In this document: piece after piece, positions 1 to 51,010 of the stretch | How the letters are laid out: each line of letters opens with the position of its first letter | How positions within the stretch are numbered: position 1 is the stretch's first letter | Origin: Actinomycetota bacterium | Lineage (GTDB): Bacteria > Actinomycetota > Humimicrobiia > Humimicrobiales > Humimicrobiaceae | Assembly: GCA_026392215.1 (NCBI GenBank) | Contig: JAPLCN010000144.1 | Coordinates: 1-51,010, forward strand | DNA length: 51,010 nucleotides | Direction: 5' to 3' | Notes under the pieces: generated by a model | Database searches by the model: none | Told to the model about the DNA's origin: nothing | The model's input: only the letters and a program-made list of their open reading frames with translations | Made by a program: the position numbers and the translations under genes

Positions 1-2
1 TA

Positions 3-1250
3 AACGAAAAAGAAAAAGAAAAAGTTAAAATCGGAGGCGTTGGATCTAAAGTATTGTTTTACTTTAAGTACCTGCCGTTAAAAATATCTTTTAAGAACTC
101 TCCCGTCCCGGGTACAGACATAAATGAAAAAGATGAATACCCTGGGGTAATAAAGGGACTTAACATCAGGGAAAACAAAATTACAAGTGAAGATCCTGAT
201 ACATATGAAGGCAGCCCAGACAGGCAGAATTTGTTTAAGTTCGCAAACAAAAGCTTTAAATATTTAAGCGGGTTTTATGACGCACAAAAGGATGCAGACA
301 GGAACATAACAAGAAAAATAAAAAATGAAGCTCTTGCCGGTGTTCCTGTTGCAGATAAAAATGATGATATCAATCTGGAAATCATGGTTTTATTTATTAA
401 ACCTTCTGCAATCCTTAAAATTTCACTGGAAGATGAAGAGATTATAAGCCTTGCAGGTAATGATTTAAAGTTTAATAGCGTAAATTCTACGGGGGAAAAT
501 ATCAGCAGCAATATTGAAGCTATAGAAAAAGATGCCGGCGATATTGACAGTAAAATAAGTGATAAAAATAATGATAATAAATCAGCAAATGATTTAACAT
601 TTAAGACAATTAACATAAGGATTCCAAAAGAAAAATTCAACTACTGCCAGGATATAGTAAACAGCTGCGGCAGCATGATAAACAAGTCTTTTTATGCGAG
701 GGAAATTGGTTATGAGAGTTTTGATAAAAATACTTCTGACAAACCTGCCGAAGTTTTTGCTTTGCCGGGCTCAAGCTTTATAATAAAAAAAGAGCTTATA
801 GAAGAAGAAGGGCTTTTTGATGAAAAGTTTTTTACTTATTACGAGGATATTGATTTTTTCTGGAGAGTAAGGCTTAAGGGATGGAGATTTTTTACAGAGC
901 CCAAATCGGTTGCAAGACATTTCCATTGCGGATCAGGCGAGGAGTGGTCATATAGTTTCACTTACCATGTTTTAAGAAACAGGCTTTTAATGATATATAA
1001 ATGCAGCTGGTTCTTAGGCTTTTTAAAAAATTATTTAAGTTTTTGCGCTTCTGCATTTATTAATCTTGTTTATTTGGCTGCAGCTAAAATCAGGGGAAGA
1101 AATTCGGATAGAACAGACATTCCAATCAGACTGAAGATATTTTTTGAATTTTTTGTTTTAATGGTTTCATGTCTTGGAAAAAGAATTAAAATAAGAACAG
1201 GTACCCGTATTTCAGATAAAGAAATTAAAACATGGCAGGAAAATTTTTAA
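3..1250 (+). CDS. GT2 family glycosyltransferase, 5'-truncated by the window edge, with a large internal insertion
   Basis: The frame is open from position 3 (NEKEKEKVKIGGVGSKVL). GT2 C-terminal motifs GLFDEKFFTYYEDIDFFWR, ARHFHCGS and RNRLL are present. Confidence 0.85.
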   Translation, partial: NEKEKEKVKIGGVGSKVLFYFKYLPLKISFKNSPVPGTDINEKDEYPGVIKGLNIRENKITSEDPDTYEGSPDRQNLFKFANKSFKYLSGFYDAQKDADRNITRKIKNEALAGVPVADKNDDINLEIMVLFIKPSAILKISLEDEEIISLAGNDLKFNSVNSTGENISSNIEAIEKDAGDIDSKISDKNNDNKSANDLTFKTINIRIPKEKFNYCQDIVNSCGSMINKSFYAREIGYESFDKNTSDKPAEVFALPGSSFIIKKELIEEEGLFDEKFFTYYEDIDFFWRVRLKGWRFFTEPKSVARHFHCGSGEEWSYSFTYHVLRNRLLMIYKCSWFLGFLKNYLSFCASAFINLVYLAAAKIRGRNSDRTDIPIRLKIFFEFFVLMVSCLGKRIKIRTGTRISDKEIKTWQENF

Positions 1251-1391
1251 TGACGCTTTTTTGACGATATACCAGCATTATTTGAAGTATAAAGCATATT
1301 TTAGAATTATTTAGTTTTAAAAAATTTCATTGTTTGTCAGCCGATCTAGCTGATAATTTAATAAAGCGTAAATACTTATTAAAGGAACAAG

Positions 1392-3095
1392 TTGATGCTT
1401 AAGATAGGCATTTATGACAGGTATTTAAATACACTTGGCGGCGGGGAAAGGTACAGCTGCAAGATGGCAGAAATCCTTTCAAAAAAAATACCGGCAACGG
1501 TTGATCTGATCACAGATATTTACAGCAACCTGGAAGATGTTTCAAAAAGGCTCAATCTTGATTTAAGCAAAGTCAACCTGAAGATCTTTCCCTTTATTTC
1601 TGAAGATTATGCATCAAAGATAACAGGCAGCTATGATATTTTTATAAATGCCACTTATTTGAGCTCGCTTCCTGCAAGCGCCGGATATAATATTTATCTG
1701 TGTTATTTCCCTACATCTTTCAGCTCGGATTTTAAATTCATACACAGGTTTCTCCTACTGTTCTTCAGGCTGCCTGCAATATGGCTTTTTAAAATTGCAG
1801 ACAAAATGATTGAAAGCTCCAGCTTTATGGAAGTAAAAGAAGGCCTATATGACGTAAAAAGATTTATGTTAAAGAGAGGAAGCTGGAGTTCGGGCAGGGT
1901 TATATTTAAAGTAAAAAACTTCAGTTTAAAAAACATTTATTTCGGCAAATTAAATTTAGGCTTTAAGAATCCCCCCAGTTCTCAAATTAAGGAAATGAAC
2001 GTAACAGTAAAAGTCTTTTCAACAGGCAGGGATGGTTTTGACACTCGTGATGAAAGTGCTGATTTTGAAATGGAAAACGAAGGCAATTTATTTTTTGAAA
2101 AAAAATTCCTGCTGAAAAGTGAGGAAAAAATAAACTTTGAAATTCCTTTAACTGCAGAAAACGGCAACATGATTTTAATAACTTCTGATACATTTATCCC
2201 ATCACAGCTAAGTAAAGTTGTGGTGGATTCAAGAGAGCTTGGAGTAGTCGTATATGATAATAACAGATCAAGTGTTTTAAAAAAAATAATTCTTAAAGTG
2301 TTGGGTTTTATTCCATTATTTCTGGTTACATATCCTTCAAAACTTAAGTTTCTAAGTAGTTATCAGAAAGTTCTTTCCATTTCAAATTACTCACAGTACT
2401 GGGTTAAAAAGTTTTGGAGGAGGGAAAGCACGATTTTATTTCCACCCGTTGACATTGGAAGCTTTTACAGTAAAAAAAAGGAAAAAATAATATTAAGCGT
2501 CGGGAGGTTTTTCCCGGAGCATCACAACAAAAAACAACTTGAACTGGCACGGGTATTTATTGAGCTTTGCAGGCAGCATCCTGAAGAAATGAAGGGTTAC
2601 GAACTTGTGCTTGCAGGAGGTCTTGAAAACAGAAAAACGCATCTGGATTATGTTGATAAAATTAATGAAATTTCAAAAGGCTTCCCAATAAGGATAATGG
2701 CAAATATACCATGGAGTGATCTGGTGGAAATGTTTGCAAAGGCAGAAATTTTCTGGCATGGATCAGGCATAGGCGAAGACGAACAGAAACATCCTGAAAA
2801 ATTTGAGCATTTTGGCATAACTACTGTTGAAGCAATGGCGGCAGGCTGCATTCCGATTGTAATAAACAAGGGCGGACAGAAGGAAATTATAAGCGAAGCA
2901 AAAAACGGATATAAATTTGAAAATTTTAACGAACTTAAAGAAAAGACACTGATGGTTATTAAAAATCCCCAAAAGTTAAATGAGATAAGGGAAAATGCTA
3001 AAAAAGATTCAAGATTGTTTTCAAATGAAGTTTTTGAAAAAAACCTTCTTGAAATAATAAAAATTGTGAGTATGGCATTAAATAAAAACGTCTGA
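1392..3095 (+). CDS. GT4 family glycosyltransferase
   Basis: N-terminal LGGGERY; ILSVGRFF..KKQ; EHFGITTVEAMAAGCIPIV (the GT-B ExFG...EAMA motif). Confidence 0.9.
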   Translation: MMLKIGIYDRYLNTLGGGERYSCKMAEILSKKIPATVDLITDIYSNLEDVSKRLNLDLSKVNLKIFPFISEDYASKITGSYDIFINATYLSSLPASAGYNIYLCYFPTSFSSDFKFIHRFLLLFFRLPAIWLFKIADKMIESSSFMEVKEGLYDVKRFMLKRGSWSSGRVIFKVKNFSLKNIYFGKLNLGFKNPPSSQIKEMNVTVKVFSTGRDGFDTRDESADFEMENEGNLFFEKKFLLKSEEKINFEIPLTAENGNMILITSDTFIPSQLSKVVVDSRELGVVVYDNNRSSVLKKIILKVLGFIPLFLVTYPSKLKFLSSYQKVLSISNYSQYWVKKFWRRESTILFPPVDIGSFYSKKKEKIILSVGRFFPEHHNKKQLELARVFIELCRQHPEEMKGYELVLAGGLENRKTHLDYVDKINEISKGFPIRIMANIPWSDLVEMFAKAEIFWHGSGIGEDEQKHPEKFEHFGITTVEAMAAGCIPIVINKGGQKEIISEAKNGYKFENFNELKEKTLMVIKNPQKLNEIRENAKKDSRLFSNEVFEKNLLEIIKIVSMALNKNV

Positions 3096-3135
3096 TATAA
3101 AAAAGTAAAAATTATAAAAAATAAATTACAAATAA

Positions 3136-4125
3136 ATGGCTGATGTCAGTTTTATAATTGTTAATTACAACAGTCTGGCTTATATCAAAGACCTGTTAAA
3201 AAGCTTTGAAATTTTCAACACCAGCCGTCAAGCTCCAGATATTTATTCAAAACCTGATTCTTTAAAATCTGATACATTAAAATTTGAAATAATTATTTTT
3301 GACAATGGCTCTATTGACGGCAGCACGCAGTTTATTGAGAAAGAAGCTGAAATAAATAAAAATATTACATTAATAAAATCCAAATCAAATGTAGGGTTTT
3401 GCAGGGGATCAAATGAAGGCGCAAAAAATGCTGGCGGGAAGTATTTAATTTTTTTAAATCCGGATACAAAAATATTAAGCAGTAACCTGGAAAGTCTGAT
3501 TAATTTTTTTAAAGAAAAAGAAAAAAATGGTGAAAAGGTTGGAGTGTTGGGAGCAAAAACCATAAATATTGATGGGACTTTGCAATACAGCTGCAGATCA
3601 TTTCCTACAATTGCCAGGCAGTTTTTTGAGAGCTATTTTCTTTTTAAAATATTTAAAAAATCCAGACTTTTCGGCTCATATTTCATGACATGGTGGGACC
3701 ATGGAAATACCATGGAAGTTGACTGGGTTTCAGGCTCATTTATGTTTATGAAAAAAGAAATTTTTGATTTAACCGGAGGATTTGATGAAGAATATTTCAT
3801 GTACAGTGAGGATACTGATTTATGCTTGAGGTTAAAAAGAAAAGGATTTAAAAATTATTTTTTTACAGACTATAATATAATGCACCTTGACAGTGCCATA
3901 GCTTCAAGAAGTACGTCAACACGCGAGGTTGGAATCTGGAGAAGCAGGAGGCTTTATTTTAAGAAAAACTACAGCGAACTTTTTGCAAGGATCGTAAGTA
4001 CTATTTATTTTTTTGGGATTTTAAACAGATTGTTCTTATTTATTCTTTTATATATATTTACTCTTAATAAAAGTTCAAGAGAGAAAATAAGGTTATACTT
4101 TAATACATTAAACAATTATACTTAA
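3136..4125 (+). CDS. GT2 glycosyltransferase (WbbL/rhamnosyltransferase-like)
   Basis: IIVNYN, DNGSIDG, NVGF, FLNPD, VDWVSGSFM, FDEEYFMYSEDTDLC. Confidence 0.9.
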   Translation: MADVSFIIVNYNSLAYIKDLLKSFEIFNTSRQAPDIYSKPDSLKSDTLKFEIIIFDNGSIDGSTQFIEKEAEINKNITLIKSKSNVGFCRGSNEGAKNAGGKYLIFLNPDTKILSSNLESLINFFKEKEKNGEKVGVLGAKTINIDGTLQYSCRSFPTIARQFFESYFLFKIFKKSRLFGSYFMTWWDHGNTMEVDWVSGSFMFMKKEIFDLTGGFDEEYFMYSEDTDLCLRLKRKGFKNYFFTDYNIMHLDSAIASRSTSTREVGIWRSRRLYFKKNYSELFARIVSTIYFFGILNRLFLFILLYIFTLNKSSREKIRLYFNTLNNYT

Positions 4126-4156
4126 AACATAGAAAGATAGTAAAAGGAATTTTAAA

Positions 4157-5320
4157 TTGCTGCTGCAAAGTCCAAAAGAAAAACGATACGGGTTTATAAA
4201 AAATGTCAGCTTCATTTCTACTGTTTTTAATGAAGAAAAAACAATAGCGGGGTTTTTAAAAAGTTTTTTTGAGCAGGGTTATCTTCCGGAAGAAATGATT
4301 TTTGTTGACGGAGGATCAAAGGACAGGACTGCGGATATTTTAAGAGATTTTTTCTTAAATAAAATAAAAAGTGATTTCGGTCTTAAGTCTTCAGAAAATA
4401 GTAACGATAACTTTAAGTTAAATACTGAAAGCAGCGTAAAACTCATCAACAGTTTTGAGGTAAAGTTTTGCGGGGAAAACAACGAAAACAGCTTTAAATT
4501 ATCAGTTAAATTGCTTCAGAAAAATAATACAGGCATTTCAGAGGGAAGAAACATTGCAATAAGAAATGCCAATTGTGAAATAATATGCGCAAGTGATGCC
4601 GGCTGTGTTTTTGATAAAAACTGGGTTTATGAAATTACAAAATTCATACTCTCAAATATAAAAGCAGAAAATAATGAAAACACTGCCATGGTTTATGATG
4701 TTGCCGGCGGCTACAGCCGGCCGATTGCTATCTCCTTTATGGAAAAAATTCTGTCAATGTGCATAATGCCACAGTTAAAAGAAATAAAACCTAAAAAGTT
4801 TATGCCTTCTTCAAGAAATATAAGCTTCAGGAAATCAGCATGGGAGAAAGCCGGATGTTATCCTGAAAACCTGGATTACGGCGAAGATATGAAGTTTAAT
4901 TTTAATTTGAAAAATGAAGGATATAATATCAGGTTTAATCCGGATGCAGTTGTATTCTGGAGAATGCGCGAAAATATTATTCTGGTTTTTAAACAGTTTT
5001 TCAGATATGCAAAAGGAGATGCAAAAGGGGGAATGTATCCTTGCAGGCATCTTATCAGGTTTTTATCAGTTTTTGATTTTGCTGTTGTTCTGGTAATTTC
5101 AATAATTTTCAGCCCATGGTTTCTATTACTTTACGTTCCTTTTTTTGCAGCGTATGTTTTTAAGCCATTTTCAAGGGTAAATATCACCTTTAAGCATCAA
5201 AAAAACAGCATTGACAGATTTTTTGTAAAAATTGCTGCTCTCTTTTTTGCCCCGGCAATGCTTATTTATATAGATATTGCCAAAATGGCAGGCTATATAT
5301 TTGGTCTTGTAAAAAGATAA
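4157..5320 (+). CDS. GT2 glycosyltransferase with C-terminal membrane segments
   Basis: VFNEE, VDGGSKD, GRNIAI, SDAGC, GED, QFFRYAKGD; hydrophobic C-terminus. Confidence 0.85.
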   Translation: MLLQSPKEKRYGFIKNVSFISTVFNEEKTIAGFLKSFFEQGYLPEEMIFVDGGSKDRTADILRDFFLNKIKSDFGLKSSENSNDNFKLNTESSVKLINSFEVKFCGENNENSFKLSVKLLQKNNTGISEGRNIAIRNANCEIICASDAGCVFDKNWVYEITKFILSNIKAENNENTAMVYDVAGGYSRPIAISFMEKILSMCIMPQLKEIKPKKFMPSSRNISFRKSAWEKAGCYPENLDYGEDMKFNFNLKNEGYNIRFNPDAVVFWRMRENIILVFKQFFRYAKGDAKGGMYPCRHLIRFLSVFDFAVVLVISIIFSPWFLLLYVPFFAAYVFKPFSRVNITFKHQKNSIDRFFVKIAALFFAPAMLIYIDIAKMAGYIFGLVKR

Positions 5321-5586
5321 ATATTGTGTTAAGAATAAAATAAAGTAATATAATAATTGTTTAAATTATTTGCTGCAAATAAATTTTAATATTTACTTAT
5401 ATTATTTGTTGCATTTATTATAAATTAGTATTAATATTTTAGTTAATAAAAATTTTGTTATAATAATAATATATTTTTAAGATTTTTTGTTGTATTGTTT
5501 TATTTCAATATAAAAAATATTATTAAATTTTTATTAATATTTAGTTAACCATTTGTAATTAATATTTATTTTTAAAGGGGGATAAA

Positions 5587-5814
5587 ATGGAAAATAACGA
5601 AAAAATATCTGATATTGTTCTTAGGATAGACACTAATGATTTGAGGATTAATTTAACAAAATATTTAACCGAAAATCTGGGTGATACTATTTATATTACC
5701 AGATATAACAAACTTGTTGCAGAGCTAAGAGTTTATAATGAAGAAATAAAGAGAAAAACTGAACTAAGGCTTGCTAAGAAAATGGTTGAAGATGCTGAAA
5801 GAGAAAAAAAATAA
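5587..5814 (+). CDS. Phd/YefM-like antitoxin-fold small protein (no adjacent toxin)
   Basis: SD GGGGG before ATG; DLRINLTKYL...IYITRYNKLVAEL matches the Phd/YefM N-terminal pattern. Confidence 0.6.
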   Translation: MENNEKISDIVLRIDTNDLRINLTKYLTENLGDTIYITRYNKLVAELRVYNEEIKRKTELRLAKKMVEDAEREKK

Positions 5815-5854
5815 GACATTTATCAGCTTTTTATCGGTGATTTATTATTTATTT

Positions 5855-6787
5855 TTAAATATTTGCACAGCAGGTTTCTTCAAATCTAAATGGTATCTTA
5901 TTTGAAATCACATAATTTATAGACTCGCTTGCAGGAAAAGCAATAACATTGATTCCAACATTTAAGAGGTCAATTTCCAATTGGCCTCTTTTGTTTGTCA
6001 TGGGTTTTGCACATCCGAATGTAATAGGAACGCCCGGCATCAGATTTCTTGCAAATGATATGAGGGTTACTATTTCTTTTTCATAAGTACCTTTGCTTTT
6101 TAAAAAATCAGTTTTCATATCTGCAAGGTTTATTTCTTTTGTGAGTTTTTTTAATACAACAAATACAAGACTGTCCACTCCAATTTTTGAAACCAGGCGA
6201 ACTGCATCATATTCACTTTCAATTTTTCCATGATCAAGCCCTATTATTATATGAGGAGCGATTTTGTTTCCTGCTTTTTTCAGGTTTTCAAGAGTCACGA
6301 AGTAATCCTGGGGAGAAGCATGGGGAAGATTGTAAACCGTTTTAATTGCGTTGCTGCTGGAAATAACATTAGCAAGCACTCCGTCAATGCCGCTATCTTT
6401 TATTTCTGCAGCTTCGGTAAAGTCAACAAAACCGGCATGTGCGTAAATTTTAAGGTAAGGGTAATTGCTTTTTATTTTTTTAAGAGTGCCCAGGTAATCT
6501 CTTAGAGGAAGTTTGCCATTTTTATCAAAGCCCCCGCTGATTAAGAAACCTTTAAGTTTTCCGGTCTTTAACTTACCATATATAAAATTTTCCAGCATGG
6601 CGGAGCTTGTTAAGAAATCCATGCCCTTGAGCAGATGGGTTTTGCAATGAGGACAGTTTAACTCGCACTTTTCCCCTGTAATGCTTATATTAAGGAAGCT
6701 GCCCAATGTATTTTTATAATAATCGCTTATAAAAGTCTTGGAGCCAGGGACTGCAAAAATTATTTCCTTTTTTAAATGCTTTTCCAC
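5855..6787 (-). CDS. Radical SAM protein, LipS1-type lipoyl synthase subunit
   Basis: SITGEKCELNCPHC (CX3CX2C), LISGG, PHIIIGL, FGCAKP and a terminal CC (ETCC), matching the GC(M/A)R and CC motifs of LipS1 as I recall them; next to a lipoate ligase. Confidence 0.75.
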   Translation of the reverse strand: MEKHLKKEIIFAVPGSKTFISDYYKNTLGSFLNISITGEKCELNCPHCKTHLLKGMDFLTSSAMLENFIYGKLKTGKLKGFLISGGFDKNGKLPLRDYLGTLKKIKSNYPYLKIYAHAGFVDFTEAAEIKDSGIDGVLANVISSSNAIKTVYNLPHASPQDYFVTLENLKKAGNKIAPHIIIGLDHGKIESEYDAVRLVSKIGVDSLVFVVLKKLTKEINLADMKTDFLKSKGTYEKEIVTLISFARNLMPGVPITFGCAKPMTNKRGQLEIDLLNVGINVIAFPASESINYVISNKIPFRFEETCCANI

Positions 6788-6960
6788 TCTTTTTTATGCT
6801 GGAAGATTTCAGTTTAATATTATTAAAAAATAAAGCCGCTTTTTTTTATTTCTTTCGCACTTTTTAGCAAAACTTTAGATTAAATCCCAATTTTTACGGC
6901 ACTACATTTTGTATTTTTTTATTATACACGGAGTTACTCGTCTTTTAATATCCGGCATTT

Positions 6961-8013
6961 TTAATTCTTTATTTCAAACAACAATTTTATTTGCTGCCTT
7001 ATAAGCTCTTTTTCATCTTCACCTGGCATATACGGATAATTTCTGAATGTTTCCGAAGGCCTTTCATTAGCAAGAGGCCTGTTGCACGCAGCAATATTCT
7101 TATCTTTGCCCATACACCCCGATGTCATAAAGGCAAAACCTTCCTTTATTATTTCCTCAATATCATAATCAAAACCAGAAACGACGTCATTTTCATCAAA
7201 CCTTATTTTATCCATACTTAAATTCTTTTCATTAATCAGATACCGGGCAATCTGAATTTTCCGGTACTTTAAAAGCTCCGGGGGATTTAACTTTTCAAGT
7301 GCGCTGAAAGCTTCAGGATAAAAGGAAAACAAATGTGTTTTTGCTCCACTATGATGGGCTTTATAAATTGTTTCAACCATTTCTTTTTCGGTTTCACCAA
7401 GCCCTGTTATCAGATGGATTCCAACGTTGTATCTTCCGAAAACCTCGACAGCTAAGTCAAGCACCTGCCAGTATTTTTCCCATTTATGCGGGCCTCTGAC
7501 TCCCTCTCCCCTGAATTTTTTAAAAAGTTCTTCAGTTGCAGCATCAATTGCTATTCCTGCCATGTCCGCCCCTGCATTTTTTAATTCTGACAGCTGATCT
7601 TTACTGTATATTAATGTGGGGGTAAGAAGAACGCTTACAGGGTGCGGCAAATTTTCTCTTATTTTTTTTATAATTGTAAGGCAGTCATTAACGGCATTTG
7701 AATTGGTTACCATTGAAACGCAAATGCGCTCAAAACATCCGGCATTTACTACGGTTCTTTTAATAATTTCATCAAGAAGATATATGGGCCATTTAACCCT
7801 GATAAAAGTTCTCACTTTTTTCTTTACGGAGCCATTTGACTGATCCTGCTGGCTTGACAAACCGCAATAAGCACATCTTCCAATGCATTTTTTATCATAA
7901 ACAAGGAGAAGGTTCAGGCCTGTAAGTTTTACTTTTTCCTTAAAACTTCCGGATTCAAGCCCTAAAGTTATTGCTGCTGCAAGGCTTGTCTGAATATATT
8001 TCGGGCTGTTCAT
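6961..8013 (-). CDS. Radical SAM protein, LipS2-type lipoyl synthase subunit
   Basis: CIGRCAYC (CX3CX2C), HLITGLGETE, C-terminal TSGC...ACNRP resembling the LipS2 TxGCPxC(N/D)RP motif. Confidence 0.75.
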   Translation of the reverse strand: MNSPKYIQTSLAAAITLGLESGSFKEKVKLTGLNLLLVYDKKCIGRCAYCGLSSQQDQSNGSVKKKVRTFIRVKWPIYLLDEIIKRTVVNAGCFERICVSMVTNSNAVNDCLTIIKKIRENLPHPVSVLLTPTLIYSKDQLSELKNAGADMAGIAIDAATEELFKKFRGEGVRGPHKWEKYWQVLDLAVEVFGRYNVGIHLITGLGETEKEMVETIYKAHHSGAKTHLFSFYPEAFSALEKLNPPELLKYRKIQIARYLINEKNLSMDKIRFDENDVVSGFDYDIEEIIKEGFAFMTSGCMGKDKNIAACNRPLANERPSETFRNYPYMPGEDEKELIRQQIKLLFEIKN

Positions 8014-8137
8014 ATTTTTATTGTTCTTGATTTAATCAATTTCATTCAATAATATTAGTAATAGAAATAATACATATATTTAAAATCGGCAATAATTATA
8101 ACAAGTCAGGAATTAAAATACTTAAAAATGATAAAAA

Positions 8138-8422
8138 ATGAAAAATCTTTCAGAAATTAAAGAAATATTGTCTGAGCACAAGGCAGATATCAAAATAAAA
8201 TATAATATTAAAGAGATTAGTATATTCGGTTCTTACGTGAAAAAAAAACAAAAAAGGACTAGCGATGTCGATATTTTAGTGGACTTTGAAAAACCGGTTA
8301 GCCTTCTTCAGATTGTTTCGCTTGAGAATTATCTTACTGACATCCTCGGCGTTAAAGCTGATGTTGTTCCAAAAAAGAATATAAGGAAAGAATTAAAAGA
8401 ATCCATTTTAAGGTTTTGTTAG
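8138..8422 (+). CDS. Minimal nucleotidyltransferase (MNT/MntA-like); C-terminus possibly clipped, no HEPN partner
   Basis: IFGSY...SDVDILVDF nucleotidyltransferase motif in a 94-aa protein. Confidence 0.8.
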   Translation: MKNLSEIKEILSEHKADIKIKYNIKEISIFGSYVKKKQKRTSDVDILVDFEKPVSLLQIVSLENYLTDILGVKADVVPKKNIRKELKESILRFC

Positions 8423-8605
8423 AAATAGAAAAAAATTTTTTATAATTATTTTTTACAATAGCTTAGTTTAGCGAAATAATTATTCTTAACAAAATTCCAG
8501 TACCGAAAATCCAGGATTACTTATCCTTTGCCAGTTTATTTTTGCTTGTCAAAAATCATGCTGCTTATGATAATAACAGCATTAAATAAAAGGGAATGGG
8601 TAAAT

Positions 8606-10165
8606 TTGGAAAAAGACAGAATTTTTAGAGTGATAGATACCGGAGAGCTTAGTGCTGCAGAGAACATGGCTCTTGACAGCATAATTCTTGAACTACGGGA
8701 AGAAAAGATTGTGCCTAATACTATAAGGTTTTTAAGCTTTAATCCTCATAGTGCACTTATCGGGCAGTTTCAAACTGTTGCAAAGGAGATACGGACTGAT
8801 TTTTGCAGGGAAAACGGAATTGATGTTAATAGAAGAATAACCGGCGGAGGCGCATTATACTGGGATACAAAAGATGTAGGCTGGGAAATTTTTGCAGCAA
8901 GGGAAGGAATTTTTAAAGTTAAAAATATAGAAAATTTTTATAAGATGTTCTGTAATGCAGCTTCAGACGGAATAAACAGGCTTGGAATAAATTCAAGCTT
9001 CAGACCCAGAAATGATATAGAAGTTGGGGGAAGAAAAATTTCCGGTTCAGGTGGAACTTCAATAAGTGAAGCATTCATGTTCCAGGGTACTTTACTGGTT
9101 GATTTAAATATTGAAATGATGCTTAGAGCTTTAAGGATACCGGTTGAAAAATTAAAATACAAGGAAGTCAATTCTTTAAGGGACAGAATCACCTGGCTTT
9201 CAAGAGAACTTGGATACTGCCCTTCAAGGAAAGAAATAATTGAAAAAATGCTGGAAGGATTTGCAGGCTCATTGGGATTTGATTTTTATTGGGGAGAGCT
9301 TTCAGATATTGAAAAGAAAAAGCTTGCAAAAAAACTGCCATATTTCAAGAGCAAGCTTTATGTAAATAAGATTAAGGATAAAAAAAGTTATTATTTTTTA
9401 ACTTCATTTTCCAGATCCCATAAGAAAGTAATAAAGTGCAGCGCCAATATGGATATAAAGAGGAAAGTAATAAGAAGCCTTTATTTCAGCGGTGACTACT
9501 TTCTTTATCCGGGAAGGGTTTTAAATGATATGGAGGCAAGGCTGAAAAATATCCCGGCAGACAAGGATATTTTTAAAAAAGAAATACACAATTTTTTTAA
9601 AAGCTATCCTGTTAAAATTGAAGGAATCAGTGAAAGAGATATTTCTGAAGTCGTAAATATCTGCATTGATAAGATCGGTTTTAAAAAATACAGGATACCC
9701 CTTAAATATTTTAATGATATTTACCTGATAAAAAGTGAATTTTCTGATAAGGACAGGATTGAAGTATTTCTGCTGCCATATTGTTCAAAATTGCCTGAAT
9801 GCAGGTTCAGAAAGAAAAATGGCTGCAGCATTTGCGGAAAGTGCTCAACCGGAAATGCAATAGACATTGCTAAAAAGTATAATATAAAAACCAAAACCAT
9901 ATTAAGTTATGGAAATTTAAAAGATACATTGCGTGAGCTAAAAAAAAGCGGTGTAAAATATTTTGGCGGAAGCTGCTGTGAAGCATTTTATATCAAGCAC
10001 AAGGATGATTTTGACAGGATAGGACTGGGCGGCATATTGTTAAATATTGAAAACAAAACCTGCTATGATCTGGGAAGGGAAGCCGTTGCCCATGAAGGCA
10101 AATTTGAAGGCTTCACTGACCTTAAGCTTGATTTGCTTGAAAGAGTATTTAAAATATTAACCTGA
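8606..10165 (+). CDS. Lipoate:protein ligase (LplA-like catalytic + accessory domain) fused to a Cys-rich DUF116-like domain
   Basis: NMALD, RRITGGGA, RPRNDIEVGGRKISGSG, FQGTLL; C-terminal LLPYC..C..GCSICGKC..SCCE. Probable start TTG 8606 (the ORF track opens at 8528). Confidence 0.85.
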   Translation: MEKDRIFRVIDTGELSAAENMALDSIILELREEKIVPNTIRFLSFNPHSALIGQFQTVAKEIRTDFCRENGIDVNRRITGGGALYWDTKDVGWEIFAAREGIFKVKNIENFYKMFCNAASDGINRLGINSSFRPRNDIEVGGRKISGSGGTSISEAFMFQGTLLVDLNIEMMLRALRIPVEKLKYKEVNSLRDRITWLSRELGYCPSRKEIIEKMLEGFAGSLGFDFYWGELSDIEKKKLAKKLPYFKSKLYVNKIKDKKSYYFLTSFSRSHKKVIKCSANMDIKRKVIRSLYFSGDYFLYPGRVLNDMEARLKNIPADKDIFKKEIHNFFKSYPVKIEGISERDISEVVNICIDKIGFKKYRIPLKYFNDIYLIKSEFSDKDRIEVFLLPYCSKLPECRFRKKNGCSICGKCSTGNAIDIAKKYNIKTKTILSYGNLKDTLRELKKSGVKYFGGSCCEAFYIKHKDDFDRIGLGGILLNIENKTCYDLGREAVAHEGKFEGFTDLKLDLLERVFKILT

Positions 10166-10458
10166 AATTAATATACATATAAAGATATAGCTAGCAAACG
10201 TTTATAGCAAATTACTAAACATAACTTTTATACTTAATGCGGCAGATTAATTTGCTATAGTATTTTTGCAGAAACTTAAAATATATAAATAGTTTTTGGT
10301 GAATAATTGATCAAAAAAGCCAAACTTAAGAAAATTATAAGCACAATTTAAGTGAATCATTTGATAAGAATTGAAATTTTCACCAATAACTAAATAGTTT
10401 TATTTATTATTAATAATAATTAACCAGGCTGTTTGGGAAAATAACTAAAATTAAAATA

Positions 10459-11673
10459 ATGGAAGGTAACATTTATGACGTGGCAATAATCGGGGCCGGC
10501 CCTGCCGGGGCAAGCCTTGCTTATTTTTTATCCGGGTTTAATTTAAAAGTCGCCCTTATTGAAAAGAAAAAATATGCTGATACTCCGGTAAGATGCGCTG
10601 AACTTGTTCCGAAAGCAATAACACAGTTATACGGTGATAAAATTGACGGAATTAATAATGAAGTCAGCCAAATGGAAACATATATTGAAGGCAGCCTGGC
10701 AAATATAATAAAATCCCCAGGCTTTATTCTGGACAGGAACATATTTGTTGATTTTCTGATAAAAAGTTTTTTAAAAAAAGGCGGAACATATTTAAACTCA
10801 TCAACTTTTTTAAATGCCTTGCATCTGGATAATAGCAGACAAAAGCATAAAAGTGATTTAAGCGTAAAACTTGCTGAAAATAGCAGCAGAAAATTTTTAT
10901 CTGCAAATATACTGAACGGGATTTCAATAAAAGTTAAGCAAAAAGATAAAATTATAAACTTAAAAACAAAAATTTTAGTTGGAGCAGATGGTCCGAATTC
11001 TGCGGTTGCTAAAATCATGAACTCTTTTTCTGATACTGATAATAAAGTTCAAAAGAAAATTCCATCAGGCAGTTGTTATATTGCAGGTTTTCAGGAAAAC
11101 CTTACAAAAGAAACAAATTATGAAAACAATACAAAAATATTTTTTTATCCGCATCTTACCTGCGGCTACGGATGGCTGTTTCCAAAAAAAAGCAGTATTA
11201 ATATAGGGGTGGCAATAAGCATGGAAGCTGTGAAAAGAGATGGTTTAAAAAATACTTACCAAAGATTTAAAAATGAATTAATAAAAAATAATGCTATCAG
11301 TGGAAATGAAAAACAAAATGGTGTTATTTCCGGCCTGGTTCCAGTCAGTGGTATCAGCCCTGAAGTTGTTAAAGATAATGTTATGCTTATTGGTGATGCT
11401 GCAGGGCTTTGCAACCCGATAACAGGTGCAGGCAATTTTAATGCTGCAGTTTCTGCAAAAATTGCTTCAGAATATATAAAAAAAGCTTTAAGCTCAAGCA
11501 GTCTTAATGTTTTAAAAGAGGCTGACAAGGAGATTAATAACTTTTTTAATGTAAGTCTTTCTCACGGCCGGAGTAAAAGGAAAATGCTTGAAGCAAACTG
11601 GACAACAAATGATTTTGAAGGCCTGATTAAAAAAACATGGATATCTTTTAGAGATTACTGGCACGAAAGATAA
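10459..11673 (+). CDS. FAD-dependent oxidoreductase, geranylgeranyl-reductase family (LipT-like by context)
   Basis: IIGAGPAG, GADG, GYGWLFP, IGDAAGLCNPITGAG. Confidence 0.85.
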   Translation: MEGNIYDVAIIGAGPAGASLAYFLSGFNLKVALIEKKKYADTPVRCAELVPKAITQLYGDKIDGINNEVSQMETYIEGSLANIIKSPGFILDRNIFVDFLIKSFLKKGGTYLNSSTFLNALHLDNSRQKHKSDLSVKLAENSSRKFLSANILNGISIKVKQKDKIINLKTKILVGADGPNSAVAKIMNSFSDTDNKVQKKIPSGSCYIAGFQENLTKETNYENNTKIFFYPHLTCGYGWLFPKKSSINIGVAISMEAVKRDGLKNTYQRFKNELIKNNAISGNEKQNGVISGLVPVSGISPEVVKDNVMLIGDAAGLCNPITGAGNFNAAVSAKIASEYIKKALSSSSLNVLKEADKEINNFFNVSLSHGRSKRKMLEANWTTNDFEGLIKKTWISFRDYWHER

Positions 11674-11726
11674 ATGACTTACAAAAAACTAAATTAATCA
11701 ACAATAACTAATTATCCTAATCGGAA

Positions 11727-12094
11727 TTGACACTCTCTACGGCTAAAGCCAGGAGATTCTTAAGTGGTTAGCGCCCTCTGTCCGTTTCCGTTTCGGGCAA
11801 CCCTTAAGTTTGGGGCTGTGTCAGATAGCCCATCCCGAGAAGGATATACAATCTCGGGCAGCGATGCTGTTACCACATCGCCAGATAGTTTTACTTATAA
11901 GATTTTATGTATTTCAAGATTTGGAAATACAACCTCATATCTTATCAAAGAACTATTTATAGCGTGCGGCATTAAGCCACAGGCTCGGTTGATTGCTCAA
12001 CTATAAAAAGTTTATCAAAAATGAAGAATATTGTCAAAAAAAACTGCCATTCATCTCCATGATTGAAATCGGGAGCTTTCTGGCAAGAAAGAGT
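11727..12094 (-). mobile_element. Non-autonomous IS200/IS605-family element without transposase, enclosing a highly structured non-coding sequence
   Basis: On the minus strand: TTAC flank (12095-12098), left-end-like GCCAGAAAGCTCCCGATTTCAATCATGGAGATGAATGGC, right-end-like AGAATCTCCTGGCTTTAGCCGTAGAGAGTGTCAA; several internal hairpins; no credible ORF. Confidence 0.7.
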
Positions 12095-12096
12095 GT

Positions 12097-12129
12097 AAGG
12101 AAGCAAGAGAACCGTCCCCTTGCTTCCTT
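12097..12129 (+). repeat. REP-like palindrome, copy 1
   Basis: 11-bp perfect stem AAGGAAGCAAG/CTTGCTTCCTT around the loop AGAACCGTCCC. Confidence 0.75.
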
Positions 12130-12222
12130 CTTACATAAATTTTTTAATATGATAAAATATGCACAATTAATAATTTGGATAATTAAATTGCTTAAAGCAA
12201 AACTGCTTTCAGGAGTGATTAT

Positions 12223-13167
12223 TTGCAGGATTTAAAAGAAAATATAAAAGATTTTAGTACTCAAAAACCTGACAGGCAAAAGGTTGTTTCAATTATTATT
12301 GTAAGTTTTAACAGCCTAAAATTTTTAAAAAAATGCATTGATTCAATAATAAAATTCCCGCCCAGGCTTACCGAAGACCAGTATGAGATCATTATTATTG
12401 ACAATAACTCCAGTGATGGTTCAGCAGAGCTTATTGAAAAGAATTACTTCAAATACAGTTTTGTAAAGTTAATAAAAAATAATGCAAATATGGGTTTTTC
12501 CTATGCAAACAACCAGGCAATAAAAAGTACAAATTCCAGGTATTTTCTTTTTATTAACAGCGACACTGAAGTATATGAAAATTCCATAAGCGGATTAATT
12601 GAATTTTTTGAAGAATCCGCCGTGAAAGGAATAAATATCGGGGTTGCAGGTCCTAAAATAATCAATTCTGACGGTTCAATCCAGCTTTCATGCAGGCGGT
12701 TCCCTTCTTTTATCAATGCTGCTTTTTATACCATTCTTGCAGGCATAAAGCCGGATAATAAATTTTCAAGAAGGTATAAACTGGCGGATGCTGACAGAAG
12801 CCAGCCGTTTGAAGTTGACTGGGTATCAGGTTCTGCAATGATGGTTTCAGGAAATGCCATTGGTAAAGCGGGCATGTTTGATGAGAAATATTTTATGTAT
12901 GTTGAAGATGTTGATTTATGCTACAGAATGTGGCAGAAAAAACTTATGGTTTATTACTATCCTTTTGTAAAGGTGCTTCATCACATCGGGGGCAGCGGAG
13001 AAAATAACTTAGTTCTCCCGCAGGTAAGAATGCAAAAAAGTGTAATGTATTTCTATATTAAAACGTATAAAAAAAGCTGGAAAATAATCCTTATCCCTCT
13101 GGTGTATCCTGTTCTGGGTTTTAGAATTCTAATAACTTATTTAAAAAACATTAATAAAAAAAAATAA
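12223..13167 (+). CDS. GT2 glycosyltransferase (WbbL-like), paralog of 3136..4125
   Basis: SD AGGAG before TTG; IIVSFN, DNNSSDG, INSD, VDWVSGSAM, FDEKYFMYVEDVDLC. Confidence 0.9.
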   Translation: MQDLKENIKDFSTQKPDRQKVVSIIIVSFNSLKFLKKCIDSIIKFPPRLTEDQYEIIIIDNNSSDGSAELIEKNYFKYSFVKLIKNNANMGFSYANNQAIKSTNSRYFLFINSDTEVYENSISGLIEFFEESAVKGINIGVAGPKIINSDGSIQLSCRRFPSFINAAFYTILAGIKPDNKFSRRYKLADADRSQPFEVDWVSGSAMMVSGNAIGKAGMFDEKYFMYVEDVDLCYRMWQKKLMVYYYPFVKVLHHIGGSGENNLVLPQVRMQKSVMYFYIKTYKKSWKIILIPLVYPVLGFRILITYLKNINKKK

Positions 13168-13382
13168 AGATTTTTTAGTTTAAAGCTGCTATTGTTTTTT
13201 GATTTATAACAAAAATAAATATAGAATATTATTCACAACAAAGACGGTCTGTTTATTAAATTAAAAATTAAGGCAAAGCTTAATAAAATAAGGATAAATA
13301 GCGCAAATTCTGGTATAAATTATGTTATTAATTTCAGGAAAAATATGATACTTGGCATAACGACTAGAAAGGGAATAATTTT

Positions 13383-14345
13383 TTGAGAATTTTAATTACC
13401 GGCATCAATGGTTTTGTAGGTGGTCATCTTGCCAATTTTCTATATAATAAGAATGAAAGCTATGAAATAGTAGGGCTTGATTTAAATACCTCTGATTTTT
13501 TTACACGGTTTCAGGGCAGGATGGGAAAAATAAGGCTTGTAAATATTGACTTGACTGATGCCGTAAAAATTGAGGAGCTTATAAAAGAGTTCAAGCCGGA
13601 GCAGGTTTATCATCTTGCTGCGCAGGCTTCTGTGAGCGAATCATGGAAAAACCCGATTGAGACTTTTAAGGTCAATGTTTTTGGCGGGGTCAATATTCTT
13701 GAAAGTATCAGAAAATTTTATGCCATCTGCAAGTTTCTTTCTGTCTGCACTGCTGAAGAATATGAAATAATGAAAAATAACGGGTGTGCAATTGCCGAGG
13801 ACGCAAAAATTTCTCCATCAAACCCTTATGCGATAAGCAAGTCAGCACTGGACTTTTTTTCCACCACTTATTTTACCGCATACAAAATTCCTGTTTTTGT
13901 AAGCCGTTCCTTTAATCATATAGGTCCAGGGCAATCTGAAAGATTTGTGTGTTCGGATTTTGCAAGGCAGATAGCAGAGATAGAAAAAGGAGTAAGAGAG
14001 CCAAAGATCTATGTCGGCAATCTTGCTGCATACAGGGATTTTCTGGATGTAAGGGATGTCATAAAGGCTTATTATTGCATTATGAACAAGGGCAAAGCCG
14101 GAGAAGTATACAATATATGCTCGGGTGAAAAACAAAGGATTTCTGATTTGCTTGACATACTGCTGTCTTTCAGCAGTAAAAAAAATATAGAAATAAAAAT
14201 AGATAATTCAAAGTTAAGGCCTATTGATAACGAAGTAATATATGGAGATAATTCAAAATTAAAAAAGCACACAGGATGGAATCAGGATTATACAATTAAA
14301 CAAGCTTTAAAAGACACGTTAGAATATTGGAGGCAAAAAGTATGA
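13383..14345 (+). CDS. GDP-4-keto-6-deoxy-D-mannose reductase-like NDP-sugar SDR (Rmd-like)
   Basis: ITGINGFVG, HLAAQASV, PYAISK, RSFNHIGPGQ, GNL...RDFLDVRDV; adjacent to gmd. Confidence 0.75.
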   Translation: MRILITGINGFVGGHLANFLYNKNESYEIVGLDLNTSDFFTRFQGRMGKIRLVNIDLTDAVKIEELIKEFKPEQVYHLAAQASVSESWKNPIETFKVNVFGGVNILESIRKFYAICKFLSVCTAEEYEIMKNNGCAIAEDAKISPSNPYAISKSALDFFSTTYFTAYKIPVFVSRSFNHIGPGQSERFVCSDFARQIAEIEKGVREPKIYVGNLAAYRDFLDVRDVIKAYYCIMNKGKAGEVYNICSGEKQRISDLLDILLSFSSKKNIEIKIDNSKLRPIDNEVIYGDNSKLKKHTGWNQDYTIKQALKDTLEYWRQKV

Positions 14346-15457
14346 AAGCAGTTATACTTGCAGGGGGTTTTGGAACCAGAATCAGGCCGCTTACTTGTTT
14401 AAATCCCAAACCGATGCTGCCGTTAGTAAATAAACCATTCATGCATAATTTTATTTCATGGGTTAAATCACATGGAATCAAGGACATCATTTTGTCAACA
14501 GGCTATCTTCCGGGAGTTTTTGAAGATTATTTCGGGGATGGTAAAAATTTTGGAGTTAAATTAACTTATGTTACTGAAGAAGTTCCGCTGGGGACATGCG
14601 GGGCAGTCAAAAATGTTGAAGGCTATCTGGATAACGAAAGCTTTATGGTTTTTAACGGGGATGTATTATCGGGAATCAATCTGAGCGAAATGATGAAATA
14701 CCATAAGGATAAGAAGTCTGATATAACAATAGCGCTTACTCCGGTTGAAGACCCCACTTCTTACGGGCTGGTTCCTATTGACAAGGACGGCAGAGTTGAA
14801 AAGTTTCTTGAAAAGCCAAGCTGGGATGAAATGACAACCAATTTAATTAATGCAGGGGCATATATCATTGAGCGGAACCTGCTTGATCTGGTGCCGTCTA
14901 AAGAAAACTACTCTTTTGAAAGAGGGCTTTTCCCCAATGCGCTTGAGATAGGCTACAGGATTTACGGGCATGTTTCAAATGCATACTGGCTTGATCTTGG
15001 AACCCCGGCAAAATACCTTCAGGCCCATCAGGATATATTAAACGGGAAGATAAGCTTTAATTTTCAGGGAGAAGAACTTTTTAAAAATATTTACCTGGGA
15101 AAATTTTCCAAATTCCATAAGGAAAGCCTGTTGTCGGGACCTATAGTAATAGGTGAAAACTGTGTTATTGAAAGCGGAGCAGTCATAAATCCCTTGACAG
15201 TAATTGGAAATAACTGCCACATCTTAAGCGATGCACATATAAGCGGAAGCATTATCTTTGACGGCTGCAAGGTTGGAAGAGGCTGCATAATAAAGGATTC
15301 AATATTATCTTATAATGTTCAGGCGGGAGATAAGGTAATCATAGAGGGCAATTCCGTTATCGGAGACAACACAATAATAAGTGACGGCAATATTTTTAAA
15401 AACGGCATCAAGATCAATATAAATTCAAATATTAATCCGGGCGAAATCAGTTTTTAA
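14342..15457 (+). CDS. Mannose-1-phosphate guanylyltransferase-like NDP-sugar pyrophosphorylase with left-handed beta-helix
   Basis: ILAGGFGTRIRPLT...PKPM, PLGTCGA, NGD, WLDLGTP, hexapeptide repeats; ATG 14342 follows SD GGAGG and overlaps the upstream stop. Confidence 0.85.
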   Translation: MKAVILAGGFGTRIRPLTCLNPKPMLPLVNKPFMHNFISWVKSHGIKDIILSTGYLPGVFEDYFGDGKNFGVKLTYVTEEVPLGTCGAVKNVEGYLDNESFMVFNGDVLSGINLSEMMKYHKDKKSDITIALTPVEDPTSYGLVPIDKDGRVEKFLEKPSWDEMTTNLINAGAYIIERNLLDLVPSKENYSFERGLFPNALEIGYRIYGHVSNAYWLDLGTPAKYLQAHQDILNGKISFNFQGEELFKNIYLGKFSKFHKESLLSGPIVIGENCVIESGAVINPLTVIGNNCHILSDAHISGSIIFDGCKVGRGCIIKDSILSYNVQAGDKVIIEGNSVIGDNTIISDGNIFKNGIKININSNINPGEISF

Positions 15458-15542
15458 TTTTTTAAATAGCTTTTAGGTTTTGTAAAATTAAATTAAGGGC
15501 ACATAAAAATTAATATTAATTTAAATATTTAAGGAGGCTTTT

Positions 15543-16505
15543 TTGAAAAAAGCGCTTATTACAGGAATTACAGGCCAGGACGGCTCATATCTTGCAGAGC
15601 TTTTACTTGGTAAAGGCTATGAAGTTTACGGCATGGTAAGACGCTCATCTACAGAAAATTTCGGCAGGATCGAACATATAAGGGAAAAGATAAAATTCCT
15701 GCAGGCAGACTTGCTTGACCAGTTTTCTATAGTAAGTGCGGTTAAGGAAGCAAACCCTGATGAAATATATAATCTTGCAGCACAATCCTTTGTTCCGACT
15801 TCATGGGACCAGCCGGTGCTGACAGGAGAATTTACCGCACTTGGCGTTACGCGCATTCTTGAAGCAATAAGGCACGTAAACAGGGGAATCAAATTTTACC
15901 AGGCATCAAGCTCTGAAATGTTCGGCAAGGTACTGGAAGTTCCGCAAAAAGAAACTACACCTTTTTATCCGAGAAGCCCTTACGGGGTTGCAAAAGTTTA
16001 CGGGCATTATATAACTGTAAATTACAGAGAAAGCTACAATATTTTCGGCTGCTCCGGAATTTTATTTAATCATGAGTCTCCAAGAAGAGGGCTTGAATTT
16101 GTAACAAGAAAAGTGACATATAATGCTGTCAGAATTAAACTTGGCCTTCAGGACTTTATTTCTCTTGGAACCCTTGATGCAAAAAGAGACTGGGGTTTTG
16201 CAGGAGACTACGTTGAATCAATGTGGCTAATGCTTCAGCAGGATAATCCGGATAATTATGTTGTTGCAACAGGCGAAACCCATACTGTCCAGGAATTAAT
16301 AGAGGTTGCTTTTGAATATTTAAACCTGGACTGGAAAAATCATATAAAAATCGATCCTAAATTTATAAGGCCGGCTGAAGTTGAACTTCTGATTGGTGAC
16401 TCAAGCAAGGCAAGAGCTAAACTTGGCTGGAATCCAAAGGTAAGCTTTGAAGGCCTGGTAAAAATGATGGTAGACGCTGATTATAAATTACTTACAGGCA
16501 AGTGA
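15543..16505 (+). CDS. gmd: GDP-mannose 4,6-dehydratase
   Basis: [58 protein letters not shown]. Confidence 0.97.
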
Positions 16506-16514
16506 CGAAAGCAA

Positions 16515-16544
16515 AAGGAAACAAGAGAACCGTCCCTTTGCTTC
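16515..16544 (+). repeat. REP-like palindrome, copy 2
   Basis: AAGGAAACAAGAGAACCGTCCCTTTGCTTC, just after the gmd stop. Confidence 0.7.
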
Positions 16545-16567
16545 TTTTAAGGGAGAGGGAAAATAAT

Positions 16568-18031
16568 TTGGAAAAAATAAAAAATAAAACAATAAAATTT
16601 GGAACAGACGGCTGGCGCAGCATTATCGCCAGGGATTTTACATTTGAAAAAGTCCAGCTTATTTCACAGGGGATAAGCGATTATTTAAAAAATAAAAAAA
16701 GCCCCAAGGGCAAAAATCCCAAAGTAGTCATTGGGTATGATACAAGGTTTTTGTCAGACTTGTTTGCAAAAAGCGCAGGTGAAATATTTGCTGCCAATGA
16801 AATTGAAACTGTATTTTCAGAAACATTTATCCCAACTCCTGTTCTTTCAAATGCTGTTGTTTCAAGGAGTGCCGATCTTGGAATAATGATAACTGCCAGC
16901 CACAATCCTTACATGTATAATGGCTATAAAATCAAGGGCCCTTACGGCGGGTCTGCCACAATGGATATAATTAATGATATTGAGGATTTTGTTAACAGCG
17001 GTATAAATAACGGGTCTTACCTTGAAAAGGTAAGAATAATAAGTAACAATAATAACTTTGCTGCTTGTTTTAAAACAGACAATTTTATGGCTGACTATAA
17101 AAAGCAGATCTTAGGACTGATTGATACAAAGCTTTTAAGAGAAATTGATTTTGATGTTTTAATTGATCCTATGTATGGTGCAGGTCAGGGCATTTACTTC
17201 TCAATTTTAAAAGAATTAGGCCTTAAAAATATACACGAGATCCACAATGTCTTTAATCCGTCGTTCGGAGGAATCAATCCGGAACCGATAGGAGACAATA
17301 TTGCCGAAGCTGTTAACTATGTTAAACAAAACAAAATGAGGGTAGGAATTTGTGTTGACGGTGATGCCGACAGGATTGGCGCCATAGGCGAGGATGGCAA
17401 TTTTATCAGCTCTCATCATATATTTGCAATAGTTCTTGCTGACTTGATTAAGAATAAAAAAACGAAAGGCAGAGTTATTAAAACTGTTACAACTTCTTCA
17501 ATTATTGACAGGATGGCAAAGAAAAACAACCTTGAATTATTTCAGACTCCTGTAGGTTTTAAATATATCGCAGAGGAAATAATGAAAGGCGATGTAATTA
17601 TGGGCGGAGAAGAAAGCGGAGGGCTCTGGATAAACGGCAATATCCCTGAAAGAGACGGAATGCTGATGGGGCTAAAGCTTTTGGAAATAATGTCAAAGGA
17701 AAATAAAACGTTAAATAGCATACTGGAAGAGCTTTACAGGGAATATGGCTATTTTGTTTACGAGCGCAACGATTATGAAATTGAAATAAGTGAAAGAGAC
17801 GAGCTTAAATTGATGCTTAAATTAAAAGTGCCGCTGCTTATTGAGAAAGAGAAGGTAAAAGAAGTCATTGCAATTGATGGCTTTAAATATATTCTTGAAG
17901 ACGGCAGCTGGCTTATGATAAGGCCAAGCGGAACAGAAGCAGTAGTCAGAGTTTACGGCGAAAGCTCAAATGAAGACAGGCTTAAAGATTTACTGAGAAT
18001 TGGAAAAAAAGTTATAGAAGGGAAAAATTAA
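16568..18031 (+). CDS. Phosphomannomutase/phosphoglucomutase
   Basis: FGTDGWR, ITASHNP, DGDADR, GGEESGG, RPSGTE. Start placed at TTG 16568 after GGAGAGGG; the longer ORF reads through a REP. Confidence 0.93.
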   Translation: MEKIKNKTIKFGTDGWRSIIARDFTFEKVQLISQGISDYLKNKKSPKGKNPKVVIGYDTRFLSDLFAKSAGEIFAANEIETVFSETFIPTPVLSNAVVSRSADLGIMITASHNPYMYNGYKIKGPYGGSATMDIINDIEDFVNSGINNGSYLEKVRIISNNNNFAACFKTDNFMADYKKQILGLIDTKLLREIDFDVLIDPMYGAGQGIYFSILKELGLKNIHEIHNVFNPSFGGINPEPIGDNIAEAVNYVKQNKMRVGICVDGDADRIGAIGEDGNFISSHHIFAIVLADLIKNKKTKGRVIKTVTTSSIIDRMAKKNNLELFQTPVGFKYIAEEIMKGDVIMGGEESGGLWINGNIPERDGMLMGLKLLEIMSKENKTLNSILEELYREYGYFVYERNDYEIEISERDELKLMLKLKVPLLIEKEKVKEVIAIDGFKYILEDGSWLMIRPSGTEAVVRVYGESSNEDRLKDLLRIGKKVIEGKN

Positions 18032-19102
18032 ATGAATATTTTAGACGATCTTGAGAAGATCAAAGCTTTAGATCCTGAAGATATGCTTGGGATAGAAGAA
18101 AATTTTTACAATCAGTTAAGCCAGGCAAAAATAATAGGTGAAAAGACAGACATATCAAAAATCAGAAGCAGGGATTTTGCAGGGCTGGCATTCCTGGGCA
18201 TGGGTGGTTCCGGATTTACCGGAGATATATTAAAAAGCCTGGTTAAATATGATATTTCAATTCCGGTAGAAACAGTTAAGGGATATAAGCTTCCTGCCTT
18301 TATAAACAAAAACTGGCTGGTAATAGCTGTAAGCTATTCGGGAGGAACTGAAGAAACTGTTGCTGCTGCCAGTGAAGCAATAAAGAGAGGCTGTGAAGTT
18401 ATATTTTCAACGTCAGGCGGCAAAATGGAAAAACTTGCGCGTGAAAATGATAAATGCCTTGTAAAAGTTCCGCAGGGTTACCAGCCAAGGGCTGCTTCCG
18501 GATATTTATTTCTACCTTTATATATATTGCTAGCAAGAATCGAGCTTATTGATGTGGATATGAAAATTATTGATAAAGCTATCTTAAATATTAAGGGAAA
18601 ATCAGAACTGTATAATAGAAATGTCTCTTCTGAAAATAATTTTGCAAAAAAATTAGCCATTGAAATCGGCACGAACCTGCCGGTTGTTTACGGGGTTGAA
18701 GGCATTATGTCACCAGTGGCATTCAGATGGAAATGTGAGATTAATGAAAATTCAAAATGCCCAGCTTTCTGGAATGAATTTCCCGAACTAAACCATAATG
18801 AGACTGTAGGGTGGGAAAGGCTTAAGGAAATAACAAAAAATTTTGTGCTGATAATTTTTAACGATAAAAGCCAGTCCCAAAGGATAAAAACAAGAATTGA
18901 AACCACTGTAGGATTAGTAAAAGATAATTTTAACAAAATTATTGAAATTGAAGTTGAAGGCGGCTCTGACTTTGAGAAAGCAATGAACACAATGTATCTT
19001 GGAGGGATATCCAGCGTTTATCTTGCGCTTTTGAACAATATAAACCCGACACCGGTTGAGAAGATAGGTGTCTTAAAGTCTGAACTTGCAAAAATTAATT
19101 AA
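18032..19102 (+). CDS. Bifunctional phosphoglucose/phosphomannose isomerase (PGI/PMI, SIS-domain type)
   Basis: GMGGSG, SYSGGTEET, QPRAA, RWKCEINENSK, PELNHNE. Confidence 0.92.
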   Translation: MNILDDLEKIKALDPEDMLGIEENFYNQLSQAKIIGEKTDISKIRSRDFAGLAFLGMGGSGFTGDILKSLVKYDISIPVETVKGYKLPAFINKNWLVIAVSYSGGTEETVAAASEAIKRGCEVIFSTSGGKMEKLARENDKCLVKVPQGYQPRAASGYLFLPLYILLARIELIDVDMKIIDKAILNIKGKSELYNRNVSSENNFAKKLAIEIGTNLPVVYGVEGIMSPVAFRWKCEINENSKCPAFWNEFPELNHNETVGWERLKEITKNFVLIIFNDKSQSQRIKTRIETTVGLVKDNFNKIIEIEVEGGSDFEKAMNTMYLGGISSVYLALLNNINPTPVEKIGVLKSELAKIN

Positions 19103-19354
19103 TACCTGATACATGGCCTGATGGAATCTAAATTTATTGAAATTTTTAAGACTTTAAAAACTAAAAGAATTTATAAAAAATTAAATTTATTACCTATGAA
19201 CTAATTAACTGTAACTTTCGTCTGGTATTTACTGATATTAAATAAATATTAAATAGAACCAAAAAATAATTTATAACTTTAAGGCAGTAAAAAAACTTTC
19301 AGGTTTACACTATAATAAATGTTAAAAAGTTTAAAATAAAAGAAGGGGTTTACA

Positions 19355-20620
19355 ATGGAATTTGATGTAAAAGATAAAAATTTATCCGGCCTTGGCAAAG
19401 ACAGGATTGAATGGGCTGAAGCAGATATGCCTGTTTTAAGAAGCATAAAAAAAGAATTCAGCAAAACCAAACCTTTGAAAGGCATAAGAATTGCTGCTTG
19501 CCTTCATGTGACAACAGAAACTGCAAATCTTATGATTACTTTAAAGGAAGGTGGAGCTGATGTATATTTATGTGCATCAAATCCATTAAGCACCCAGGAT
19601 GATGCTGCTGCCGCTCTTGTATCTGAATACGGCATATCCACGTTTGCTATAAAAGGCGAAGATAATGACACTTATTACAAGCATATAAACAGCGTGCTTG
19701 ACTTTAAACCGAATATAACAATGGATGATGGAGCCGACCTTGTTTCTATTTTGCACAGCAAAAGACTTGATCTTATTAAGAACATTGTTGCAGGAACTGA
19801 AGAAACCACAACAGGTGTTATAAGGCTTAAAAGCATGGAGGAGAATGGCGTGCTTCTTTATCCGATCATTGCCGTAAATGAAGCAAAAACAAAGCACTTT
19901 TTTGACAACAGATATGGAACAGGCCAAAGCACTCTTGACGGTATCATGAGAGCTACAAACGTGCTGCTTGCAGGGAGAAGATTTGTTGTGGTCGGCTACG
20001 GATGGTGCGGAAGAGGAGTTGCAATGAGGGCAAAGGGAATGGGCGCCGACGTAATTATACTTGAAATAAACCCGCTTAAAGCTCTTGAAGCAAGGATGGA
20101 CGGATTCCAGGTAATGAAAAATACAGAGGCTGCTTTAATAGGAGACATATTCCTGTCAGTTACAGGCAATAAGAATGTAATCGGCGAGCCCATACTTTCA
20201 AAATGCAAGGACAGGACCATAGTTGCAAACTCCGGCCATTTTGATGCTGAAATTGATTTAAATTATTTAAAGAAAAATTCCAGATCCGTCAGAAAAGTAA
20301 AGCCGATGGTTGAAGAATATTTAATGAATGACGGAAGAAGGATTTACGTGCTTGCAGAAGGCAGACTGGTAAATCTTGGAGCGGCAGAAGGGCATCCGGC
20401 AAGCGTAATGGATATGAGTTTTGCAAATCAGGCTTTCAGTGTTGAATATATTGCAAAACTTAAAAAAGAAGGCAGGAGCCTGGAGAAAAAAGTTTATACT
20501 GTTCCTGAAGATATCGATAAGAATATTGCAAAGCTTAAACTTGCCAGCATGGGAATTGAAATAGATAAGCTGACAAAAGAGCAGGAAGAATATCTTTCTT
20601 CATGGACGTCAGGAACCTAA
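19355..20620 (+). CDS. ahcY: Adenosylhomocysteinase (SAH hydrolase)
   Basis: [49 protein letters not shown]. Confidence 0.97.
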
Positions 20621-20735
20621 AGTAAGTTTGAACTCAAATTATTTTTAAATTTAAATATTTATTTTTTAAAATTTACTTGTGATTTTAAAATAATTTTATC
20701 AACACAATATTTTTCTTAAAGGAAGCTGTTTTTAA

Positions 20736-21791
20736 GTGGAAACTGACAGTAAAGTTCAGACTTTAATATGGGATGGCAGAAGCTTAATGCTTATTGACCA
20801 GCGCAAACTTCCTTTTATAAAGGAATACGTAATATGCGATACTTATGAAAAAGTCGCTGTTGCAATAAAGGATATGGTTGTAAGAGGAGCTCCGGCAATC
20901 GGAGTCAGTGCAGCTTACGGCGCTGCAATTGCAGGCATGCAATATGAAGGCGTATCAAAAAAAGATTTTACCCGATTTTTTGAGAAGGCAGTCTCGTTTT
21001 TAGCTGCTTCAAGGCCTACTGCAGTAAACCTGTCCTGGGCATTAAAAAAAATGAAGGAAGTCTTTATTAAGTATGAACATCTGGGAATTGAAGCCATCAA
21101 AAAGAAATTAATTGATGAAGCTAAACTGATGGAATCTGAAGATATCAGCATTAATAAAAAAATCGGGGAAAACGGAACTCATGCTTTTAAGAATTTTAAA
21201 GGAAAAGTTAAGATTTTAACCCATTGCAATGCAGGAGCGCTTGCAACGGCCGGCTACGGCACAGCACTCGGAGTAATCAGAAGCCTTGCCTTAATTGATA
21301 AAATCAAGCATGTTGTGGTTGATGAAACGAGACCTTATCTTCAGGGCGCAAGGCTTACAGCCTGGGAGCTCTATCAGGAGAAGATTCCGTTTTTTATTAT
21401 TACGGATAATATGGCAGCTTATATGATGTCAAAGGGAGAAGTTGACGGTGTTGTTGTTGGGGCAGACAGGATAGCTTCAAATGGCGACAGTGCAAACAAG
21501 ATAGGCACACTTGGACTTTCGATTTTAGCTTCTTACTACAGGATTCCTTTTTTTATAGCAGCTCCCATATCTACAATTGATATGAATATAGAAAGCGGCA
21601 CAGAAATTCCAATTGAAGAAAGGGATGGCAGGGAAGTAAGAGAAGTGATGGGTAAAAAGATAATAAGTGATGAAATGCCTGTAAGAAATCCTTCTTTTGA
21701 TGTATCTCCCGCGGAAAATATTACAGCAATTATTACAGAAAAAAAAGTTATTCTTCCGCCGTTTAAGGAAAATATCAGGAAATTATTTTAA
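20736..21791 (+). CDS. mtnA: S-methyl-5-thioribose-1-phosphate isomerase
   Basis: DQRKLP, MVVRGAPAIG, RPTAVNL, THCNAGALAT, ETRPYLQGARLT, GADRI, ANKIGT. Confidence 0.95.
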   Translation: METDSKVQTLIWDGRSLMLIDQRKLPFIKEYVICDTYEKVAVAIKDMVVRGAPAIGVSAAYGAAIAGMQYEGVSKKDFTRFFEKAVSFLAASRPTAVNLSWALKKMKEVFIKYEHLGIEAIKKKLIDEAKLMESEDISINKKIGENGTHAFKNFKGKVKILTHCNAGALATAGYGTALGVIRSLALIDKIKHVVVDETRPYLQGARLTAWELYQEKIPFFIITDNMAAYMMSKGEVDGVVVGADRIASNGDSANKIGTLGLSILASYYRIPFFIAAPISTIDMNIESGTEIPIEERDGREVREVMGKKIISDEMPVRNPSFDVSPAENITAIITEKKVILPPFKENIRKLF

Positions 21792-21877
21792 GATATAATA
21801 TTGTTTAAAATTATTTTTATTTGACAGATGAAAATTTTATAAATTTCTGTTCTTAAAAAGATTTTCAGGAGACAAAT

Positions 21878-23035
21878 ATGACTTCAAAAAATAAAGCAAT
21901 GGTTTTGGCAGCAGGCCTTGGAACAAGGTTAAGGCCTCTTACGGACTTAATTTCAAAACCAATGACCCCAATTGTAAACAAACCGGTAATGGAGCATATC
22001 ATTGAACTTCTGGTGGAACATGGTTTTGATGAGGTTGTGTGCAACCTTCACTGGTATCCTGAAGCAATTAAAGATTATTTTGGAGACGGCTCAAAATACA
22101 ATATAAAAATTACATATTCTTATGAACCGGAACTACTCGGGACAGCCGGTGGGGTAAAAAAAGTTGAAGCTTTTTTTGAAGGGCAGACTTTCCTGATTTT
22201 AAGCGGTGATGCATTAACTGATATAGATCTGACGGAGCTTATGGACTTTCACAGAAAAAAAGGGGGAATCTGCACGCTTGTCCTGACAGAAGTTGATGAC
22301 CCCTCGCAATATGGAGTTGTAATCACCGATGATGAGAGCAGGATTACAGGCTTTCAGGAAAAACCGCTTATGGGTGAAGCAAAAAGCAGCCTGGCTAACA
22401 GCGGCATCTATGTATTTGAACCTGATATTTTTAGTCACATACCTTACGGCTCTTTTTATGATTTCGGAAGAGATCTGTATCCGAAATTGCTGAAGGCCGG
22501 AATTGCCTATTACGGCTACAAGCATGACCGGTACTGGAATGATGTGGGAAGTCTTGACCAATACCAGCAGGGGAATTTTGATGCGCTTGAAGGAAAGGTA
22601 AAATTAAATATCCCCGGAATGCAGATTAATGAGGGGATATGGCTTGGAAAGAATTGCAGGATTGAAGAAGATGTGGTAATGATACCGCCTCTTGTGATCG
22701 GAAACAATTGTACAATAAAAAAGGGCGCAAAATTATATGGGCCAATCATTATAGGTGACAATACAATAATTGACGAAAGGGCCATAATGTATAGGGGAAT
22801 AAAATGGGGCAGTGGTTATATAGGTAAGGATGCTTCACTGATTGGTGCAATTATAGGCTATGATACAAAAATTAAAAGGGGGGCTTCAATACTTGAAAAA
22901 GCAGTTATAGGATCAAAAAGTGTTATTGAAGATGGAATTATAATTCATCCCAGTGTAAAAATAATGTCAAATGTTATAATAGAAAATGACAGAATGTCCA
23001 GTGATGACCAGTCGGGAGGAGAAACAAAGATATAA
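21878..23035 (+). CDS. Second NDP-sugar pyrophosphorylase (mannose-1-P guanylyltransferase-like)
   Basis: LAAGLGTRLRPLT..KPM, LGTAGGV, SGD, FQEKP, YWNDVG, hexapeptide repeats. Confidence 0.88.
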   Translation: MTSKNKAMVLAAGLGTRLRPLTDLISKPMTPIVNKPVMEHIIELLVEHGFDEVVCNLHWYPEAIKDYFGDGSKYNIKITYSYEPELLGTAGGVKKVEAFFEGQTFLILSGDALTDIDLTELMDFHRKKGGICTLVLTEVDDPSQYGVVITDDESRITGFQEKPLMGEAKSSLANSGIYVFEPDIFSHIPYGSFYDFGRDLYPKLLKAGIAYYGYKHDRYWNDVGSLDQYQQGNFDALEGKVKLNIPGMQINEGIWLGKNCRIEEDVVMIPPLVIGNNCTIKKGAKLYGPIIIGDNTIIDERAIMYRGIKWGSGYIGKDASLIGAIIGYDTKIKRGASILEKAVIGSKSVIEDGIIIHPSVKIMSNVIIENDRMSSDDQSGGETKI

Positions 23036-23898
23036 TAAAAAAGCAAGTCAGGCCAGCTTCAAATAATATTTTAAAAGAACTATTTAAAAATATTTTTATC
23101 CCCGATATCTGTTCTTCCTGCGGAGAGATAAATAATGGATTTCTATGTGAAAAATGCAGGCAGGATATAGCTGAAATAAAAGGTTTGATTTGCAATTTTT
23201 GCGGCGCGCCCCTCTTTATAGAAAAACTGCCATACGCAGCCAGTTTAATAAGCTCAGCTTATCAGCCAGGGAAAAGGTTTTTTGAAGAGCAGGTAGAAGA
23301 AAAAAATATCACTACCTTGGAAATGCACTTAAAAACAAATAATGGCTGGGGATGCTCAATATGCAGGAACTCTGAATTTAGTTTTTACAGGCTAAGAAGT
23401 TTTGGTATTTACAGCAAAGTTTTAAAAAAATTAATTATCAAGTTTAAATATAACAAAATCTACTTGCTTGCTCCTGTTTTATGCAGTTTTTTAAAAGAAG
23501 CTTATCTTGCCTATTACAGGGAAGAAAAAATTGATTTTATTGAAACTGTTCCGGATTTTACTTCCGGCAAAACGGTTTCAGGGAACTCTTTATATAACAC
23601 GGAAAATCACATGCAACTACTTGCAAGGCTGTTTTCAAAGGAAGTCAAATTGCCTTACACTGACAATATAATTAAAATAAGAAAAACTTTAAGGCAGCAG
23701 AATCTTGGAATGTATGAAAGAAAAGTTAATCTTGAAGGCGCGTTCAAAGCAGGCAACTTATTTAACGTGCTCCACAAAAACATATTGCTTCTTGATGATG
23801 TCTGGACCACAGGCAATACGCTTAATGAAATTTCAAAAACATTAAAAAGATGCGGAGCAGACAAAATTTATTTGCTGACTATTGCCAGGGCAATATGA
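23032..23898 (+). CDS. comF: ComF family protein (double zinc ribbon + phosphoribosyltransferase domain); apparent non-canonical ATA start
   Basis: The frame is open upstream of TTG 23185 and encodes CSSC and CEKC before CNFC and CSIC; LLLDDVWTTGNT PRT loop; comF-hpf-secA synteny. Confidence 0.8.
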   Translation: MIKKQVRPASNNILKELFKNIFIPDICSSCGEINNGFLCEKCRQDIAEIKGLICNFCGAPLFIEKLPYAASLISSAYQPGKRFFEEQVEEKNITTLEMHLKTNNGWGCSICRNSEFSFYRLRSFGIYSKVLKKLIIKFKYNKIYLLAPVLCSFLKEAYLAYYREEKIDFIETVPDFTSGKTVSGNSLYNTENHMQLLARLFSKEVKLPYTDNIIKIRKTLRQQNLGMYERKVNLEGAFKAGNLFNVLHKNILLLDDVWTTGNTLNEISKTLKRCGADKIYLLTIARAI

Positions 23899-24073
23899 TA
23901 AAGTTTAAATTATAATATAGAGTATAATTATAAAAATTTATTTATCATTTAATGTTTTATAAGCCAGGAATTAATTTAAGACTTAAGGCGTTAATTTTTT
24001 AATAGCAGCTATTTAAAAAAAAGCAGGACAGAAGAAAATAATTTAATATTTTCAGGAAAAAGGAGGGCTAAAA

Positions 24074-24619
24074 ATGGATTACATCTTAAAAAGCAGAAAT
24101 GTTGAATTAAATGATGAGATAAAGGAATATGTTGAAAGGAAAATCAAGTCCAAAATTGAAAAGTTTGATGGTAAAATCATTAAGGTTGAAATAGAATTTT
24201 CTCTTGAAAAAAATCCGAGTATTAATTTAAATAACAAAATTGTGGTGACAATATTTACTCCAAGGGCAGTCGTAAGAGCTACCGAATTTGGCGTAGACTT
24301 TTTTGAAGCAATAGACAGGGTAAATCATAAGATTGAAGAGCAAGTAAAAAAATACAAGAATAAGATGATTCAGAAAGGGAGAAAAGGACCGGAAGCAAAG
24401 GTTGAAGCCCAAGAGCCCCAGGAAAGTTTTGAGGATTTAAAAAAGATAGTAAAAACTAAAAAATTTGAAATAAAGCCGATGACACCTGACGAGGCTTCTC
24501 TTCAGATGGAGCTTATCGGGCATGATTTTTTTCTGTTTGTCAATGCAGAAACCGGCAAGACTGCTGTTTTGTATAAAAGAAGAGATGAAGATTATGGCCT
24601 GATAGAACCTCAAAATTAA
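24074..24619 (+). CDS. hpf: Ribosome hibernation promoting factor (long HPF/RaiA)
   Basis: SD AGGAGG; PMTPDEASLQMELIGHDFFLF...YKRRDEDYGLIE; upstream of secA. Confidence 0.93.
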   Translation: MDYILKSRNVELNDEIKEYVERKIKSKIEKFDGKIIKVEIEFSLEKNPSINLNNKIVVTIFTPRAVVRATEFGVDFFEAIDRVNHKIEEQVKKYKNKMIQKGRKGPEAKVEAQEPQESFEDLKKIVKTKKFEIKPMTPDEASLQMELIGHDFFLFVNAETGKTAVLYKRRDEDYGLIEPQN

Positions 24620-24734
24620 TTTAGTTTTGATTAAATCAATATACTCTATTAGAATACTTAAATTATTATTAACAATAAATTTTAATATTCTGGTTTAAAT
24701 ATTTTTTGTTTTAAACCCCTAAATAAAAATTCTG

Positions 24735-27284
24735 GTGATACATATGTTTAAATTTGGAAATATCTTAAAAGCAGGACAAGGCAAGATTCAAAAAAAATAT
24801 GACACTATTATTACTCAAATAAACGCAATTGAGCAAACCGTCAGTGAGATGAGCGATGAAGAGCTAAGGTTAAAAACGCCCGAGTTCAAGTCAAGATTTG
24901 AAAAGGGCGAAAGCCTGGAAGATCTGATGGCTGAAGCTTTTGCTGTTGTAAGGGAAGCTGCAAAAAGAACGCTTAACATGAGGCATTTTGATGTCCAGCT
25001 TTATGGAGGGATAGTATTATTTGAAGGTAAAATTGCAGAAATGAAAACCGGTGAAGGAAAAACGCTTGCTGCTACCCTGCCGGCTTATCTGTATTCAATT
25101 TCAGGCAAGAGTACACATATAGTTACAGTAAACGACTATCTTGCTAAAAGAGACAGCATCTGGATGGGCAATATATATAATTTTCTTGGAGTAAAAGTCG
25201 GGCTTCTTCAAAATAACCAGGAATACTCTGAAAAAAAGGAAGCTTACTCAAACAGCATAATTTACGGAACAAATAATGAATTCGGATTTGACTACTTGAG
25301 AGATAACATGGTTGCCTCAAAGGAAGCAATGGCTCAGGACGGGCATTATTATGCAATTGTTGATGAAGTTGACAGCATCTTAATTGATGAAGCCAGAACT
25401 CCCCTTATTATTTCAGGGGTTCCTTACCAGTCAACGGAGCTTTACAAAAAAATGTCAAAAGTTGTTCCAAAATTAACAGCAGAAGTTGATTTTGAAATTG
25501 ATGAAAAGCAAAAAACTGCAGCAATTACTGAAGAAGGCGTGGAAAAGGTTGAAAAAATAATAGGGATGGGTAACTTATATGATCCCAGCAACTATCTTTA
25601 TATTCATGCTTTAAACCAGGCGCTTAAAGCACATCATTTGTTTAAGAAAGATGTTGATTATATTGTAAAAGACGGGGAAGTGTTAATTGTTGACGAATTC
25701 ACAGGGAGAATTCTGCAGGGCAGAAGATACAGTGAAGGCTTGCATCAGGCAATTGAAGCAAAAGAAAATGTTAAGATAATGGAAGAAAACCAGACTCTTG
25801 CAACTATTACCATTCAAAATTATTTCAGGATGTATGAAAAACTTTCCGGCATGACAGGAACCGCGCTAACTGAATCTGAAGAATTCCGGCATATTTACAA
25901 GCTTGAAACTGTTGTCATCCCCACAAACAAGCCGATGATCAGGAACGACATGCCTGATCTGATTTATAAATCAGAAAAAACAAAATTTGAAGCAGTAGTA
26001 AAGGATATTAAAGAGAGATATGAGAAAGAACAGCCAGTTCTGGTTGGAACGATTTCAATTGAGAAATCCGAAACTTTAAGCAGGATGCTGCAAATGGAAG
26101 GTATTCCGCATCAGGTTTTAAATGCAAGATACCACGAAAAAGAAGCAGAGATAATTGCAAATGCAGGTCAGAAAAAAACTGTAACAATTTCTACCAACAT
26201 GGCCGGCAGAGGAACAGACATTGTTCTTGGTGAAGGTGTTATAGGGCTTGGAGGCCTTCATGTTTTAGGAACTGAAAGGCACGAAGCAAGAAGAATTGAC
26301 AACCAGCTTAGAGGAAGAAGCGGAAGGCAGGGAGATCCGGGTTCAAGCCAGTTTTATTTAAGTTTGCAGGATGACCTGCTTAGACTATTTGGTTCAGACA
26401 GGATAGGGGGCATAATGGAAAGGATGAATTTTCCTGACGATCTTCCCATAGCCCATCCTATCATAAACCGTTCAATTGAAAATGCGCAAAGGCAGGTTGA
26501 GTCAAGAAACTTTGAAATCAGAAAACATGTCCTTGATTATGATGATGTCATGAATAAGCAAAGGGAAGTAATTTATGCAAGAAGAAAGAAAGCATTGTTT
26601 GAAGAAAACTTAAAAGATGTTTCTTTTGAGATGATAGAAAATCTGATAGATTTAAGTTTTGATACGCACCTTAATGCCAATACTTACCCTGAAGAGTGGG
26701 ATATTGAAGAGTATAAGAATTACCTGATTTCCATGTTTGGAAAGGACATTTCAAAGGGTATTATTGAAAAAGACAGTCTTTCATCTGCAAGAGCAGACAG
26801 GATAGAATTGAAAGAAAAAATTCTGGAGCAGGTATTAAAAGCATACGAAGAAAGAGAAGCTGATTTTGGAGAAGAGATAATGCGTCAGCTTGAAAAAATT
26901 GTAGCATTAAATGTAATTGACAACAGATGGCGGGATCACCTGCTTGAGATGGATTATTTGAAGGAAGGTATAGGGCTGCGTTCATACGGGCAGCATGATC
27001 CCCTTGTTGAATACAAACACGAATCTTTTCATTTGTTTAAGGATATGATTGAAGAAGTTAAAAATGACACTGTGAGGCTTCTTTATAATGCAAGGATTTA
27101 TACAGGAGAAGAACAGGCAAGACAGCATGAAAAACAATATAAAAATGTTTCAACCAGCGGTCCGGGTGATGAGACTACGCCCAAAAAGGCACCTGTTGTA
27201 AACAAGGACAGGGTTGGAAGAAACGATCCGTGTCCATGCGGCAGCGGAAAAAAATATAAAAAATGCTGCGGCAAAGATCTCTGA
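24735..27284 (+). CDS. secA: Preprotein translocase ATPase SecA
   Basis: [59 protein letters not shown] motif [18 protein letters not shown]. The start may be ATG 24744. Confidence 0.98.
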
Positions 27285-27406
27285 AATCTTTAACGAAGAT
27301 TTTTGTTTTTTAAATAGGAAAGCGGCAAATATTAAAAATAGTTTTGCATCATAATATTAATTTTAAAAAGTAATTTAAAAAAAATAAGCAAAAAGGCAGT
27401 GATAAA

Positions 27407-28508
27407 ATGTTTGAAGAATATAATGATTTTATACATGAGCTTACAGAAAAATTCAATTATCTAAGGAGCTGTCTTTGAAATAGACAGCAAAAAAGAAGAG
27501 CTTAAATCTCTGGCTGAATTGACCTATAAAGAAAACTTCTGGGATAATTACCAGGAAGCTCAGAAGGTAATGCAAAAAATTGAAAAAACCAGAAACGTTA
27601 TTGAGCTGTTTGATGATATCAATAGCAAGATAGAAAATGCAAAAGTTGCACTTGAAATCCTGATGCAGGAATCTGATAAAAGCATCGTTTCCGAACTGGA
27701 TAATAATGTTAAAGATATCCGAAAGCTCCTTGATGATGTTGAGGAAAAAACACTTTTAAGTGGGCCATATGATTCTAACCCTGCAATATTAAATATCCAT
27801 CCTGGCGCCGGCGGAACGGAATCGCACGATTGGGTTGACATGCTTCTCCGAATGTATATAAGGTGGATTGATAATAAAAAGTTCAAGTACAGAATTACAG
27901 ACTACCTTCCGGGAGAAGAAGCCGGAATTAAGAATGTCACATTAACAGTGCATGGGCTGAATGCTTACGGGTTGCTTAAGTCCGAAAAAGGTATTCACAG
28001 GCTTGTCAGGATAAGCCCCTTTGATTCTTCAAAAAGAAGGCACACCTCCTTTGCTGCAGTAGACGTAATCCCCTTGTTTGAAGAAGATGTTGAACTGGAA
28101 ATAAATAAGGAAGATTTAAGGATAGATACTTACAGGTCATCAGGAGCTGGAGGGCAGCATGTCAATGTAACCGATTCTGCTGTAAGGATTACCCATATTC
28201 CTACAGGAATTGTAGTTGCATGTCAGGATGAACGTTCGCAAATAATGAACCGGGAGACAGCAATGAAAATTCTGAAATCAAGGCTTTATGAAATGGAGCT
28301 TAAAAAGAAAATGGAGAAGCTGGACAACATCAGAGGCGAAAAAAAGGATATCGGGTGGGGAAGTCAAATCAGAAGCTATGTTCTGCAGCCTTATCAGATG
28401 ATTAAAGACCACAGGACTGATGCAGAGGTAGGAGATGTCAATTCTGTCCTTAACGGTGGAATTGATGTTTTTATAAAGGCTTATCTGAAAAGCACCGTAA
28501 AAAAATAA
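27407..28508 (+). CDS. prfB: Peptide chain release factor 2, translated via a programmed +1 frameshift
   Basis: ATG 27407 frame runs to AGGAGCTGT-CTT-TGA (27473-27478); the +1 frame (GAA ATA GAC...) joins the 27519 ORF containing SPF and GGQ motifs. Confidence 0.95.
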
Positions 28509-28780
28509 TTAAAATAAGGGACTTAAGGTTTGTTTTTTGTTTTACGCAAAATTTTAAAATGCTAATATATTATAATTTGAAGGCAGATGATATTTTTGGG
28601 CAAATGGCTTTAACGAAGCATAATTATATGGACTATATAAATTCGTTATGCTAATATCCATTTAGTATTTTTTAAAGACCGAAAGTAAAAAATCAAAAAA
28701 ATAAAAATATTATAAAAATATAAAAATTAATCAGAAATTTAAAGTAAGTTTAAGATATACAAGAACAAGGTTTTAATAAG

Positions 28781-29467
28781 ATGAACATAATTGAATTCAG
28801 AGATGTCAGCAAAATTTATGAAAATGGTACAGCTGCATTAAAAGATATAAACCTTGTCATAAAAAAAGGGGAATTTGTTTTTCTTGTCGGCCCCAGCGGC
28901 TCCGGGAAATCCACATTCGTCAAATTGATGATCAAAGAAACTCCTGTAACGAGCGGAACTATTTTTGTTGCAGGAAGAAATATCTGCATCCTTAAATCCA
29001 GCAAAATACCGCAGCTTAGAAGAAATATCGGCTGTATTTTTCAGGATTACAAGCTTCTTTCAGACAGAACTATTTTTGAAAATATCGCTTTTGCGCTTGA
29101 AGTTATCGGCAAGCCTAATTACATAATCAAAGCTCAAGTTCCGCAGGTCTTAAAACTCGTAGGCTTATATAGCAAAATGGATTCATACCCTCATCAGCTA
29201 TCAGGAGGAGAACAGCAGAGAATATGCATAGCAAGGGCATTTGTAAACAGGCCGCCTATTTTGCTTGCTGATGAACCTACGGGAAATCTGGACCCAGCAA
29301 CTTCGGAAAGCATCATGAAGCTGCTTTCAAGGATTAACCTGATTGGAACAACTGTTGTCATGGCAACACACGAAAAATCCATAGTTAATGCCATGAGAAG
29401 AAGAGTTGTAGAGATGGAAGAAGGATTGATAATCCGGGATCAGAAGAGAGGAGTATACGGATCTTGA
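28781..29467 (+). CDS. ftsE: Cell division ABC ATPase FtsE
   Basis: GPSGSGKST, FQDYKLL, LSGGEQQR, LADEPTGNLDP; precedes ftsX. Confidence 0.95.
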   Translation: MNIIEFRDVSKIYENGTAALKDINLVIKKGEFVFLVGPSGSGKSTFVKLMIKETPVTSGTIFVAGRNICILKSSKIPQLRRNIGCIFQDYKLLSDRTIFENIAFALEVIGKPNYIIKAQVPQVLKLVGLYSKMDSYPHQLSGGEQQRICIARAFVNRPPILLADEPTGNLDPATSESIMKLLSRINLIGTTVVMATHEKSIVNAMRRRVVEMEEGLIIRDQKRGVYGS

Positions 29468-30381
29468 GTTTGATATTAAGACCAAAACATATTTTTGGGG
29501 AAACTTTTTTAAGCTTTAGGAGAAACTTTTTAATGGGGTTTACTGCAATCACTACTGTAGCCATAACATTATTTATTGTCGGAGTTTTTTCTGTCATTCT
29601 TTTTGATGTGCAAGGCGTACTAAATTCCATTGAGGGGCAGGTTGAAATTGCTGTTTACCTTAAAGACAATGTTTCAAATGATCTTAAAGTATATCTTGAA
29701 AATGAAATAAAAAAATGGCCTGAAGTAGACAGCATAGCTTATGTGTCCAAAGAACAGGCGCTGGAAAAGTTTAAAGTCCAAAATGAGGGCAGCGACATAT
29801 TAAAGGAGATCCAGGGCAATCCGCTTCCGGCATCTTTTGAGATAAAATTAAAAGATGCCCAGAAAGTTGAACAGGTTGCGCTGCGCTTTGTAGATAAGGA
29901 CGGCAAGAGCATTGACGGCGTTGATGAAGTAATATACGGCAAAAGTTATATCAGAAAGCTTTTTTCAATAACTGCTATAGCAGGAACAATAGCCCTGCTT
30001 ATAATAATTATTTTAATTCTTGCTACAATGGTATTAATTTATAACACAATCAGGCTTTCAATTTACGCAAGAAGGAAGGAAATTGAAGTAATGAAGCTGG
30101 TTGGTGCAACCAACGGGTATGTCAGAGCTCCATTTTTGTTTGAAGGTTTTTTTGAAGGCTTTCTAGGTGGAGGCATTGCAGTAGTGCTGCTTTATTTACT
30201 TAATAAATTTTTGCTCATCAAGGGTGAAACTGTTATTGTTGAGACCATGCATATCAAGAATCTGGCGATACTTGGTTCAAGCAATATTATTTTAATTGCA
30301 TACTTTGGAATCATAATAATTGGCGGCCTTATCGGAATTCTAAGCAGCGGATTTGCTTTAAGGCGATATTTAAAGGTATAA
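29464..30381 (+). CDS. ftsX: Cell division permease FtsX
   Basis: NPLPAS, NTIRLSIYARRKEIEVMKLVGAT, PFLFEG; TTGA overlap with ftsE. Confidence 0.93.
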   Translation: MSLILRPKHIFGETFLSFRRNFLMGFTAITTVAITLFIVGVFSVILFDVQGVLNSIEGQVEIAVYLKDNVSNDLKVYLENEIKKWPEVDSIAYVSKEQALEKFKVQNEGSDILKEIQGNPLPASFEIKLKDAQKVEQVALRFVDKDGKSIDGVDEVIYGKSYIRKLFSITAIAGTIALLIIIILILATMVLIYNTIRLSIYARRKEIEVMKLVGATNGYVRAPFLFEGFFEGFLGGGIAVVLLYLLNKFLLIKGETVIVETMHIKNLAILGSSNIILIAYFGIIIIGGLIGILSSGFALRRYLKV

Positions 30382-30392
30382 TCACATTAATT

Positions 30393-31553
30393 ATGAAAAA
30401 AAGAAGCAATTTATTCGTAGCAATATCAATATTTATTATTTTTATTCTGTTCTTTATTCCCAATGCTTCTATTTTTGCTTCATCTCTTGAGGAACAGCTT
30501 GATCAGATAAAAAAGGAGAAGGCGCAAACAGAAAAGAAGATTGAGGATGCAAAGAAAAAAGAGAAGGACTATCTGAATCAGGTTAATCAGGTAGAGACCC
30601 AGCTTCTTTCGAGTCTGGACCAGTTAAATACATTAAATAAAAATTTTGCTGACGTAAAAAGTGAAATTGACAAGACAAATATTGAACTGGCAGTAAAAGA
30701 AAATGATTTAGCTGTAATTAACAAGGATCTGGATGAGAAAGAAGGGATTTTAAGCAACAGAATTGCCTCGCTTTATAAAAACAGAAGTTCAAGTTTTTTT
30801 GAAGTTTTGTTTAAATCTAAAAGCTTCATTGAATTACTTTCCAAGTTAAAACTCATGAACCTGCTTGCTGCGCAGGATACCAGCATCATTGAAGACATTA
30901 AAAGTAAAAAAAGCGCTACTTTAAGTGTTAAACAAAGCATTTTGGAGTTGAAAAAAAAGCAGGATGATCAACGCAGTAATCTTGAAAAACTTGTAACTCA
31001 GTCAGAACAAAAAAATACGGAAATTTCCGGAATTCTTGACGACAAGAAAGTCCTGCTCTCAAGTGCAAAGGCAGACAAAAATGCCTTGATTAAAATGGCA
31101 GCACAGCAAACTGCAAAGGAAAATGAAATCCAGAGAGTACTTGAATCTTTAAAATATGGAAGCGCACCTAATGGTAGATTAATGTGGCCTGTTGTTGGAA
31201 GACTGATGTCAGGATTTGGCAGCAGAATGCACCCCATACTTGGATATGTAAGATTTCACTCGGGCATAGATCTGGCAGCACCAAGAGGAACTCCCATTGT
31301 TGCTGCAGATGGCGGTCAGGTAATTGAGGCAAGTTATGACGGCGGTTACGGAAATTCAATTTTAATATACCATGGCGGCGGTTTTGCTACATTTTATGCT
31401 CATATGTCAGGTTTTGCCGTAAGTCAGGGTCAGATGGTCAAAAGAGGTCAGATTATAGGTTATGTCGGGTCCACCGGCTTGGCTACCGGACCACACTGTC
31501 ATTTTGAAGTCAGGATAAACGGCGCGGCTCAAAATCCTCTCGGATATCTATGA
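30393..31553 (+). CDS. Coiled-coil M23 peptidase (EnvC/murein hydrolase activator-like)
   Basis: Signal peptide, long coiled coil, HSGID, YAHM, GSTG..TGPHCHFE. Confidence 0.9.
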   Translation: MKKRSNLFVAISIFIIFILFFIPNASIFASSLEEQLDQIKKEKAQTEKKIEDAKKKEKDYLNQVNQVETQLLSSLDQLNTLNKNFADVKSEIDKTNIELAVKENDLAVINKDLDEKEGILSNRIASLYKNRSSSFFEVLFKSKSFIELLSKLKLMNLLAAQDTSIIEDIKSKKSATLSVKQSILELKKKQDDQRSNLEKLVTQSEQKNTEISGILDDKKVLLSSAKADKNALIKMAAQQTAKENEIQRVLESLKYGSAPNGRLMWPVVGRLMSGFGSRMHPILGYVRFHSGIDLAAPRGTPIVAADGGQVIEASYDGGYGNSILIYHGGGFATFYAHMSGFAVSQGQMVKRGQIIGYVGSTGLATGPHCHFEVRINGAAQNPLGYL

Positions 31554-31554
31554 A

Positions 31555-31584
31555 GAAACATAGGGACGGTTCTCTTGTTTCCTT
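31555..31584 (-). repeat. REP-like palindrome, copy 3 (inverted)
   Basis: Reverse complement AAGGAAACAAGAGAACCGTCCCTATGTTTC, just after the M23 gene stop. Confidence 0.7.
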
Positions 31585-31991
31585 GCTTACGATCAGGATA
31601 ATTAGTTATTGGTGATTAATTTAGTTTTTTGTAATTTTTTCAGCTATAAAAGCTTAAAATTTTTATAATATTTATTTAACTGCAAATTTATTTTCAAATA
31701 TTTTTAGTATAAGCACAGTATCCGGTGATATTATTAATCCGGTTTGCAAAGTTATCCTTTTAACTCCAGCGCAAATAACAGAAAATATATTTTTCTACGA
31801 AAAAATATTCTTTACTTTTTTCTTAAATTTCAAAATAAAATTTGTTTAAAACATAAGATATAAATATCTTGCCATAATATGTATAATTAAATTTTTATAA
31901 AATTTGAATTTGTGGTAAACATTATTACTGAAATAAATTATTATAATTAAAATTATTAAAACAGAAAATAAAAGAGAGCTGACTTAAAAAT

Positions 31992-33239
31992 ATGAAAAAG
32001 TTTAAGGCATTAAAAATTACAGGTGTGATTATAGGCGTAATTTTGATATTTACAGCAGGATTTTGGCTTGGGCTGGATTTTACGTATAAATTTAATATAA
32101 ATCTTCCAAAATTTGATCAGATATTTTCAAAAGCCGGCAGCGGTGATTCATCGTCAACAGGCAACAGTAAAAATGAAAGCGAGTTAAGTGTTAAAGCTTT
32201 GGAGCAGACAATAGATTCTGTATCAAAGGAAGCTCTTACGCCAAAGACAAAAGAAGAACTGGTAGTTGCAGCTATTAATGGAATACTTGATAGTCTGGGG
32301 GATAAGCATTCAGAATATTTTACAAGAAATCAATATACTAAAATAATGGAGTCTTATCAGGGAATAATGAGCGGCGGTATAGGCGTTGTTGTAACAATGA
32401 ACGACAATAAAGAAGCGGAAGTGGTAAAGGTAATAAAGGGCAGCCCTTCTTCAAAACTTGATATCAAACAGGGAGATTTGATTAAAAAGGTGGATGGAGC
32501 TGATATTTCAGGCCTTTCACTGGAAGAAGTAGTATCAAAAATCAAGGGTCCGGTGGATACAGAAGTAAATCTTACATTTTTCAGACCGGAAGGCAAAAAA
32601 ACTTTTGACCTTAAAATAAAAAGAGGAACTTTTGCTGTCCCGAATTTTGATGCAGAAATAATTGAAGGAAACATAGCATATGTCCAGTATTATGACTTTC
32701 AGGAAGGCGGAGCGCAGCAGCTGGAGAAAGAGCTTGATGGTTTGATAGCCCAGGGTGCCAAAGGTATTATCCTGGATTTAAGAGATAACCTTGGAGGAGT
32801 ACTCGATGATGCTGTTTATTTATGTGACTTGTTTTTAGATAATGGGACCATAGTTACCGTAAAAGGCAGAAACAACGGCAAGGACAGTTTTGAGGAATTC
32901 AAGGCAAAAGAAGGAAAATATCTGGATATTCCTCTTGTAGTATTAATAAATGGATATTCAGCAAGCGCATCCGAATTAACTGCAGGCGCCTTAAGAGACA
33001 GCAAGAGGGCGCTTCTTATTGGTGAAAAAAGCTATGGGAAGGGAACTGTTCAGGCTCTTCATATATTATCAGACGGTTCCGGAATCAAATTTACAACTGC
33101 AAAATATTTTCTTCCTTCCGGAGAGTCAATAGATGGAACGGGAATAATTCCGGATATTACCGTAAAATTAGATGCGCAGTCAAAGTCTGATGTTCAAAAA
33201 GAAAGAGCAATTGAAGAAATTAAAAAATTAATCAAGTAA
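31992..33239 (+). CDS. S41 carboxyl-terminal processing protease (CtpA-like, PDZ domain)
   Basis: N-terminal TM helix, GIG, LDLRDNLGG, SASASE, GEKSYGKG. Confidence 0.92.
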   Translation: MKKFKALKITGVIIGVILIFTAGFWLGLDFTYKFNINLPKFDQIFSKAGSGDSSSTGNSKNESELSVKALEQTIDSVSKEALTPKTKEELVVAAINGILDSLGDKHSEYFTRNQYTKIMESYQGIMSGGIGVVVTMNDNKEAEVVKVIKGSPSSKLDIKQGDLIKKVDGADISGLSLEEVVSKIKGPVDTEVNLTFFRPEGKKTFDLKIKRGTFAVPNFDAEIIEGNIAYVQYYDFQEGGAQQLEKELDGLIAQGAKGIILDLRDNLGGVLDDAVYLCDLFLDNGTIVTVKGRNNGKDSFEEFKAKEGKYLDIPLVVLINGYSASASELTAGALRDSKRALLIGEKSYGKGTVQALHILSDGSGIKFTTAKYFLPSGESIDGTGIIPDITVKLDAQSKSDVQKERAIEEIKKLIK

Positions 33240-33332
33240 TATAGTGGATAATAATTCAAATTTAGTTAAATGTTTTTTAATAATTTTTTTGTTGGTTTTT
33301 ATTTTTAAAGTATATATACAGGAATTAAAGTC

Positions 33333-33806
33333 ATGGGGAAGCAAAAAGAGGAAAGCAAGGTAATTGCTGCTCAAAACAAAAAAGCGTTTCACGATTTTCT
33401 TATAATTGATAAGTTTGAAGCGGGGATTATCCTGCGCGGGAATGAGGTTAAATCTATAAGGGAGCATAAGGTTAATCTTACAGACAGCTATGCCAGGATT
33501 AAAAACGGAGAGCTGTTCTTATATAACATGCATGTTTCTCCCTACAGCAAGGCAAGGATTGAAGAAACCAATCCGCTAAGAATTAAGAAATTATTAATGC
33601 ACAGACAGCAGATCCAGAAAATAAATGGCAAATTAAATGATAAAAGCTTAACCCTTGTTCCTTTAAGTGTTTATTTTGTTAATAATTTTGCAAAAGTTGA
33701 GCTTGGGCTGGCAAAAGCAAAATTAAAACAGGACAGGCGGCAGGAGCTGGAGAAAAAGGCAACAGAAAGAGAAATCCAGAGAACACTAAAAAATTTCAGC
33801 CGGTAA
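33333..33806 (+). CDS. smpB: SsrA-binding protein
   Basis: NKKAFHDF, EAGIILRGNEVKSIR, KLLMH, LVPL; adjacent to ssrA. Confidence 0.96.
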   Translation: MGKQKEESKVIAAQNKKAFHDFLIIDKFEAGIILRGNEVKSIREHKVNLTDSYARIKNGELFLYNMHVSPYSKARIEETNPLRIKKLLMHRQQIQKINGKLNDKSLTLVPLSVYFVNNFAKVELGLAKAKLKQDRRQELEKKATEREIQRTLKNFSR

Positions 33807-34087
33807 TATGTTTTATTATGGCATTCGGCATTTTATATGAGAATTTATCAGCCTGATATACCTGTATTAAATATTAAATCAGGCAAAAGCCATAATCTAT
33901 TTAATTAGTAAACAATAAGAGGGTTGCCCTTAAAAACAATACAGGCTACACACTTTAAACCTGCTGAAAATTTTAAGCTAAAGAAAAATATTTTTCTTCA
34001 CCCATCTAAACCAGGTAAATTTAATTTACATTTTACTTGCATTTATGTGATAAAATATATTATGGATTTCAAAACCAATAATTTATT

Positions 34088-34440
34088 GGGGGCGTTTTGG
34101 ATTCGACAGGGGTAGATTGAGCTTAGATGGCAAACCGAGTACCAGAGACTCGTAAAACGCTGGAACAAAAATAAACGCAAACAAAAGCGAATTAGCTTTA
34201 GCTGCCTAAACGCAGCTAACGTCCTTTAAGAGTTTCCTTCACTTTTAAAAGGGCGCCGTTAGAAGGATACCTTTTTAAGGAGCGGCCGTTTCCTTAAAAG
34301 AAGGGAAAATTAAAACAGCATAGCAATGAAAGATACTGTTCATGTGATTTTTCAAAGCGAAAATTAGACATGAACTATGTTTGTAGAAGTTTAAGTGCCA
34401 TTGTCTTTGGACGCGGGTTCGACTCCCGCCGCCTCCACCA
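34088..34440 (+). ncRNA. ssrA: tmRNA; tag reading frame ANKSELALAA* at 34177-34209
   Basis: 5' GGGGGCGTTTTGGATTCGAC; 3' GGTTCGACTCCCGCCGCCTCCACCA; acceptor stem with a G3.U wobble; tag ends in LAA. Confidence 0.97.
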
Positions 34441-34511
34441 TGAACTGATTGCATTTGGATATAAGATCTATCATGCCTGAGCGTCAACTTCTATGGTTTG
34501 TCTGCCCTTAA

Positions 34512-34533
34512 TGTCACGGATTTGTCACGGATT
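34512..34533 (+). repeat. 11-bp tandem direct repeat TGTCACGGATT x2 (possible integrase arm-type site)
   Basis: Exact tandem repeat about 70 bp downstream of the ssrA 3' end. Confidence 0.55.
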
Positions 34534-34568
34534 AACTTAAGGTTATAAGAGAGAGGTAAGGAAAATAA

Positions 34569-34901
34569 ATGAAAGTTAAAAACATTATTTTAAGAGGATT
34601 ATATCAATCACTTGGCCTTGCAACTTATTGTATTCTTGTTGTAGTTATTATGAGCAATCTGCCTAAACTATTTACTTCTAATCCAGGTGTAACAAATAAT
34701 CTATTACAGGGCTTTATGTTTTTGATTATCTTTCTTGTAAGTGCATTAATCACAGGCTCAATTGCCTTGGCGTATCCTATATCTTTAGCTTTTAGGAAAA
34801 ATATAAAGGAAGCTGCATTTATTGTTTTATCTACTGTATTATGGTCAATTTTATTTTTAATAATTGCTTTGGTTACAGCTATTATTATATATAAACCTTA
34901 A
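34569..34901 (+). CDS. Small integral membrane protein (about 3 TM), unknown function
   Basis: SD GAGG/AAGGA; hydrophobic segments. Confidence 0.75.
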   Translation: MKVKNIILRGLYQSLGLATYCILVVVIMSNLPKLFTSNPGVTNNLLQGFMFLIIFLVSALITGSIALAYPISLAFRKNIKEAAFIVLSTVLWSILFLIIALVTAIIIYKP

Positions 34902-34909
34902 CTTTCATT

Positions 34910-34986
34910 TGGCTGCCCCAAGGTGTGAAATTTCGAACCAAATTTTAAGAGAATTAATTGATTTAAAAGATCTGTTCAGTAATTAA
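34910..34986 (+). repeat. Divergent att-like/tail site A
   Basis: TGGCTGCCCC...TTCGAACC shares the TGGCTG start and a (C/A)GAAC at the same offset as sites B-D; otherwise divergent. Confidence 0.45.
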
Positions 34987-35005
34987 ATAATATAAATGTC
35001 CGCTT

Positions 35006-35086
35006 TGGCTGGTCACCATACGCAATGTCAGAAACAAATTTTTGTTATTAAGTGAAGATATCTTTATACCCGAATTGAGTTTTTAA
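35006..35086 (+). repeat. 81-bp start-less coding-tail repeat, copy B (WLVTIRNVRNKFLLLSEDIFIPELSF*)
   Basis: Aligns without gaps to 38274-38354 and 39216-39296. Confidence 0.85.
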
Positions 35087-35247
35087 AGTTTTTACTTCAT
35101 TGTTTGAATTTGAAATATTCTTTTATCATTTAAAAAAATAATCTAAAACTAAAACTTCCCAAAAATATTTACATTAAAATCTTATTTATATAAAAAACGT
35201 CTAATAGATTGCGATAATTAGTAAAAATAAATTGAATGAGATAGCAA

Positions 35248-35685
35248 ATGGAAGATAAGAAAAACAAAATCTATATATTCACTCTTGTTATTTTCTGGAT
35301 TATATTTGCGTTCTTTATTTTAAATGTATCCAGTATGTATCTACCCTTTATTCCATTTATAGGATTTATAGGCCTACCTTTTAATGCTGCAATATCCTTA
35401 TTGGGAATAGCACTTATTGTTTTAGTGGTAAGAGCAAAGATTACAAAGATTTCAAGGGCTTTCTTTATACTAACAGGGTCATCTGCAGTAGGTATTGGTT
35501 TTGGAGCTTATTTACACAATCTTGTATTTGCTCTTTTTATAAAACTATTTGGGGAAAGTTTCTGGGCAGGTATGGGAGATGAACCAGTATTTTTTATTTT
35601 AGCAACAATAGTGTGCCCAATAGCATTACTGGTTGGTGCAATCGGTAGTATGGTTTTTATAGCAAAGAAAAAAGTTATAGCATAA
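35248..35685 (+). CDS. Integral membrane protein (about 4 TM), unknown function
   Basis: Hydrophobic ORF with HNLV and DEPVFF motifs. Confidence 0.8.
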   Translation: MEDKKNKIYIFTLVIFWIIFAFFILNVSSMYLPFIPFIGFIGLPFNAAISLLGIALIVLVVRAKITKISRAFFILTGSSAVGIGFGAYLHNLVFALFIKLFGESFWAGMGDEPVFFILATIVCPIALLVGAIGSMVFIAKKKVIA

Positions 35686-35860
35686 AAAAAGCTATATATA
35701 AATTTATTGATAAATAGAAAATATGAAAAGTAGTTTAAATTAAGTTTTAACAATTGTTAGTAATAATTTAATAAAAATTACAAAGGAGATAGTTTTAAAT
35801 ATTTACAATCCTTATTAAATGATAACAGTCGTAAGAACCTGGTATAAAGTGAGGTAGCAA

Positions 35861-36841
35861 GTGCCAATAGGACAGAAATCAACCTTCAGTAGTGATGTTC
35901 GGGAAGCTGGAAATCGACCCTTGAGCAGCAAAAATATTCATATCGGGTTTAGAGAAGCCAAATGGGAAAGGGTTCGATTTTACACCCTATTTGCTTGGCG
36001 CTTTATTGTACTGCGACGTCTGGAACCGCTCTTCTACGGTATTGCGGTGACGGATCGTTGCAACCTTGGATGCCGTGGTTGTAAAGTTTCAAATACCGGT
36101 CGTCCTGACATGACGTGGGACCAGCTTATCAATACGATGCAGAACGCATGGAGACGTGGATTCCGTGAGTTGTACTTTAGCGGCGGAGAACCGATGCTGT
36201 GGTGTGATGGAGTACGTACTCTGGAGGATGCAGTTGTTGAGGCAAGGCGGATAGGTTTTTTCCATGTACACGTTTATACAAACGGTACACTCGGACTCGA
36301 TATCCCGGCTGACCTTGTTTGGGTTAGTATGGACGGGCTTCCTGGTACTTTCGAGATGAGACGAGGTAATCATTTCAATCAAGTCGAACATGCAGTCCGC
36401 AAGAATCAGAACCGGAAGATTGCAGTCATATATGTCATTGATAGCAACACCAACAATGGTGTTGAACCATTTTTACAATGGGTGAGTGAAACAAAGTTTC
36501 CTATTATTGGTGTAATGTTCTATTTTCATACACCATATTATGGACTCGATGAGCTGTTCCTTACAGCTGAAGAGCGTGCACCGATAATCGACCGTCTTCT
36601 TGGTTATAAACGAGCGGGGCTGCCAATAATCAACTCGAGAGCTGGACTTCTAGCACTAAAGTCCGGCAACTGGCCGAGGCGTTTATCTGTTACCTATGTA
36701 GCGGATATCGATGGTGAGTATGTCTGCTGTCGTGCGTCAGATGACATATGTGTGAACTGCGGTTACGCCGCCTGCACCGAGATTACGGAGTTTCGACGTC
36801 TACGACCAAGTGCTATACTAGGCATGAGGAGATATTTGTGA
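35861..36841 (+). CDS. Radical SAM protein with Cys-rich C-terminus (higher GC, horizontally acquired)
   Basis: TDRCNLGCRGC, FSGGEP, YTNGT, VSMDG; C-terminal CCR...CVNCGYAAC. Start uncertain. Confidence 0.85.
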   Translation: MPIGQKSTFSSDVREAGNRPLSSKNIHIGFREAKWERVRFYTLFAWRFIVLRRLEPLFYGIAVTDRCNLGCRGCKVSNTGRPDMTWDQLINTMQNAWRRGFRELYFSGGEPMLWCDGVRTLEDAVVEARRIGFFHVHVYTNGTLGLDIPADLVWVSMDGLPGTFEMRRGNHFNQVEHAVRKNQNRKIAVIYVIDSNTNNGVEPFLQWVSETKFPIIGVMFYFHTPYYGLDELFLTAEERAPIIDRLLGYKRAGLPIINSRAGLLALKSGNWPRRLSVTYVADIDGEYVCCRASDDICVNCGYAACTEITEFRRLRPSAILGMRRYL

Positions 36842-38133
36842 GTAAGTGCGGCAACATATTATCGCAAATTGTAACGCGCGCCATACGCCGCTGCCTCGTT
36901 GGCCCTAATCAACAATGGCGCTTTGATCCGCCCCCGCAGGACTGGACACCTCCGCCTGTAAAACAAACCTCGCTGTATCTGCATGTACCCTTCTGCCGTA
37001 ACTGCTGTCCATACTGCCCTTATACCAAAGTAACTTATGATGAAATGTTGGTAGGCCCCTATACGCAGGCTGCTCTTGCAGAGGTCAACTGGTGGGCTGA
37101 TAAAATTGGGCATGCTGAAATAACGAGTATTTATATCGGCGGTGGCACTCCAACGCTTGCGTTGGACAGTGTAGCAAGAATACTAACACTAATACGTAAA
37201 AAATTCCGCCTGACGGGTGATATATGTATTGAGACAAATCCCTCTGACGTGGATGATATTACGATACAGAAATTACATGATTCAAATGTCTCACTTGTTT
37301 CACTTGGTGTGCAATCATTTCGTTCCGAGAACCTTAAGGTTATAGGACGCAATTATGAATCAACCGTTGCAGAGCACGCACTTACCCTGCTCGTCAATGG
37401 CGGCTTTGCCTCGGTTAACGTGGATCTTATGTTCGCTTTGCCTGGCCAGACAGTTGGCGATGTGATTAAAGATCTTGCCAAAGCTACCAAGCTTGGAGCA
37501 AGTCAGATCACTACATACCCGCTCTTCACATTTCCTTATACATCGATAGGTAGATACCTAAACCTGACATCAGTGCGTATGCCGGACCTGCGAGTTCGTA
37601 GGTCGCACTACCGGGCAATTACCGAGTGGTGTGTGGAACATGATTTCAAACGAGTGTCTGTGTGGGGGTTCAAACGTGGTGCCGTTCCTCGTTACTCTTC
37701 AGTTACAAGGGATAGCTATATCGGTATTGGTCCTGGTGCTGGTTCGCACCTGCCAGATGAATTTGTGATAAACACATTCGATCTCAATAGCTGGATACAC
37801 GTAATGTGTGAAGGACGTACAGCAATCGCTCTGCGAATGCCGTTTACTGTTGAGATGTCTAATTGGTGGTGGTTGTACTGGCGCTTTTATGATACACGAA
37901 TACCAATGGACTGCTTCAAAGCGTACTTCGGTAAAGAAACCCGCAAAGCTCACCGCTTATTTAGAGTCATGGAGCTGATCGGATTCGCGGTACATAACGA
38001 GGGATATCTTGAACTCACAGAGCCGGGTGCGTTTTGGCTTCACCTTGTGCAAAATCACTTCGCGCTAAGTTACATCAACACATTGTGGACCCAAGCACGA
38101 CGTGTCCCGTGGCCGCAGACGGTTGTTATCTAA
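36838..38133 (+). CDS. HemN/HemW-like (class C) radical SAM protein
   Basis: LYLHVPFCRNCCPYCPY, YIGGGTPT, ETNP, SLGVQSF, DLMFALP. GTG 36838 follows SD GAGGAG and overlaps the upstream stop (GTGA). Confidence 0.88.
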   Translation: MSKCGNILSQIVTRAIRRCLVGPNQQWRFDPPPQDWTPPPVKQTSLYLHVPFCRNCCPYCPYTKVTYDEMLVGPYTQAALAEVNWWADKIGHAEITSIYIGGGTPTLALDSVARILTLIRKKFRLTGDICIETNPSDVDDITIQKLHDSNVSLVSLGVQSFRSENLKVIGRNYESTVAEHALTLLVNGGFASVNVDLMFALPGQTVGDVIKDLAKATKLGASQITTYPLFTFPYTSIGRYLNLTSVRMPDLRVRRSHYRAITEWCVEHDFKRVSVWGFKRGAVPRYSSVTRDSYIGIGPGAGSHLPDEFVINTFDLNSWIHVMCEGRTAIALRMPFTVEMSNWWWLYWRFYDTRIPMDCFKAYFGKETRKAHRLFRVMELIGFAVHNEGYLELTEPGAFWLHLVQNHFALSYINTLWTQARRVPWPQTVVI

Positions 38134-38273
38134 GAATACCATTCAGGATAACTTGGGTAGGTTTTCTGTTAAATCATCAAAAGCAAAAAATATTTTCTAT
38201 GAGATTGTTCTAGTAAATTGACAAGCAAACTATTCCTTTTTTGGGTTAGATATCCTTGACAAATGTGTCTTAC

Positions 38274-38354
38274 TGGCTGGGGATAGTGGACAATGTTAGA
38301 ACTGCAATATTGAGCTTAAATGAGGATATTTTTATACCAGAATTGAGTTTTTAA
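38274..38354 (+). repeat. 81-bp start-less coding-tail repeat, copy C (WLGIVDNVRTAILSLNEDIFIPELSF*)
   Basis: Aligns to copies B and D; ends GAATTGAGTTTTTAA in all three. Confidence 0.85.
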
Positions 38355-38399
38355 CTATTAAACTAAACTTTTTCCAAATGATGAGATTCATATCAAATT

Positions 38400-38672
38400 T
38401 CATTCAAGAAAATTTAAAAGCTGTTTTATTTCCAGGTCATTTCCTGTCGTAATTGTTGTAACCATTACAGCACGACTTGTTTCCCTTACTTTCTTATATG
38501 CCTTAAATATTATGCTGTATAGCTTATCTTCATTGTCAGACCAGGCTATGGTACTGAGGGGCGTTATTTTAAAATCAATATTTTCATTTTTCAGAATATC
38601 CCAGAAAACTTTTAATTTACTTTCAATATCTTTTTCACCAATAGGATAAAGGCTTACTTGGATTGCAATCAT
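38400..38672 (-). CDS. YkoF/thiamine-binding-protein-like ferredoxin-fold protein
   Basis: QVSLYP...ITPLSTI...VMVTTI pattern; SD AAAGGT. Confidence 0.65.
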   Translation of the reverse strand: MIAIQVSLYPIGEKDIESKLKVFWDILKNENIDFKITPLSTIAWSDNEDKLYSIIFKAYKKVRETSRAVMVTTITTGNDLEIKQLLNFLE

Positions 38673-38973
38673 TTTTTTAATTTACCTTTCACTTAAAATT
38701 ATTCTTGCTCTCATAACTGATGAGACCTTCCTTTCTCTTTTTTAGGTCCTCATCAGCTTATTTTAACTTAAGTTATTTTAGTATACAATGTGTCCAAGGG
38801 AGTGGGTTCACTCCAGGGGTTGATGAAGATGGACCTTTAAAAAATTAAGTAGTCTATAGTAGCAAACGTATGATGAGGTTAAATGGAGTATTCCGCTCCG
38901 CATGGGTGCAGATCTATCAAATATTTATTATGTTATAATTTATACCTATTATTATTTGTTTTTGGAAAAAAAT

Positions 38974-39204
38974 ATGAATGAAAAAAAAGAATTTTTATAT
39001 TTTATTGAAGTAAAAGAAAAGAATGGTAATAGAGCCAAATATCCTGTTTATAAAGATAATGAAAAATACTATATTAATGATCACCCTGTTAAGATCGGTA
39101 AAGGCATAGAAGATGAGATTAAAGATTTTTTTGAAGCAGAAGTGATTGGACCGATATTGGAAAAATCTGTTCATCAGGATTTGAAGTTTAAAGATATAAA
39201 ATAA
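38974..39204 (+). CDS. Hypothetical protein
   Basis: ORF with host-like composition; ATG 38974 preferred over 38902. Confidence 0.55.
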   Translation: MNEKKEFLYFIEVKEKNGNRAKYPVYKDNEKYYINDHPVKIGKGIEDEIKDFFEAEVIGPILEKSVHQDLKFKDIK

Positions 39205-39215
39205 TCAAGGTTATA

Positions 39216-39296
39216 TGGCTGGCCACAGTACGCAATGTTAGAACCAGAATATTTAGATTAAATGAAGATCTTTTTATCCCTGAATTGAGTTTTTAA
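39216..39296 (+). repeat. 81-bp start-less coding-tail repeat, copy D (WLATVRNVRTRIFRLNEDLFIPELSF*)
   Basis: Aligns to copies B and C; begins 11 bp after the preceding stop codon. Confidence 0.85.
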
Positions 39297-39389
39297 CTAA
39301 TCCCTATTATGCTTTACTAAATATATATAATTTCAATATTGAAATTTTTTTACATATTTAATAATAAATTAGAGATTAAAGGATTTATA

Positions 39390-39890
39390 GTGAAAGAAAT
39401 ATTTGAAAGGCGAAGCATAAGAAAATATTCAAAATTACCTATACCTGATGATTACATTGAAAAACTACTTAGAGCTGCAATGGCTGCTCCTTCAGCAGGA
39501 AATCAGCAACCCTGGGAATTTATACTCATCAAAGATAAAAACATTCTAACTGATATAACAAAGGTGCATCCTTACTCTCAAATGTTAAAAGAGGCTGCAT
39601 TGGCGATAGTGATTTGTGCTGATTTAGACAAAGAAAAACACGGTGGTTGTTGGGTACAAGACTGTTCGGCTGCGACAGAGAATATTCTAATTGAAGCACA
39701 GCATTTAGGGCTTGGTTCAGTATGGCTTGGTGTTTATCCAAGAGAAGATAGAGTTAAAGGATTAAAAGAATTGTTTAACCTTCCTGAAAGAGTAGTGCCA
39801 TTATCAATTGTCTCATTAGGATATCCAGCGGAAAAAAAAGATCCTTCTAATAGGTATGATAAATTAAGAGTTCACATAAATAAATGGTAA
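39390..39890 (+). CDS. Nitroreductase family flavoprotein
   Basis: RRSIRKY, APSAGNQQPW, DCSAATENIL, GLGSVWLG, LGYP; GTG 39390 after AAAGGA. Confidence 0.92.
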   Translation: MKEIFERRSIRKYSKLPIPDDYIEKLLRAAMAAPSAGNQQPWEFILIKDKNILTDITKVHPYSQMLKEAALAIVICADLDKEKHGGCWVQDCSAATENILIEAQHLGLGSVWLGVYPREDRVKGLKELFNLPERVVPLSIVSLGYPAEKKDPSNRYDKLRVHINKW

Positions 39891-39964
39891 ATTTATGATG
39901 GGTTTGTTTGGCGTAGTATTTGTATTAATTTTCAATATCCTAAATTATTAAAACCAGAGGAAAA

Positions 39965-40011
39965 TTGACTTAATTTAAAGTGTTATATATTATTTATACT
40001 AAACATATAGG
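39965..40011 (+). promoter_or_regulatory. Sigma70-type promoter with downstream candidate Rrf2 operator
   Basis: TTGACT-N17-TATTAT, then ACTA-N5-ATAGG at 39998-40011. Confidence 0.55.
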
Positions 40012-40041
40012 ATAACTGATGTTCTTGTGAGGTAATAACAG

Positions 40042-40488
40042 ATGAAAATTTCCACAAAGGGAAGATATGGATTAAGAGCTTTATTAGACCTTGCAACAAA
40101 TTATAATGGTCAATATATAGCATTAAAAACCATCGCAAAAAGACTGGAAGTTTCGGAAGATTATCTTGAGCAGGTATTTTCAATACTTAGAAAGGCCAAT
40201 CTTGTAAAAAGTATTAAAGGTTCTCAAGGTGGATATACCCTAACTAATGATCCTTCAAAAATGACAATTGGTTCTATTCTACGGACGCTGGAAGGTGATT
40301 TATCAGTTGTAAATAATACAATTGATGAAAAAAAATATGACAATGCTGTAGATTATTGCCTTAAAATAAATGTATGGGATAAAATTAACAAAAATGTCAA
40401 TAGGCTTATTGAATCAATGACTTTGGAGGATCTTGTCAATAAATATAAAATTATAAATCATGATAACTCACCTATGTTTTATATTTAA
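40042..40488 (+). CDS. Rrf2 family regulator, CymR-like (no Fe-S Cys triad)
   Basis: STKGRYGL, YLEQVF..L, SIKGSQGGY; only one Cys. Confidence 0.9.
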   Translation: MKISTKGRYGLRALLDLATNYNGQYIALKTIAKRLEVSEDYLEQVFSILRKANLVKSIKGSQGGYTLTNDPSKMTIGSILRTLEGDLSVVNNTIDEKKYDNAVDYCLKINVWDKINKNVNRLIESMTLEDLVNKYKIINHDNSPMFYI

Positions 40489-40634
40489 TTTACTCAAGAG
40501 ATTTTGGAATAATATAAGTCTATTCTAATAACATTTTTCAATCTAATTAAAGTATAGGATTTAGACAGTTAACCTGTTTTTTTAAATTATTAAAAATAAA
40601 AATTAATATACCTGTAATTGGCAGGTGAATAATA

Positions 40635-41084
40635 ATGAAATTATCTACAAAAGGAACTTATGGAATGAAAGCGATTCTTGATCTTGCATTACATTCTGAT
40701 GGAAATCCTGTTGCAATTAAAAGTATCGCTGAAAGGCAGAATATCTCTGAAAATTATCTAGAACAACTATTTGCAATACTTAGAAAATCAGGGTTACTCC
40801 AAAGCATTAGAGGTGCTCAAGGAGGATATATCCTGGCAAAAAATCCTGGAAAAATAACTGCTGGTTTGATATTAAGAATTTTAGAAGGTTCGCTGGCACC
40901 TGTCCATTGTGTGGAAGAAAATAAACCGGCAGCCTGTAATAGATCCGAAAATTGCATTACAAAGTATGTTTGGGCAGAAATAAGAGACAAAATTTATGAT
41001 GTGGTTGACTCCATAACCTTAGCAGATCTTGTCGAAGAATATAATAAACAAGAATCTGATAAAGACTTCATGTATCATATTTAA
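40635..41084 (+). CDS. Rrf2 family regulator, IscR-like (three Cys)
   Basis: STKGTYG, YLEQLF, SIRGAQGGY, VHCVEENKPAACNRSENC. Confidence 0.9.
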   Translation: MKLSTKGTYGMKAILDLALHSDGNPVAIKSIAERQNISENYLEQLFAILRKSGLLQSIRGAQGGYILAKNPGKITAGLILRILEGSLAPVHCVEENKPAACNRSENCITKYVWAEIRDKIYDVVDSITLADLVEEYNKQESDKDFMYHI

Positions 41085-41104
41085 TTTTTTTAATTATATA
41101 TACA

Positions 41105-41194
41105 ACTATACCTATAGGAAAAATAATTTTTTTTAAAATAATGTTGACATCCCCTATCTATAATAATAAAATAAAATACAACTAAAATGATAGG
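41105..41194 (+). promoter_or_regulatory. Sigma70-type promoter flanked by two candidate Rrf2 operators
   Basis: TTGACA(41144)-N17-TAAAAT; ACTA-N5-ATAGG at 41105-41118 and 41181-41194. Confidence 0.6.
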
Positions 41195-41293
41195 TATTAT
41201 TATATATAAAATATAAGTAAATAATATTGAAGCGTAAACTGCAAAAATAATTAGGCTAGGGATATTTATTTTTCAGAAAGGAAAGACCGGATT

Positions 41294-42658
41294 ATGGGTA
41301 TCGCATATAATAACATACTTGAAACTATCGGAAGAACTCCTTTAGTAAAATTAAATAATATTACAAAAAATATAAAATCAAAAATATATGTCAAGGTAGA
41401 ATATTTTAATCCAGGTGGAAGTGTTAAAGACAGAGTTGGCATATCAATGATTGAAGCGGCAGAAAAAGAAGGTCTTTTAAAACTCGGGGGCACTATAATT
41501 GAAGCCACGGCAGGAAATACCGGTGTTGGTATTGCAATAGCTGCTTCTATAAAGAAATACAGGACAATTTTTATACTTCCTGACAAAATGAGTGAAGATA
41601 AGATTGCATTATTAAAAGCTTACGGAGCAGAAGTTATAATAACTCCCACATCTGTTCCGCCGGATTCACCTGAAAGTTATAATGGAGTAGCAGAAAGGCT
41701 TTCTAAAGAAATCAAAGGAGCATTCAGGCCAAATCAATTCATGAATAAATATAATCCTATTGCTCACTATTTAACAACTGGACCTGAAATATGGGAAGAT
41801 ACTGAAGGTAAAATAGATGTTTTTGTAGCAGGGATTGGAACTGGCGGCACTATTTCAGGAATCGGTAAATATTTAAAAGAAAAAAATCCAAATATAATAA
41901 TTATAGGGGCTGATCCGGAAGGTTCAATATTATCCGGAGATTCTCCAAAACCTTTTAAAGTTGAAGGTATTGGTGAAGATTTTATTCCAAAAACATTTAA
42001 TAACCAGATAGTTGATGAAATGATCAGAATAAGCGATAAGGAATCATTTAATACGGCCAGAGAACTGGCAAGGCTGGAAGGTTTACTTGTGGGTGGTTCA
42101 TCTGGCACAGCAGTAGCTGCTGCTATAAAATTTGCCCGCAGACTTGATGTTTCAAAATATATAGTAGCTCTTTTACCTGATACAGGCAGAAATTATATGA
42201 ATAAAATATTTTCAGATAAATGGATGCTGGAAAATGGTTTTTTCGAAAAAAATGTATCAAAAACAAAGAAAATCAAAAATATACTTGAAAGTAAAATAGA
42301 TTTTCCAAAAATTATTTCAATCAGCTCCACAGAACCATTAGTAAATGCAATCAATATAATAAAGAAGTATAGCATTTCGCAACTACCTGTTATTGATGAT
42401 AAAAAACTTGTCGGAAGTTTAAATGAAGCTTCAATCATGAAGATAGTTAAAGATAATTCAAATTATCCAGGTCAAAAAATTGCGTCAGTAATGGGTAAAC
42501 CATTGCCAAAGCTGGATGAAGACCTGGATGTCTTAGAAGCATATAGAATTCTTTTAACAGATGCTTCAGGCATAGTAGTTACAAGAGAAAATATACCGGT
42601 TAGCGTAATAACCAGAACAGATCTAATTAATTTTTGGCTCATAGAAGGTGAAAAATGA
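41294..42658 (+). CDS. Cystathionine beta-synthase with C-terminal CBS pair
   Basis: NPGGSVKDR, EATAGNTG, GIGTGGT, VEGIGEDF, GGSSG; CBS domains (ISQLPV; ITRTDL). Confidence 0.9.
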   Translation: MGIAYNNILETIGRTPLVKLNNITKNIKSKIYVKVEYFNPGGSVKDRVGISMIEAAEKEGLLKLGGTIIEATAGNTGVGIAIAASIKKYRTIFILPDKMSEDKIALLKAYGAEVIITPTSVPPDSPESYNGVAERLSKEIKGAFRPNQFMNKYNPIAHYLTTGPEIWEDTEGKIDVFVAGIGTGGTISGIGKYLKEKNPNIIIIGADPEGSILSGDSPKPFKVEGIGEDFIPKTFNNQIVDEMIRISDKESFNTARELARLEGLLVGGSSGTAVAAAIKFARRLDVSKYIVALLPDTGRNYMNKIFSDKWMLENGFFEKNVSKTKKIKNILESKIDFPKIISISSTEPLVNAINIIKKYSISQLPVIDDKKLVGSLNEASIMKIVKDNSNYPGQKIASVMGKPLPKLDEDLDVLEAYRILLTDASGIVVTRENIPVSVITRTDLINFWLIEGEK

Positions 42659-43791
42659 AATTTGAAACAAAAGCTATTCACTTTGGTCAAAAACCAGATT
42701 TTGCGACTGGAGCTGTAACAGTTCCGGTTTATCAAACTTCAACTTATGAACAGGAAGCTATTGGAAAGCATAAAGGTTATGAATATTCAAGAACAGATAA
42801 TCCAACAAGGAAAGTCCTGGAAACCGTTGTTGCTGTGTTGGAAAACGGGGAATATGGCGTTGCTTTTGCATCAGGTCTGGCTGCTGAAACTGCAGTGTTT
42901 CAACTTCTGAAGAATGGCGATCATGTAATAGCAGGAGCAGATATATACGGCGGAACTTACAGGTTGCTGGAAAAAGTATTTAAACCATGGGGGTTAGAGG
43001 TAAGCTTTGTAGATGTTGATGATATTAATAATTTTAAACAGGCTATTAAAAAAAATACCAGACTTATCTGGATTGAAACTCCAACCAATCCTCTTTTAAA
43101 AATAATAAGCATTAAAAAGTTATCAGAAATATCAAAAAACAATAAAATAATTTTTGCTGTTGATAATACGTTTGCAAGTCCTTATTTCCAAAGGCCATTA
43201 AATTTTGGAGCAGATATTGTTGTTCACAGTACAACCAAATATATCTCCGGACACAGTGATATAATTGGCGGAGCTGTAGTAACTTCCAGCAAACAAATCT
43301 ATGAAAATATAAAATTTTACCAAAATGCTGCCGGAGCTGTTCCTGGTCCATGGGATTGCTGGCTAATATTGCGCGGTATAAAAACATTGGCAATAAGAAT
43401 GAAAGAACATGGGAAAAATGCGCTGTATTTAGCGAAACATCTGGAAAAGCATCCTGAAGTTGAAAGAGTATACTACCCGGGTTTGGAAAACAATGATGGT
43501 TATGGAATTGCTAAAGGACAAATGAAAGGTTTCGGCGGTATGGTTAGTTTTGAAATAAAAGGTGGATTTGAAGATACCCAAAAATTTATTTCAAAACTTA
43601 AAATATTTACTTTGGGAGAAAGTCTGGGAGGCGTTGAATCACTTGTGAGCTGCCCTTCAAAAATGACCCATTCCTCAATTCCTTTAAAAGAAAGAGAAAG
43701 GTTAGGGATTAAAGATAATTTAATCAGGCTTTCAATTGGAATTGAAAATAAAAAAGATTTACTTGAGGATTTACTGCAAGCTTTAGAATAA
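42655..43791 (+). CDS. Cystathionine gamma-lyase/synthase (Cys/Met metabolism PLP enzyme)
   Basis: YQTST, YSRTDNPTR, ETPTNP, DNTF, HSTTKYISGHSD, ESLGGVES, RLSIGIE; ATGA coupling to the upstream gene. Confidence 0.93.
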   Translation: MKFETKAIHFGQKPDFATGAVTVPVYQTSTYEQEAIGKHKGYEYSRTDNPTRKVLETVVAVLENGEYGVAFASGLAAETAVFQLLKNGDHVIAGADIYGGTYRLLEKVFKPWGLEVSFVDVDDINNFKQAIKKNTRLIWIETPTNPLLKIISIKKLSEISKNNKIIFAVDNTFASPYFQRPLNFGADIVVHSTTKYISGHSDIIGGAVVTSSKQIYENIKFYQNAAGAVPGPWDCWLILRGIKTLAIRMKEHGKNALYLAKHLEKHPEVERVYYPGLENNDGYGIAKGQMKGFGGMVSFEIKGGFEDTQKFISKLKIFTLGESLGGVESLVSCPSKMTHSSIPLKERERLGIKDNLIRLSIGIENKKDLLEDLLQALE

Positions 43792-44055
43792 TAAATATAT
43801 AAATTTATTAAGTAACTTTGTCAGATTATTTCTTGTCATTAAATTCATTCGCAATATAATAATTATAGAATTATACGAATTTTTAAAATATACAGAAAGG
43901 CAACTCCTGAAGTAATAAATAAAGCCTGTAATTTTGAATTTGCTATTTTTGCTCTGGTACAATAAAAAACTAGCTTCCCACTTAAAAAAATCAAAAATAT
44001 CTGTTATAGTTTTAGAATTTATTTTTTTAATAATTACTTACAAATTTATTTCATA

Positions 44056-44880
44056 ATGGATCAGAAAAAAATTTATAATCATGCAAAGATTTCAAAAGAT
44101 TACGCCCGGCGTGATTATCTTGATAAAGCAGAGCAACAGATAATTGAAGAATTAAAGAACGTGCTGCCAAAATTTAATATGCTTGATATGGGCGTGGGCG
44201 GCGGCAGGACTACAGGATATTTTCTGGCTCTTGTTAACAGTTATATAGGCGCTGATTATGCTCCCAATATGATAGCAGAGTGCAAAAAAAAGTTTAAAAA
44301 CAAGAAAGTCTTTGAAGTGCTGGACGTTCGCAACATGTCAAAATTCAGCGACAACATGTTTGATTTCATACTGTTTAGCTATAACGGAATTGACAGTTTT
44401 GGATTAAAAGACAGAGAAACAGCGCTAAAGGAAATAAAGAGAGTTTTAAAAAATGGCGGCTATTACTCTTTTTCATCCCATAACATAAACTGGAAAGGCT
44501 TGTATAATCTTTTTACATTCAGAAATATTTATACAAAATTAGTTAATAAAGCAGATAATGGAAAGAATTTATTATCAAAATTCATTATATTTTTAGAAGC
44601 AGTTTTTATAAACATATGGCTTAATTTCCAAAATAAAAGCTTCAATATTAAATTTCATATTGACCGCTTAAGAAAAGAAGGACAGGGAAATTTAACAGAT
44701 AATTCATTAAATGGAAAAGCAAAAATATTTTATACATCTTACAAATCTCAAATTCTGCAATTAACAAAATCCGGATTTAAAAATATTTCTGCTTATTCAA
44801 TAAACGGCATAAAAACTCGAGATGAAAATGAACTTAACCAGGGCGGATGGATTTATTATTTATGCCAGATCGAAAAATAA
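44056..44880 (+). CDS. Class I SAM-dependent methyltransferase
   Basis: LDMGVGGGRT, DY, FDFILFSYNGID, RVLKNGG. Confidence 0.88.
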   Translation: MDQKKIYNHAKISKDYARRDYLDKAEQQIIEELKNVLPKFNMLDMGVGGGRTTGYFLALVNSYIGADYAPNMIAECKKKFKNKKVFEVLDVRNMSKFSDNMFDFILFSYNGIDSFGLKDRETALKEIKRVLKNGGYYSFSSHNINWKGLYNLFTFRNIYTKLVNKADNGKNLLSKFIIFLEAVFINIWLNFQNKSFNIKFHIDRLRKEGQGNLTDNSLNGKAKIFYTSYKSQILQLTKSGFKNISAYSINGIKTRDENELNQGGWIYYLCQIEK

Positions 44881-45002
44881 ATTTTATTTTGTATTCTGCC
44901 ACAACCGATATTAAATGCCTTTTAATTGATAAATATCGCTATTAAATTATAATTATTAACTAAAGTCGTTATTTTAATAATAAATTTTTAAGAAAGTATA
45001 AA

Positions 45003-45837
45003 TTGGACAACAGACCTATCGGCATTTTTGATTCAGGGCTTGGCGGGCTTACTGTATTAAGAGAAATAATCAAAGAAGTTCCAAATGAAAATATTATTTT
45101 TTTTGGAGATACAGCAAGATTTCCTTACGGTCCCAGGGAACTGGGTGAAGTTAAGATATTTGCACTTAGAATTGCAGATTTTTTGTATGAGCAAAACGTT
45201 AAGCTTCTTGTTATTGCATGCAATACAGCAACCGCTTCCGCACTTTCTGATATCAAGGCAAAATTTAACATACCTGTGATAGGAGTAATCGAACCCGGGG
45301 CAAGAACAGCAGCAGCAGCTACTGTTTCAAAAAGAGTTGGCGTTATTGCTACCAGAGGCACTGTTGGAAGCAAGGCATATGATAATGCAATTAACAAAAT
45401 AGACAGTGAAATAAAACTATTTTCCAATGCCGCGACTTTGCTGGTTGAATATGTTGAGGAAGGGATTTTGGAAGGCAGCATGCTTGACAAGGCAATATGC
45501 GGTTATCTAAAGCCTTTATTTAAGGAAGATATTGACGTCCTGATTTTAGGTTGCACGCACTTTCCTTTAATTGAGGGCAGCATAAAGAACTGCTGCGATG
45601 GCAGTGTTAAGGTTATAAGCTCGGCAATTGAGACTTCAAGGGATGTAAAAAATACCCTTGAAAAATTTAATATTGAAAATGACGGGGAAATAAAGCCCCA
45701 AAGAATATTTTATGAAACTGGGAATACAAGCAAAAATATTTTATGAAACTGGAAATACAAGCAAATTTTTCAGTGTAAGCAAGATGTTTCTAGGGGAAAA
45801 AATTAAAGAAGTAATAAAAGTTGATTTAAAAATGTAA
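45003..45837 (+). CDS. murI: Glutamate racemase; 3' end frameshifted by a 31-bp tandem duplication (as written it stops at 45746)
   Basis: FDSGLGGL, PYG, ACNTA, ILGCTHF. Removing one repeat copy restores ...SKFFSVSKMFLGEKIKEVIKVDLKM* ending at 45837. Confidence 0.9.
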
Positions 45838-45992
45838 ATTATTATTTTAGAAAGCAAATTTTTTAAAAATACTGATTTTATCAATCGTTTTTTAAATATT
45901 TACACAACAGCTTCAATTGGCAGAATGCAGATAAATAATATTTATTAATTCTAATTTTTGTTTTTATAGTTTTAGCGAAAGGCAGTTTAAAT

Positions 45993-46718
45993 ATGAGCAC
46001 AAGAATTGATGGCAGATCAAATGATGAATTAAGGCAGGTCAAAGTAACAAGAAACTACATATCCCATGCTGAAGGTTCCGCCTTCATAGAAGTTGGAAAG
46101 ACCAGAGTTATATGCACGGCTACTGTAGAAGAAAAAGTCCCACCGTTCCAAAGAGGCAAGGGTATCGGATGGGTTACTGCAGAATATGACATGATTCCAA
46201 GATCAGCGCAGGTGAGAATAATCAGGCCTCAAACAACGGGCAAAATCAAAGGAAGGACTCATGAGATTCAGAGGTTGATAGGGAGGTCGCTGCGTGGTGT
46301 TGTTGATTTCCAAAAACTTGGCGAGCGGACTATCTGGATAGACTGTGATGTTATTGAGGCAGACGGAGGCACAAGATGCGCTTCTATTACCGGCGGCTAT
46401 ATTGCTTTATTTGACTGCTGCAGATATCTGGTTGAACAAAAAATAATTACAGAAATGCCTGTGAGCGATTTTCTGGCAGCAATTAGTGTAGGCATAGTCA
46501 ATGGAGAGATCATGGCTGATTTATGTTTTGCTGAAGACAGCACTGCAGAAGTTGACATGAATGTTGTAATGAATTCAAAAGGCAATCTGATTGAAGTTCA
46601 GTCTACTGCTGAAAATAAAGCCTTCTCAAGAGAAGATTTTAACAAGCTGCTTGATCTTTCAATGGTTTCCATAGAAAAACTTTTCTTAATTCAAAAAAAA
46701 GTATTGCTTGAACAATAG
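45993..46718 (+). CDS. rph: Ribonuclease PH
   Basis: [44 protein letters not shown]. Confidence 0.97.
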
Positions 46719-46839
46719 TATTGGAAGATATCTGCCGGTTATCTTGCATGGATAACCTTTAGGTTCTACTGAATGTTTTTACAATTGTGACAAATAATTA
46801 ATAAAATTTTTATAATTTAAGAGTACTGTTTAAAATAAC

Positions 46840-47457
46840 ATGGAAAATGAAACTTCAATAATAATTGCTACAAAAAATAAAGGAAAAGTTAAGGAAATAT
46901 GGCATTTTTTAAAGGATTTAAACATAAATCTTTTGTCTCTTAATGATTTTGAAAATTTATCCGAAATCATTGAAGATGGCAAAAATTTTAAAGAAAATTC
47001 CATAAAAAAAGCAAAAATAATTGCCGAAACTTTTCAGAAATTAACTCTTGCTGATGATTCAGGGCTGGAAGTTGACTTTCTTAATGGCAATCCTGGTGTT
47101 TATTCATCAAGATACAGTGGTGAAAATGCAACAGATAAATCCAACAGAGACAAGCTCTTATCAGGACTTGCAGAGATAAAGGATTTAAATGAAAGAACGG
47201 CAAGGTTTGTATGCCACCTTGTTTTATGGGATCCGCAAAGGGGACTTTTATTCGAAACTGACGGGTTTTGTGAAGGGTGGATAGGTTTTGAAGAAACCGG
47301 AAGCGGCGGATTCGGATATGACTGCATCTTTATTCCAAAAGGATTTAATAAAACTATGGCGCAGCTTAGCAAGGATGAAAAGAATGAAATCAGCCACAGG
47401 GGCAAAGCTTTAAAAGATTTTACTGGTTTTATTAACAAAAATAAGTTTCTTTTTTAG
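46840..47457 (+). CDS. rdgB: dITP/XTP pyrophosphatase (HAM1 family)
   Basis: ATKNKGKVKE, ADDSGL, PGVYSSRY, GFGYD, KNEISHRGKA. Confidence 0.95.
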   Translation: MENETSIIIATKNKGKVKEIWHFLKDLNINLLSLNDFENLSEIIEDGKNFKENSIKKAKIIAETFQKLTLADDSGLEVDFLNGNPGVYSSRYSGENATDKSNRDKLLSGLAEIKDLNERTARFVCHLVLWDPQRGLLFETDGFCEGWIGFEETGSGGFGYDCIFIPKGFNKTMAQLSKDEKNEISHRGKALKDFTGFINKNKFLF

Positions 47458-47480
47458 CTTGTTTGAATTAAAATAATAAA

Positions 47481-47691
47481 TTAGCCGAAAGCCCCTTATT
47501 TCAATGATGGGGATGAAGGCTTTTTATAAAAACGTCTTGAAACGGGCGTTATACTATCGTTAATGGATTGAAATGGAATCTTTGATAGTGAAAATCTTAG
47601 AGAAACCAATTGGTCGTTATAAGTTTTGGCTTATATCGAAAGCTGGTCAGTATCTAAGAACCAGCCGACTTTAGTCGTGTAAGAATTTCAG
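47481..47691 (+). mobile_element. Degenerate miniature IS200/IS605-type element
   Basis: GCCGAAAGCCCCTTATTTCAATGATGGGGATGAAGGC resembles the left end of the 11727-12094 element; AAGAACCAGCCGACTTTAGTCGTGT...TTCA resembles a right end. Boundaries are approximate. Confidence 0.5.
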
Positions 47692-47707
47692 TTCTTGTCT
47701 GTAATAT

Positions 47708-47787
47708 CGGGGTGTAGCGCAGCCTTGGTTTAGCGCACCTGCTTTGGGAGCAGGGGGTCGGAGGTTCAAATCCTCTCACCCCGACCA
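47708..47787 (+). tRNA. tRNA-Pro(TGG)
   Basis: CGGGGTG/CACCCCG acceptor stem, CCTGC-TT-TGG-GA-GCAGG, GGTTCAAATCC, encoded CCA. Confidence 0.96.
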
Positions 47788-48014
47788 GTACTTTGAAAGT
47801 AAAAGTTAGCTTTGATTGGAGTTTAAATACGCCGGTGGCATATTTAAACAAAAGGATTTGAATGGACGGACTGAAGGCGGCAGCCGAAGGAGTCCGCGGC
47901 TCTGCAGCGAGCGATAGCGAGACGAAAGACCAAATCCTCTCACCCCGACCAGTACTTTGAAAGTAAAAGTTAGCTTTGGTTGGAGTTTAAATACGCCTGT
48001 GGCATATTTAAACA
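47767..48014 (+). repeat. tRNA-linked repeat at tRNA-Pro (164-bp period; tRNA 3' end repeated at 47931-47951)
   Basis: 47767-47850 recurs at 47931-48014 with 2 mismatches; the intervening GC-rich core is shared with the tRNA-Arg repeats. Confidence 0.9.
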
Positions 48015-48117
48015 CTAAGCCCTTTAGTTAATTCCCCTTTTTAAGTTTTTTATATTATTTGTATCAATAATAATTACCATAAAATATACCATAAAAAAAT
48101 ATTGATATTTAGCAATA

Positions 48118-48363
48118 GTGACAATACTGCCGATTACATCATTAAAACCTGGAAGAAAAATATATCCCAATGAAGTTTTAATTGAAAAAGATGAGAATAA
48201 AAATACCGGTCTTTCAATTGATTCCATTATTATGGCTCACCAGATTAGAACTGTTTTTAGAACTGTTTCAAAAAATAGACTAAAAAGAAATATCGGAAGT
48301 ATTGATGGTATGGAAATCATGGAAGAAGTCAATGAAGCTTTAAGGATTCATTTGAATTTATAA
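48118..48363 (+). pseudogene. 5'-truncated MazF/PemK-type toxin fragment
   Basis: VTILPITS..YPNEVLI..GL..DSIIMAHQIRT..K.RL...IG; in-frame stop at 48103 removes the N-terminus; 12-bp internal duplication; no antitoxin. Confidence 0.75.
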
Positions 48364-48599
48364 GAATTTCTGTTTTATGTAATTTATATGATTTTTTTAC
48401 CTCCCAAATTATTTTAATAGCAGGACTTGAAGTTTCCAGGTTTTTTGTATCCAAGCTATTAAAGAATTGATTGGCTATTGATTATTTTTAATTTTTATAT
48501 AAAATTTATTATGCAAATTAGATGGATAACTGTTAAAATAACTTGCTACTCTGTATGCAAGCTTTAAAGGGCTATTATTTGCAGGCATTTTGTATTCAA

Positions 48600-48676
48600 G
48601 CGGGAATAGCTCAGCTGGCTAGAGCGAAAGCCTTCCAAGCTTTAGGTCGCGGGTTCGAATCCCGTTTCCCGCTCCA
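48600..48676 (+). tRNA. tRNA-Gly(TCC)
   Basis: GCGGGAA/TTCCCGC, AAAGC-CT-TCC-AA-GCTTT, GGTTCGAATCC, CCA. Confidence 0.96.
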
Positions 48677-48756
48677 TTTTTTTAAAATGATTCATTTTTT
48701 ATGCTGATTATTCTGGTTTATTAAAAAAATTATTAAAATTTCAGGAGAAAGATAAA

Positions 48757-49953
48757 ATGAGTAGAAAAATAAGATTATTAATAATTTTTACTGTTATTTT
48801 ATGTTTGTCTTTTACTTTTATTCCTAACAATATATATGCAGCTACAAAAACCCAGGCGACTGATTTTGTAACAAGATTTTATACACATATTCTGGAAAGA
48901 AATCCTGATGCTGCAGGCCTTGATAGCCATGTAAAACAAATATTAAAAAAACAGATTACCGGGGCTCAACTTGCATATAATTTTGTGTTCAGTGCAGAGT
49001 TTTCTGCAAAAAATAAGAGTAATGAAGATTATTTAAAGATTCTTTTCAGGGCTTGCTTTAACAGGGAAGCTGATTCTGCCTCTTATGGCAACTGGCTGAA
49101 TTTATTAAACAAGGGCTATTCCCGCCAGTATGTGCTGGCAGGTTTTGTAAATGCGGATGAATTTAAAAACCTTTGCGGCAGCTATGGCGTAAAGGCAGGA
49201 AGCCTTGACGGGGGATCGATTCCTCAAATAACCGCAACTCAAATACCTATAATAGAATTGCACGGGATTGAAAATAGTCCAATGGGAAGATATGAAATTA
49301 GTGCCGGAGCTTTTGATTATATGTGCGGCACTTTAAAAAATATGGGATATGAAACAATCACACTCATTGATTTATATAATCATTTTGCAAAAGGCACAAA
49401 ACTGCCTGCTAAACCGGTTATTATTACAGCTGATGATGGTTATCAAAGCATGTATACTACTGCATTCCCAATCCTTAAAAAATATAAATACAAAATGACT
49501 GTTTTTTTAATTACAAGCTTTATTGGTGATAATGAAAAAACAAGAAGATTAAATGATTTTGACAGCGGTATGGAAAATATACCGCAAAGGGCGATGCTGA
49601 CATGGCCGGAAATCGGACAGATGAGTAAGTATGGCTTGGAATTTCAATCTCATTCATGGGGCCACACTATAATGAGCAATATTCCTATAGACAGGGCAAA
49701 ATTTGAACTTATTCAGTCAAAGCATGATATAGAACTGCATACTGGGAAGCCTGTTATATTTATTGCATGGCCTCACGGGGCAAGTTCAGATGAAGTAATT
49801 TCATTATTGCCACAAGTCGGTTATGTCGGGGCATTAAATGCATCTGGCGGCGTTCAAAGTCTGACGTCAATTGATTTAACCAGATTAAACAGAGTTGAGA
49901 TTGTTTCAGGGATTCCTCCCCAGGCTTATGCAGAAGTTTTAAATCTGCACTAA
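48757..49953 (+). CDS. Secreted polysaccharide deacetylase (CE4/NodB) with N-terminal DUF4214-like surface domain
   Basis: Signal peptide; FVTRFY..LER.PD..GL...F..SAEF repeats; ITADDG, FQSHSWGH, AWPHG. Confidence 0.85.
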   Translation: MSRKIRLLIIFTVILCLSFTFIPNNIYAATKTQATDFVTRFYTHILERNPDAAGLDSHVKQILKKQITGAQLAYNFVFSAEFSAKNKSNEDYLKILFRACFNREADSASYGNWLNLLNKGYSRQYVLAGFVNADEFKNLCGSYGVKAGSLDGGSIPQITATQIPIIELHGIENSPMGRYEISAGAFDYMCGTLKNMGYETITLIDLYNHFAKGTKLPAKPVIITADDGYQSMYTTAFPILKKYKYKMTVFLITSFIGDNEKTRRLNDFDSGMENIPQRAMLTWPEIGQMSKYGLEFQSHSWGHTIMSNIPIDRAKFELIQSKHDIELHTGKPVIFIAWPHGASSDEVISLLPQVGYVGALNASGGVQSLTSIDLTRLNRVEIVSGIPPQAYAEVLNLH

Positions 49954-50129
49954 ATTAAATGATATCGTTTTTTTAAATTCTTTTTCTAAATTCTTATTGA
50001 CTTGCATATTAATATTTTTTAAAGTATTATTTCGTTGCAATTAATTCAGAATAGTTGTCGGATGCTGTTAATTTTTTTATACACTGATTTTGTTATAATG
50101 AGTTAATTTGAATAGTATTAAATTAATAT

Positions 50130-50206
50130 GCGCTTGTAGCTCAGCTGGATAGAGCTACGGACTTCTAATCCGTAGGTCGGGGGTTCGAATCCCTCCAAGC
50201 GCACCA
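50130..50206 (+). tRNA. tRNA-Arg(TCT)
   Basis: GCGCTTG/CAAGCGC, ACGGA-CT-TCT-AA-TCCGT, GGTTCGAATCC, CCA. Confidence 0.96.
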
Positions 50207-50526
50207 TTGAACTTTGATAATTTATTTGCAACTTTAGATAAGAGTTTAAATCTGCCGGTGGCTGATTTAAACAAAGGGATTCGAATGGACGGAGCGAAGG
50301 CGACAGCCGAGTGAGTCCGCGGCTACGTAAGCGAGCGATAGCGAGACGAAAGACCGAATCCCTCCAAGCGCACCATGATACTTTGGTTTTAAGTTTTAAA
50401 ACTTTGAATGGACGGAGCGAAGGCGACAGCCGAGTGAGTCCGCGGCTCTGCAGCGAGCGATAGCGAGACGAAAGACCGAATCCCTCCAAGCGCACCAAGA
50501 TACTTTGGTTTTAAGTTTCAAAACTT
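50207..50526 (+). repeat. Two tRNA-linked repeat units at tRNA-Arg(TCT); tRNA 3' end repeated at 50355-50375 and 50477-50497
   Basis: CGAATCCCTCCAAGCGCACCA occurs at 50186, 50355 and 50477; each extra copy follows the shared core. Confidence 0.9.
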
Positions 50527-50565
50527 TTTGCTAAGCCGTTAGAATACTAATGGCAAAGGAATTTT

Positions 50566-50642
50566 GGTGAGAATAGCTCAGTTGGTAGAGCGCAGGTCTG
50601 TGGCACCTGATGTCGCGGGTTCGAGCCCCGTTTCTCACCCCA
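50566..50642 (+). tRNA. tRNA-His(GTG) with encoded G-1
   Basis: G-GTGAGAA/TTCTCAC-C-CCA, CAGGT-CT-GTG-GC-ACCTG. Confidence 0.96.
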
Positions 50643-50739
50643 TTTTTTTATTATTATCTTGTTTTTAATGATAAGGATTTAAAATATTAAATCTTATTTA
50701 ACAAATAAATGTTTACTCTTTGTAGTAGAAAAACAACTT

Positions 50740-50816
50740 GCGCCTGTAGCTCAGCTGGATAGAGCGACGGACTTCGAATCCGAAGGCCGGGGGTTCGAAT
50801 CCCTCCAGGCGTGCCA
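50740..50816 (+). tRNA. tRNA-Arg(TCG)
   Basis: GCGCCTG/CAGGCGT, ACGGA-CT-TCG-AA-TCCGA, GGTTCGAATCC, CCA. Confidence 0.92.
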
Positions 50817-51010
50817 AACACTTTAAAGTTTAAAGAATAACTTTTGATTAGAGTTTAAATATGCCTGTGGCTTATTTAAACAAAGGGATTCGAAAGGACG
50901 GAGTGAAGCGAAGCGTAATGAGTCCGCGTCTCTGCAGCGAACGATAGTGAGACGAAAGAACGAATCCCTCCAGGCGTGCCAAACACTTTAAAGTTTAAAG
51001 AATAACTTTT
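50796..51010 (+). repeat. tRNA-linked repeat at tRNA-Arg(TCG) (165-bp period; runs off the window edge)
   Basis: CGAATCCCTCCAGGCGTGCCAAACACTTTAAAGTTTAAAGAATAACTTTT at 50796 and 50961, separated by the hairpin, antisense arm and core. Confidence 0.9.

What the first reader, a model, noticed from the sequence alone, without database searches (positions are those of the whole stretch)
34910..39296. Array of start-less, codon-conserved C-terminal tails separating cargo genes: possible recombinase-driven cassette array
Seen: three ungapped 81-bp copies (35006, 38274, 39216) read WL-x4-NVR-x7-ED(I/L)FIPELSF-stop. In the conserved positions the differences are mostly synonymous (GTC/GTT/GTT, GAA/GAG/GAA, ATA/ATA/ATC, CCC/CCA/CCT). 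Similarity begins abruptly at TGG, in-frame stops lie 6-9 codons upstream, and no SD-supported start is present. A fourth, divergent site lies at 34910. Unrelated cargo sits between the sites (membrane proteins, a higher-GC radical SAM pair, a YkoF-like gene, a hypothetical), and two genes end only 8 and 11 bp before a site. Inference: these are 3' ends of a gene whose frame crosses its own att site, as I recall for some large serine recombinases (W-L-x...R-T tails). Successive integrations would leave them as an integron-like array, and recombination at TGG would swap the protein tail. No recombinase is present in the window.
Basis: partly seen in the sequence, partly recalled or inferred. 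Interest (0 to 1): 0.76.

Follow-up and report, generated by a model that had tools for sequence, protein, structure and literature searches.

The report
Stranded serine-recombinase gene tails marking cassettes
The repeated start-less "tails" are the detached last 26 codons of a large serine recombinase gene that spans its own attachment site, left behind each time a mobile element docked at a tRNA-Gln-type site, so they mark the borders of accumulated cargo modules in an uncultured actinobacterial lineage.

Summary
The 81-nt unit is a lineage-wide repeat: at least 17 copies in the window's genome and matches in 60 of 79 genomes of its family. It is never the end of a long ORF in those chromosomes. 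Public proteins supply the missing body. They are large serine recombinases (LSRs) of 531-558 aa with Resolvase, Recombinase and zinc-ribbon domains, and they share one sequence up to a Trp-Leu pair and then diverge. Some carry this tail, one carries the window's fourth, divergent tail type, and most carry the antisense reading of the tRNA-Gln 3' end. The first 10 bases of the tail are the reverse complement of the tRNA-Gln 3' end. Tail arrays end at tRNA-Gln genes or fragments of them. A distal motif sits 5 bp further out in the tail than in the tRNA, which is the published attP/attB half-site geometry of LSRs. The tails are therefore attL-type junctions of tRNA-Gln-targeting LSR elements, stacked in one orientation around short cargo modules that lack a recombinase. 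The window and its genome hold no such LSR. The closest published case is the Dehalococcoides ssrA islands (DsiB). This scan noted the same design before in other genomes, mostly CPR. How the arrays grow, and whether stranded tails are still used, is inferred.

The parts
34088..34440 (+). tmRNA gene (ssrA). It is the left conserved flank of the variable ssrA-to-murI interval and is not the docking site of these tails.
   Evidence: ARAGORN and Rfam. Homology with same-genus genomes stops at its 3' end. Contigs from other samples diverge right after 34440/34441.
34910..35005 (+). Second tail type. It has a 12-codon stranded tail plus stop at 34910-34948, followed by a conserved stretch that runs up to the next tail.
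   Evidence: It is multi-copy in the genome and genus and has a sharp 5' border in contigs from four samples. Its reading matches the C-terminus of the full-length recombinase P0034.
35006..35086 (+). Stranded recombinase tail 1 (26 codons plus stop). Its first ~30 nt are a P-type half-site.
35087..38273 (.). Cargo module 1: a membrane protein (35248-35685) and two radical SAM genes (35861-36841 and about 36841-38133), with higher GC.
38274..38354 (+). Stranded recombinase tail 2. Its first 10 nt equal the reverse complement of the tRNA-Gln 3' end.
38355..39215 (.). Cargo module 2: a weak YkoF-like gene (38400-38672, minus strand), an unrelated multi-copy hairpin repeat (about 38673-38820) and a hypothetical gene (38902-39204).
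39216..39296 (+). Stranded recombinase tail 3.
39297..45002 (.). Segment between the last tail and murI: nitroreductase, two Rrf2 regulators, a PALP-CBS enzyme, a Cys/Met PLP enzyme and a methyltransferase. Whether it is cargo of the last module is open, because no tRNA-Gln fragment closes it.
   Evidence: The same smpB-ssrA...murI-rph frame with different content and one tail is seen in G058.

Best explanation
Each 81-nt unit is the detached 3' end of a large serine recombinase (LSR) gene whose reading frame runs across its own attachment site. In the free, circular element the recombinase ORF ends with this 26-residue tail. The crossover lies at or beside the Trp-Leu codons where all copies begin. 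The target is the 3' end of a tRNA-Gln gene on the opposite strand, which has the same first 10 bases. Integration joins the body of the recombinase gene to the tRNA, so the ORF then ends in about 20 antisense-tRNA codons. The native tail is stranded at the far end of the element as an attL-type junction. Repeated docking at the same tRNA, loss of the recombinase genes, and carrying along or copying of older modules leave one-directional arrays of [tail + 0-3 cargo genes]. The window holds four such tails in the ssrA-to-murI hot spot and no recombinase. Three things are shown here: the tail is part of an LSR protein family, tails are swapped at Trp-Leu, and arrays are anchored on tRNA-Gln and polar. 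Three things are inferred: the order of events that builds arrays, the reuse of stranded tails as excision partners that restore the ORF, and how this particular array came to lie away from a tRNA-Gln gene.
For: (1) A phmmer search with the 32-aa ORF at 38256-38351 against 1.84 billion proteins gave 24 hits. Three of them carry a conserved stretch in front of the tail. (2) Searching with that stretch found LSRs of 531-558 aa, and Pfam confirms Resolvase + Recombinase + Zn_ribbon_recom in P0038, P0028, P0034 and P0036. (3) I inspected 19 family members and fragments. All agree up to Trp-Leu except the most distant one (P0036), which has Trp-Gly at that point. After it, 9 continue with the antisense reading of the tRNA-Gln end, 5 with this tail, 1 with the window's 34910-type tail, 2 with tail-like variants and 2 with other sequence. 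(4) P0030, which carries the tail, aligns with P0036 at 39% identity over 376 aa, through to residue 398 of 400. (5) In genomes of the class, intact LSRs overlap tRNA-Gln antisense with Trp-Leu at the junction (G065, G026). Relatives do the same at tRNA-Asn. A fragment in G083 joins the recombinase end to a 24-nt tRNA-Gln piece. (6) Only the two tRNA-Gln genes of the 45 tRNAs in the genome end in the complement of the tail's first 10 nt. (7) Arrays end at tRNA-Gln genes on the opposite strand (own C63; G044:C5; G019:C2; metagenome L219, L245, L247) or at 24-25-nt tRNA-Gln fragments. (8) The distal conserved motif ends at base 30 in the tail and at base 25 in the tRNA. This 5-bp offset is the one described for P-type versus B-type half-sites of LSRs (PMC11722253, passages read). 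(9) Of 114 adjacent tail pairs, 0 are in opposite orientation. (10) Only 1 of 230 unique junctions still has the recombinase end in front of the tail.
Against: No complete integrated element of the close LSR type, with recombinase at tRNA-Gln and this tail at the far end, could be fetched. The best tail-bearing protein (P0030) lacks its catalytic N-terminus. Close LSR homologues in the 87 genomes of the class are only fragments (G003, G014, G024, G022, G083), and the window's genome has none. The window's array is not next to a tRNA-Gln gene or fragment. Canonical LSRs recombine only attP with attB, so stacking needs a tolerant outer half-site or a regenerated target, and this was not tested. 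Of 11 informative break points between shared modules, only 6 lie at bases 0-11 of the tail. The rest lie at about +43 to +77, which looks like homologous exchange within the repeat. The substitution pattern alone does not prove selection on the protein.
Confidence: 0.8

Rival explanations
1. The tails are inert scars. They are relics of past LSR integrations, have no present role, and look alike only because they descend from similar elements. The arrays are then shuffled by ordinary homologous recombination between the repeats.
For: No LSR of this family is in the window's genome. 13 of 88 full-length copies have a broken frame. 5 of 11 break points lie in the conserved 3' block, as homologous exchange would give. 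The contigs laid gave no clean excision junction.
Against: The unit is recognisable in 60 of 79 genomes across 16 genera, with near-invariant blocks, while the flanking DNA does not align. A recombinase-less module is duplicated at 98% identity within G044, and its left edge falls exactly at the first base of the tail. Three further pairs start identity at bases 0-1, too short a shared stretch for homologous recombination.
Confidence: 0.3
2. The repeat is the recombination site of an integron-like or lambda-like system run by a tyrosine recombinase acting in trans, and its coding look is accidental.
For: The layout is cassette-like: 92 unique modules, median 1131 nt, cargo typical of accessory cassettes. 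The core is shared with a tRNA 3' end, as in many tyrosine-integrase islands.
Against: There is no consensus hairpin on either strand in 48 copies. None of the 127 cassette ORFs is a tyrosine recombinase. G019, in 7 contigs, has only two Xer-like genes. The small and the 296-aa tyrosine recombinases seen nearby are sporadic. The tail is demonstrably part of an LSR protein.
Confidence: 0.04
3. The unit is an independent small gene, a structured RNA or a MITE.
For: It is short, multi-copy and dispersed. Gene callers report 29-48-aa ORFs on it.
Against: Most copies have no start codon, and some have an in-frame stop directly before the first codon. Rfam gives no match at E<=1 over 34450-39400. 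There is no conserved fold, and there are no terminal inverted repeats. Orientation within arrays is strictly uniform.
Confidence: 0.02

Closest known systems
Dehalococcoides ssrA-specific genomic islands with the serine recombinase DsiB (McMurdie et al. 2011, PMC3146451; passages read)
   Same: A serine recombinase of about 540 aa has a 3' end that always overlaps the attachment site and reads on into the target or the next island. Islands stack in tandem behind one small RNA gene and are bounded by direct repeats. Some islands lack the integration module and were proposed to be cis-mobilisable.
   Different: The target here is tRNA-Gln, not ssrA. What is left behind is an 81-nt, lineage-wide conserved tail homologous to the native C-terminus of the enzyme, where those authors found a 20-bp repeat with a divergent, presumably non-functional overlap. 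Modules are far shorter (median 1.1 kb, some empty at 122 nt) and nearly all lack a recombinase. No DsiA-like partner was looked for.
Phage-type large serine integrases (LI/A118, SPbeta, phiC31, Bxb1; PMC11722253, passages read)
   Same: The domain set is the same. Sites are short, and the outer motif lies 5 bp closer to the centre in the bacterial half-site than in the element half-site.
   Different: In the textbook cases (recalled) attP lies outside the integrase ORF. Here it lies inside the ORF, so the protein's last 26 residues change on integration.
Tycheposon-built islands at tRNA genes in Prochlorococcus (bioRxiv 10.1101/2020.12.28.424599; passages read)
   Same: Islands are seeded at tRNA genes. 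Successive integrations push older elements outward. Partial tRNA copies and recombinase remnants are scattered in the island, and the cargo is adaptive.
   Different: Those elements mostly use tyrosine recombinases and about 40-nt partial tRNAs. Here the marker is a recombinase tail that shares only 10 nt with the tRNA.
SCCmec/SCC composite islands moved by Ccr serine recombinases (recalled; mentioned in PMC3146451)
   Same: LSR-driven tandem accretion occurs at one chromosomal site and includes recombinase-less pseudo-elements bounded by the repeats.
   Different: The target is the 3' end of a protein gene, and the recombinase ORF does not span the site.
Integrons and CALIN arrays (Cury et al. 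2016, PMC4889954; search listing only)
   Same: One-directional arrays of short cargo modules, each with one conserved site, often far from any recombinase.
   Different: There is no attC hairpin, no IntI, mixed gene orientation (78 same strand, 54 opposite) and often several genes per module.

Membership tests
Large serine recombinase (serine integrase) elements | N-terminal resolvase catalytic domain in the protein that owns the tail | tested here: inconclusive
   PF00239 is present in P0038, P0028, P0034 and P0036, which share the pre-tail sequence. The two proteins that actually end in the type-1 tail (P0030, 400 aa; P0026, 174 aa) are N-terminally incomplete. P0034, which has the type-2 tail, has the domain.
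Large serine recombinase (serine integrase) elements | Recombinase domain plus zinc-ribbon domain | tested here: met
   PF07508 and PF13408 are found in P0030 itself and in all full-length relatives.
Large serine recombinase (serine integrase) elements | Outer site motif about 5 bp closer to the centre in attB than in attP half-sites | tested here: met
   The motif ends at base 30 in tails and at base 25 in tRNA-Gln, counted from the shared first base. The rule is as stated in PMC11722253. Only the right-hand half-sites were compared.
Large serine recombinase (serine integrase) elements | Crossover at a central dinucleotide; attP x attB only; excision needs a directionality factor | not testable with these tools
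   Needs biochemistry. Break points place exchange at bases 0-11 in 6 of 11 pairs.
DsiB-type islands (recombinase ORF overlapping its att site) | The recombinase stop codon lies beyond the attachment site, in the target or the neighbouring island | tested here: met
   The LSR ORFs of G065 and G026 end inside tRNA-Gln, and G018's ends inside tRNA-Asn. Alternative tails follow Trp-Leu.
DsiB-type islands (recombinase ORF overlapping its att site) | Integration at ssrA | tested here: not met
   The shared core matches tRNA-Gln only. The tails in the window lie on the same strand as ssrA, which is the wrong orientation for an ssrA target.
tRNA-anchored genomic island | Intact target gene at one end, with repeats of its 3' end at module borders in the same orientation | tested here: met
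   There were 0 opposite-orientation pairs among 114. This is not met for the window's own array, which has no tRNA-Gln at its end.
Integron | attC site that folds as an imperfect hairpin | tested here: not met
   The RNAalifold consensus energy is 0.0 on both strands for 48 copies.
Integron | Integron integrase (tyrosine recombinase) next to the array | tested here: not met
   None among 127 cassette ORFs. None flanks the arrays inspected. G019 has only two Xer-like genes.

The most novel reading that the evidence does not exclude
The tail swap may be a working switch and a capture device. With its native 26-residue tail (free element) the recombinase would be in one functional state. With the antisense-tRNA tail (integrated) it would be in another. 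Any stranded tail in an array could then serve as the excision partner that both restores a full-length enzyme and picks up all the cargo modules in between. On this reading a single active element could mobilise recombinase-less cassettes, giving a serine-recombinase counterpart of the integron.
Probability: 0.3. Interest if true: 0.8.

Novelty: new variant of a known kind. Interest (0 to 1): 0.6.

Why it matters
It explains a puzzling class of start-less but protein-like repeats as stranded ends of a recombinase gene. That gives annotators a marker for island borders in a poorly known, uncultured actinobacterial lineage (MAGs labelled Actinomycetota / Candidatus Humimicrobiales). It extends the design in which the recombinase gene spans its own site, published for Dehalococcoides ssrA islands, to tRNA-Gln and to very compact cassette arrays found in most genomes of a family. 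If the stranded tails are reused, the system would be a second route, independent of integrons, to assembling and moving short accessory-gene cassettes. The tail swap would also be a natural handle on the directionality of serine integrases, which are widely used as genome-engineering tools.

Tried and rejected
(1) Structured RNA or DNA hairpin. There was no consensus structure on either strand. Rfam gave nothing at the gathering threshold or at E<=1 on 34450-39400.

Own-genome PF00589 hits are Xer-like or unrelated to the repeats. A small ~210-aa tyrosine recombinase sits beside restriction-modification genes and near a few tails but is sporadic. A mobile 296-aa Xer-like integrase occurs in only 12 genomes at 60% identity or more. 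A motif screen of 77 metagenome loci found no integrase.

(3) Other LSRs. The own-genome LSR on C54 and those of G044, G043 and G011 are only ~21% identical to the tail-owning family and do not end in the tail.

(4) Left-arm motifs. Five recurring motif families precede some tails and also abut tRNA-Gln, but 151 of 230 junctions have none. One family looks like a decayed recombinase end.

(5) Synteny at ssrA within the genus. Homology stops at the tmRNA 3' end, and relatives carry classical tmRNA-end repeats instead, so it was uninformative for these tails.

(6) Reads. 20 of the 24 listed runs, from 6 studies, hold the stretch or part of it. Four runs were laid as contigs. The modules are covered at flank-like depth. 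All joints have short sides (21-44 nt) and may come from other copies, so they give no verdict on excision.

(7) Viral contigs. There were 0 pattern hits and no LSR relative.

(8) Codon-position and stop-avoidance tests were inconclusive.

(9) A first protein search with the 26-aa alignment was rejected as too short.

The questions were answered without typed letters.


Full report
THE OBSERVATION. A pattern built from their last 33 bases finds only these three places, against none in 100 shuffles. Each reads 26 codons and a stop. In-frame stops lie 6-9 codons upstream, and no long ORF leads into any copy. The gene ends 8 and 11 nt before a site, the higher GC of the radical SAM pair and the absence of a recombinase domain in the window ORFs all hold.

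A LINEAGE-WIDE REPEAT. The window's genome (2.15 Mb, 207 contigs) has 11 full-length DNA matches and 17 by profile at E<1e-3. Many lie on short contigs near their ends. A six-frame search with a 26-column peptide profile found the unit in 62 of 87 genomes of the class: 60 of 79 in the family, 1 of 5 in one sister family and 0 of 2 in the other. In all 150 listed matches the open frame around the hit was 22-94 aa; 215 further matches were not listed. An exact pattern scan of one genome per prokaryote species gave 58 loci. Of these, 54 are in MAGs titled Actinomycetota, Actinobacteria, Actinomycetes or Candidatus Humimicrobiales, 3 are labelled Atribacterota and 1 Elusimicrobiota. The viral collection gave none.

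WHAT THE UNIT IS NOT. It has no conserved fold on either strand and no Rfam match. The substitution pattern does not by itself prove protein-level selection. Entropy by codon position is 0.66/0.56/0.81 with permutation p=0.06, and the conserved columns use almost fixed codons. 75 of 88 full-length copies keep the frame and 13 do not. The number of copies with a stop (5 of 67) is what column composition predicts (6.8+-1.3).

ARRAYS AND THEIR ANCHOR. In better-assembled relatives the units form one-directional arrays with 0-3 cargo genes between them. Over all loci, none of 114 adjacent pairs is in opposite orientation. The 92 unique modules measure 100-6088 nt, median 1131. Seven are exactly 122 nt and hold no gene. 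One further zero-length interval, an artefact of overlapping profile hits, was dropped from that range. Genes run with the unit 78 times and against it 54 times. Pfam on 127 module ORFs found no tyrosine or serine recombinase. The cargo is accessory in type: HicAB, ParE, Fic, methyltransferases, ABC transporters, serine-hydrolase folds, catalase, MsrAB, flavodoxins, glyoxalases, regulators, channels and one IS21.

The first 10 bases of the unit are the reverse complement of the last 10 bases of tRNA-Gln, and of no other of the genome's 45 tRNAs. Arrays end at a tRNA-Gln gene on the opposite strand in the own genome (C63), in G044:C5, in G019:C2 and in three metagenome contigs. Beside tRNA-Arg(CCU) or tRNA-Glu they end at 24-25-nt pieces of the tRNA-Gln 3' end. 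In several of the family's assemblies the contig stops at or within a few hundred bases of the tRNA-Gln 3' end. The same short motif families that precede some units also abut the tRNA end.

THE TURNING POINT. A phmmer search with the 32-aa ORF at 38256-38351 against 1.84 billion proteins returned mostly 29-48-aa ORFs. Three longer hits carried a conserved stretch in front of the tail. Searching with that stretch found large serine recombinases of 531-558 aa, some named by their sources as recombinase family proteins of Actinobacteria or Candidatus Humimicrobiaceae MAGs. Pfam confirmed Resolvase, Recombinase and zinc-ribbon domains.

I inspected 19 members and fragments. The sequences agree up to a Trp-Leu pair, except that the most distant one (P0036) has Trp-Gly at that point. 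After it, 9 continue with the residues encoded by the antisense strand of the tRNA-Gln 3' end and 5 with the window's tail. One continues with the tail type seen at 34910, 2 with tail-like variants and 2 with other sequence. The tail-bearing P0030 aligns with the distant full-length P0036 at 39% identity over 376 residues, right through the tail. The tail is therefore an ancestral part of the enzyme.

In genomes of the class, intact recombinases of the wider family overlap tRNA-Gln (G065, G026) or tRNA-Asn (G018) antisense, with Trp-Leu at the junction. A fragment in G083 links the recombinase end to a 24-nt tRNA-Gln piece.

SITE GEOMETRY. Counted from the shared first base, the distal conserved motif ends at base 30 in the tails and at base 25 in tRNA-Gln. 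Structural work on serine integrases states that the motif bound by the second DNA-binding domain lies 5 bp closer to the centre in attB than in attP (PMC11722253, passages read). The tail therefore starts with a P-type half-site and the tRNA end is the matching B-type half-site.

MECHANISM. Shown: the tail belongs to an LSR gene that spans its attachment site, the tail is exchanged at Trp-Leu, the target is the tRNA-Gln 3' end, and stranded tails mark module borders. Inferred: integration leaves the native tail at the far end as an attL-type junction; later arrivals dock again at the tRNA and push older modules outward; and recombinase genes decay. Only 1 of 230 junctions keeps the recombinase end. 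Close homologues in the 87 genomes are fragments in five genomes, and the window's genome has none.

Stranded tails may still serve as excision partners, which would restore a full-length ORF and carry the intervening cargo. In favour, a recombinase-less module is duplicated at 98% identity within G044, starting exactly at the first base of its tail. Three more pairs start identity at bases 0-1 and three at bases 7-11. Against a purely site-specific picture, the remaining 5 of 11 break points lie at about +43 to +77, in the most conserved block, as homologous exchange would give.

UNEXPLAINED. The window's array lies in the ssrA-to-murI hot spot, which G058 also uses, on the same strand as ssrA. 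No tRNA-Gln gene or fragment lies to its right. How it got there, whether by a secondary site, a rearrangement or transfer as a block, is open. Canonical LSR rules do not allow docking into hybrid sites, so stacking needs a tolerant outer half-site. That fits the variable DNA beyond tRNA-Gln but was not tested. Contigs from four public runs gave no reliable excision joints.

COMPARISON AND NOVELTY. The closest published case is the Dehalococcoides ssrA islands. Their authors wrote that the serine recombinase gene dsiB always overlaps attL at its 3' end, that islands stack in tandem, and that some may be cis-mobilisable (PMC3146451, passages read). The differences here are the tRNA-Gln target, a conserved 81-nt stranded tail homologous to the native C-terminus, and very short, almost always recombinase-less modules in most genomes of a family. 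Tycheposon islands share the logic of stacking at tRNAs. Integrons share only the layout.

This scan has described recombinase genes spanning their own site, and stranded tails, several times before in other genomes, mostly CPR. I looked those notes up only after reaching the reading here, and they agree with it. I found no paper on this lineage's mobile elements; the search for 'Humimicrobia' returned only survey papers (listing).

VERDICT. The unit is a new variant of a known kind, and interest is moderate to high.

Noticed in passing
window 38673-38820 (minus strand, upstream of the YkoF-like gene): An unrelated multi-copy element of about 140 nt with a strong hairpin (MFE -31.6 kcal/mol, z -2.8). 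Copies lie on at least seven other contigs of the genome and in all five same-genus genomes. It has sharp borders at 38702 and 38815 in contigs of other samples and no Rfam match.
   Followed up: partly
L133-L136 (G003:C199, G004:C206, G002:C60, G001:C351), just after ssrA: Same-genus genomes carry direct repeats of the tmRNA 3' end downstream of ssrA, and G002 has three tandem ~190-nt units. These are the signature of a different family of islands that targets ssrA in the same hot spot.
   Followed up: partly
L325 (G018:C85), L315 (G073:C61), L319 (G081:C49), L314 (G005:C18): Related large serine recombinases (26-38% identical to P0025) lie convergent with tRNA-Asn, tRNA-Ser and tRNA-Leu genes or with a tRNA-like end. 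Where the ORF is intact it reads into the tRNA with Trp-Leu at the junction. The design is therefore not limited to tRNA-Gln in this class.
   Followed up: partly
L028, L255 and other loci; seven modules of exactly 122 nt: Empty modules consist of one tail plus a conserved 41-nt stretch and then the next tail. They may be minimal site-only units or slippage products.
   Followed up: no
G000:C34:44561-44700 and G000:C169:3540-3600: The last 15 nt of tRNA-Gln(CUG) are duplicated in tandem directly beside the gene. On C169 the first 14 nt of a tail are duplicated 45 nt upstream of it.
   Followed up: no
L138, L139, L143 (G044, G043): A 296-aa Xer-like tyrosine recombinase is 86-95% identical between two genera and multi-copy in G044. 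It looks like a separate, recently spreading element, sitting beside defence-like genes.
   Followed up: partly
L147 (G000:C78:3411-4031), G000:C92, G000:C93; L140, L141, L144: A ~210-aa tyrosine recombinase occurs in several copies with a conserved downstream gene. In G043 it lies directly in front of a type I restriction-modification operon.
   Followed up: partly
window 38902-39204 and L072:3241-3495 (G044:C6): The hypothetical gene of cargo module 2 has a recognisable homologue, similar at its N-terminus, at the edge of the G044 array. The same small cargo gene therefore recurs in arrays of different genera.
   Followed up: no
G000:C57 end and G000:C63 end: The two contig ends share 80 nt plus the first 12 nt of a tail and then diverge. 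This is an assembly fork at a tail and suggests strain variants that differ in the module behind tRNA-Gln(UUG).
   Followed up: partly
G000:C9:592-1890: An ORF with a reverse-transcriptase-like N-terminus (group II intron type, judged by eye) lies 3 kb from a tail copy.
   Followed up: no

Follow-up and report, generated by a model that had tools for sequence, protein, structure and literature searches.

Behind many tRNA genes of an uncultured actinobacterium lies a small folded non-coding module, which is probably a tRNA-linked repeat (TLR) of the E. coli kind, of a new sequence family, in the 3′ trailers of tRNA and tmRNA genes. The window, that is, the whole 51,010-nucleotide stretch analysed, holds three unit-bearing tRNA genes found with ARAGORN: tRNA-Pro(TGG), tRNA-Arg(TCT) and tRNA-Arg(TCG). 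A unit of ~160 nt is made up, in order, of an AT-rich spacer (S), a covarying hairpin (H), an arm of 10-11 nt, a core of 68 nt and a tail of 21 nt that copies the tRNA from C56 to CCA (Table 1). Hairpin H is present behind every tRNA that bears units, while S differs from locus to locus, yet is orthologous between species. The second Arg(TCT) unit is a deletion form without H, its arm reduced to a stump (TTTGAA at 50403-50408). After the tail of the Arg(TCG) unit the next S begins and runs up to the window end; one more copy and a final S-H of this array lie on another contig (C42) of the same genome.

Table 1. Host tRNA genes, repeat units and their parts in the window.
Feature	Coordinates	Strand	Evidence and remarks
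tRNA-Pro(TGG), host of unit 1	47708..47787	+	ARAGORN; Rfam tRNA 62.9 bits
T-loop and 3′ T-stem of tRNA-Pro(TGG), TTCAAATCCT	47765-47774	+	sequence
Pro(TGG) spacer S, AT-rich	47788..47820	+	sequence; opens with ACTTTGAAA-type word directly after CCA
Pro(TGG) hairpin H, GTTTAAATACGCC GGT GGCATATTTAAAC	47821..47849	+	sequence, covariation
Pro(TGG) arm, AGGATTTG pairing with tail positions 56-63, then constant AA	47853..47862	+	sequence, pair counts
Pro(TGG) core, conserved	47863..47930	+	alignment of units, mutual information, pair counts, folding
Pro(TGG) helix P2 (GGAC...GTCC)	47864-47895	+	inner pairs 47871-47889 and 47872-47888
Pro(TGG) invariant junction GCGGCTCTGCAG	between P2 and P3	+	alignment
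Lone covarying pair of Pro(TGG) core	47899-47930	+	mutual information, pair counts
Pro(TGG) helix P3 (C-GA-GC GATA GC-GA-G)	47908-47921	+	alignment, folding
Pro(TGG) junction ACGAAAGAC	after P3	+	alignment
Pro(TGG) tail, exact 21-nt copy of tRNA-Pro(TGG) from C56 to CCA	47931..47951	+	sequence
Pro(TGG) partial second unit, S and H only, array end	47952..48014	+	39 of the first 40 bases as in the S behind the tRNA
tRNA-Arg(TCT), host of two units	50130..50206	+	ARAGORN, Rfam
Arg(TCT) unit 1	50207..50374	+	S 50207-50243, H 50244-50272, arm 50275-50285, core 50286-50353, tail 50354-50374
Arg(TCT) unit 2, deletion form	50375..50497	+	short spacer, core 50409-50476, exact tail 50477-50497
tRNA-Arg(TCG), host of array running past the window end	50740..50816	+	ARAGORN, Rfam
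Arg(TCG) unit	50817..51010	+	S 50817-50852, H 50853-50881, arm 50884-50894, core 50895-50950, tail 50951-50971

A sequence-only reading of this DNA had proposed that the arm is antisense to the T-arm of its host tRNA and varies with it, and the arm coordinates and sequences that it gave are exact at all three genes. Reverse-complementing the arm AGGATTTGAA (47853-47862) gives TTCAAATCCT, which stands at 47765-47774 in tRNA-Pro(TGG); in the same way AGGGATTCGAA, at 50275-50285 and again at 50884-50894, gives the TTCGAATCCCT of tRNA-Arg(TCT) and tRNA-Arg(TCG); each of the three is thus an exact reverse complement of the T-loop plus 3′ T-stem of its own tRNA. That the evidence comprised only two T-arm variants is true of the window, but the wider set holds 21 distinct T-arm words. 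Within the window's own genome alone, the arm also tracks TTCGATT (Arg-ACG), TTCGACT (Leu-TAG), CGAGT (Asn-GTT), TTCGAATCTC (Pro-CGG) and TTCAAAT (Tyr).

The tracking of the host tRNA by the arm is general, as seen in 68 first units that directly follow a CCA-ended tRNA. These come from the window's genome and 80 stretches of 24 related genomes and cover 24 kinds of tRNA or tmRNA gene. When the eight variable arm bases were compared with tRNA positions 57-64, all eight matched in 20 units, seven in 38, six in nine and four in one. The mean match of 7.12 out of 8, against 5.88 in 1000 shuffled pairings (top shuffle 6.21), is far beyond chance, although the comparison is not a formal probability because the sequences are related to one another. 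At positions 57-63, arm, tail and tRNA all agreed in 52 of 70 units; in the others only the arm deviated (nine), only the tail deviated (three), all three differed (five), or arm and tail agreed against the upstream tRNA (one). Pairing is not always kept, with at least one arm or tail mismatch in 18 of the 70. The tail equalled the last 21 tRNA bases at all 21 positions in 54/70 units and at 19-20 of them in nine more, and this identity extends to bases that have no partner inside the unit.

The earlier suggestion that arm and duplicated 3′ end close a stem around the core describes what turned out to be the best-supported helix, with 96.4% of its cells paired. This helix, which we call P1, joins the arm to the first eight tail bases and shows two-sided changes in five of its eight pairs. 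In an alignment of 72 units, 83.0% of cells pair (75.2% in shuffles) and the covariation score is 0.249 (0.125 in shuffles, of which 0 of 500 reach 0.249), falling to 0.035-0.090 when the partners are slid. The stem of H covaries, with two-sided changes in 8 of the 12 pairs of helices 1 and 2, and so do the inner helices. Because hundreds of diverged copies stand behind two dozen tRNA genes, these helices can be read from covariation. For two adjacent P2 pairs the counts among the 72 units are C-G 43 and G-U 24 at one, and U-A 38, C-G 17 and U-G 13 at the other. The P2 G-U pairs work solely on the tRNA-sense strand, since the opposite strand would have C-A mismatches, and so the unit is, judged by these pairs, an RNA structure of the tRNA-sense strand in the tRNA trailer. 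In one genus, A-U pairs (CAAATCC/GGATTTG) stand where P3 otherwise has the tandem G-A pairs of its C-GA-[stem]-GA-G hairpin. The last 13 tail bases, which comprise the acceptor 3′ strand and NCCA, are single-stranded in the fold.

The same G-U pairs, whose sense is that of one strand, tell against another part of the sequence-only reading, that of a single-stranded DNA substrate like attC or the CTX attP, as do the lack of a recombinase nearby and the variable array ends. With attC and CTX attP the units share imperfect inverted repeats around a structured middle, folded arms that rebuild a double-stranded site, and tandem arrays. Unlike those sites, the units come without cassette genes and with variable array ends, the search gave no integrase or Xer-type partner, and what the arms enclose is conserved and RNA-like in structure, its G-U pairs being on one strand.

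The sequence-only reading recognised its target-matched covariation from no named element, but such arms can be read in the tRNA-linked repeats of E. coli K-12. [quoted passage not shown] Members include the 178-bp repeats of tyrT-tyrV, RtT RNA (rttR, Rfam RF00391) and the 5S-linked RrA/B/F; for RtT and RrB, co-transcription with the operon and maturation into a discrete RNA have been shown (PMC8144298). The RF00391 covariance model finds 18 copies in E. coli K-12. Arms that match their own tails are seen there for Tyr (GGGGAAGGAT), Ser (GGGGGGAT), Arg (GGGAGGAT) and Pro (GAGGAT), and for Lys (GTGAAGGAT) with one mismatch, and a CGAGCGAAGCGAG-type hairpin stands directly before the tail, as in the actinobacterial units.

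In agreement with a TLR assignment, the units described here lie directly behind a tRNA gene (in E. coli also rRNA) on the same strand, occur in one to several tandem copies, and each close with a copy of the 3′ end of the upstream gene. The order of parts in K-12 (hairpin, tRNA-matched arm, core hairpins, C-GA-[stem]-GA-G hairpin, tail) is also the same. They differ in the span of the tail copy, 21 nt from C56 as against 18-19 nt from A58-T60 in E. coli, and of the arm, which in the new family spans T-loop and T-stem (54-63) and in E. coli the T-stem plus some of the acceptor strand (59-68). In core sequence the units are unlike the E. coli TLRs, and the host belongs to low-GC Actinomycetota, not Enterobacteria. 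RF00391 (gathering score 45 bits) gave no match at E up to 1 on 47000-51010 and none at E up to 10 on the 294-nt stretch 50207-50500; the model does not detect the family, which is therefore a new variant. Conversely, the family's own model scores E. coli TLRs weakly (7-12 bits, E 0.07-1.3), and homology is not established by these sequence comparisons. On the same two stretches, ribozyme covariance models (Rfam 15) gave no match at E up to 1 and up to 10, respectively.

Metatranscriptome contigs exactly match 50052-50300, which spans a leader, tRNA-Arg, S, H and arm, as well as 50301-50375; these exact matches come from one run only, and the contigs give neither strand nor ends. An RNA-library contig lies on 50850-51006, in the Arg(TCG) unit. 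While tRNA-Arg and parts of its unit are covered in this way, the neighbouring protein gene at 48798-49977 had no cover in either RNA run. The Pro(TGG) unit had no RNA cover in the runs searched.

Anatomy, covariation, strand, copy-number changes and the likeness to E. coli TLRs are observed. In the RNA, P1 between the arm and the first eight bases of the tail copy closes a junction that contains the hairpins P2 and P3 and the near-invariant joining strands. The arm probably tracks the tRNA because its partner is a tRNA copy and P1 is kept paired. Exchange between direct repeats (the tRNA tail, the unit tails and often S-H) probably keeps the tail copy identical to the gene and also makes and shrinks the tandem arrays. 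As to function, our best guess is that the unit would be released by processing as a trailer RNA whose 3′ end resembles that of a tRNA. The tail copy and the ACTTT-type word after CCA could present a second tRNA-like end to the tRNA 3′-processing enzymes, and each unit may be excised from the precursor as a discrete, stable folded RNA. P1 stops at position 63, so the unit is not an acceptor-stem mimic, and exonucleases might not stop at its CCA. Selection on P1 alone leaves the spread of the units unaccounted for.

Of 108 distinct hits, 71 have a tRNA or tmRNA gene no more than 135 nt upstream, in every case with the unit downstream on the same strand, and these genes are of 24 kinds; 14 more are further array units, and 23 have no tRNA in the stretch, 21 of them at contig or stretch starts. 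The distance from tRNA end to core has a median of 79 nt (range 72-109, n=61). Loci carry from one to at least three tandem copies with a period of 159-165 nt, copy number at the same tRNA varies between species, and arrays break off at any point of the unit, their last piece being a tail, 5-39 nt of S, S-H or S-H-arm. A toxin-antitoxin gene island has one partial unit at its distal end. Plain tRNA-Gln tail copies starting GGTTCGA also occur in the window's genome.

A small chance remains for the reading of the unit as a mobile element that inserts at the tRNA T-loop, with the arm as a guide (RNA or folded single-stranded DNA) and the tail as the target duplication; it is the attC/CTX-like proposal in a general form. 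When folded, arm and tail recreate, base for base, the duplex that the tRNA gene has at positions 56-63. Units stand behind 24 kinds of tRNA or tmRNA gene. They occur in 58 of the 79 genomes of a single Humimicrobiaceae-like family, in only one of six genomes of genus g4, and in none of seven genomes from sister families in the class. In genera of the family that lack units, the tRNA operons are compact and have neither S nor H, so that at the same operon S, H, arm and core act together like a single insertion. Given these genera and the unit-free sister families, the units may be a gain that later reached about 24 different tRNA genes. Against mobility stand the G-U pairs, which suit a one-strand RNA, the right-hand array ends, which vary as in ordinary tandem repeats rather than marking a fixed crossover, and the presence of units at orthologous tRNAs across genera. 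Viral contigs held no real copy (there was a lone pattern match in a coding region without a tRNA).

Candidate partner genes also speak against it. The genome has six tyrosine-recombinase (Phage_integrase) matches, none beside a unit and the nearest ~14 kb off, on contig C61, and 12 of 17 unit-bearing genomes searched had no reverse transcriptase (RT) match. Y1_Tnp, the transposase of IS200/IS605-type elements, is in three of three genomes of the unit-free g6, but in 0/1 of g15 and 2/12 of g3, both unit-bearing, and IS110 (DEDD_Tnp_IS110) is present in unit-free genera, but in 0/3, 0/2 and 0/2 genomes of the unit-bearing g14, g10 and g7. Recombinase, RT, Y1 and IS110 genes neither adjoin nor co-occur with the units.

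A more ambitious form of mobility, which we consider unlikely, would make TLR-type modules one ancient cross-phylum class of self-propagating tRNA-trailer RNAs, in which the tandem-G-A hairpin and arm-closed tail are homologous in Enterobacteria and the actinobacterial lineage, and the arm-tail pair recognises the T-loop and copies the unit there through a putative enzyme, leaving the tail as target duplication. In a bolder variant the junction may have a putative self-cutting activity at the core-tail border, freeing a spare 21-nt tRNA tail.

It is quite unlikely that the arm acts instead on the genuine tRNA, pairing with T54-C63 of the upstream gene product (10-11 bp) so as to delay or gate how it folds or matures, the tail copy being a competing decoy. 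That pairing would be two bp longer than the one with the tail copy, as the constant GAA complements T54-T55-C56, and T54-T55 precede C56 only in the real tRNA; but GAA is invariant and does not follow position 55 at Asn-GTT, where the T-loop starts TCC. Tail-less truncated units still have a matched arm (Leu-TAG, Asn-GTT, Pro-GGG), although such copies may simply be decaying. Arm and tRNA do occur together on one precursor-sized RNA contig. Melting a folded T-arm would be costly, however, and the covariation is equally well accounted for, with no added assumption, if the arm pairs with the tail copy.

Integrase att sites also duplicate a tRNA gene from T-loop to 3′ end. The units could in principle be scars of tyrosine-integrase elements (att repeats or cis-mobilisable remnants) at the T-loop, a reading to which the tail duplication, the plain tRNA-Gln copies and the partial unit at the toxin-antitoxin island would lend themselves; tmRNA, too, is a host shared with the att repeats of integrated islands and prophages. 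We judge it very improbable: what lies between the repeats is ~140 nt of conserved covarying structure without a gene, the copy start is fixed at C56, an inverted arm is present, no integrase is adjacent, and tandem periods are 159-165 nt. Least probable of all is a tRNA-primed retroelement whose opposite-strand tail would be a primer-binding site, for although the minus strand opens with TGG and complements the last 21 tRNA bases, and the copy frequently ends exactly at CCA, RT is sporadic, as counted above, the fold suits the plus strand, and the duplication often passes CCA into S, unlike a mature-tRNA template.

TLRs have been known in E. coli since 1978 and are still described in PMC8144298 as lacking a known function. 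The phrase "tRNA-linked repeats" is rare in the literature searched. This family adds what E. coli alone could not provide: its covariation shows that the tail copy does work within a folded RNA, where it pairs with the tRNA-tracking arm, and that this RNA lies on the tRNA strand; its parts come in an order that E. coli shares. The long-standing TLR question thereby becomes testable, through arm, tail and junction mutants and end-mapped RNA, and annotators gain a model for a family that Rfam lacks. If it were true that the units spread by T-loop pairing, they would represent a new way of targeting tRNA genes.

At each of the three host tRNA genes considered in the window, the repeat unit (~160 nt) follows the gene in a fixed order: spacer S, hairpin H, arm, core and tail, the last being a copy of the tRNA's own 3′ end. 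The arms lie where the sequence-only reading had placed them, and all three are exact reverse complements of the T-loop plus the 3′ side of the T-stem of the tRNA directly upstream. The tRNA-Arg(TCT) gene is followed by two units, the second of which lacks H and has a TTTGAA stump where the arm would be. At tRNA-Pro(TGG) the array ends with a second S–H after the tail, and the tRNA-Arg(TCG) array extends past the window edge.

Features of the units and their surroundings. Positions refer to the window or, where a contig (C23 etc.) is named, to other contigs of the same genome.
Feature	Position	Length	Description
tRNA-Pro(TGG) gene	47708..47787 (+)
tRNA-Arg(TCT) gene	50130..50206 (+)
tRNA-Arg(TCG) gene	50740..50816 (+)
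Spacer S		~35-40 nt	AT-rich; directly after tRNA
Hairpin H			GTTTAAAnnTGCC GGT GGCAnnTTTAAAC; between S and arm
Arm, Pro(TGG)	47853-47862
Arm, Arg(TCT)	50275-50285
Arm, Arg(TCG)	50884-50894
Core		68 nt	starts (A/T)GGACGGA, ends GAGACGAAAGA(C/A)
Tail		21 nt	tRNA copy, C56 to CCA
Lone covarying pair	47899-47930		G/U of GCG(G/U)CUC with final core base C/A; G-C in 48, U-A in 22 of 72 units
Invariant junction	47901-47907		contains palindrome CTGCAG, as does the equivalent site in all units except for the swap in variants
Junction in variant units	e.g. 50324-50332		CTGCAG swapped for another palindrome-containing word, CTACGTAAG or CTACGTGAG
Truncated toxin gene	48106-48363 (+)	85 codons	start-less open frame directly 3′ of the tRNA-Pro unit; PemK/MazF-type match (PF02452, E 3.8e-13) over profile positions 37-108 of 109, the final two thirds of the toxin
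Deletion in the toxin frame	48245	12 bases	in DNA and RNA contigs of other samples
tmRNA gene	34088-34440 (+)		tag peptide ANKSELALAA; no unit (tmRNA genes of two related species have units)
Protein gene	48798-49977
Lone H-type hairpin	C160:1667-1694		followed by a T-run, behind a protein gene
Stretch at tRNA-Leu loci	C23:7925-8065 (TAA); C58 (CAA)	~110 nt	common to both loci; closes with a tRNA-Gln(TTG) 3′ end copy starting GGTTCGA, a second kind of tail copy
Isolated Gln-like tails	C169:2318; C77		downstream of tRNA-Glu(CTC)
Second tRNA-Pro(GGG) locus	C164:16009-16700		tRNA, then GC-rich hairpin region, helix-turn-helix gene and apparent restriction-modification genes

The correspondence between arm and tRNA holds well beyond these loci. 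In the window's own genome (2.15 Mb in 207 contigs, with 46 tRNA/tmRNA calls, including a few duplicates at contig ends), the core as BLAST query picked up copies downstream of tRNA-Pro(CGG), Arg(ACG), Ser(GCT) and Tyr(GTA), the last with two, and truncated copies behind Leu(TAG), Asn(GTT) and Pro(GGG). The arms mirror the words of their own tRNAs (TTCGATT, TTCGACT, CGAGT, TTCGAATCTC and TTCAAAT), that of Ser(GCT) with one mismatch. Of 40 relatives searched at the DNA level, 24 belong to the same family, and the unit turned up in 19 of these; the 16 genomes from outside the family gave none. In a larger sample (80 stretches of relatives plus the own genome), a profile built from nine own-genome copies gave 115 matches, 108 of them distinct; the hosts comprise 24 kinds of gene, including tmRNA, and the core lies at a median distance of 79 nt beyond the tRNA end. 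Across the 68 first units that have a CCA-ended tRNA directly upstream, with 21 distinct T-arm words among them, the arm agreed with tRNA positions 57-64 at a mean of 7.12 of eight variable bases, compared with a mean of 5.88 and a maximum of 6.21 in 1000 shuffles of the arm–tRNA pairings. The observation that the arm tracks its tRNA is correct, and much stronger than the window alone could show.

Over positions 57-63, arm, tail and tRNA were identical in 52 of 70 units; only the arm deviated in 9, only the tail in 3, and all three differed in 5. The sole conflict in which arm and tail agreed against the upstream tRNA (1/70) was an Arg(TCG)-type unit behind a tRNA-Pro. Arms unmatched to their host, which the sequence-only reading had counted as grounds for giving up the idea, are thus a minority of the 70 units and are mostly off by one base. 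The tail reproduced the last 21 tRNA bases in 54 of 70 units. On contig C137, 523 nt from tRNA-Arg(CCT), lies a degenerate core, a decayed copy between two genes; a check there for an arm that would match some site other than a tRNA was negative. Two further matches lack a tRNA: the first follows a decayed tRNA 3′ fragment, and the second, behind a toxin-antitoxin gene pair, is a partial unit whose tail is tmRNA-like.

We aligned 72 complete, distinct units with MAFFT and screened the columns for covariation. The pairings recovered were the stem of H; P1, formed by the arm and tail positions 56-63; the two core hairpins, P2 (an outer stem GGAC/GTCC plus two inner pairs) and P3 (C-GA-[stem-loop]-GA-G); and one lone pair that links the core's interior to its last base. 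Overall, 83.0% of cells were paired, against 75.2% in shuffled data, and the covariation score was 0.249 against 0.125 (0 of 500 shuffles reached the observed value) and against 0.035-0.090 when partners were slid. The structure used for pair counts included helix 7 (two parallel pairs, meaningless) and helix 6, the apical stem of P2, only 33.7% paired because MAFFT misaligns this stem of variable length; both rows were set aside. P1 was 96.4% paired, with changes on both sides in 5 of its 8 pairs.

The strand can be read from P2, whose inner pairs are C-G (43) or G-U (24) and U-A (38), C-G (17) or U-G (13). On the opposite strand these G-U pairs become C-A or A-C mismatches, and the core structure is therefore on the tRNA strand. 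H is uninformative on this point since its G-U and A-C cells are about equal in number. In one genus the tandem G-A of P3 is replaced by Watson-Crick pairs (CAAATCC/GGATTTG). Folding of the three window units gave H, P1 and P2 on the plus strand with z-scores of only -1.7 to -2.9; the minus strand does about equally well, so folding energy alone is not decisive. The joining strands GAA(A/U), GCG(G/U)CUCUGCAG and ACGAAAGA(C/A) are near-invariant across the family, a degree of conservation that suggests a tertiary fold or a binding site. A hammerhead-like junction was rejected by hand, having the wrong strand lengths and order. The hairpin proposed in the sequence-only reading stands as a helix in RNA; as a site of DNA recombination it is unsupported.

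Some arrays in related species end in a final H followed by a T-run; H may be derived from, or double as, an intrinsic terminator. Between the window tRNAs and their units no sigma-70-like promoter or intrinsic terminator was predicted, and neither predicted promoters nor predicted terminators were more numerous than in shuffled sequence. Two of the 24 public runs listed are metatranscriptomes, which cover small shares of the stretch. In one of these, contigs match exactly over 50052-50300 (a 78 nt leader, tRNA-Arg(TCT), S, H, arm and the start of the core) and over 50301-50375, with a break at 50300/50301, true RNA ends not being visible in contigs; a further contig covers 50850-51006 with six differences. 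The Pro(TGG) unit had no RNA cover in the contigs of the two metatranscriptomes. The protein gene between the tRNA-Pro and tRNA-Arg loci was uncovered in both RNA runs and covered in both DNA runs. Contig joints in the RNA runs connect tRNA genes of other organisms. This pattern of cover is a weak hint that units are co-transcribed with their tRNA; contigs carry neither strand nor ends.

The reading best supported is that the unit is a structured trailer RNA. Its closing helix is formed by arm and tail copy, and the arm would track the tRNA through a partner that is held identical to the tRNA while the helix stays paired. The tail and the ACTTT-type word after CCA would supply a second tRNA-like 3′ end per unit, at which tRNA 3′-processing enzymes could free the units as discrete RNAs; a comparable idea, concerning RNase E and the 5S-linked RrB, is put forward in PMC8144298. 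Since P1 ends at position 63 and 13 bases are unpaired, a tRNA end is mimicked only in part. Spread to about 24 tRNA genes in one bacterial family needs more than selection on the helix.

R1, a covariance model made here from the units, gave roughly 350 matches. It detected the repeat in 58 of the 79 genomes searched in the host's family, compared with 0 of 7 in the two other families of the class. Among genera of the host's family, units were in every genome searched of g1, g5, g14, g17, g2, g7 and g10, in 1 of 6 of g4, and in none of g12 (0/5), g6 (0/3), g11 (0/2), g9 (0/1) and g13 (0/1). In the unit-free genera the operon Arg-TCT, His, Arg-TCG, Lys, Leu is compact, with spacers of ~48 nt and neither S nor H; S, H, arm, core and tail were therefore gained or lost together. 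Such all-or-none presence would suit the main rival, a possible one, in which the unit is a mobile element and the arm its guide. However, no matching enzyme was found among Phage_integrase, RVT_1, Y1_Tnp and IS110: none of the six recombinase (Phage_integrase) matches in the own genome adjoins a unit, 12 of the 17 unit-bearing genomes searched have no reverse transcriptase (RVT_1) match, and the presence of Y1 and IS110 transposase genes shows no relation to that of units.

Copy number at a single tRNA varies within a genus: behind Leu(TAG), one species carries three full units and the own genome a single decayed one. At tRNA-Asp, the order in two species is tRNA, S-H, arm, core, tail, S-H, T-run, the S-H copies being identical within each species, and the own genome has only tRNA, S-H, GGGATTC and T-run. 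Downstream of the last tail, the 62 terminal units repeat between 0 and >70 nt of the flank of their tRNA (nothing, part of S, S-H or S-H-arm); variable ends of this kind mark a tandem array with an arbitrary end, unlike a fixed crossover site. The pattern favours unequal exchange between direct repeats, a process that would at the same time hold the tails identical to the gene. Within a genome, different tRNAs share core subtypes (variants of P2 and P3), and one and the same tRNA carries different subtypes in different species; cores have therefore been exchanged between loci, with arm and tail remaining local.

A scan of genome contigs (596 Gb) with an 18-base core word gave at least 119 stretches, of which ~80 were among the matches listed. 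Many of those listed are MAGs titled Actinomycetota, Candidatus Humimicrobiaceae, Humimicrobium or Hydromicrobium, which places the host in this actinobacterial lineage of low GC content; the others (Streptomyces, Shewanella, Prevotella etc.) we take, from the word match, to be probable chance 18-mers. The single match in viral contigs, in a coding region without a tRNA, was likewise treated as chance. Separately, the Gln-type tail copies (table) resemble ordinary att scars or members of a different repeat family, distinct from the unit, and the second tRNA-Pro(GGG) locus, judged by eye, is probably an island at a tRNA without a unit.

The sequence-only reading knew of no named element with target-matched covariation, a claim not borne out by the tRNA-linked repeats (TLRs) of E. 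coli, whose arms match their own tails. According to Stenum et al. [quoted passage not shown] RtT was at first linked to the stringent response, a link since withdrawn, according to the same paper. In a preprint on mobilome sequencing in E. coli, the tyrT region is mentioned for its raised cover. At the tyrT locus and the 18 K-12 matches to RtT RNA (Rfam RF00391), the arms of the Tyr (GGGGAAGGAT), Ser(GGA) (GGGGGGAT) and Arg(ACG) (GGGAGGAT) repeats are exact complements of their own tails, with two Arg copies one base off; the Lys arm (GTGAAGGAT) has one mismatch, and the Pro(CGG) arm (GAGGAT) is complementary over 6 bases of the tail. The Lys, Pro and off-by-one Arg arms were read by eye, and an automated longest match gave other words for several. 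In the literature searched, which did not include the original TLR descriptions, we found no remark on the arm.

The resemblance goes further. Several TLRs have a hairpin directly 5′ of the arm, as H is in our units; all those inspected have a C-GA-[stem-loop]-GA-G hairpin (e.g. CGAGCGAAGCGAG) directly 5′ of the tail, and this same 13-mer occurs at the equivalent place in some units of the present family; and the tyrT locus holds a whole number of repeats plus a fraction, like the arbitrarily ending arrays here. Rfam scans of 47000-51010 and 50207-50500 returned only tRNAs and chance-level matches, and the units in these stretches do not belong to RF00391. Conversely, R1 gave 28 matches in 21 kb of E. 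coli sequence at E up to 10; TLRs scored 7-12 bits, which is not significant, and of the best 11 of the 28, five fell on TLRs in the right orientation and about three on tRNAs or terminators. The likeness in design is clear, with homology across phyla a possibility. We assign the element to the tRNA-linked repeats, a known kind, as a new sequence family among them.
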